From the NCBI RefSeq assembly GCF_964204865.1, contig NC_135263.1, positions 16,864,001 to 16,928,000 on the forward strand: DNA of 64,000 nucleotides. Direction: 5' to 3'. The notes below the pieces were generated by a model. That model saw nothing but the letters and a program-made list of their open reading frames with translations, ran no database searches and was not told the origin of the DNA. The DNA is from Styela clava (lineage: Eukaryota). Positions 1-64,000 of the stretch are shown here, piece by piece (the first letter of the stretch is position 1; every line of letters starts with the position of its first letter). The translations under genes were made by a program, and so were the position numbers.

Positions 1-2186
1 TTATATATAGTAGTGGGTGACCCCCAAATGACAGAGCCATAAATTTTTTAAAAACTTCCGCGAAAATGAAGAACATGCAATTAACACTTGAACTTCTGCA
101 TGTGTATATTTATGCCCAAAAGTTCCAGTAATCTAGGATTCTTGCGCAAAAGTTATATTCTCTCTATAAAATGATCCAGGTTTTGTTTTTGGGTCACCGT
201 GTGAAAAATTTATGCCAATTTTTACATTCCTAACTTTTAAGGGAATGGTTTAAAAAAATAAAGATTTATTCTAAACTGCTCGGAATGAGCATAAGGTTCA
301 GCAATTTATCGATTATTTCTTCCAGCTCCATTTAGCAAATTCACAAGAATATTGGTAATTGTAATGGATTAGTTTCCCCACCTTGAATTAAAGCTTTGGT
401 ATGCTTATATTTGACCATAAATGAAATGGACAACTCTTGTAGTTCTTCATAATTTCCATTGTAGGTATTCAAGATTTTCCAATATTTACTCAATATAGTC
501 CATATTTAAGGGATTTGTACCAATTTATATTTTCATACCTATTATAAGTAGTTTAATATGTTATAAGTATAGTCATTATAAACCACATCAAATGATATGA
601 AATTGTAATTTTGTTTGCTGACTTATCTCAAATACGTTTTACATTTCTATTCCTGACTCTATCCTTTTAGAACTTTTCATAATTTTGGAGCTGTACAACA
701 TAATATGGAAACCTAAGGGACTCTAGAACATGTGTAGGTCCAGTTTTTCGCTTTCTATTGTTAATTGTACTTGGTTTCACATACCGGCATTTATTTTCTT
801 CTGATAACAATTTTCCTTTGATTAATCCGTCATTCCGTATTCAAGCACAGTGTTCGTTTTTTCGTGTTATTTTCCTAATTCTATTACTATCATTTAATTT
901 ATCTTCATTTTTCTCAGTGTACTTGATTTTCATTTAGAAGGAATTATGATGTCATATGATAACAAGTCTTTAAAAGAAGGTTGAAAGAATTATTTCCTGA
1001 AATCAATGAAACTTATTATTTCTATGCAAAAAAAAAATGTCATGTCATGTTGTCCGAGTCAAGTCCACTGTCCTTATATTATGACTAATTTGATATAACT
1101 AGTATTCTTCGACAGCACTCCACTGTCTGCGATTTTATGTCTTCTTCAAGTGTGAATCGGAATATCGACTATTTGGACATATGAGTATATCTTAATTGTT
1201 CTTTATAAATTCTTTTTTACAAGTGTATGTCTCCATATATCAATATATAGTTTACTTTCTTCTCTGTGAAAATGAACATCGCCACTTCCCTATGATTAAC
1301 ACTAGTATGGTCCATTTATTAGATGAATCTTTGTGAGGTGACAATTTTGTATCTATAGTGTCCAAATATACCCACATGACTTTCTGAAGTTCACACATCT
1401 TGTTTTATGCTGTTTATTAAATTCAAGTGTGTTCGTAATCCAAAGAATTGCACGTACTTCAACTTATTCAGATTTGCATATCACAGCAAGAATGATTTTG
1501 ATTTGTATCTAATTCATCATTTGCCATTGGAGTCGATTATTTCATGATATTATGGGTCGTTTATTAACAAATTTGCTTTTCTCGGTTTCCAGTGTATTGG
1601 CGAGTACTTCAATTCATACTTAAATATGCACAGCTGGTAAGAACTAACTATTTCTACATATTCGATTACTGATATTTTTTGTTGTATGTATTTACTTTTA
1701 GGACACAATATTTCAATATTCGGTAGTAAATCTTCTTCAGTGCCTCCTCTAAGGTTCGACAGAGTTTTCTGTTTTTGTTCTTTACGAAAGACTCATGCAT
1801 GAAGCACCAGAGAGAAATATTTATAATTATTCAACTAATTATATCACTGGCATTACTATAATATATTATTCTACTGCTGTATTTTCAAATCATAATTTGT
1901 TGTCATGTGCCATTTGTCTTTAAATCGTTGTGGGCAGGGAAGAGTTAGTAGTTGTCTAGTCGTTTTGCGATCATCTTCATTTGCAATCATGATAACACTG
2001 CTACAAAGAAACAACACCTATTTTTAAATTTGTAAAATTTATTTCTAATTTGCTATCAAATGTGACCAAAAAGTACTGACATGAGTAGGGCTGGGGATAG
2101 TTACCCTTAGATGGTTAACGATTAAGGTTTATTTTGACCGCTAACTGACATTTCTGGTACAAATCACCTTTGTACTTAACAATTTA

Positions 2187-2421
2187 GGCGCTCCCGTATG
2201 GGGCGTATTATGCGAACCAAGATGGCGGACACCGGAATATAGTACGTGTACCTGGTTGGGGTTAGGCCATCATTTTATTCCAATTGTCCTCTTTTTAGTT
2301 CTATTACGAGTTCGGGGACTATCCAAATGACACCCGTAGTATTTGGACCTGAAATTATAGCCTAACCTGGTCTATCTACATTCCGGTGTCCGCCATATTG
2401 GTTCACATACCACAGGAGTAC
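2187..2421. mobile_element. Palindromic MITE, family A (long form)
   Basis: Inverted arms GAACCAAGATGGCGGACACCGGAAT / ATTCCGGTGTCCGCCATATTGGTTC and GGTTAGGC / GCCTAACC. Shares termini with the copies at 43.5 kb and 61.7 kb. A further half-copy lies at ~2557-2600. Confidence 0.75.
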
Positions 2422-2636
2422 CACAATTTCTTCAAAAAAAGTAGAAAATAATTCAAGACCAGTATTGCTTATTATGAAAATTGAATAAAATGATAAGTTC
2501 AGAATCAGTTACCCTTCAGAATGTATTGCCCATAGTTTTATCGCAGAATCGATTCGATGGCGCACTACCTGAACATAGTATGTGTATCAGGTTAGGGTTA
2601 TCAAAGCGTCGTTTTTATTTATGATATCTCAATGCA

Positions 2637-2735
2637 TCAAACAGTGAAAGTTTTGTCCCATAAATGGCATTTAATAACGGAATCGGTTTCATTAAAATAC
2701 CTCCATATGTCCGAAATACGCTGCATATCTCTCGA
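2637..2735 (-). mobile_element. Degenerate BED zinc-finger fragment (hAT transposase relic)
   Basis: Translation SDIWRYFNETDSVIKCHLWDKTF matches the BED-finger start W-x-[YF]-F...C-x-x-C with the second Cys mutated to Trp, followed by a stop. Confidence 0.45.
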
Positions 2736-3199
2736 TTCCTGGATAGCCTCGACCAGGATAACATCGCGAGAAATTGCTTTGGAACTATTGGGACGTAACA
2801 AGATCAAATTATAACTTATTATGTCAAACGCCACGCTGTGGTTAACGGTCAAAGTGTTTCTCCTGAAATTGTAATCCCTGGTCATGAGGTTATATAGTCA
2901 TGCATTGAAATGCATATTTTGATGTAATACAATTCATACTAGGTCAAGTATAAATACCGGAATAGTGACTATTCCTTGTTTCATTAAATTATGAATATTA
3001 TAGGTACCAGCGGGTATGTCATCCGCTCAGTGGTGTCGAGAAATACAAGAAATCTGTAGTAAATGATGGGGCAGCCAGTTCCCCGATGACATACGTATTC
3101 CCCTTAAGCGGCAACCGCCAAAATGTATGATCCATCTTGAAACGTAAAAGCTAGCTTGTCATGGGTATATAAAATCGATTTGCGTTTGAAGTATATCTA

Positions 3200-3480
3200 T
3201 CTGTATTTACTCATTTGGCACGAAATGTACATATGGATCGTTTCGATATTATGTTGTTGGTATTTTTCTTGTTGTGAAAAATCACTTTACTCATTAGCTA
3301 CTCGACCAATTGCTATGAAATTTAGTGGTTTAGGATTGTAATTTTCGCTATGTGGCTATTACTTTTATTTATTTCAGTACGTTTTGTGGGCTCTAGGTGA
3401 TTCTCTTTTCGCTTACCGTACAGTAGTCTGGGTACGGCGAGGTAGGCGACTGCTTTGCTTTGGCTTTCGTGTCCATATTA
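3200..3480 (-). repeat. Dispersed repeat family D (MITE-like)
   Basis: Reverse-complement similarity to 41530-41873 (ATGGATCGTTT, TGAAAAATC, CTTTCGTGTCCATA). The terminal motif recurs at ~53865. Confidence 0.6.
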
Positions 3481-4607
3481 TATTTAAGCATACTGGGTCG
3501 AGTAACCGAGAGTGAAACGGACTACAAAAACTTTTCTCATTGTCACATGACTTCAACAACAGTCCGCGGAGAATTTAGCGTCAAAATATTTGGCCAGTCC
3601 GGATGAGCATCTAGCTTACAATAAAGTGGTAGATGTAGTTAACTATTAGCTTTTCACAAAAGAGGACTTAATCCGCCAACGCTATTTTTTATTTGTAATG
3701 TACAATTCTTTTCAAATTTAATTATTTAGCTATACCTTATCGCTTTTGTGTACCTAACTCATCCCGCACGTGTGCCGTCGACTGGACTTTTCAGCAAATA
3801 TCAAATGACCACGTATTATGATCTATTGTAATTTATTAAAAATATTTTGAGACAAAATAAGAAAAACGGATCTTCTCCTGTCAACGTAATAATCTTTATA
3901 ATGGCAACGTAAATATGGCAGACACTTGAAATAAATTAGTTACTTGGAGTTGTTATTTATTAGAGATAGAAAAGAATAATATATTTAGCCATACGTAAGT
4001 CATCATGTCATATAATTGTGTTCTACACCGGCGTATGGGCTAGATTTACAGTGGATTTCGATCTTGTCGGTCAAATATGTCGTTCCGTTATCTTCAAAAA
4101 TTAGACAAAAAATCACACAAAATCCAAAACAACATTGATGTTATGTATAATCTTCTAAATGGTCATGGTAATTTCCTTGTAAGTGTTCGCCTTCTGACAT
4201 TGTTAAGAAAACGTAGAAACCGCTTAACCACAATGTTTTTTTAGAAGGTATAAGCATTTCCAAATCGCTCTCTTGTCCAAGAGATGATCCGTATAATACC
4301 ATAAACGCATGAAGCATAACTTATATAAATAAATAAATAACAATATATTAAACAGTAGCGAATAAAAATAAAAAGTCCAATAGCAGCAAATACGTCGGGA
4401 GGCGCTGTATTTCGAGTGAACCTAAAACGTTTTTTTTTTAATTCTACTCATTCAGTCTAAATCAGTTGGGACAATTCTCTGAAACGCATATTTCAAAAAA
4501 CAAGTATAGTAAATTCTCCACTTTTCTGGCACATAATTCTACTTTTTCTGTCCGTCAAAATCTGTCAAACTTTTTCATTGTATTCCAAAGGAATATTATG
4601 CTTCGGA

Positions 4608-7600
4608 TTAAATCTGTGGGCTGTTATGTCCATTCATTTTAAGTTCTCTGTCCGAAAAATTTAGGCTTTTGAACCTTTGTCGCTGACTACGTATTGAACC
4701 GTTATCGCCATTCATTTCGTAGCTTAAGATCACTTTGTTTGTTTTTTCCGGGGAAATATTTAAATCAGAATTGACTTTTAATGGCGTAATTTCTCCATTT
4801 TCCGTTTCTAGTTGGGAACTACATGTTGTCGAATTGTAACTTTTCTTCCTACGAAATCGCACAAATGCAATTACTACAATAGTGCATACGAGAGTTGCAA
4901 CAACGAGGGCAGATATTACTGCAACGAGAGCTATTCTCAGTTCATAAACTTGTTTGTGGAGCGCTTTCTCGTTACTTGAAACTGCCTCGACATCAGGCAC
5001 TGTAGCGTCTCCACATCTAGCTCCCTTGTATCCAGGCTTGCATTCACAAAATATTTCTTTTGGAAATCCTCTCACGGCATTGCATTTTGCGCCATGTTGA
5101 CAATAATGGGCAGCAGAGGAAGGACACGGTTCGAAGGCTTCTGATAAAGAGCCAACAGCAAGACGAGTTTTTAGCTGCACCGTTTCTCCTCCAGCGTTTT
5201 TCGCCACGCATGAGTAAATTCCCGAATGCATTCTGTGCGCGTGAAAGACAACAAGATCGCTTGTACCTGATCGTAAGCTTGGGCCTCGTACAAAAACTCC
5301 ATTTGCTGCATAAACTTCACCGCCCTCTTCTTCGATGTCAACGCTGTCTTTCAGCCAACGAATCTCGGTGATACGCGATCTAGATTTTACTCTGCATCTC
5401 AAAAAAGAATTCATTTCTGGAAAAAGCTGGATAACAGGTGGCAAAACATCACTTGATATCGTCATGCTGCAATTATTTTCCGGTAATTCGCACATCATGT
5501 CCCAAAGTTGTTCTCGATGTCCTCGCTTTTTAAGAGAAAGGGGGGCGAGTTTGGCATTAAATAAGTTAGGCTCGCCAGTTTTTTGTAACAGGAGCATGTA
5601 TTTTTCTTTAAATGTAAGTTCGTCAAAACATTCTTTCATATCAGCATTCTTGTTGACATACAAAGCGGCCCCATCTTTCAATCCACCATTATGAATGGTC
5701 CAAGTGTGAGTGACAGTGAATCTAACATAAAAAGATAATCGTGATCAGATATTGCAAATATAGACGCAAGAACCGTTAACGACTGTTTTCTTTGCACGAT
5801 TAAAGAACGTCTCACCACATATTATAAAATTGGTTTCAGCTATTTCTTATAATAGAAAGCCGTCTTATTCAACATTAAAAGATGAGGCACGTTTGCAGTC
5901 ACGCTTGACGACAATTTCAAAATACGTTATTTATGAATATCAAACACATTTATGATATTGGACATGAAAGTTCACTCCTTAGAAAGTATACTTGACATTA
6001 GCATGTATTGAATACAATGTATCGTGAAATTTTAAGAAGAAAAATGTTTTCAGAAAAACGAGATGAAATCTAAGCAATAAAACAATTAGCACTATTTGGG
6101 AGATGGGTCACGGTGCGTCATAAAATTTATAGCGTGTTACACATGTTAGATAATCACCCCGACAGATTGATCATCGAATAACCTCTGATTCATCCTTTGA
6201 TGGGTTCCGTCGATATTTCTATTTCATCTTGTCGTTATCGCAATTTTTATGAATAATTTTTATTTATTTGGCGAGACTTTGCATATAATTTCATTGCTAC
6301 TTGTTGTTGACACCTAGTGAATTTCCCATGGGCTTTCAATTCAATTTCAATCGGATAAAACTTTGAATCTGAATACCAGGAGTATGCCAGGAGTCAATAT
6401 AATTACTAATCAGGGTAGAATATTGTTTCTGAATATAACTCATGTCGATCAAAAATCTTCAATTATCACGATCGTATGTATGTATGCCTTTGTACCCCCT
6501 CCGAGTTGCATCCAATACACCCCCTTCAGTTACCAAGTCATTATGTCAAATAACTTCAAACATTTTGAACCCTAGGTTAGAAGTTCATGACAAACGTATG
6601 ATGATTTTGTCAGACCAAACCAATATAAGGCAACACTTAATATACAATCAGAAAATTAGATATTCCAAAATTCAATTTTGTACCCTATAGGTCGCTTTCG
6701 TTATGTAGAGTAAAATAAAATGCATCGTTATCCTCCTAGCTTGCACAATTTTATTTATCCGGTTTTAAATGAATGTAAATAAATTCTAATTATACCTCAA
6801 ATAGGTATATATTCTTATTTGACGTAATGTGGGAATTAAGTAAATATTAACAGCCGCCAGTCCAAAAAGACGTTGTCATTAAGTTTGATGACATTTTGGA
6901 AACGCGGACATTTCAATAGAGATAACGATCATATTTTATAGATTCGAGATTTGGTTCAAATTACTAGAGTGTTACGTGATTGTACTACTTGAATAAATGC
7001 ACCATCTCTATTTGGGAGTCAGGTAGAGAGAACACCCCCTATATCGCAAACTCGTAAGTTGTACGTCTACACCTTCGTTACACATAATATCCACCAATGT
7101 AAATTCCATGGGCTAGTTTAAATGAAACGACATTGTGTAAGGGATATTTTTGGTAGCTAACGATACTTTCTTATCTTTTATATATTTGTTATGATGCTTG
7201 CCCTATGAGGGCCGAGTTACCGGCGCTTTTATTCATATCGTTTCATATATTTACTTGAATAAAATACTTGATAAATAATAATTTTGAAGATAAAAATTGT
7301 GTAGCAAACGGATAAAACGCGATTTGAAATTAATTATAATTGTAAATGCCCATTGAATTAAATATTATTTTTTTTTGTCATTGAAATCAGGAAACATTCC
7401 TGTGCAGATGAAATCCTAAAGTCTATTTATTTGATTTCTTACCTCACTTGTTAAGTCACACGAAATCACGAATGTGCACAAGCAAATTTTACCTTTAAAG
7501 GACAGAATAATAAAAGTTTAGTAACAATTGCCAATAGTATATTTACCTGAATTTTTCATCGGACATTGATACGTATTTCCCTTCTAAAAGTATATCATCT

Positions 7601-7719
7601 GCCCCCAAGGTTTGGATTTCATTCACGTATCTTGCAATAGTTCTAGAGGAAGTACAGCTATCTCTGCTGACTGCGATTGCCGCTTGAAAGAACAGTGAGA
7701 GCACTATAACGTTGTACAT
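4608..7719 (-). CDS. NRG: Neuregulin-like ErbB ligand precursor (signal peptide, NRG1 type II/NRG2-like N-domain, Ig domain, EGF domain, TM, short cytoplasmic tail), about 428 aa
   Basis: Exon 1 is 7719-7547 (MYNVIVLSLFFQAAIA signal peptide, phase-2 donor AG|GTAAAT). Exon 2 is 5721-4608 (acceptor TTAG) and joins in frame (..EKFR-FTVTHTW..). Ig motifs: LRC..W.KD..HSGIYSCVAKN. Six-Cys EGF: CPSSAAHYCQHGAKC..CECKPGYKGARC. TM: IALVAVISALVVATLVCTIVVIAFV followed by RFRRKK. Confidence 0.85.
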
Positions 7720-7888
7720 TATTTGAGTGAAAACTCGAAAATATAATATTTTTTGAAACGGTTGATTATGTCTTCGATGCGATGTCGGCACTAATACTAT
7801 ACTGATTTGCGAAAGTTTAGCGCTTATAATGTACACATAGATCCTCGGCGGTTTCCGAGAACAATAGTAGAAAGAAGGCGCGGGTGTA

Positions 7889-8042
7889 CTACGTCATAAA
7901 ACTGAGTGCGCTGAAATGCTCAGATACCCTCTTTTAAGCTATTATGAGCGTGGATGCGTGCCCCTTTTCTCCTTCTCACATCCGATAATAGCGTAGCGTA
8001 AGATCATATTTTATGGGTGACGATTACGTAAACTTTGCGTAA
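7889..8042 (-). promoter_or_regulatory. Putative core promoter of the neuregulin-like gene
   Basis: On the minus strand a TATA-like TTAAAA (7937-7932) lies about 30 nt upstream of an Inr-like TCAGTT (7905-7900). bZIP-type motifs TTACGTAA (~8024) and TTGCGTAA (~8035) are just upstream. Confidence 0.4.
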
Positions 8043-11000
8043 CGTTAACTTTCAAAGTGAAATGCAGTATGAAATACTGAATGATTCATTGCACCTGCAA
8101 GGTGTTTTATTAAGTTGTTACTTATTTATTTACGAATTTATGTTGTATTTTTCTACACCATATTACTTACAATAAGGTGAAGTAGCGCAAAATAGCCCAG
8201 CGTCCTAATTCCGGAACAACTCAAGTGTTTACCAACCTGTTCTAGAGTGTCAAGAATGTCATGAATAAAAGACATTTAATTCAAAAATTACCAGTTTATT
8301 TTTATATTCCGAATTTGCCAGAATCGAAATAAGAATATTTTTGCTAAGTCACCCTACTATGTCGACACAATAATTGGAAGATCGTAGTTATTATAAATGA
8401 ACATTGCATCACGTGTTGTGTATAGTGCCAACATTCTCAGATAACAAATGAAAGAAAAACACATTTTCCAAAAGCTCCGTATTCCACGCAATCTCTCAAA
8501 ACACCCTCGCTAAAAACATACATGGTTTACTTTATATGAATCGAAAACTCTGAGAATATTTATGAAGCAATTTCTATTTGATAGAAATGTGTTATTTTTC
8601 AATTTACTTCAATAACTTTTTCTGACGATGTTTTTCCTAAACTTTCAAAAACAACAACAAGAATAAACTGTTATAGAATAAAGACCACGAAAATCGTAAC
8701 ATGAAAACTTGTCTAAACGGTGAATGTGTATTGATTGCTGTAATGAATGTTTAAAATTTACGCAATCGGCTCAATAATTTATTTTGATAGTATTCTAGGT
8801 TTGTTTTATGATATTCTGTTGGTTTTATGAGTAGCAATAAAAATTTAACGCGTCATGAAGAGTCAAATGGGACGGTAATGTATGTGTTCGAAAAGTGATG
8901 TAATCGCGGAACTGCCTGACTACAACACAAATTGTCTCTAAAGCACTTACAAGAAGGAATTCTGAAACAGTCTCGAGTTGCACCAGCGACTTACGACATA
9001 GCCACGTATCAGATTAGAGTGTAATGTTTGTTTGCCATTAGTGAAAGACGATATAAAAAACATTGTCGGAAATGTGTTCAATCGTTGGTGGTAAAAAAAT
9101 TCCCAGCTATCAAATATTTATATAGAAATATTCTAATGACTACGCAAACTAATCCCGGCATAGCCTTTATTCGATGCCGAAAGCACGTGTTTAAAGTAAA
9201 CATGAGCAACGCAGAAAATGTGTTATTTCGACCTTGTGAAGCCGGTCCTCAAATAATGGAATAGACGGTAAACGATGCGTTGAGCGACTCAATGTTGCCG
9301 CTGATATCACCGAAAAATCGGGAAATGTACCATTCACGCATTTTACTTTTTTCCGTTCAAATTAATAGTATGATATTTCTGTTATTTTATTTTCAAATAC
9401 AAAACTGCGATTTTGAGGAAGAGTAGAACAAAATAAAAAGTTGCTAACAAGCAAAAAATGTATACATCCACCTGTTTTACCAGGATAATAAAATTTGTTT
9501 CGAATATGAGTCATTTGCACCTTTTTGAAACTGAAACTTGCAAATTACACAAAGAGAAAATGAAATAATAGTGATGAATAATATTAGAGAGCCAACCTGT
9601 GCATTAAGATGATTTACAATCTATAGATATCGATAATATTTCCGGTGTTCACCTGTTTCAGAATGATTTTTAAATACTTGTTCAGCAGCTGAAGGTCAAG
9701 AAGGTCTGTCTCATCAAATTGTGATTTCGACGCCATTCGGGAAAAATAGTCACCTACTTGATCGTGAACCCTACCCCACAATACGCGCATTCAAGTAATG
9801 CCAAGATCTATTATCGATTACTCAAAGACTACAAAACGTTGACGCACATAGACGTAGTCTGTGGTTTGCAGATTCAAGGATTCTACAAGTTTTGTCATCG
9901 TCTACAAAGAAGATTATTCAACGCGCTAGTGCTTGGGATTATCAAGTATTTTACAATGACTGATTTCCGTCTGTTAGACCATAGTCATCGAATTTCAAAG
10001 ACATACTCTGAGCAATACACACAATTCAAATATTGTTTTGTTTGATAGATGACGGGTATTTTCAATAAAAGAAAATATATCAATCTACGGATGCAGAATT
10101 GTCTTCATTTATTTGCTGAAAGGTCTACCCAAACAGAACGAGAAACCGAAAAAGACCGAAAACTACTGAATTGCTTATAGAATTGCGATGTGATTTTATT
10201 GGGCATGTGATAGGGTAGATATTAGCAGTGAAGACCACCCACAATTCAATTTACTTCATTATCCATCAAAAGTCAGTGACTGTGAAGAATTTAAATACGG
10301 GCATCAAGTTTGATCGTAAAGAAGCGAGTGAGATGGTTTTCCATCACAGCAATTGCAAGATAAATATATTCAGCTAGTTTCGTCTATTTTTGTTCTACCA
10401 GTTGAGAATTGACCCATTATTCAACGTCTACTATGAACTATTTCTCTTTAATTAAAAGACTGTTTTTTTTAGAGTCGTGGCATAATATGATTTTGGGGTC
10501 ACGGACTTTGCACTCTTTGTGAATGACTGAAACATACGTGATGTCATTCACCCCACCCACAGAATGAGGGCCCAATGATTGAAACTTGAAAAAAAATAAA
10601 TTTAAAATCATATAATACATACCTTTAGTTAACGTGAGCATAAAGCATAAATTTTCGATATTAACACCTTTTCAGTAACTATTTAAAAAAAAAATTGCCG
10701 AAATGAGGTCTCCAGGACAACACAACATTATAAAAGGTACTTGAGCATGGGCATTCTCATTTTTGAATAAAATTAAATAATGAATCTGTTGTCTACTTAT
10801 TGCGACTTTGATTATTAGTGGGTATGAAGCAACTACAATTTCATTAGTATCTCAAGTTTCCCCTTCAACTTGAGGCAAGATTATGTTGTTACAGACACCG
10901 TAAATTCTAATGCATTATGATATTACCAAAAAATTTGACACCTGCACTTCGTGTTTCATATACGTCCACATAGTAGACGTACTAGTAGTGTAATAATTTG

Positions 11001-14000
11001 TATAATGTATGTCGCAAAGTTGAAACTTTCTTCGACAGTCCACACTTGTTACAAAAGAGTTTTGACCCACGTGTGGCTGGTTATTACCCGTCCCACCCAC
11101 ACACCCGAATGTGAAACTTTGTGTCCATTATATTATTTTTACGGGTAATTAACTCTAACCACCCACAAAATTATGGGCTTTGAATAATTTAAATATAGTC
11201 GTCTACTACTCCACAGTGGAAAGTCACTTTGATGATGCAACAGCCAATACTGTATTCCCCAGGTTTTTGTGAAATGTGTAACCTAAAATATGACAATACC
11301 AGTCAATGGTTGTGTTTCGTAACTATCAAGTCCCGCAGTACAATTTGAGGACAATATAGTTATTTTATAGGAACACGGCGCCAATGAAGCAAATAATGTC
11401 CGTGTACGACATAAGGTTTTATCGTAAATGTTGAAATGTTTGAAACTCAAATACCTTTGATTTAGCAATGTATAGCCGCCAGAGTTTGGCATTCCTTTGA
11501 CCTTTTATAATAACCTTTTATAATAAAACATTACCTAACCACGAATCCAATAAAATATGTCATAGATTATCATTAAGGCAGAAATATGACGTCCGAGTTT
11601 AGTGTACTTAAAAGTCGCCCCAGACTACACCTTTTCCCGTAATTTTACCATTTTTATGTACGAATGCCGCAGAAAATTTTATTATACAACGTAATTGCTG
11701 TAAAATAGTTGATATATTCTCCTCAAGTACATAGGTATCATGAACTCATCCCAGAGAAACGTAAATTGTTGCCTCGACACGAGGAGATGGAAGTCAGGAA
11801 TTCGAGACACTTTTTACGTGATGAAAGTGTAGGCTGACTATAAATACAGTTTATATAGCATCTATAATCACCTATCATCTTACGAAAATTCGTCATTCAT
11901 CGTTATTATTTTTCTCTAAAAATGTTGTTTCAGTTAGATGACTTTAAAACTGATTCTCATTTCATAACATTACCGGAAATGTGGTTTGTAATCGCGCTTT
12001 TGAACTCGACATACATTTTTTATCCAGGTATTCATAGCGCGTACGTCACAAAATTGGAAAAAGGTGACCATATCTAGATAAAAGCCTTTAAGTAGATGAA
12101 AAGAATGGTATTGCATCATTTTCATTTACCTTGTCATGTTTTTAAATTTAAACGTCATTGTTTATTCAGATCGGGAATATCAACCAAAGACAATGGCATT
12201 CACGACAGTGGCGTCACGATGCAAAGTATTTTATAGTGAATAGGATGGAGAAATTTTTTAGAAGATAATTGAATAGTTTCTAGAGAGAAACATAAACCCG
12301 AAATGAGAATATTTGAAAAATGTTATTGACATTCTTTGTTAAGCAGGTTTGTATTGTTTATTCAAATGACTAAAAAATTGAAGAATCTCATATACGTATT
12401 TTTCAACCCAAATTTCTCTATCTTGTGATAGCACGCGTCGCGTAATATATATTACCACGCCCAAAGTAGAAAATGATTACACATAGAATGGATACAGTTC
12501 CAATCCATCGCTATTCAATTTATATGCCTTTCCCTCGAAACGAGTTCGATGAAATGACGCGATGTTCCACAATTACTATCGATTTGTGCAATTTAAATCT
12601 TTTTCATATCCGTTTCAGCCAATTATTTACAATATTCGCGTGAAATCTTTTGCTATTATAGGATATATTGCATAGGTGTGTTCAAACAGATTTTATCAAT
12701 ACTTGGTTCACTTCTAATAGTTTCGGTTTTATTTAGCATTTTGATATCAATAAAAGTTTAGTGTATTGTAAAATTTCTAAAAATATTTACGGGCCGTATA
12801 TATTACCTGGCCGTACTCTCTCCCCGGTTTCAAATTATAAAGTATATAATGCCAATGCTAATTTTTTGAACCGATCTTCGCTTTCAATTTCATGATAGGT
12901 GGCAATTTTAGTTTACAGTTCACTTTGAGGACGTGACCTTGTTCCCAGCAATTTTCGTTGTAGAAAAAAAAACATTGGACCGAACAAAGGTTTTGAACAG
13001 TTTAACTAATTGCATATAGCTCAGATAAAACGGCATTTTTTGTAATACAGAAATAAATACTATTTCAAATATTTGATGCTGCCTACGCGCCGATTCACTA
13101 CCCTCTGAGTGAAACGTGCAAAGGTGATGACGTCGAAGTTATTTTTACAAGTAGTCGTAAGGGTTCTATTAAATAAAAAAAAATTACTTTTCATGAGTAA
13201 GCTTTATTTCGTGGCACATTTCGATTACCAAAACCACATTAGGTCTTGCAAAAACACAAACATTTTTTCATAAAACATTTCATAAGATGCAAAAAAATTG
13301 TCATGCATGTGATCCAAATTTAAAAGATATACATTTACAAATTTCAGATCAGGTGGCTAAATAGGAGCGTGGTCAAGTCTGTACCGCATTAAATGCTGAG
13401 TTCTTAAATTGCATTTGGAATTCGAATAATTTTCAACACGTGACTGTGTTTCCATATTACGTTTATGCTAGCTGATAATTAGATACTTTCTTGTCGAGCG
13501 TTGAACTTTAATTGTATCGCGAGGGATTAGAATTTTTGTGTACAAAGCGTAGATATTTTTACTGCCATGGATGGCATATTTCAAATAATATCGACTAAAA
13601 CCACATTCTTCAACTAATTTGTCTCTTTATAAGTGAGGGGTTAAAGCAGTTGAAATGCCTGTTTCTAAGAATTGATATGGTCGAATGATGCAAATAGTGT
13701 TTTGCTGATCGTCGATAAACCACACCCAAGTCTGAGAAATTATTCGAAATTCTTATTTCAAAACTCACAAGTTTGTTAGAAAATATTGTTCGGGCTCTCA
13801 CAAGATTTTAAGTTTAATTCATATTCTGAATGGTTTGAATGACGATTTAGACTTATAATAAGAAAGAAAATATTTTATAATATATAAAGAGTTGACACTG
13901 TTGTTTCACAGCAAAATCAAATGGCAACTATACAATCAATTTTAATACTTGTCGATGTCAATCTCGTTCGGGTGATATTATTTTTGATCTCGTGTAGCAA

Positions 14001-17000
14001 CGAGATAAATATTTATATTCCAACCCTGCAAATTGAGCCTAATTGGTGTAATTTTTGGTAAAACCTTTTCACATGACCAGTCAGTTTTTTATTAAATTCT
14101 ACTACAAAGGCTTCTGTATAGCCAATATTGTTTGTTCTTCGAATGTGTGTGTCGCGCTTTTATTCATTCATTATATTCATTGCATAATAGATGGTAATAC
14201 TGCTATCGTTGAATGTGTGATAAATACTTGAACAGTAGTGATATTTTAGTTGAAGACTTTTAATGCTAAATCTGTGTCTAAGGCTCACAATAACATGACC
14301 TCAATAATTCCGCCTATTGAAGTTGTTGCATTTTATTTTAACTATTTTCATAATCAAACTGCATAATAGTTCTTTTTAACATTCTTGAAGAATACTGAAG
14401 CGTAAATGCTCTATAACAGAGAAACGTAACGTGGCTGGATCCTCGATGACCTTCATGACCCAGCACATAAAACAATATTATCCAAAAATGTGGCTCTTAT
14501 ATTTAATATTGTATCATTTATATTTTATTATTTTTATTTAGTGTTCATTTTGTTTGTGAAATCGGAACTTTCTCTCCTCCCTCTTATTTATCCTAACCCA
14601 GTACCTCACAAACAATATTTCCCTGCATAAACAAATATAGATGATGGTTTCAAAAGATAAAAGTGACCGCATTATCAGTAAAATGTCTTCAAGTAAATCC
14701 CGAGACTTCAACATCATCCATTTGAATATTTATCGCCAAACACAAAATGCGTTTGATTGAAATGCGTTAATTATTGAAATCTAATCAGATATACCTATAT
14801 AGGTCATAAAATACGAATACCGCGTATATTGCAAAACATTTCAAATAGGTCGATATACTTTCAAGCAGGCATTCGTGTTGATTGTAGATGCGAATTGACG
14901 TCAAATTCTTGTTTACGTAAACGTAAAGTTACAATGCTTCTGGGTCAAAACGATTCCCCAAGTGAGTACAATCTTGTGCTGGTTTGAGAGCCCAAATAAA
15001 GCGGAAAACTGTGAAAATGAAGTATATTTTCTCCATTTTTAGTACATTAGATGTTAGAATTTATTAAATCTTGCCAAAATGCGACGCGACACATAAATCA
15101 CCTAATGTTAGTTTTTCATATGAGTTTGCAATTCTCATCATTTCATTTCAATGTACCCCAGTTTCAATTTGCTGCATTTTTCCGGCGTACATAATCGATA
15201 TTAAAAACGTCTTGCTTGAATTTTGAATATAATACTTTTATAATAATGGCAAAGCGGTTCTTTTTTGGTGTATTCCAATTGTGTAATGAATTGTTGTACG
15301 TAAATTTCCTTCAGAAAACGAATTTATAAATAAAACATGATTAATAAAATACGTCAAATACTTTTATATCAATATAGCATCTATTCAATTTTGTAATATC
15401 ATATCTAATTCATATTCATAAGTGTAACTCACTTTCTTATTTTAGAAATAAAAGTCGATAACGCTATTTTACCAAGTCGCATATCAGTATTAAGGAGAAT
15501 TTTCAAATAATGCAATTTAATACCTGGAAATACACTGCGAAAGTTTCATAATGATTTTGTTCATTTGGAATTAGTGGGAGAAAATCCCGAACAATTTTGT
15601 CTTCATCCATATTTGAAGAGGATTTTTTTTAGTGTGTTTGTTCAGATTATGGGTGTGACGTCATGTTATAGAAAAACGGAGTTTAATATTCTTTTGTTTG
15701 AATTGTGACGTCATCAGTATTGCGCCACATCAAGAACAGTAGATTTTATCTATAATCTATAGCAAAGTACATCGCATGATTTGTGTGTAGTGCGTGCTCA
15801 ATACACGTGCCAGTATGGTCTAGATGCGATATCGGATAACATTCATGCTGGAACAATTTAGAATCAGATTCAAATGCGAAACGTTTATCTTACGCGGAGA
15901 TATACGGTATTATAATTTCATTTACATAAAGAATCCACTTCATGATATAATAAAATTTATATTGAATAACGCAAAAAAATAGATTCGAATACTGACCATG
16001 GCCAACTAACGATAATAAAATAACGCTCTGCTAGGTCACGCTCACACGCCCAAAATAAAACACCGCTAAGGTTTAGCGACGAAAGCTCTAAATCAAACAG
16101 TGTTATTCTAATCTTGTCATCTACTGGTAAAAAATAAGCAGCCAAATCCACATATATGGCACTGGAAATGCTTTATGTAAATGTTAATATATATATTGTT
16201 GATTTGCAAGGCGTATAGAGTCGAGGCAAAATGAAGGCGTGTCCAGTGATACTATTATAATGTAAATATCGCGTTATTTGTTTTGCTACCGCATTTGACG
16301 GTTCACGAAGTGTGTATTGTAACCATAAGCAGATTAGTAACAAAACTTTGAACTGTTTATCATTGGAACTGCCACATATTTCTTGAAACAATGCTTCTGC
16401 TTGGGAATGTAGGAACTGATTTCGCAGATAAATTCAAATACTTAAAATGTTATAGTTACCGTTTTCAAATATTTACTTTGGAACGATTAAGTTACATTGG
16501 GCATATACTGTATAGAAAAACAGTCTTTCTGAACTGTCAAACGTATATTACAAATATGGAGCCTATTGCTCACGTTTTTAAAGATATTCCCGAAATGAAA
16601 AATGTTGGAAATTTAGATATTGTTTACACAGATTTCTTAGTCGCTAACGGCATAATGCGTGTCCGAGAGTTCAAAAGCCAATTGTAACGAGCCACATATG
16701 TTTTCATTGAATATGAGTATCCAAATACAACCAATCGAAAATGTGATGGTTAAATCAGATGGATCGCATTCAATTGAAAAACTTATCAACAATCCTTTCG
16801 TTTGATATCTTGACAATGGGTGTAAGCTGCAATTGTACCCCTAACTAGTCTTACCTACGCACATATTTCTTGGGGTTATGACATTTACGCTACTTATACG
16901 TAATGATTAATATTGAATTACAGGGAGTATTCTCGTCCAACTAAAAGTAAATATACCATGCTGTGCGTCCATCTATGGCAAATTATCATATTTACCACAG

Positions 17001-19307
17001 GCAATGATCTGTTAAATTAGGCACAAATTTATATGGGATTAGAGTGCAAAATCAATTAAAATTTCCGGGCCCCGAATGGTTGTTTTTTCGTCCAGTGAAT
17101 GATGGACGCAGACTATGTCATCTGCAAATTGTGTCACGGAAATTCTATAGCATTATGTGTTCTCACGCATTGGAACATTTAGTTTTATTGTGGAAGGAAT
17201 ATATTAAACTGAATTTTGGTGCAGAATTTTAACCAGGAATAATCAAAAATTTGTTAAATCTGTATGCCCCTACATTTAAAGCAGATTTAAATTCAACTTC
17301 AAGCAAATATTTTTGTCAAGCAAAAGGAATCCGATAATGGGGTTTTCTTCCTTACAGCAGTGGTTACTAAGGATATTACAATCACGGCGTGACAAAACAC
17401 TCACATAATAATAACAAAGAGTTGAGTAGGTGTACTTATCAGATTGTTATAAGACACCGATGGAATTCACTTCATTAGATGTGGACGCGGACAAATATGT
17501 TTAGTGGACACAGTAATCAACGGAATATTCATGTCGATCAAAAACTACATTACGAAAGAAGTCGTCAGCGTGTTGATACAAGCCATTCAATAAGATGATA
17601 GTAATACGGGTTTCAAAATTCATGGGCTACATATCACCCGATCGAGTACGCTTCGTAGTATGTTCGGCCATCGCTCTACCTAATCTCTTTCCAGATATAA
17701 ATTCCAGGAAACGCAATTTTCCCCATAGCTTTGTCCAAACAGAGAATTTTGAATATTTTGATACAGTGAATGTAAACCAATAATGTCTTTATTGCCAATG
17801 CTATCCAATAAAAAACAAAGGTGTGACGCAAGATTCTTTGAAATTTTATACATGCCAGACTTCTTTGGAAGGTGTGTTCAGGCGTTGTTATTTGACATAT
17901 TGCGTCACCGTTTGTTGTGGACACCGGATTGAATATCCGAATCTACAGATTATGGCACGGAAGGCTGCAAAATACTAATTGTTCTTAGCAACGCTGTTCA
18001 GTAGAACACATACCTTACGATTCTTTTGTACTATGCGTAGCGTACCGCAATGAAAAAATATTTTAAAATAAAATAAGTTCTTTCGGTATATATATATATG
18101 AATAAACTAAAACAAAATTACATTTATATTGTTTATTACCGAATCTTACAGTAAACTCAATACAACAGCACGTAATGTTTAAAATAATGTCAAATTTTCC
18201 CAGATGACATGTTATTGTGACACGATCATTTCATTCCACGATAAAGAAATATTTGTGATCGAAAGCTAAGTTGCAGACAATCTGCCGACGAGATGATTAA
18301 CGAATGAATTATGTAAAAATATCACCAACGATATATTTTGTAATGATTCATCAGACGAAAATTTCGATTTAAATTCAACAAGGGTTTGTCATTCAAACCA
18401 AAGAAATAACGCATTCGCATTTCAGGTCTAATCGCATATTCGTTGATTTTCCCAAGAGGTGACCATTGTGATTTTATTACCACAGCGGCACCAAGTGGCC
18501 ATTTAAGTGACTAAGATGATCATAGTAGGATGGAATTATACTACATCTTCCTTCTGTTCATAACTCGGTTTTATATATATAATTGAACTTGATACAAAAA
18601 AGGGTTGGTTCGGATGTATATAATTTTTACTATCCGGATAACGGATATATCCGTATATTTCGTATTTTAACTATCCGGCTGCCAATTGTTAGACGATCAA
18701 TTTTATGAGATTTCTGTGGTGAATTGATCAAAAATCACGACACAGTTTTATAAATATATATATACAAACGAAAAACGAACAAAATCACAGTTGAAAACAT
18801 GAAAAAAATGTTCGTGTACAAAAAAATTCAGACACAGATTAAGTAATACTGGACTCTACTATTTTTACGCCTGAATATTGTGAGAAAACTCTTCGAAATT
18901 CAAACTAGTTTATTCCAGCATAAACGGCGTTCCTTCAATACACTGCAGAAAGTAAATGTCACACTCGACCAAAAGGCAACAGAATCAGAAACTCGTGAAT
19001 CGCACGTACCGCAGTGTAGGCCTAAGTTATATATATGTCTGTGGGAGCACAATGCACCAGATGAGACTTAAAATCAAAATGTACCATCCAGCCGCACCAG
19101 AATACAAAAAAATCCAAATGTGGGATAGGACATAGCCCAGGGGTCGGTAACGTTTTCTTTCCAGTGTGCCAATTTGTAAAATTCAATGTCAAAGTATACG
19201 TTTGCGTGCCAATGAAAAAATTGCGTTATTCAATCAGACATGAGAACAACACAAATTGACGTAAATATCTGGGATAATTGGCACTACGTAAAGTTATTTG
19301 TTTAAAT

Positions 19308-19877
19308 CAGTGCTTCCCAATCTTTCAGTTCGCGACCCACTTTTATTGCTAATTTTTCTATGCGACCCACAATGAGATGTTAATATATATATATATATAT
19401 GGAAAAAGAAACAAAGTATCACCACCACGCAATTTATTATTAAATGCGAAACTTGAGTTTGCATATTGAATATTATCAGATCAAGTCGAAGGTTGTTTTG
19501 GCTCACAGTCATTTTCTGCCTTAATGAAACCACATTTGATGTAATCATAGTCATATTTTCTCACTACAACTTTTCGAGTTTTCTTTATTTCGTTACTTTT
19601 AATTTTCAAAAAATTATCTATGTTGCGTCTTACAAGAATCAAACAAAGTTATGGTGTTAAAATAAAGTATATTAACCCTGTTTAGTAAATATATATATAT
19701 TTGAAATGCGACTCATTGCATTTAAGATTATTATCAATTACATAAATCGGCTTCTTTGCTACTGTCTACACGAGTTCAACAAATTACTTGTCTGTCGAGT
19801 AGCCTACCTTTAATTTCCAACATGTAGGGGCGCACTGAAATTATTGGCGGTCGCGACTTTCTGGCTGGAAAGCACTC
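19308..19877. mobile_element. hAT (Charlie-like) MITE
   Basis: TIRs CAGTGCTTCCCA / TGGAAAGCACTC flanked by a perfect 8-bp TSD GTTTAAAT. Confidence 0.8.
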
Positions 19878-21787
19878 GTTTAAATGTACTTCACTAAATT
19901 TCACGACAAGTTATTTATATTATGTCCACGCTTTTTATCACTCAGAACCTTAATATTTAGCTTGTAATTTGGGACTTTTTACCCAGCTGAACCCCAGCTT
20001 CGGAATTATCAGCCGTGAGACGACTGCGATGAGGGCTTGGGACAAACGCCATGTGCGCAAAAAATACGTTGATCTGAATACAGAAAACAAGGCTTTTATC
20101 ACGCCTTAAGATCACAAAAAAGCGCCCGGCATTAATGCCACAATCTATTGCAAAATTGTGTCTTTAGGACACTCATATAGCTACCGATTACAGAAGGGTT
20201 AATTCTGATCACACGAAAATTTTTAAAATACGGTGAAGTGGAACTTTGAACATCTTCAATATAGACACCCATTTTCACTACAAAAGACTTCCACGTACCA
20301 AACTTATTCAACACAGTTCGTGCTGATAACACAGCTTTGACGAGCTCCTTGAAAACGAAGACTCAATTCGTGTCAAGTGCGCAGTGATATCTGTAGGAAA
20401 CAATAAATCCACAAGCAATTTTCAGTCATGGGTATTGCTTTTACTAATTCGACAGAAAAATTATTATTTCAACCAGACAAACCTCACCGAACTCAGCCAT
20501 CTGAAAGTGCAATCTAAATGAGGTTCAAGTTATGCACCTCCGTCTCACCAAAAAAGAAAGACCGTCATAACGACGCCGAGTGACGAATACATTGAAGGTG
20601 GAAGCAATTGCCTGTCTGTCCTCGAGCTGAGCCATGATGACGTCATTGATAAATTCACGAGGTGTCATTGCCGCCTGGATTTCGTCTGAAGGAGCATATC
20701 TAGTAGTCATCACAGCCACCAAACAGCGTTCGCCCAGGCCAGCAGTGTACCACTCGGAGGATGCAGTCAAACGCTGGAGGTAGTCAAGTCGGCCTCCAAT
20801 TAGCCATGCCCGATTCCAGTAGCCAATACACGGGTGTCAAATATATATATTTTATTCCGGAGCTCAAATCAATTTCATTTCGCATTACATCGTGTGCTTT
20901 GGTTTATTTTTTGATTGTCGTTGTATAGGCTAGCTTTAGATTAGAACTTCTAAATTCACTTAACCCCATCTGGATGTTGGCAGCGGATGCTACACAGGCA
21001 TATTAAGTTCGTCTGCAACAGCATATCTAACCTAAAAACGTTGTAGATGCGAATCACAGGTAAATGTCATCGAGTTACCAGTTTAACGAATTTGTCATCT
21101 GTAGTTACATGTTATGGTGTTAGCAGTTACGACTTACGAATATGCTCATGTTGACAAATTTTCTAAAACCTGTCAAAAACCTTTCAAATCGAAAATACCA
21201 TTTTGTCGTTGAATAAAATACTGTATAGGTTTCAATGCTCTCACATAAATTTTCTACCATATCACTAATTATTTCTATTTCCCACATCAATTCATAATCC
21301 TATTCTATGCTAGCTCTGCAAATATAAGAATTACGAATGACAATATCGTTCACCATTTACGTATTTTAGCAAGCATGTTTGATACAGAGAGACGATGAGC
21401 GGTAAGTTGGAAGCGACACAAATCAAAACAATATAGAAAATGCAGGAGAGAAAAATCAAAAATGGCACAACAGCTTTTGTGTGAGAACAAATTTTGGTTT
21501 CTAAAAACTAGTTGAAATAAATATCAATACCATCACAAAGACCACATGCACAAATTCTTACTACAGGACAATAAAACAGATAACCAAAAAACTACTAGTT
21601 AACATTTGTTGTAATCATAACCTAGTCCGGAAAGTTAGATGCCAAATTCTCATTGGCAGCAAATCTAATTACAACAAGATGAACAAAGAGTCAGTCACAG
21701 TCACCAAAAAGAAAGTAGTAGGAAAAGTAATATCTAATATAGCAGTAATATCAGCATTAATATGAGGAATTGTGCACTATCTGTTAT

Positions 21788-31710
<9,923 letters not shown>

Positions 31711-32799
31711 ATGCAAGCATCAGCAGAAAAATTTCTGTGAGTTACTGTGGAAAACCTAACCCAAAATTCTATATAAAGCTGAACGAAACAATTTGAAGAA
31801 GTTTCACGACAGTATTGAATTTGATAATAGCGAGAGTGCAAGATTAATGAACAAGCTTGTGGGTTCGGGTCAGGGTGAAGACGGTCTGAAAAATGACATC
31901 AAATCAACAAAAAGCACTGTCTGACTGTCCATCAGTGAGGGACTCTGGGGATGAATCAAACAGGAATCTTCATCACACCATAAACCTGTAAACCCGAGCT
32001 GCAAATGGGCCCGACACCTTAACCCGCAGCCCTGGGTTAGGACGATGCTCAAAAACCTTCAAGGTTTCTAATCTCTGAATCTGTTCCATACTTATTGGCG
32101 TTATAATAATGTGTAATACCTAATACAGTAATACGTAACCCATCATATATCAGTATATGAATGTAAGCGCATCTGAATTTTCCGTGTTCATGGAATCTGA
32201 GAATAAAACCCACCTTCCACACGAATAAACGTAAAAGTGCCTCAGAATCTTTTTTATACTTGCGATAAGTTTGGATGTATTGATGACCATAATACAGTAC
32301 GGCACACTATACAAATCGGGTGATATTGTCCCGTTTCAGAGAAACCCATTTTACAGATGATCAGACACCCCTCTTTCGGGAGACTTCTGAACATTGTTGT
32401 CCCTCAATATCGGTAATAATACAGTATAATGAAGTTGCGCAAAATACTACAAAAAGGCGCAATCTAGTAACGCCATCATTGAATTCCTTGGGAAAAAATA
32501 ATCTGATTTACCGAAGGAAAAAAAAAAAAATTTTACCGTAGCATTCGGGAGTTTTTAGCAAAAAACGGCAATTAATTTAAATTATTATTGAGACAAGCAT
32601 GGCGTGATATGAAGCCCTCGTTTGTGAGACACATGGAGTGTTTGTTTTATTGAGCCAAATGGAGGGAAATTCTTGGAATTTGGATAGTGTGCTGTACTGT
32701 AGTAGAAATAAAATATTCATAATCCAAATACAGAAATATCTGAAATATAGAAAACATTTAAAAAAAAAGTGGTAGTCTAAAACGGTCATCTGTGAAAGT

Positions 32800-33040
32800 T
32801 GGTCAATCATTTTTCGGGGTTACCAGTCAGCCAGTTGGGTTGGGTTAGCAGTCCATGTGGGGTATTGTATGGGATTAGTTGGTCAGATCTCAGATGGCTG
32901 GATGGTGGACTGGTGGAGGAAGCCGTCACTGCAGCACTGACCTCAAGAATAGCAGTTATGTAAATCACCCTATGGCGCAAGAAGTTCAGCAATCCTTTCG
33001 CACATAATTATCCACACAGGATTCCAGGATTCTAACCGTC
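32800..33040 (-). mobile_element. SINE copy (diverged)
   Basis: Reverse complement AATTATGTGCGAAAGGATTGCTGAACTTCTTGCGCCATAGGGTGATTTAC matches the 37.4 kb SINE body. Confidence 0.65.
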
Positions 33041-33183
33041 CCTTTCGCGATTGCAGTTCGTTGACCGCCTATTTTGACCAAATTAGAAACCGTGAGAGGC
33101 TCTCACTCGGCATACGTGATCCACACTTGCTGGCCTACCCACAGCTCGCTTCTCGCAAGTTTCATCATAAAAATAAGAATTTT

Positions 33184-35226
33184 CGGGTCTAGTATAGTTT
33201 AGTTAGGCTTACCATATGTCCCACTTTCAGTACAGCACACTATCAAAATTTCAAGAAGTGTCTGATCATCTGTAAAATTTTTTTTGATATGTCACTCCTA
33301 ACCCCCATCTGACTACGCCATTCAAAAATTACGTCACTACGACATCACAATCAGACAATCACGTCACAGAGCTTGCCAAATATACGTACAATCGCCCGAA
33401 ATGGCATTGGCGCTGACGATAAAGAACTGACTGACGTTATCGATCTCTCTCCTATTGGAATCATTCCAACGAGAAAAAAAACTGTTTGATTTTGGGTGCT
33501 CGTTTGTGCGTCTTGGATGGCAGTTCGTATAGTTTGAAGGGCTCTATTACGTCACTGTGACGTCGTGTTGACATAATTTTTGGATGGTGTAGTCAGGTGG
33601 GGGTTAGGGATTGATACGTAAAAAAATTGTCATGCTACACCCACTACTGCACTAGAAGTAGACTATGTGAGGTACGAAACTACATGAGACCCGTTGCCTT
33701 TACAGGCGTCCCACTTTGGGGTCTAGTATAGTTCAGTACCACAAGTACTTGCAGTGGGCGTAGCATGAAGAATTTGTATATGTTATTCCTAACCCCCACC
33801 TGAGTCCTGACTATGCCATCCAAAAATTACGTCACTACGACGTCACCATCACGTCATATGGCTTGCCAAAGTATAAATACGATCGCCAGAAATGGCATCT
33901 GCACCTATCGTGATCGTTGTGACGAGAAAACGAGAGAAATAGATTGCTCGATTTCGGATGATCGTCTGCGCGTTTTGGACGACCATCCAAATACTTTGAT
34001 GGGCCTTATTACGCCACTGTGACATCAAAATGACATAATTTTTCGGTGACGTAGTTAGGTGGGGGTCAGGACTGACATGTGCAAAAATTGTTGAGCCAGA
34101 CCAACTAGAAGTACATGTGGTACGTTACTAAACAATACCAGACCCCCACTATTTGAAGTCACAAAAATGTGGTAACCTTAAGTTTAGTACCACAAGTACT
34201 TCCAGTGGGCGTATTATAACAAATTTTGCATACCAGTATCAGAGTATGTTATTCCTAACCCCAACCTGACTATGCCATTCAAAAATCACGTCACTCCGAC
34301 GTCACCATCACGTCATAGAGCTTGTCGAAGTATAATTACGATCACCCGAAATGGCATCTGCGCCGCCGATAACGAACTCGCTAACGCCGGCGATCTCTCT
34401 CCTATCGCGATCGTTGTGACGAGAAAACGAGAGAAGTGGGTCTTACTACTTACTAATACAGCGCGAAACACCGCAAGGAGTGCGAAACACCGCAAGGAGT
34501 GCGAAACAGCGCATTACAGAGGAAAACAGCGGGGAACGGAGGAAAACAGCGCAAAACAGAGGGAAACAGCGCAAAACAGGAGACCCAGTCATTATCACTT
34601 CATGACGGCTCTTGCCACGAAAGAACCACGGCGCCCCTCGCCATGGTTTTATAGCGCTATTACCGGCATATTCACAAGGTTATGTAAGCTACCGGATTTT
34701 AGGTCATCATGCGAAATTTTATTTACTTTTTTTTATCTAACCCTGACCCTAAAGCCAAATCATTCAAAACTGTATCCATATGGAAAATGTTCCAAATTAC
34801 GGTACCCAAAATGTGTCACTAGCAGGAGCAGACCTGCCATTACAGCCTACATGCCTTGGTTTGTGTTTTCAATTTGCTGCCGTGGTACCCAAACTCAAAA
34901 AAATATGGTACACCATTTCATTGCAGAATTTTTTTCTGCTTTGCGCTGTTTCCCCTCTGTTTCGCGATGTTTGCGGTGTTTTGAGCTGTCTTCAGTAAGT
35001 AGCAAGACCGGGGAGAAATAGCTTTCTTGATTTCGGGTGATTGTCTGCGCGTTCTAGAGTCCTAGACAACCATCCGCATACTTTGGTGGGCCTTATTACG
35101 CCACTGTGACGTCGACATGACGTAATTTTCGGTGACGTAGTTAGGTGGGGGTTAGGATTGACATATGCAAAAATTAGATTTCAGGCCAACTAGAAGTGCA
35201 TGTGGTGCTAATCTATACCAGAACCG
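33184..35226. repeat. Tandem cluster of three palindromic MITE units (family B)
   Basis: Units at ~33184-33693, ~33717-34147 and ~34180-35226. Each has arms CCTAACCCCCACCTGACTA..AAAATTACGTCA / GACATAATTTT..GTAGT[CT]AGGTGGGGGTTAGG. The first two have GGGTCT / AGACCC termini. Confidence 0.85.
34438..35010. mobile_element. Nested non-autonomous element with 9-bp TSD (Mutator-like)
   Basis: TIR GGTCTTACTACTTACT / AGTAAGTAGCAAGACC with subterminal GCGAAACA repeats. The flanks GAGAGAAGT and GGGAGAAAT each differ by one base from the empty site GAGAGAAAT seen in the neighbouring unit (~33932). Confidence 0.8.
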
Positions 35227-35319
35227 AAATTTCTGGGTCAAAACGCCACTGGTGGTCCAAAATGATCCCATAAAAAGAAAAAGTCACCGTTTTTCTTGAA
35301 TGCAACTTTGAGTGAAGCG

Positions 35320-35731
35320 ATGGACCTTTCCCCGAGCATCGACTTCCTTGTTTACTTCCTGACATTGGCCAATCAGCAAGATGCAAAAAGTGATTCGTTT
35401 ACGCATTTTCAAATTCTATTCGTTAGTTTTTAGTCTGTTTCGGAAATTTAAATATAAATCAGATAATTCAGTGATCACTCTGTTATCTTAGGAGTTTTAA
35501 TTTAATTACAGTAATAAAAAATTAGTGTAGAAATAGCTTTGATAGACTAGGCTAAAAAATTTTACCGGTATTTTTGAAAAACAGATTATTGTATGCGATG
35601 AATCATAATGATGGTTTGAAACACATACCCCATTTTACAGGCGCTAACTCGCGAAACCACTCTTAAAATAAGCCCCGAAAATTTTGCAATGGTAAAGTAC
35701 AGAAAGAATTTTTTGGGGGTCAAAGGTCCAT
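35320..35731 (+). mobile_element. MITE family E, near full-length copy
   Basis: TIR ATGGACCTTT(CCCCGA) / AAAGGTCCAT. Body matches 23261-23605. Confidence 0.8.
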
Positions 35732-36269
35732 TAAGCAGAAATTACTAATCGCATGGGTCAAAGGGGAGCAGCTATATGAAATTCCACAGGCTACCATTTT
35801 AGATTGAATAACAGGTTTACATTTTGATAACATTTAAACACTCAATTGTTTATCAGAAATACCCAAGCGGAAAAGTTTTGCAAAGCAAATCCCAGCGCTA
35901 CAGATGCGGATACCACTTCAAATGTTCCATCAGTTTCTCCATCTCCGTCGCCAATCATTTCATCAACCGTGCTAACAAAACTAAGAAAAACAGCGCATGT
36001 AATGGAGAGGAACATCCCTTGAGAAACAAAATTTAATTCTAGAAAACGTTATAGAAAGAAATCAAATGAGCGATAATGGCTTTTATATGACATGGAAGAG
36101 TTTGAAGCGAGATATACATAGAAAAAAGGAAAACAAACATATAAAAATAAACGCAGAGAAAATAATCGTACCAAAATCGTAAAAAAAAGACATTTTCAAA
36201 AAGCCAATGAAAACAAAATCTACATAAAAAATCATTAGTAAAAAAAACAGCCATTCAACTTATTGCGAG

Positions 36270-36570
36270 ACAATACATTGAATTATTTAGAATTTTTGAT
36301 GCAGAAAAACAAGAAAATGTGGGGAAAAGCAGATTAATTTTGATAGAAGATTGTAGAAAAAAAGAGCAAGCAAGCTGAGAAGGGCGACAAAAAAGAAGGT
36401 TGAGGCATGCGCATAAAATAGCGAAAGAGACGGGGATGATACTGTATTCGAAGGTGGTCCAGGGTGTTCACGGAGAATTCAGTGTGGCGGTCGTGATACC
36501 TGGTTTCACGTGAAGTGCACAGAGCTCTCCGTAGTTATCGTCGAAATTTTCATTGTAATGCATTAGTTTT
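36270..36570 (+). mobile_element. Decayed transposase-like fragment (charged stretch plus PHD-finger remnant)
   Basis: A K/E/R-rich stretch is followed by IQCGGRDTWFHVKC..NFHCN, a broken PHD motif. There is no intact ORF. Confidence 0.35.
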
Positions 36571-37302
36571 GAAACATGTTCCTGACATGTTGCTTTTCAA
36601 ATGTAGAGGAAATTTTATAGCATTTTTCTGCACGATTCTCGATAATCCCTAAAGTGGTAAATATATTCATAATAAAGTAGATACATTCTCATATATTTCA
36701 TTCCTGTAGGTCGCAGTAACTACTTCAGCTGTTAATTTTTAATGTGCGATTTCATCTTCACAAAGCCATCGAAATGTTTTTCTCGCTGATTTGAATACCT
36801 TCGTTCGACCTAATTTAGTATTACTAATCTTTCAGCGTCATTGGTAGAAAAATTCATTCTTGTTGACCATAATCTCCAAGGGCAATATTCGTGAATATTT
36901 GATTCAAGAGTTGACATTGGCACACTTGCAGTGTACATTGAGAGTAGCCGAAAATATAAGTGGTGCGCTTTATTATATTGAGCAGGAATGCGTTTCTGGT
37001 GGCACCAAAAGATTATACATGCTTTGTCACTTAAATTACAATGATTTCAAATAAAATCACTTTCTTGAAATATGTAAAACCAGAAGTTTTGATATTTCTT
37101 TATTACCGCTGAAATAGATCAGATGGAATTGTTCTCTACAATTTGTAAAGGGTTGCCTGTCCTCTATAAACAATTAATATTTTTATATACATCCTGGGGA
37201 TGGGTGAAAATAATAAGACGGATTAATCATGGCTCTTCGTTCAGTGACCGACGGAAATCCGTGTGCGCAATGTTGCAAATGCATCAACGCTGTTATTTGC
37301 TC

Positions 37303-37455
37303 GGCGTTGTGGCGCATCGTGCTAAGAGTTACGAATACGCTCTCCACTGCACCTCTGATCACCCTGTGTGGGTTCGCAGGTTCGAATCCCTACAGGGAAA
37401 ATTATGTGCGAGAGGATTGCTGGACTCCTCGCCGCCGTAGGGTGGTTCACGTGGG
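37303..37455 (+). mobile_element. tRNA-derived SINE, 5' part
   Basis: Pol III A-box TGGCGCATCGTG and B-box GGTTCGAATCC (37379-37389). No cloverleaf end. Body is shared with the 22.2 kb and 32.9 kb copies. Confidence 0.75.
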
Positions 37456-37459
37456 GTTA

Positions 37460-39600
37460 TGAATATCATTCACGTGGAGTATAAACAATAGAGGACCCAG
37501 ATCAGAACCTTGTGGTACAACCATATTAACATTTTGTGACGTGAATCTCACATTACTACTCCATACGTGCGCTTATGTAATTTTTGATTAGCGAGAGGGA
37601 TTTACGTGTAATACCATAATGATGAAGTTTATACAATAATAACGAATAGACAGACCGTTCGGACCGAATGTTTTCCTTGAGTGCATTTAGTTTACAATGG
37701 AAATAATTTTGTATTCTAGTATAGGTTCCAGGTAAATTTAATTTTCCTAACGTTTGCCCTAATACTTCATCAAATTTAAAGTACTCTTTTCAAGCTTCGA
37801 TGTAAGATTAAGACCAACGTTTACAACATAAGTGTCAAATTTTTGGCAAATGGATTGAAGGCTGCATATGATGCCATAACGTGTCTCAATTTCGTGGCAA
37901 AATGTCGTATAATCTTCTAATAAGTGATTGTGTTAACGAGATTGTCTTTTTTGAGTCACCCTCTAGTTCTTTGAATTTTTCTCGGTTTATTTCTTAGTTC
38001 CAAAATCATTTTAGACATTTTTCATACGTATGAATGTTGGAGTTTTGTAATATTTTTGTTTTGTCGTTGGATACAAAATGACTTTTATATAAACGTTTAC
38101 GAGTCGAGATTGTTTTATTGATACCTATCGTGAAACATGGTTTCGAGGTTTCAATGTCCTACAAAAAGGAGTCAGGTTCGCACAAAATGGAAGTTGGATA
38201 TATTTCAATGATCGCACAAATTTGGTACCAGGGTTCTTTTTCAATCGCGTATCACGAACTATACACACTAGTATAGGTCATAGGAAGATGGCCAGAAATA
38301 TCATACCACAAGGCACATAACCCAACAATTGTAATTCATTTTCGTTGCTGTATATGTGATCAATTAATGTGCAAGAATTATTAGTGATTGGGGTAGGCGC
38401 TGATAATAACACTAGTAATGAATTTGACGGTGACATGTTTGAGTATTCTGAAACGAAAAAATCGGGAGTTTCGCACAAATTTTTGTTTGCCATAATTTTG
38501 TGCATCGACTCGCTGAACAAAGTCTAGACTTTTTTGCAGTCTTGCTTGCGATGTCTACATATATAAATTACTGCACAAATCACGTGTTTGCCATTGAATA
38601 GTTTGGCACTTATTCACAGTCAACAAGATTAAGCATATATTCATCAGTTCTGAAATATTCAACACAGTCTAGGCAATATACTATTTACTGAAATAGACCG
38701 GTGTGTTCATGTTTCTTATACGGCTATGATATCAGGAGGAAATTTAAATCGTCTAGAAGATAACCAAGTTTTTCTAAATTTTTACCAATCGATCTGATGT
38801 TCAAGTGTGTCATAGTTATATCATTTCGTGACTTTTTAGACCAGGGGTGTGCAAACTGCGGCCCGCGGGCCAAATACGGCCCGCAAGAAGAAGTTGTGCG
38901 TCCCGCGGAGAAATAACAATTTCGAATGGTGTACCCGCAAAACGAGTATTTATTCTTTTTCGTCGCAAAGCCCATACCAGTCATATTAGCAAAACAAGCT
39001 AGCAAAATTCTGTTGCAAAATACACGATTTATATTACAAAAACGTGTTTCTCACTGCATTCGTTTGAAGTCGGTGTGACAAAAAATTTAAATAGCAGTTT
39101 CTTCAGAAGTTTATGCGTTTTAAATCTACTATTTCTGCAAGAACCCCTAATAATGCCGTAAGATCAATCGCAAATATAGGCAATTTTTGTGCTTGCAACT
39201 ACCAGAAAGCCTAAATTAAATAAAGGTGCGGCCCGCGGCTTCACCCAGTTACTTGTATTTGGCCCGCCAATAAAAAAGGTTGCACACCCCTGTTTTAGAC
39301 TATCAACACCTATGTGCACAGGTGAATTTGATCTCCAGGCGGGGCGGGCATACACGAAAATATCAAGTTTGATAAACTGATCAATAGTAAAGCCTCAACA
39401 TTTGATATTTAACTATGAGTGACATAAGTCACAGTAAATTACACTGCGAAGGCAATCTTTTATACATAACTGACATCGAAATTTTGGAAGCATTTAATGC
39501 AAAACAGTTTACTCTCAGTGTGCTGGAATCAAGAATCTCATGGGCCATTTTCTGATTTCAACTCCTTTGTTGTATTTCCAAATGTTTGAAAAATGTCTCC
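37460..39600 (-). mobile_element. Degenerate CR1/L2-type LINE (endonuclease and RT fragments), interrupted by a hAT MITE
   Basis: Minus-strand fragments in the expected order: HLNIRSIGKN (APE start, ~38800), PTPITNNSCTLIDHIYSN (APE end, ~38380), VPQGSDLGPLLF (RT, ~37500). Many stops and frameshifts. Confidence 0.75.
38842..39292 (+). mobile_element. hAT MITE family C
   Basis: TIR CAGGGGTGTGCAA / TTGCACACCCCTG with a perfect 8-bp TSD TTTTAGAC. Confidence 0.9.
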
Positions 39601-40409
39601 GTTGTAGAACCATAAACTTTGGTATTCAATTTAATGTTTCTTCATTCTGGTTTGGTGCATGCGTCTTTTCATTCTCTTGGTTAGATTTTTCGTTTATGTA
39701 CAGAGATGACACGCCAGGAAAACCATCCAACTATCTCATCTCTTTGAAGGTTTTCTCACATTGTAAGAACTCATCCGGGTTGTTCCGACTTACAAACTTC
39801 ATCATAATTGGTTGTGACAAAGCACCTCGTTTTGGGTGACACTAATTCGGTTGACAGAGTAATTGCTATTGACCACTCCGTTATCGGACTGCCCAACTTT
39901 ATTATACACAGATATGTCGGATTTCTCAACGTTGATCTCAAGTAACCAAACAAGCCCGGCGCGAGTTCACTTCATACAGCCTTATGCAAAGCCTTCGTGA
40001 AGTGACAAACGCAATGGTTGAATGATAGCTAACTGACCTACTCATTTCTTTCCTTATTATTATTTAATTTAAAAAAAATGGCGTTTGAGATCTTGAGAAC
40101 TAACAACTTAAACAACACTCCCTGTTATGGCGATTGTCTTGGTCCATAAACTCTCCGAAGCATTTGAAACCAAGCAACTTGCTATTGGAATATCTCGTTT
40201 GACGTGCTTAGGTTTCATATGGCATTCACGAAAACCTAGTATAACTTACAGCTAATGTAGGACCAAGTTTTTTTATTTGCTTCCTTCGCGACAGGATGTG
40301 TATTGAAAAAAATTCAGTCTTCCATTTTGTTTGTTTAGTTTAGTTTAGACGATTGTTGAAAAATGAACACATGAATTCGAACCGATGGCATAGTTGTCAC
40401 ATTTTTGTC

Positions 40410-40610
40410 AATCATTAAATCGTTTTTCTCTGATCGCGAAATTCACGTGGTTCTTGATGGTCAGCCCTCCTGGACATACCTCATTTTTCATTGAGTTCCT
40501 CAGGGCTCAAATCTTACACCTATATTGTTTCTAATATTTATCAATGACCTTCCTGATAATCTTATTTGTACTTCACTCATTTATGCTGACAACACAACTT
40601 TTTATTTTTG
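40410..40610 (+). mobile_element. LINE reverse-transcriptase fragment
   Basis: Translation VPQGSNLTPILFLIFINDLP..LIYADNT, a degenerate version of the PQGS and YADD motifs. Confidence 0.75.
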
Positions 40611-41529
40611 TCTTGGTCCAACTGACCGTTACATGATTACCGATACAGCATCGATTTCATTGCCAGAGGAATTCTCAGACTAGTTATTCAAAATTTGTCT
40701 GGTTGGGCTGAGTACCATATTTCCTATTTCTTTTATTGTGTATTCACATTGTGTGCTTTGGAATGGTGAAAAAATAAATTACTGATTACTGACCATCTGT
40801 AAGAATTGGAGTTGGAATAGATACAACGTCGGCGGTTTGGAAGCATCAATAAAAGAAAGTTGGATCTTATTACCGTCATTGACGATATTTGTCCTATTGC
40901 TGTAATATTTGTGCTGGTGCTTCTGGGACGTACTAAGTCTAGAGACCAATTTTAAGAAGAATATTTAATTTGATTGGGGGTCTGAACTGCAAACTTTTTC
41001 CCGTCTACAAAATGATGCGTCGCTGTGCATATTTTGCAGATACCTAATGGACTGTATTTCTCTGATCTCTCGGCACTTGACAAGCTAAAAGAGTTTTCAG
41101 TCGTTGAACTCGGTTGGCTGTGAGGCTCTCAACTGTTTAGTGTCAGTGCACCTACCAGACAAAACAAAATATGATGCCCAAAGCCCAAAAACTTCATTTA
41201 TGTGCAATTTACTACCTCATAGCTGCTTTGTATTGACGCGAACTGCTATAAGTGTCGCGTCAGTCGGCATCTACTATCACGCAAATCTTCACAATAATTC
41301 TTCATAGTCTCAGTAGCTGTTGGCTCTAGTGGTCGCCCGTAGCTTCACTCAGAGATCAAACTACTTTATTGTGACCTTGCTTTGAGAAAATTTCTCTGAA
41401 AACCCTCCGATATACAGTAAACCAACTTTTTTTTAAAACTAGCAAAATTTACATATTTATATCGACACCTACCCTAGCAGATACATTAGTAAAATAAATC
41501 TTTATTGATTCAAGAGAGCAAAGGTGAAA

Positions 41530-41873
41530 TTTATGGACACGAAAGTTCAATAACTAATCGCATTAGCGGTGGCCTACGCGACTCATACGGAAATGTGTCT
41601 GCTCAGTAGCAAAATCATAAACGTAGAGCCCGAAGGAATGAAACGATGTTCCCGTGAATAAAAATAAGATAGCGAAATTTTGGATGAAATATCGGATCTC
41701 AAAGGATCCATACGAAATTTGGGAACAACAATCTTTAACCACTGAAAATTTCGAAGCAATTTATCCGGTGACTAAGGAGAAAAGCGATTTTTCATAGCAA
41801 AAAAAAAAAAATACTAACAACAAGAACAACTTAATAACAAAACGATCCATAGGTCCATTTAGTGTCCAATAAT
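41530..41873 (+). repeat. Dispersed repeat family D (MITE-like)
   Basis: Termini TTATGGACAC / GTGTCCAATAA. Similar to the reverse complement of 3200-3480. Confidence 0.65.
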
Positions 41874-43189
41874 CACTATTTCAGCAACGTGGAGTACTTT
41901 CGTTGGGCGACGCGTGAATCGCATTTATTGAAAGGAGTGTGGAATTGAATATATGTAAATAATTGATTATGTTTTTCACTCGTTAAACTTATATGTATGT
42001 AACATATATGTATTCAAAGTGTTCGTGCTCTTGATTTTTTGGAACCTATACCTTCAGAATTTTAACTTGAACAGTTTTTCGATTTAGAAATCGTATCATA
42101 ATATTCTATTATATACATTGAGCAAATATATTAAAACCGTCACGCTCGCTATAAAATCAACGATTGGTATCAAACTAAACGATTTCACGAAAATCAAACA
42201 GAAGATTTACGGAGAGAATAACAACGTAAAATATCTTTTGGAAGTATGGTTTATAGAATTTGAGTATATAAGAAACGATTCGTTGTCAGCTCCGAAACGA
42301 CATAAGAAAACAAACTAGGGTGATTCAAGGGGAGGTGAATGTGCGGTACGGTCCTTCAGAGAGTGTTTCCTTTTTGTATGGAGTATACGAGTGGAAAGCC
42401 ATGACGATTGAAATTGAAGGGCGAGGCACGACCAAACGTTAATAGAGTGGAACCTTTTGTTATAGGCCACTTGAATAGTACGGGAGTGCAGAGAAAAATC
42501 AAAAGCGCCTTAATAATACTAAATCTACAATACAAAAAGAATTGACGCAGCCCAGGTTTTTGAAAGGCAGGGTAAACCCTCTCGTTAAAATCGCTCTCGC
42601 ACACACATGCTATTTGGTTGGTTGTTCGTGGTATTTTCTTTTTGTGTTTGAGTAAAACCGATGTCAAAACACTAGACAGGTAAAAGGAACTTGGAATAGT
42701 TTAAAATAGATTTTCTTTTTCTCAGATTGTAATTCTAGACTAAGACTTCCAGCACTGAGGAGTCGGGTGGCGTTCGCGAATAAATCATTTCAAAAGATTC
42801 GTAAGTATCTTCTTCATATTTTAATTATATTTTTACATTTCAATTAGTATCAATTAAAAACATATTAATTAACATGTTTCAAATGCCTCACACCTAATGT
42901 GGTATTTATCTCTAAACTCGTGTTTTTAGGATTTCCAATTGTAATCTCAAATTTTAGGCATATTTGGTTGCTAAAATATATTTAAACTTCAGATGTATTA
43001 TATATATATATATATGAATTCATGATTTTTAGCGTTTTCATTTTGCCTAGAATAATGCGGCTAATGGCAGAATATATTTCCATCTTTGTGCAATACGCAA
43101 TATATATAACAAAATATTTTATTTCAGAAGTCGGAGCTCAATTTATTCTACAGTTTGAAACTTCACATCTTATAAAATTTTCAACGAAC

Positions 43190-46100
43190 ATGACGACCTT
43201 TCAAGTTCAGGGAATGCCGACACAAGCTCATAACATGATGCTTGTTAATTCTAGATGTGGAAATATTCCACTTCGTCAAGAATATTTTCGTTGTAATTCA
43301 ACGTCTTCTGCGTCAGATAGTCGCAGTGTAAGTAGTGAAGATGAAATTATTAATGTTACAGATGATAATGATGAAGTTTTTCGGGATTCTCCGGTTCCAT
43401 CTATTGAACTTAACAAGACAACTGAAGAGCAAGATAAGGTTAGTAAAGGACAAAACATCACTAGTTTTCTTCATAGTTTGAACGGCGCTCCCGAAGTATG
43501 TGCACCAAGATGGCGCACAACCTGAATCCTAACCTGGGTACACATACTATGTTCTTTTTGTGCGCCATCTTGGTGCACATAATTCTGGAGGTCCGTTTGA
43601 ACTTCTAATTCCCAAAATATACCACATCTTTGTTGGTTAGCAAAACAAAGTTCCTATCAATATAGCGGAATATTGTGTATCGTAAATCCTCGCACTACAA
43701 CTATACTTGTGTTATAGTAAAGCATGGCGTTTAAGCAGGGTTTCTAGTGTTTTTAGACGGGTTTTCACTGTTTTTAAGCGTTTTAGCAGGGTTTGTTTTT
43801 CTTCGACGTCTTTGGTTTTGACTTGATGATTACTGTTATTTATAACTTTGAGCTGCATCATTTATGATTTTAGTATTAAAATACACAACTATTCTGGTCA
43901 CGCTTATGTAAAGAATTGTGAAATAGTTGATAAAGCCATGTCGGTACTCGTCGCTTTGTGAAGAGGTTCTCATATAAATAACAATTGATATCATGCAACT
44001 CTGACCAAATTATGGCACACAATGAAGCAACTTTATCTCGCTAAAACAGCCATACTTTTTCTGATATAAAATGAACGAATTAGCAAAAATGCTGCGCTAT
44101 ATAAAAGACTTATATTGAGGGCTTTATGCTAAAACGACAAAACATGAAAATGCTGCCTTGAGTAAATGAGTAAAAATACAATTTTGGGTTTTAAATTCTT
44201 GTAACTTTTTATTGAAATACTTCGTTAAATATTTTGCTTCAAAGTAGACGCAATTTATTTTTTGATTAGCACTTTCGAAATTTCAACATTCGCCCATTGT
44301 CTTGGAACTCTCGATATATACATCCACTTTGAATATGCATGCCACGCCTGGCAGTGTTTTTTATTATTGTCTAAAATACTATTTTCGGTTACATTTCGTT
44401 TAAAATGAGTGCAATGTTTATGCCAAACCGCTGAGATTGGGAATTGACTGCCATCGAATTTTTGTGGAATTAAAAAAGTAACTCGCGTGACAAGGGGTTT
44501 TTCCATCTTTCCTCGATGAATGACTTCAATATTAGTATAAAGGCGTTGGAGTGTTTGCCACGCAGAAATTGTTTGTGTGAAGATAAAAGGCGTTGTTCAA
44601 TCTTTTCTTTGATATAAATTCTTTAGAATAAATATTAATTAATAACTTCTATACATAATATTACTAAATTCTAAAAATAGTTTGGTTTCACCTTCGTATA
44701 TTTTTTTCTCGCAATAACAGGAAATAAATACAAAAAATCATTGGCTTCTGTGTAATTTTATACGTCAGTATAATTATTGTTCATAATCAACACGGACATG
44801 ATATTAACAAAAATAAAGTATTAAAATGCTACACCCCCATCGCAATAAATTTACCTTGAATATGTATTTATAAACATGTCAATATACTATTATTTTTGGT
44901 CCACTGTTATAGAAACACTGAAATGGTAAAAAATATGTCATTGGAACATTTAAAATTCTTCTCGATAATTTGTTTTATTTCATTATGTAGTTATTGTACC
45001 GTGAAAAGATCAATGTAATGAAATATATTTGTACGCGAGATAATGTGAGATTAAAAAGGCTGTTAGGGAACATGGAATACTCACACTTGACGCTATATTA
45101 TTACACGAAATTTGATACTTTATTTCAATTTAATAAAATTTTATTTTATCCTATTTTTATAATCATAATTGGCCACTCAATTTACCATCGCTATATTTAC
45201 CATAGTAAAGAAAATCTAATTGATAATATTTTCCTATTTTGTGGTTTATCAAAAATTCGAAACTATCTGTTATGTTGGATATGTTGTTTACGTTGAAGCC
45301 GATATGGAAGCGAATAAAAAATCCTTTGAATCGACAATAAAAACAGGGTGTTGTAAGAGACGCCACGTTGCCGTCTGTGTGCGTCACTGCGTCCATGAGG
45401 TCAAAAATTTGCTTCAAGATCAAGGTCGGTTTTATGCGACAAGATGGGAACGGTGTTTGATGTCTCTTACAGCTATTTTCAAAGTAAACATTATTTTATT
45501 GGTGTTTACTATTTTAACTCTGAAGCGTTGAAACTTTAAAACGTTTGAAATATGCACTAGGCAAATTGTAAACATTGAAGGATTTTTGCAACAACGTTGA
45601 ATAGAAACCGTGAAAATCGAGATAATCTAAGCCATTCAACGTAAATTCCGCTTAAAATATGGAACTAAAAAGCTTGTATAATATCGATATCGGAATAACA
45701 AAACTTCCAATTCTCCCAATTTTGATAACGGACTACTTGTAGAATTTAATTTGTGCTGCTATGCGGGGGCGACGCGGAAAGAATACCAGATGGGGTTCAC
45801 GTAATCGCGTGTTATAAATGTGAATGTATATCCCCCAATTTTTTCGCTTATTGCGTAATATATAGTGGTGCGTTATAACCGGGAAAAAATTACCAATATT
45901 AGAGATTTGAAATGTCAATAAAACTCTGACGCTAATTATTGTCACGCGATCTGTTATTCTATTCCTAGACAGTTTGGCGAATAACTGTTTATGTTTATAT
46001 GGAAGGGAACGTCGAAAGATATTTGTCCATGCATTCATAACCATTTCAGTTTACTGATATAATTATTGCCTGGCCAGACGTAGAATTGGCATAATCAAAG

Positions 46101-48788
46101 TTTAAATAGCGTGACTCATCACTATCCCATGCTTTGCTAAGCGTAGAAAAACAACATACCCATGGACGACTGAAGAGAGCCCTTAACAAAAGACGTTACC
46201 TTGACAACGCAAATGGATTCTATTGTCAAGCGTAAAACCGTACGATGAGTTTAAATATTGATTTTTAGAAACGAAAGTATAAAATAAAACCGTGAATCCT
46301 GGTTAACTGATCTCTTTATTTATCATTCTATGTAAGTCAGGATTTAAAAACACAATCAAGTGGGATGACGATCAGTCGAGCAATGATGATAATTCATTCT
46401 TGCGCCATTTTGAAGAAACGTTCAAATTTTTTCACGATTTGAGTAAAACGAAAAACACATTTGAATCGATTGATAGTATCGTCCCCAAAAATTGACATTT
46501 GCATTCTGCAATGAACACATTTTACTTAAAACAAAACAGCAGTCATAAAATCGCGTCAAATTTTTTTTTAAAATATTTTAAACTGAAATAAATAAATCAA
46601 ATGATCTTTCAACCCATAACTTATTCTGTTTTCTTTTTGACTCAAAATGTTTATTAGATGCCTAAATGTTAAATTTATCCCATTTGTTACTTAAAAAAAT
46701 TCATGTTTTTTCAGAACTTGAACGGTGATTTTTACAATGAAGAAAGAAAAAATATTCCAGAGAGTGGAAGTGCGTATCATCGACGGCCAAAACCGCCTTA
46801 TTCTTATATTGCTCTCATTGCAATGGCGATACGTGATTCTCAAACAGGTATACCTTTAAAAAAAGTGATATCACCATACGCTATAGAAAAATATATTTCG
46901 GTAGTAACCTATGGCGGAATAACCAATGGCCTACTTCGGTGTATGTTTCAGTCAATGTTGCAGATTTACACACTCATTCTGAAATTTGTTCAAGACTGAC
47001 CACAATCGATCCACGTGCTATTGATTTTACCAAACGTCTAGCCATATTTTACGTTTTAGGATAAATCACATTCATAGATTTTTCACAATAGATTTTTATA
47101 TGAATTCAACAAAGCTTTTGGTATTGTTTTTTTACTATGTGAAACTCTTTTAGTAAAGACTGATATCGCGTGCGAATGGTCTGTTTTCGTGGTTTTATTT
47201 GGGTATTTATAACTGCAATTAAAGTTTGAACAGTACTCGTGCAAATAATAAAGAATATTCACGATGACAGAATGAATAAACATCGAACCATTCCACGGGT
47301 TGTATTCTTTGAAACTTCTCACGAATCGGAACATAAACGAAATATCTTTTTATGATAAAAAATGCTAATATTTGTGCTGCGGAAATTTATAGAAGTTTTA
47401 GTAATTTGATCAGCAGTGTCAATTACCTTTCGAATCTATGAGGTTACATTCGAACATTATTTATGAAGATGTCAAAATTTCGATCCTTCTCAAATCGTTC
47501 TGAAATTTGGATTAGATGTTTGGATGTTCTCATTGCTAAATTATGCTCAAAATATGAGTACTGTAATTAGTAATGTCGAAGAAATTCAGTTTGATTAAAA
47601 TTCTAAACTGAAGCTATTTGAAAAGACTGATTTCCATGAATTTTGATATTTTACATTTTTTCTATATTACTTGTTTTTTTTTCCAGTAAAGTTAAGATTT
47701 GTGCCTAATCCCTCGTAGTAAAATTTGTGTTATATCATAATTAAAATGGTGAAGGAACAATTTCTGTAATTTTGAAATAACTCGAAGTCAAAGCACCCCA
47801 TGTCAATAACTGAATAATTATTCTCAAAACCGACATGAGCTGATGAGAGGAGGTCGTAGTTCAATATATGAGTAAGCCATCTTATCGACTTTTTTCTTCT
47901 CTAAGATATAAAAATCCGAAATCAAAATAGAAAATTGCATGTAATAATTGTTGCATTAGGATGGTAAATATGAATTACTATGAAAGTAGGAATGAAAAAA
48001 AAAATAAAGATCATATATATATATATATATGTTTAGGAAAACTAACACTGGCAGAAATTAACGACTACCTGATGAAGAAATTCCCTTTCTTCCGTGGAAC
48101 ATACAAAGGATGGCGTAATTCAGTACGACACAACTTGTCATTAAACGAATGCTTTAAGAAAATCTTGCGGGATCCATCACGACCTTGGGGAAAAGATAAT
48201 TACTGGACCATCAACCCGACAAGCGAGTACACATTTGCAGGAGGAGTCTTTCGCAGAAGGAGAAAACGCATTGCACGACGAAGCGGAAGTGGTGGATACT
48301 TGCACCATTCAGATACAGATGAGGTTCAACCACCATGTGTACCAGTAAGCACACAACATCCACTTGCTGTGAGTATGTGTCATGCTTATACAAATGGACA
48401 TCCACAATTTGCTAAAATACCGGAACAGAAAAAAGAAACACAGACGAATAAAGATGATTCATCTAAAAGTTTCACAATTGAGAGCATTCTGAATCGTAAA
48501 TGCACCAAACGCGAAGACATTTCTCCGCCACCCGTAGACTCGAGAATTAACATTAGTTCTTTGCCGTATTATCCTCTTTATTATTTCGCCGAAATGCCTT
48601 TTCTCGCACCGATGACCGCAGAAGGACTCAAGAAATCTCATTGCGTGCCAACGCAACTTTACGGTCAATATAGTCCGGACATCCGAGCACTGCCAAATGC
48701 TTTTGTTCCCAATTACTGGCATCCCATACCGGAACATCCAAAATTATCGCTGCCAACTGTACTCGGAAGCAAGCTTCTGTTGGTATAA
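43190..48788 (+). CDS. FOXQ1: Forkhead box Q1 transcription factor, about 377 aa
   Basis: Exons 43190-43438, 46715-46847 and 48037-48788 (intron phases 0 and 1). Forkhead domain [55 protein letters not shown] carries the FoxQ1-diagnostic RDPSRPWGKDNYW and TFAGGVFRRRRKR. eh1 motif SFTIESIL. Exon 1 assignment is less certain than exons 2-3. Confidence 0.93.
43480..43598. mobile_element. Palindromic MITE family A (short form) in FoxQ1 intron 1
   Basis: Inverted arms TATGTGCACCAAGATGGCGCACAA / TTGTGCGCCATCTTGGTGCACATA. Near-identical to 61652-61767. Confidence 0.85.
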
Positions 48789-50651
48789 ATGGTCTGATGC
48801 TATCATTAAGAGAATTTGTCAATCACAAACGATTACATTTAGACTGTGACTAAAATCATATTAATATTTCGAAACACAAGAATGATAGAATACTTTAGAT
48901 AGAATTCCAAAGCTGATAATGAATAAAAATCTTTGTCCGGTGAGATATCCGGAAATTCTAGTAGAATGAAAATTTGATATCTCGGTCCACGAATCAGTTT
49001 TTGAAAAACGCTTACCCGCACGCGCTTACTCACTAACAATCGGTTCCGTATAAGTTTTTATCTTACACAATCGGAAGATGGGTATTTATATCAAGGATTT
49101 TTGATAAATAAACTTGGCACGGTATACTATATAAGATACCATGCTTTGAATAATACTTGTTTACCTGACGCGGCGTTTTTTAGCGCCGAGCTTTTCATAT
49201 TTTTATTTTTTTTATTAGACTTTCTTTTTTTGAATTATTAAAAATTGTTAATACAAAATCATTACGACATGTAATTAGGCCTGTAATGGCAAAATAAGTT
49301 AATTATAAACACGTTTCATAGTTTTTATTATTCATTGCATATTGACTTTCTGACAAACTGTTAATGAAAATACAGTTAAATTTTATATATATATGTTTTC
49401 TCAATTTTAGTTTTGTATTAGAGATTAAAACACTTTATAGTAATTAAATTGTATAGTTTTCGTGGTATGTAGATATTGTAGAAGTGTAAAACACTGTTTT
49501 AACAAGTTAAATATTGAAAGCCCACTTTTGGAAGTTAACGAACCTTCGTGGTTTGAATGCTGGATAACGTTTTCAGCGAAATGTGTTTCTAAACTGTTTC
49601 ATAGATATTTTGATAAACGTACTTTCAAAACCTATCAAATTTTATTTTTAGTTTTCAAAGTTTTGAAACTTGCCCTTCATTTTTATTCTTGTGGATGTGG
49701 TGTTTAGATTATTTTGACTATTATCATGCTTGCCTGTGATTGTATCTGTTTTAAACTGATATAACATTTTACTTCAGTGGTTGAGCATGATCCGATGATA
49801 AAAATTGCGTTTGGTATTCCTGTTGTAAATTTTTCGCTCTGAATACTCACTAATTTCTATAGATTCTTTCATATATGATTTGTAGACATCCGTATTGGCT
49901 GAATTGTAAATTTCCTATATATCACGTTAGATCTTGTTCAGATAATTTTAGTAATTGACGACGTGCGAGCACAAAATTTGCAAGCATATAGTAGTATTAA
50001 ATCTACAAAATGAGTAATGTAACCTGACTTTTATGGCGAATTAGTTGACAATCGCCTTTTGTGAGCTATTCGACACAGAATGCAGGTTAATCTTCCTTGT
50101 TGTTTGTAGCAACCTAGCCAAAAATATTTTGGTCAACTATGCGTTATAGATAAAACACCTATTCAATGCGTTTTATCAATATCTCATAGCACAAAAAATA
50201 ATTTTGGCAGGCCACGTGTAGGTATTTTTCTATGCAATTTTCCAAGTAACGACTGTGCGCTTCTTGAATTTGCACACATTTTTTTTGCAATCAGCAAATC
50301 ACGCTTAATGTTAACGTAACACAAATCAGAGGCGGGAGCATTTGGATTTTAAACGATGCCCGATTTTGGCAGAAAATAATACATAATATGACTTCGTTTG
50401 GAAATAACTTTCCAGAGGGTTTTAGATATTTTATTTTCAATAAAATTACTTCCTTTCATTGTATTGCAGTCTTTTCAATTTCAACCATATGTATTCGTCA
50501 CAGGTCCGTATCGACTTATCAATACCCACATGGCTTTTACTTTATTGATAGGTTGCTGATTCAATGAAGTCGATCGACAGTTTAGATTTGAGAGAAAATA
50601 GTATTAGCCAAGTACCATCTACCTAGCAATAGATAGAGCTGAAAGTTACGC

Positions 50652-50674
50652 ATGTATGTATGTATGTATGTATG
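50652..50674. repeat. (ATGT)n microsatellite
   Basis: ATGT repeated five to six times. Confidence 0.8.
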
Positions 50675-51324
50675 CTGGGTCAGATGAAAATAAAAGGTCA
50701 GAGAAATAGTAAGATAGCTAACAAAGCTGAAGTTTTGTGTCATCTGCCTTGAAATATTCAAACAAAATTTCTCATAACAAATTCAAATGTAACTTGCAAT
50801 TTGCGTTCACCTTTATAACTATATTCAGCGATGACACGAGAAGTTTAATTCCTTTCATGACTGAATATTATTATATATATATTTCATGGCCACAAAGTCA
50901 TGATAACAGGAGAAATGAGTAAACATTGTAAGTTGTATTGTAGCCCATGTTAGGGTTTGTATAATAAGCAGCCAGTGATTTCAGTAGCGAAACTATGGCT
51001 GCTGTGTCATATTAATTACCTGATAATATTAACATGAAAGATATATATTATATGAATACTCAAACGTTATTATATAAGTTATACTAGAAGAATACTTGGG
51101 CCTTTTATACTTGAAAAATATCTGAGTAAAATATTAAATGAGTGAACCAAAATATTCCATCATTCAATCTGGCTCAAAAACTCAGTCCGGAGCTCGGTAA
51201 GTCGTATTTATTGCCTTCGAGAGAAGGTGCACTATTGTGTTGCATTTTAAAACTAAATGCAATTTATGCACATATTTTTTTAGAAGTCTGTAAATGAAAG
51301 CCCGTCGTTTGAACTATATTGACA

Positions 51325-52674
51325 ATGCGCTGCTTCAAATGGATATTCGCAATATTGTTTGCAGATAGCTTTTCGAAAATTCACTGCGTAGGAATCAAAT
51401 CAAATATACTTGGCCCTTCTCTGCCAAACAAACCATTTAGTGTTACGTGGGATGTTGCAAGTGAAAAATGCAAAGAAAAATATGGCATTTCGCTTTACCT
51501 GGACCATTTTGGCATTCGGCATAACACTAAAAATGGCTGGAAAGGTAATGTTATATCGATATTTTACGAAAATGACCTTGGTCTCTTTCCACACTTTAAC
51601 GATAGTGGACAACCCATAAATGGAGGTCTTCCACAAGAGGTCCCGTTATTCGCTCATTTGGATAAAGTCATAAAGGACGTTTACAGAGTGTTGCCGGATC
51701 TAGATTTTGAAGGTTTAGCAGTGATTGACTGGAGAAGCTGGCTCCCTCTGTGGGATCAAATATGTTCCAATGATAATATGCATATGCACATCTACAGAGA
51801 CAAATCTATTCAAAAAGTCAAAGCAGAACATCCCGATTGGCAACAATCGAAGATAATTTCTCAGGCTAAATTAGAATATGAATCTGGTGCCAAAACACTC
51901 ATGGAATTTACTCTTACATTGACAAAGAAATTGCGGCCGAAAGCCAAGTGGGGCTTCTATTTATATCCTGATTGTTACAATTATGATAGTGACGGTCACA
52001 AAATTGATTTAAGGTGTACAAATTACACTAAAAATCAAGATGATAACCTCAAATGGCTTTTTAACGAGAGCACAGCGCTCTATCCATCGGCCTACCTGAC
52101 TAAATGGTTTAAACATAACTTGACGGCTTTGTACTTTGTTGCCTACCGTGTACTTGAAGCAGTTCGCGCAGACAGTAACAGACCAGAAGATACAAGCATT
52201 CCAATATTTCTGTATCATTCGGTGGCGTACCCGTATACAAACAAATTTTTGAACCTTTTTGATCTTAGAGACACCATTGGAGTTGCTTCACTATTGGGAG
52301 CTTCTGGCGTCGTCATCTGGGGAGGATATGATATCGCCAATACTGCTGAGGAATGTCAGGACTTAAGCAATTATATTTCATCTATTTTGGGACCTTTTGT
52401 ACAATTGATCTCGGATGCTGCTTCTAAATGCAGTCACGAGCGATGTAATAATCACGGAAGATGTGTATTGTCACATTTTCCTGGATACAAAGATAATCTT
52501 AATGAACGAACCCATCTCGACGTTCAGGAGGTAGCAAAGACGATGTCTACATTAAACGAGGATTTTTTTGAAACATTTGATTTATCACTTCAAAAACCTG
52601 GACGTTATCAACATTATATAGTTTGCCAGTGTTATGAAAAATGGACTGGAAATTTTTGCAATGAAATGCATTAA
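51325..52674 (+). CDS. HYAL: Hyaluronidase-family (GH56) secreted protein, 449 aa, catalytic Glu replaced by Arg
   Basis: Single ORF with a signal peptide. Motifs: NGGLPQ, GLAVIDW, LRPKAKWGFYLYPDCYNY, STALYPSAY, LGASGVVIWG, and a C-terminal HyalEGF-like C..C..HGRC..CQCYEKWTGNFC. No GPI/TM tail. A likely 5'UTR intron spans 51197-51283. Confidence 0.93.
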   Translation: MRCFKWIFAILFADSFSKIHCVGIKSNILGPSLPNKPFSVTWDVASEKCKEKYGISLYLDHFGIRHNTKNGWKGNVISIFYENDLGLFPHFNDSGQPINGGLPQEVPLFAHLDKVIKDVYRVLPDLDFEGLAVIDWRSWLPLWDQICSNDNMHMHIYRDKSIQKVKAEHPDWQQSKIISQAKLEYESGAKTLMEFTLTLTKKLRPKAKWGFYLYPDCYNYDSDGHKIDLRCTNYTKNQDDNLKWLFNESTALYPSAYLTKWFKHNLTALYFVAYRVLEAVRADSNRPEDTSIPIFLYHSVAYPYTNKFLNLFDLRDTIGVASLLGASGVVIWGGYDIANTAEECQDLSNYISSILGPFVQLISDAASKCSHERCNNHGRCVLSHFPGYKDNLNERTHLDVQEVAKTMSTLNEDFFETFDLSLQKPGRYQHYIVCQCYEKWTGNFCNEMH

Positions 52675-54606
52675 ATGTTATTCAAATTCGATATGTGGCA
52701 ATTCAGCGTACTTAATTATTATACGACCTACTTTTCTACCAAATTTCAAAGCTTTAATCAATTGAATGAAACCATTTATACCTCTCTTGTAAAAACTGTT
52801 GGCAAAAGGTACTGCTTATAACACGAATTTCGCAAATTTTCAAAAGAGCATTATTTTACTATTATTTCGACTAGCAGCTCATAGTTTATCTATATATAGA
52901 TATACATATATATATTATATATATTATACCCCTTTTGTCATTGTTTTTGTTTTCAAATAAGGTAATTGACAAGTTGATCCATTCGCATGATCAGTAAGTA
53001 CACATACGCATACTGTGTAAACCAAACGTAGAAAATTGGAAGCCCTATTATAATAAAAAACCCTAACCATACATTTCGTTGTATTGGATTTATTATTGAA
53101 TATTAATAACACAAAAAGACTAAATACAAGATGAATTCAGTTATTTGACCCAAGTTTGTTAATTTTTTAACCAACAACCAGAAACGGATTCAGATGATGA
53201 AGGGTAGCTGGGCTATGGCATTTATGCGACTCTCTAATTATCTAATACATTGTCATCACGAATGCTCTATGATATCTATTATGACGGCATAATATGCCTT
53301 TCGCTGTTACGTCCGACGTCATACTACCCGTTTCTAGTTGTGAGATGAGGGATGAGGCATGAACCATTCAATACCTGATCAATAAAACATTAATAGTAAA
53401 TCAATTAGGCATTCAGTTCTTTTGAACTAAACAGGCCTGTGATAAAATAGTAAAATATATATTTGATACACTTAAAAGAGCTATAGTTTTTCAAATTTGA
53501 ACAAATTCTCATATTTGGCCGCCTTTTTATTTTTTCATATTTTAAACGTAAAATATTTGAGACAATATATATTTAAAAACTTCTCAATGATTTATTGTAA
53601 GTTAATATTGTTTGACACCAAATTGTTTTTTGCTTCATCGAATTTAAAAATTGCGGTTCCACGATCGATAGACCACCGATACTCTAAAAGATTTGATACT
53701 ATAGTTGTGACTCGTATTATCTGGCATTTCGATTCACGTTGAGACTAGACGTACAGAGCCTGGAAAAAAGCGAGGGCAGTCTGGTTACCGGTACCCTGGT
53801 ACAGATACTGTTACGGTAGCTTTTACACAGTTCTAGCTTCGTTCAGGATATGAGTTTCGTTATGGCTTTCGTGTCCATATATTTGAGTATAGCTTTATCG
53901 TTTGAATCGTGCCGGAATTATTCCCCCATTGGCATGGTTTTCTGAGATCAAGATTCTCTTCGTTTCTTGCAAAGTATTCTTTTTGTCGCCTCGAAATTGT
54001 AGGTTCTATAATATGTGTCTCATATATATATATAATATTTACCTCCGAACCTGTAATTATATTAAGCTGAAAATTATTTTCTTTATTACATATAAACCAT
54101 ATTTCTCGGTACTTGAAATTACTAAAAAATGAATATTTTTTCCAAAACGAGGACGGTCGGCTGACTATCCATGTTCGAATGTCGCGATGGACTTATGGAT
54201 AATTTAACTAAATTTCATTGGTGACGTTTTGCAGTCTAACCACAATTAAATTCGTATGGTGTCACTTTGATCAAGGTTTATTGCAAAATATATAATAAAT
54301 GATTCAATTCAGTAGAACATAAAAGGTAAATTTTAAAATTGAACATTTTACTAAGGTACCAATTGTTTGATAGCTTGCTTTTCAACTATACTTCTCAATA
54401 AATTCTCTTTGATGTCACACTAAAGCAAGACGGTTTTATATTTCGAAATACAAGTCTAATCTTCGAGTTATTAATTTCTAATTCATACTTATGATGAAAC
54501 ATCCGTCTATTGTTTTGACAGAACAGAGATGCAGGCGAATTAATCAATTTTTGTTTCGAACTATCAAAAAGAGAATATTTTCACAAGTAAGTCATCTTTG
54601 CTGCAA

Positions 54607-57566
54607 TCAGCAACATTTTTTCGCAGTAGCAGGTGGTTCTAAGCTTGGCTCGTTTAATTTGATTTCTTCGTACTCTGGTTTTCTGATGGGTGGCCTTAGC
54701 TTGTCTTTGTTCTGTTAAAAATGAGTTGAGAGAGTGCACTAGGGACTTCGGCTAGTAACTTGAACATGGAAAGTCATCCGCAATTTATCAGGGTGAACTG
54801 AAGTAAGTTCTGGTTTTCCTATTCATAATTGGCCTGAATTTTAAAGAAATGTTTATACTGTCTTGAAAAAATAAGTAAGATAACATTGATTTTAAAGTCG
54901 TCAAAATTCAAAATAATTTTCAGACTAATGTTGGTATGTATCCACTGGTATATTTGGAACATAATATTTTGATAGACGCACTGAGTCAAACCTTAACTTT
55001 TGCTATAATTATTATTACCGTATTTGCATCATGATTATACAAATCCAAATAGTGTTAGTGACGTTATTGGTCACAGAATAAAATTAGCAATAATTCCGAT
55101 CGCACGCTAAGAGGGTCCAATTGTATATTATTTGTTTATTCGTAAGTAAACTTAGGTGTATCGTACTGTTCTAAAAACAATAGCTACCTCTCGAGAACTG
55201 AAATCTCACCTTTTCAACAATCTTTTCAAGAATATGATGAAATGCTTCGTCTACATTAATGTCGTTTTTTGCACTTGTTTCCATGAATGACATATTGTAT
55301 TCTCGAGCAATCTAAAAAATATATTTCACTTGAATATAAATATAATTTGGATATAGCGTAATTATTTAATTGAATAAATCATATGTAAAGTAGCTTGTGC
55401 ACTTCATGCCTTTTCGTGTTTACCGGTGAAAATCACAAAAAAAAAATGGATGGATGTAACGTTTGTACCTCAACGTTTCAGACTTCATAGGCATTCAGTA
55501 ACAAATGGAGTTTGAGAAAAATTCAAAACCACTTACATTTTCCCCATCTCTCTTGGTAACTTGCCGAAGATCTTCTTGGTCACATTTATTTCCCAAAATC
55601 ATGCATTCTGTCTCATCTCCAGCCCACTAAAACAGAAAGAATTGAAAAATTAAATATCAAAAGAATTAAATATACTATAAGCATAGAAGGCTAATTTTTA
55701 TGCTGACTGCAATAATGAAGAAAAGTATGCATAAAAAATTAGATTAGAATAACTAAAGATTTGTACCAACCATTCGTATATTTTTCACCCACATATTTAC
55801 GCGCTCAAATGATTTTGTATCTGTGATGTCATAAACGATACAAATTCCCTTAGCCCCTCGATAATAGGCAGTTGTTATTGATCGGAATTTTTCTTGTCCA
55901 GCCGTGTCCCTTAAAATATGATAATTTTATAAAGACATAACGTGTATTAAAAAAGGATTTACACTTCACACATTTTTATAATTTTTTTAATGACTACTAT
56001 TCAGTTTTACGTTTTTTTTCAAGTTCACTTTTTGCTATTGGTCCATAAGGTGTAGGGTTAATTAAAACCCTATCTCTCCAAGTTTCCTGAGGCCATTTTG
56101 TATGATTTTTTCCGAATTTTTTATTATCGTCAATCTTTAGGCCCTAAAACGGCAACCAAAAACCATTATCATAGCTAAAATAGTTACCGTAAAATTCACA
56201 ATTGTATTTACAGAATTTACCAATTCAACATCTTCACTTGAGAGATTTCATGACGTCACGCCCTAATTATTACTGCATAAAAGCTTCGAAAAACAGCGAA
56301 TGTAATAATTGTCGACCATTAAATCGTAAACAACCCAACGCCATGACAGCGACAATGACGAAGGCTTTTACGTTCAACTCTTATTTACAATTTTACCACC
56401 CCACCATGTATGGTAGAGGGTAGTCACGTTTTTGAAAACATTACGGTGCGAAATATGAAATGGATTACTAAAAAAACATGCTAAGTCATTATAAGTGATT
56501 TGTCGGCTGTCATTCTTATCTGGGTTATAAACAATTCTTACCAGCTTTTCAGAGCACTGACTCAACACATCGTTAACATCCCGGCAAGAGCTGGTTTTAA
56601 AATCTCATTTTGAAAAATATGTGTTTTTAATTAAGGCAAGACCTGTTTCACCAATAGGCAAGGCCTAGAAATTCTAACTTGAACTGCAATTCATTTTTAT
56701 TCCGTTTTTAAATTTTAAAGCTGTGTTCCAAAATTGAACCTGTATAACATTATTTAAATATGAATTTTGTTTCATTTTTAGTCAAGGAGGTTGTTTTTGT
56801 TCCAAATATTCCCAATTAAAGTATAAAAAAATGAATACAGCCTTGAGCTTCTTAATATTGTTTTTTGAATTCAGCTTGTTATATACTAGCGTGATTAGCA
56901 AACATATCTTACCTGTAATTGAAATTTTTGGAATTTCGACAAATTTTTATAAAAAAGATTGCTTATGGAGCCAAAACATTGATTGCATGACAGTAACAAT
57001 TTAATTTCTATTCAATTTATGGGTCAAATTTCGACATTTTTTCTTTTGTATACACTTACCATATTTGGAGTTTGATCAAGTGTTCGCCTATCTCTGCCAT
57101 TTTCATTTTGAAATCAATTCCTAAAAAATGAAATGTCAAATTATTAGTTTCTACAAATAAGGCACTTGTTTATTGGATTGAGTTGTCATGCTGCTTAGCA
57201 TAAGATATTCTTTATAAGACGGTATATTTAATGAACCATGTGAACATAGCGTTTTTACTATGGTGTTGTGAATTTTGTCTATAACTCACCCGAATCGTAC
57301 GCTTTTTGTTTTATATCAGCAGCAGAAATCCAGGTTGGGAATCTATAGGTTAATCGTCTATATATCCTTTATAATTAAAAATACTACATTATTTATGCCT
57401 GAATTTTGGCTTTGAAATCTGAATACCTACCGATAGTGGCTACAAAGCTGGGAGAAAAGGCGTTTTCCGTATATCTCCGTAAAATACACGTCTTCCCGAC
57501 TCCTGCATCCCCAATCAATACAATCTTGCACTGCCAATCAGGTCTTCTCATTGTAGTTTCCGTCAT
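54607..57566 (-). CDS. Rab GTPase of the Rab8/10/13 group, divergent Rab10-like, 210 aa
   Basis: Exons 57566-57431, 57120-57060, 55909-55771, 55626-55537, 55311-55210, 54711-54607. G motifs [31 protein letters not shown]. RabF motif YYRGA. C-terminal KKCC prenylation signal. Confidence 0.93.
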
Positions 57567-58547
57567 TTCCAACTTATCTCTAGTCAAATTACAGCGAGCG
57601 ACCCATCACTGCATTAAAATTATGCTAAACCTCTAGTGTAAAACTTTTAAGGCTTGTATTAAACGCGTGATATGATTGCAGGTACATACTGATGTTTGCC
57701 ATGCCTATTTAAATACCTAACAACCGAGTTACCATTCGTTCACGCCGATAGCGACTTGTCAACTGAGGGCGTTGGACTTATCTCAAGTCGGAAAGCCCCA
57801 AGCTCCCAAAATTTTGTTGATTTTCAGTTTGGGTTATTCGGTACAGTTTGGATGTGTACTAGTCACATTTATACCTTTCTAATACGATTATTTAGCAATG
57901 AAACACAGCCCAAAAGCTTACAACGCCAAATATCTAATTGCTCCCTTTCATACAGACCGAAAAAACGATCCAACAAGCTAATAAAAAACATCTGAACCGC
58001 GTTGAAATACTGTTAAACGAGGCTTCTTTTCAAAATTCTGGTATTGTATGTAGCCTATCCTATAAAGAAGGAATTCGATAGCAGCATTTTAAATTCATCA
58101 ATACAAATGTTGACTTTGTTAGTTAATACTCAACAACGATAGGGAACAATGGCACCACTGGTTTACGTATAACGGTACGCTTTTACATACGTGTATCAAT
58201 AAGCACGTGCCATTTGTTTGCGTAATTGTAACTGTCACGCGAATATTCGGTTGCAAATTGGTGCGACATAATTGTTGTTGATTTTTTAACTTATTGCCAG
58301 CATAGTTGCAAACGTTGTGCGCCTGTAATAACGGTGTTTACCAAGCTGGCAAGAGCATGCAAGAGGGTTCCGTATAGAATGACAACATCCTAGATTACAG
58401 CGATGAATGGGCTTATTGTGTGATCCATCATGCTAATCATCCTTTATTCTCTCAGCACAAAAATAACGTTTATATCTTTACACTGAAGCAATTTTATATA
58501 TTTAAGGCACGAATATGTGATGGAATTTGCAATTAAATAGCGTGAAG

Positions 58548-58733
58548 CAGGGGTGTGCCACCTTTAATACAGGAGGGCCAGATACAAATAACTGGGTGGA
58601 ACCGCGGGCCGAAGCTTCATTCAACATAGGCTTTCCAGTAGTAGCAACAACAACAGTAACAGCAACTTGATTATTGATCTCATGACAATTTTTCTTTGTG
58701 GGCCGCATTTGGCCCACAGGTTGCACACCCCTG
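58548..58733 (-). mobile_element. hAT MITE family C, internally deleted, inverted relative to the 38.8 kb copy
   Basis: TIR CAGGGGTGTGC / GCACACCCCTG with GGCCCGCGG and GGCCC subterminal motifs. TSD is degenerate. Confidence 0.8.
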
Positions 58734-59180
58734 TGTAAAGAATATTTTAATAGAAATATAATCATTATTTGGAGAACCTCAGTGACACTGTTGGACTGGT
58801 TGAATGTTTTATTAGATGAAAATATTTACTAAAGTAAGCTCCATGAGTCAACGAATGAATTGTAATAGATCCGAGACCCGAAAAGCCAGGCTACTACGAA
58901 AGAAACGATCATATATATAGCAATTAGCAATGTCTCTGATATAGACGTACAAAATTTTGTTTGAGCTTCCGCCTTTCAATATATATTTCCAGTCAGAGCC
59001 CAATATTAAGAAATATTAATATTTCTTATAAATATTAAGATATTAAGCCCAATATTAAGAAAAAGTGTAGCTTCCGACGACATCTTCAAATAAGAACTAG
59101 CCCTTCCATTGGAATGGGTCTCTCCTTTACTTGTCACTCATATGCCATCCACATACCGAGGCACAAATAATGCTATCAGT

Positions 59181-61320
59181 TTATAATATAGTGTATGCAT
59201 TTGCGCGTTTTCGTCTGTAGTTCGGCTCAACCATAGCTACAGACACCAGTGAAATACAAAGAAAAAATATTGTTGCTACGCCGGCGACAGCGACGCTGTA
59301 ATATTCCATCACGGTCCTTAAAATGGTTGTTAACACGAACATGCTCAAGTTTCCAAGCGATGAGTTGATTGACATCATTAAAATCTTGCTAGTAGGATAC
59401 GTAGTTTCTATTAGAAGTTCATAAACTGCAGGAATGAAAATTCCTCGTCCCATCATAAGCAAGACGTACAAAAAGTACATCATGTTTAGCAGCTCGAGTG
59501 CATGCGCAAAACACAGTCCAACAGTCGAAAATATTGAAATCAAGGTACCTGGCATGAACGAAAATATAAATATAAAAGAATATAGAAAATTGAACGTGAA
59601 AGATACATGATTTTTAACGAATTGTAGCAAGTTACCATTGCCCGGACATATGGACAGATATAACCGACCAACATGGTAGCGCAAGTTGTCAAGCAAGCAA
59701 AAGTAAAAAATTTGAGACGAGTAAACGTAATAGGTTTCTAGGAGATACTTCCATCTGAAATTGCTAATTGGAAGAAAAAACGAAAGAAAACTTGAAAGCG
59801 ATTGGTGCAGAATGGAAGTGGAAGACAGAATCTTCTTCTGTCCAATAAAAACATTTCTTTCAAATGGCGTGGCATTAAATTTGTGTCCAAATTTTATGTT
59901 CATATGATATTACAAAACAGTATTAACAATCATACCTGTCAATGCAGTACATTTGAAATTCGTAAACTTGTCAACGATACGTCCTGTAACGAATGTTGCT
60001 GCAACAGTTGCCACTGTTCGCAAAAAAGCAATGTTACCAGCTGTTATATTGTCTAATTTGGGAAACGTTTCCAGCAAGCACGAAGGCATCAGTGTGACAC
60101 CAAAGCATACAGCGCCTTCGCTAAACATTGTTCCTAATGTAATTAGCATGACTGGTTTCATCAATGCAATTCTACACATTTCAATAAGTCGGCTTCCTGA
60201 TGACTGTTTCGGTTCCATCATCTTTTTCTCTTGTGAACGGCTAGGAGGTGTTGGTGGACGATTTTCGAAAAACAGAATTGATAACAGCAAGCAGACAATC
60301 ATTATCAAAAATATCGCCCCGAATGTAGCGCTGTACAAAACACGTGCTTGGTGAAACGTTGAAATGTCGAATGATGAATTGTGTGTTGAGTTTGCAGGAT
60401 TATTGTTTGGAATTACATTAGGAAATAACAATGCTGATGTAATTGATGCAATGCTGAACATTGTTATTGGTAATACAAAAGCCGTTGCAGTTTGATTCGG
60501 TGGAAACCAGTTTGCTGCCAAAAGAACTTGAGCTATATATAAAATGCCAGCTGTCGACGTCATAAAAATCCGACCAATTTCCGTAACGTAAAATAGGTCT
60601 CTGAAAACAAGGGGTTGAATGAGTTCAAAAAGGGTAGTGTGTACCAGGTTAGGGTTAGTCCATAATTTTATTACGATTTTCCTTATTTTAATTCTATTAG
60701 TTCGAAGACTGTCTGTGTTAGCCAAGGGAATTTACCCCCTACTCATATGTTGCAATACCTTAATACAACTTTATATAATATTTGAAATAGAAATAAAGGC
60801 TCCACTCGACACTCGAGTGTATTACAAGAAGTTTAAGATTCTAATATAATATAGAATTTTCAATGTATATATCAGGTGTTGTTTGACAGTTAAAAGAGAT
60901 ACTTAGCGATATTTTTTTAGCAGAAAGCAATGGAATTGCTAAAGTTATAAACAGCAATATTTATTTCTCTAATTTTTTCGCAACCGAAATTATCAATTCA
61001 TTTTTCAAAAAGCCATATTACCTTGATTGAAATCCAATAAGACAGATCACACTTCCACACAAAAGACATGATATCATGGTAATCACCAGCGACCTCAAAG
61101 ATAATGATTGACTGAAGTATCCCACCAATAACGTCACGGGGAATGCAATAAAATTCCCAATGATGACAAGCAAGTCAATCTCATACGGCGTGGCGCCATA
61201 GAAATCTTCAACTACTTTGTGTAAAACCACAAATCCTGTACTAGCATAATTCTTCACAAAAGCAATTGCGCAAAGTATTCCGAGTAGAATCCATCTTCGT
61301 GCATACCTAACGTAATCCAT
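59181..61320 (-). CDS. MFS transporter, SLC49 (FLVCR/MFSD7/DIRC2) family, about 443 aa
   Basis: Exons 61320-61022, 60600-59936, 59548-59181 (intron phases 2 and 1). Family motifs YARRWILL, AANWFP, RPPTPPS and ELLIETTYP, plus many hydrophobic helices. Confidence 0.85.
60634..60745. repeat. Family A MITE fragment in MFS intron 1
   Basis: GTGTACCAGGTTAGGGTTAGTCCATAATTTTATT..TTCTATTA matches the interior of the 2187-2421 element. Confidence 0.6.
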
Positions 61321-61651
61321 TGCAATACATCAGTAGAATGGCAGAATATTGTTTAAGGCACAGCAACATTAAGAAGATACAAATATGGTTTAATCAATCA
61401 CAGTCAAATATACGCGACTAACAGGAAATGGCGCAAAAAGCGTACGAGGAAGTTATTATAAATCGATAACACATACACACATGCATGTAAGGCCTGGCTA
61501 CAAGACAATATTAAATATTTCAGCCATGTACAGCTGTGTATTTAGCCTGTGAATGCTTGCTACCAACTCATTTACGAGTGTTCTGTTTTTCACCAAATCC
61601 TCTAGTTTTGTGACAATACCATGCTTTGAGCTAAATTGTATGAAAAAAAAT

Positions 61652-61767
61652 GGGCGCTCCTGAAGTATGTGCACCAAGATGGCGCACAACCTGAACCCCA
61701 ACCTGGTACACATACTGTGTTCAGGTTGTGCGCCATCTTGGTGCACATTCTTCTAATCTAGAGGTCC
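61652..61767. mobile_element. Palindromic MITE family A (short form)
   Basis: Perfect 30-bp inverted repeat 61667-61696 / 61719-61748 with a 22-nt loop. Confidence 0.85.
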
Positions 61768-62654
61768 AAAAAATGTGTATGCCGTATTGCACAATGCACT
61801 CCGTCTGCTCTTCAGACTTTAAACACTGAAACGATACTGCCAAAATGTGAAAATTGAACAAACATGAATGGTATATGGTAAAGTGTCTCCCTGGTTGTCA
61901 ATTTCGACTTTTCAGGGGTTTTATATAAACATATATCCCTCGACAGGTGCCCAGACTCCAGAAAACAAACATACGCAAATTTTCCCAATACCAAACCATA
62001 TAAATAAATCATCAATCCGAAGCATATAACAAAATCGGCTTTGCGCAATCCAATACCAATAGATTGAATGTTGTTTTGGTGAAAATGTCGCAAATCGAAG
62101 AAACATGAAATGCACTTCAACCGATATGTATATATAATCTCATATATTCCAGCAATTGTCGAACGTTTTAGCAAACTGGTACTAGCCTGCGATCGGTTTG
62201 AACTTGAATTTAAATGTTTTACATGAGTAATTGAAAGTTTTTCAATTTTTTTTCGAAGGGGCAACAATTAGTTTAGTCTTGTGCTAATGATATTTCGAAA
62301 AGTTAGCCAAAAACTCGCGAAGATTTGTTTTCTTTAATCCTTGCTTGAATTGAATGCAATTGGGCAATCGAGACAAATTTATCAACCACCAGTGAATATG
62401 CACAAGACTAATTTATTCCATACAGCTGTTTTCCTATCTAATAAGCCATTTTCCCAGGCCATTTACGCAAACTCAGTTGAATGCTCTACGACCCGTCTGG
62501 CGCAAATAAATCGATTGATGTAAATTTGGAACAATCCATTTCCCATAAGGGTGAGAAAAATTTCACCACTCATATTTAATCAACAACAAACTTTTTCACG
62601 AAAACTGTATATATATTACCTAGTTCTGTATTTTTTGCGCAGTCCACTCACAAA

Positions 62655-63860
62655 ATGGGATACTGTACAGTATATTTGTTCCTGTTCCTTGTTTGTACCG
62701 ATACGCTGTATATGATACAAGCCGGTCAACAAATGGAGTTTTGTAACCAAGTAAGTAAATCTTTTCCATTTCAAGTATATATGATAAAACAATTATAATA
62801 TAAAACAATATATATTATAGATCCAGAGATATATAAGTAAATACCGGTTAGAACCGAATTTGAAAAAGTGAAAGGGAGCATTGCTCAATTATCTGGTCAC
62901 GAACTGGCGAGAGAAAAAGATGGAATAAATCTTTTCGCTCATATTTTGGAATTATATTACAATTTCTGAATGACAAGCTAGAAATCAGAATAAATCCGTC
63001 ATGATCATGTCAAGCGTTAAGCACAAATGCGCATTATACTAATATTTCAGTGATGAAATTATCAGTGACAAATTTGATATACCACCGCAGTAATTTTATC
63101 GAACACAACTCATACATCCGGATACAAAAGTAGAGCATCAGTACTGGTATGATAAGAGCGAGTTTGCAGAAAAGATCAGCGGACAAGTGTAACAGAGTCT
63201 CCTTTAAATTAAAATAATAGAATCATGTGTGAAATATAGGGGGTCTGAGAGAAAGTTTGAAGAAAGTAACACAGCTCTCGCGATTTCTTCTGTCTTTGAG
63301 TACTGACATTTAAAATCAATCGATCCAATAGGTTCGAAAATAGAAAGATTTTTTCGACCAACAGTGATCACATCAACAATAACAAGAATTCAACAAAACA
63401 ATTTATACCTACAATTAACATCTAGACAACAAGCTAGACAATTCTAATTAAAATTTTATGTTGTGTCATTTCGTTTTTAGGTCTGTCACTACGTCGGACA
63501 GCACTATGAAAACAAAGACTCAAATGGATCTGCAGCATTTGATAGAGTAGGGAAATCTGGTCCAAGAGGGCCACAAGGGCCACCTGGAAATGTGGATTAT
63601 GGAATCATAAATGCCACGATTATGGGGAAATTTGAAGGTATAGTGGTTTGGAATATAAATCGAGGATTCCATAGAAATGTTTTATGTGAAAACGAACCAT
63701 GTTTGGAATTCTAATATATATCATCAAAATATCTCTAATATTTTGTTTTGTTGATTTACACCAGATTTGGAAAGCAATGTGGAAAGGAAGCTTGCTAATA
63801 TCGACTTTCTGGAACAAAAAACGGATGAAAATAAAGCCGAAATACAACGAATAAAAGCAG
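62655..63860 (+). CDS. Collectin/ficolin-like secreted protein, 5' part (continues beyond the window)
   Basis: Not in the ORF track. Exon 62655-62750: MGYCTVYLFLFLVCTDTLYMIQAGQQMEFCNQ, donor GTAAGT. Exon 63481-63637: VCHY..GKSGPRGPQGPPGNV.. Exon 63765-63860: heptad-like DLESNVERKLANIDFLEQKTDENKAEIQRIKA. Phases are consistent. A TATATA tract lies at ~62608. Confidence 0.75.
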
Positions 63861-64000
63861 GTTTGTTTTGATATGTAATATGGTTAAGTAAAGAGCCGAC
63901 CCGATCACTGACAAAAAAGAGTCTCTCGACTTTAGATGTGTGAAATCAGGCTTTATCGCGTTGTTGAATTGTTGCATCAAATTTGTAGCGCTTTGGTCAG

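What the first reader, a model, noticed from the sequence alone, without database searches (positions are those of the whole stretch)
51325..52674. Intact hyaluronidase-family gene with a disabled, remodelled active site: candidate glycosaminoglycan-binding pseudoenzyme
Seen: the motif reads GLAVID-W-R-S-W-L-P (codon AGA at 51733-51735, R137; L140), followed by WDQICSNDNMHMHIY. Established: GH56 enzymes have D-W-E-x-W-R-P, where the Glu (HYAL1 E131, bee-venom E113) is the essential proton donor, usually followed by an N-W-x-x-K-x-x-Y loop. Here Glu is Arg, Arg is Leu, the loop Trp is missing, and an extra Cys and an MHMH stretch appear. The Asp, the positioning Tyr residues (WGFY, LYPSAY), the Trp (VVIW), the signal peptide, the EGF-like cysteines and the full 449-aa frame are all kept. 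Inference: the protein may be a secreted non-catalytic binder of anionic glycans (chondroitin/dermatan sulfate or tunic polysaccharide), with a positive charge placed in the cleft.
Basis: partly seen in the sequence, partly recalled or inferred. Interest (0 to 1): 0.75.

Follow-up and report, generated by a model that had tools for sequence, protein, structure and literature searches.

The report
Dead, decaying sea-squirt hyaluronidase copy
This sea-squirt hyaluronidase gene really has arginine in place of its catalytic glutamate and is transcribed, but it collects damaging variants as fast as silent ones, so it is likely an old, catalytically dead duplicate now decaying rather than a working glycan-binding protein.

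Summary
ORF 51325-52674 encodes a 449-aa GH56 protein whose catalytic Glu is Arg137 (AGA). A second Styela clava assembly and RNA and DNA contigs show the same codon, so it is no consensus error, and the gene is transcribed. The fold and the positioning residues (D135, Y212, Y257, W332) are kept, and only 5 of 87 strongly conserved columns differ on a long branch, so it was long constrained. Present-day variation looks unconstrained: 10 non-synonymous to 3 synonymous SNPs (pN/pS about 0.85); 17 catalytic-domain differences between two assemblies against 1 in the intact paralog; variants at near-invariant columns (A181T, G319E, G378E); and a 47-nt frameshift form in one RNA run. Glu-less GH56 proteins are recurrent (10 of 157 domains; known inactive wasp isoforms). 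Verdict: likely a dead duplicate now decaying, probably after a non-catalytic phase (0.62); a still-working glycan binder remains possible (0.28). No close ortholog from another species was found, and that is the decisive missing test.

The parts
51325..52674 (+). Single-exon coding sequence, 449 aa, GH56 hyaluronidase-like protein (P0001)
   Evidence: NCBI holds this exact protein
51325..51393 (+). Putative signal peptide (residues 1 to about 23), short hydrophobic core
   Evidence: hydropathy only; inferred
51418..52419 (+). GH56 catalytic-type barrel domain, residues 32-365
   Evidence: PF01630 E 1.2e-107; model pLDDT 88.4, best fold match HYAL1 2pe4 E 8e-40
51727..51729 (+). D135, equivalent of HYAL1 Asp129, kept
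   Evidence: D in 137 of 138 homologs
51733..51735 (+). R137 (AGA) in place of the catalytic Glu; two base changes from the GAA of both paralogs
51754..51792 (+). Remodelled loop, residues 144-156: 3-4 residues longer than in homologs, extra unpaired Cys147, MHMH from a 6-nt tandem duplication, Trp lost
   Evidence: modelled as helix 143-146 and 149-168
51958..51960 (+). Y212, equivalent of HYAL1 Tyr202, kept
52093..52095 (+). Y257, equivalent of HYAL1 Tyr247, kept
52231..52236 (+). P303-Y304, replacing the basic pair found in tunicate-clade enzymes
52318..52320 (+). W332, equivalent of HYAL1 Trp321, kept
52429..52659 (+). C-terminal EGF-like region, six Cys (369, 374, 380, 434, 436, 445)
52428..52474 (+). 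47 nt skipped in the only contig laid from run X5; frameshift, product ends at residue 374 without the EGF-like Cys
   Evidence: not seen in X6, X7, X8 contigs that span it; not shown in DNA
51865..51865 (+). Variant A181T at a column that is Ala in 138 of 138 homologs; in run X6 and in P0002
52280..52280 (+). Variant G319E at a column that is Gly in 137 of 138 homologs; in run X5
51282..51296 (+). Putative splice acceptor (AG ending 51283) followed by an out-of-frame upstream ATG at 51294
   Evidence: sequence; use not shown
51297..53058 (.). Extent covered by RNA contigs
   Evidence: contigs do not show strand or ends

Best explanation
This is an old duplicate of the sea-squirt GH56 hyaluronidase/chondroitinase gene that has lost its proton-donor Glu, is therefore predicted to be unable to cut glycosaminoglycans, and is likely under little or no selection today, a transcribed gene on its way to becoming a pseudogene. 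Shown: the Glu-to-Arg change, the open frame, transcription, an intact paralog (L002) and near-neutral variation. Inferred: after duplication the gene was held by purifying selection for most of its branch; the active-site loop and the Glu changed while the frame was still kept open, so a phase as a folded, secreted, non-catalytic protein probably came first (about 60% within this reading); constraint then lapsed recently, with L002 likely supplying the enzyme activity.
For: Glu131 of HYAL1 is the catalytic residue, and mutation of it or of the positioning residues abolishes or lowers activity (PMC13080975, passage; PMC11315327, passages). 13 coding SNPs in runs X5, X6, X9, X16: 10 non-synonymous, 3 synonymous, on 1074 N and 273 S sites, pN/pS about 0.85; P(10 or more of 13) is 0.0004 at omega 0.1 and 0.017 at 0.2, and neutrality fits (p 0.73). 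Between the window's genome and RefSeq proteins of another assembly the GH56 domain differs at 17 of 332 residues against 1 of 330 for L002 (Fisher p 1e-4); 13.7 are expected with no selection at the species' 1.72% heterozygosity (PMC7540406, passage). Variants hit near-invariant columns (A181T, G319E, G378E). One RNA run shows a frameshifting 47-nt loss, and RefSeq flags P0002 'LOW QUALITY PROTEIN'. Long earlier constraint: stem 0.84 changes per site, only 5 of 87 columns conserved at 90% or more differ, omega = 1 on the branch rejected (lnL -3471.2 against -3454.5). An unconstrained frame would stay open with P about 0.04 at 0.02 changes per base under an assumed indel rate.
Against: The SNP sample is small: omega 0.3 (p 0.083) and 0.5 (p 0.31) are not rejected, and polymorphism always holds slightly harmful variants. 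The neighbour-gene control (3 N: 6 S) comes from a cut table (40 rows shown, 119 not) and gives only p 0.079. The 47-nt loss is in one contig of one run, has 2-nt microhomology and AT..AC ends and is not shown in DNA, so it could be a library artefact. G378E and other differences seen only in P0002 could be assembly errors; two of the 17 come from where the loop gap is placed. Paralog L003, which keeps its Glu, is almost as variable (10 of 329; p 0.24 against this gene), so high variation is not peculiar to the Glu-less copy. No stop or frameshift is fixed, all positioning residues and ten structural Cys are kept, and the gene is still transcribed.
Confidence: 0.62

Rival explanations
1. It is a working, secreted non-catalytic glycan binder (GH56 pseudoenzyme): the kept Asp, Tyr and Trp still hold an N-acetylhexosamine, Arg137 contacts a uronate or sulfate, and it shields chondroitin or dermatan sulfate from the active paralog, as heparanase-2 does for heparan sulfate. 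Selection on it is weak or diversifying, so damaged alleles are tolerated.
For: Fold and positioning residues kept; Glu-to-Arg needs two base changes and the loop took in-frame insertions only, which fits change under selection for the frame; transcribed in runs of two studies; precedents: inactive wasp isoforms, heparanase-2.
Against: pN/pS about 0.85, variants at invariant structural Ala and Gly, a frameshift form; the basic pair at 303-304 and Tyr271 of tunicate enzymes are lost; no ortholog with the same change in any search; binding untested.
Confidence: 0.28
2. It is still an enzyme with changed chemistry: Asp135 or a His or Asp of the new loop replaces Glu as the acid, giving weak hydrolase or transglycosylase activity.
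For: Asp135 and all positioning residues are kept; the loop brings D150, H153, H155.
Against: Glu is the proton donor across GH56; wasp isoforms with changed catalytic acids are inactive; near-neutral variation; loop geometry could not be read from the model.
Confidence: 0.06
3. AGA is an assembly or consensus error for GAA.
For: AGA and GAA differ by a swap of two neighbouring letters.
Against: Same residue in P0002 from another assembly and no other letter at 51733-51735 in contigs of X5, X6, X9.
Confidence: 0.01

Closest known systems
Human HYAL1 (PDB 2pe4) and PH-20 (9jub), glycoside hydrolase family 56
   Same: Fold, domain order, Cys pattern, Asp129/Tyr202/Tyr247/Trp321 equivalents.
   Different: Glu131 equivalent is Arg; loop after it is 13 residues with an extra Cys; coding sequence in one exon.
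Inactive wasp venom hyaluronidase isoforms Ves v 2.0201 (Ves v 2b) and VesT2b
   Same: GH56 proteins with a changed active site and no activity (PMC11598713, passage; PMC5075168, passages).
   Different: These are abundant proteins (Ves v 2.0201 seems the dominant isoform) with counterparts in several wasp species; VesT2b has Asn for both acids. Here Asp is kept, Glu is Arg, no ortholog was found and variation looks neutral.
Heparanase-2 (HPSE2)
   Same: Model for a catalytically dead glycosaminoglycan hydrolase homolog that binds its substrate and inhibits the active paralog (PMC10368643, passages).
   Different: Different family; its loss causes disease, whereas this gene shows signs of tolerated damage; binding here untested.
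Human HYALP1 (HYAL6P)
   Same: Transcribed GH56 family member lost in one lineage (PMC3581078, passage).
   Different: HYALP1 has fixed stop codons; here the frame is open in the window's genome and damage still segregates.
Styela clava paralogs L002 (hyaluronidase-1-like) and L003 (hyaluronidase-2-like)
   Same: Same genome, same clade, single-exon coding sequence.
   Different: Both keep Asp and Glu; L002 is tightly constrained, L003 is itself divergent and variable.

Membership tests
GH56 hyaluronidase family (by descent) | PF01630 match above the curated cut-off | tested here: met
   360 bits against 23.2, residues 32-365
GH56 hyaluronidase family (by descent) | Hyaluronidase barrel fold with C-terminal EGF-like Cys | tested here: met
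   AlphaFold2 pLDDT 88.4, pTM 0.88; Foldseek 2pe4 E 8e-40, TM 0.78/0.84; Cys positions
Active GH56 enzyme | Catalytic Glu in D-x-E | tested here: not met
   Arg137
Active GH56 enzyme | Positioning Asp, Tyr, Tyr, Trp | tested here: met
   D135, Y212, Y257, W332 (residue list from PMC13080975)
Active GH56 enzyme | Hydrolysis of HA or chondroitin | not testable with these tools
   needs an assay
Functional pseudoenzyme (Ves v 2b, HPSE2 type) | Catalytic residue lost, fold kept | tested here: met
Functional pseudoenzyme (Ves v 2b, HPSE2 type) | Transcribed | tested here: met
   covered in runs shown to be RNA by spliced contigs of neighbouring genes
Functional pseudoenzyme (Ves v 2b, HPSE2 type) | Present purifying selection | tested here: not met
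   omega up to 0.2 rejected, neutrality fits; omega 0.3-0.5 not excluded
Functional pseudoenzyme (Ves v 2b, HPSE2 type) | Same loss shared by orthologs in other species | tested here: inconclusive
   no relative between 50% and 94% identity; none in metagenome scans; genomes of other Styela species not searchable here
Functional pseudoenzyme (Ves v 2b, HPSE2 type) | Protein made and binds a glycan | not testable with these tools
   needs proteomics and binding assays
Pseudogene (HYALP1 type) | Fixed stop or frameshift | tested here: not met
   frame open in the window and in contigs of X6, X7, X8 where covered
Pseudogene (HYALP1 type) | Neutral variation, null alleles segregating | tested here: inconclusive
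   pN/pS about 0.85 on 13 SNPs; frameshift form in 1 of 4 RNA runs that span the place, not shown in DNA

The most novel reading that the evidence does not exclude
A tunicate GH56 lectin: a hyaluronidase turned into a secreted dermatan/chondroitin-sulfate binder, with Arg at the acid position and a new Cys-His-His loop for metal binding or covalent anchoring in the tunic, kept for a long time and now either variable under weak or diversifying selection or caught while being lost.
Probability: 0.25. Interest if true: 0.55.

Novelty: new member of a known kind. Interest (0 to 1): 0.27.

Why it matters
Modestly. If the best reading holds it is a clear case of an enzyme duplicate that lost catalysis and is now decaying, and a warning that an open, transcribed, well-folding frame does not show function; its 'hyaluronidase-like' label should read non-catalytic. 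If the rival holds, it would be a GH56-derived glycosaminoglycan binder in a chordate group where Ciona lacks hyaluronan synthase (PMC3581078), and a possible probe for sulfated glycans.

Tried and rejected
Consensus error: rejected. R140L and the missing loop Trp as signs of inactivation: rejected, both vary in Glu-keeping relatives. Branch dN/dS against the paralogs: synonymous sites saturated, values at the bound, useful only to reject omega = 1 over the long branch. Search for a close ortholog: two word-index searches (best 120 of 477 and of 485 listed), the 50%-representative search (best 150 of 1443), two metagenome scans (0 of 51 stretches; 2 of 63, vertebrate-type genes with Glu): none found. 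Old-assembly twins of other window genes as controls: exact sequences not in the collection. No holder was on record as RNA; RNA status was shown instead by spliced contigs. Earlier findings of the scan: three look-ups, nothing. The primary HYAL1 mutagenesis paper was not held. No paper on Styela GH56 appeared; 'hyaluron' has 0 hits in the main text of the S. clava genome paper, whose supplements were not looked at. Cleft geometry and surface charge could not be read from the model. No complex prediction was sent, as no binding partner is claimed.

Full report
What is there. The window holds an open frame at 51325-52674 (+), 449 aa, a GH56 hyaluronidase by Pfam (E 1.2e-107), by sequence against solved structures (HYAL1 2pe4, E 7e-83) and by fold (AlphaFold2 on a 55-sequence alignment, pLDDT 88.4; Foldseek best 2pe4, E 8e-40). 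Its nearest record is a RefSeq Styela clava protein, P0002, 94% identical and flagged 'LOW QUALITY PROTEIN'; paralog L002 is identical to another RefSeq S. clava protein, so the organism is S. clava. The genome has three GH56 genes, on C18 (this one), C5 (L002, 51%) and C14 (L003, 42%). Neighbours are a forkhead gene and an MFS transporter.

The observation. R137 is AGA at 51733-51735 and aligns with the catalytic Glu. P0002 has the same motif; contigs of X5, X6 and X9 span the codon with no other letter listed. Glu is at this column in 133 of 138 homologs of 350-560 aa (longer and shorter hits were left out of that count). D135, Y81, Y212, Y257, R275, E278 and W332 are kept; Asp129, Tyr202, Tyr247 and Trp321 are the positioning residues of HYAL1, and mutation of them or of Glu131 abolishes or lowers activity (PMC13080975, one passage; proton-donor role also in PMC11315327 and PMC12254123, passages). 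The loop between W143 and Y157 has 13 residues (12 in P0002) against 9-10 in 138 of 138 homologs, none of which has a Cys there. The MHMH is a 6-nt tandem duplication. L140 and the lost loop Trp occur in Glu-keeping relatives too.

Expression. Runs X6, X7, X8 and X10 are RNA, because their contigs join across GT..AG introns of neighbouring genes; X6, X7 and X8 cover most of the frame, X10 (another study) parts of it, and X5 covers 51297-52882. Contigs show neither strand nor level. An out-of-frame ATG lies at 51294, after a likely acceptor at 51283; L002 has none in that place. Whether it dampens translation is untested.

History. In a 34-protein tree the gene falls in a well-supported clade with L002, L003 and four unnamed Logan proteins; its stem is 0.84 changes per site, against 0.42 for L002 and 1.31 for L003. 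Synonymous sites are saturated between paralogs; omega = 1 on this branch is rejected. Only 5 of 87 columns conserved at 90% or more differ (Y88F, I119V, E137R, W148S, N239D), against 2 for L002 and 16 for L003. So any fully unconstrained phase before the present alleles arose was short, at most about 0.035-0.05 changes per base. In so short a time a double change in the Glu codon (GAA in both paralogs), a rebuilt loop and in-frame insertions without a fixed stop or frameshift are unlikely (indel rate assumed). This favours, but does not show, a phase as a folded non-catalytic protein. A single two-base mutation at the start of decay cannot be excluded.

The present. 13 coding SNPs were listed for X5, X6, X9 and X16: 10 non-synonymous and 3 synonymous, pN/pS about 0.85 without a transition correction. 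Omega 0.1 and 0.2 are rejected (p 0.0004, 0.017); 0.3, 0.5 and 1 are not. The listed SNPs of the MFS and forkhead genes give 3 N: 6 S (p 0.079; table cut at 40 rows with 119 not shown). Against RefSeq proteins of another assembly the GH56 domain differs at 17 of 332 residues, L002 at 1 of 330 (p 1e-4) and L003 at 10 of 329 (p 0.24); whole proteins 25 of 448, 10 of 444, 16 of 424. With 1.72% heterozygosity (PMC7540406, passage) no selection predicts 13.7 in the domain. A181T (Ala in 138 of 138) is in X6 and in P0002; G319E (Gly in 137 of 138) in X5; G378E (Gly in 135 of 138) in P0002 alone. The only contig laid from X5 skips 52428-52474, a frameshift that ends the product at residue 374; X6, X7 and X8 span the place unbroken, and it is not shown in DNA. 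Each item has a weakness, told under evidence against; together they point to weak or no constraint now.

The charge argument. R137 is gained, but Arg303 (7 of 7 other tunicate-clade proteins checked; Lys in L003), the mostly basic 304 and Tyr271 are lost. That these positions line the cleft is recalled from HYAL1 and was not measured. Ciona has no hyaluronan synthase, and its GH56 genes may be chondroitinases (PMC3581078, passages), so any ligand would more likely be chondroitin or dermatan sulfate.

Comparison with what is known. Glu-less GH56 proteins recur. Among the best 150 representatives, 10 of 157 domains that cover the site lack Glu (P, A, V, G, M, K, Q, H; one looks like a misalignment; none Arg). 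Rabbit and hare proteins have Gly, a hedgehog PH-20-like protein Gln. Inactive wasp isoforms are in print (PMC11598713, PMC5075168, passages), and heparanase-2 is a model of a dead hydrolase that binds its glycan (PMC10368643, passages). Searches for a paper on this gene found none (listings only).

Verdict. A true GH56 family member, predicted inactive, transcribed, long constrained, likely decaying now (0.62); a working glycan binder is the main rival (0.28). New member of a known kind; interest 0.27. An ortholog from another Styela species and population variants would decide.

Noticed in passing
L003 (G000:C14:14958604-14959866, -): The third GH56 gene keeps Asp and Glu but differs at 16 of 87 strongly conserved columns, has Cys for the invariant Trp between them in this genome (Trp in P0139) and is almost as variable between assemblies as the focal gene; it may be relaxed too.
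   Followed up: partly
P0085, P0134, P0135, P0136, P0138: Rabbit and hare proteins named hyaluronidase-4 (-like) have Gly in place of the catalytic Glu in full-length frames in both genera: a better candidate for a conserved GH56 pseudoenzyme.
   Followed up: partly
P0158, P0231, P0295, P0243, P0257, P0302: Further unnamed GH56 representatives lack the Glu; P0158 has two domains, both with Pro at that place; P0231 and P0295 share Ala and have also lost the Asp.
   Followed up: no
window 43484-43600 and 60637-60704: A short interspersed repeat inside introns of the forkhead and MFS genes draws very many RNA contigs (summed depth in the thousands); probably a small mobile element.
   Followed up: no
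window 43022-49962 (+): Spliced forkhead gene (PF00250), joints 43436/46713 and exon 48042-49962.
   Followed up: no
window 54251-57600 (-): A spliced, transcribed gene with CT..AC joints at 55908/57059 and 57119/57430 and no long ORF in the list; not identified.
   Followed up: no
window 58698-61339 (-): MFS transporter in three exons, 446 open codons after splicing; used as control.
   Followed up: partly
window 4608-5639 (-): 343-aa ORF with an Ig domain, followed by what look like an EGF-like Cys stretch and a transmembrane segment; resembles a neuregulin (recalled, not tested).
   Followed up: no
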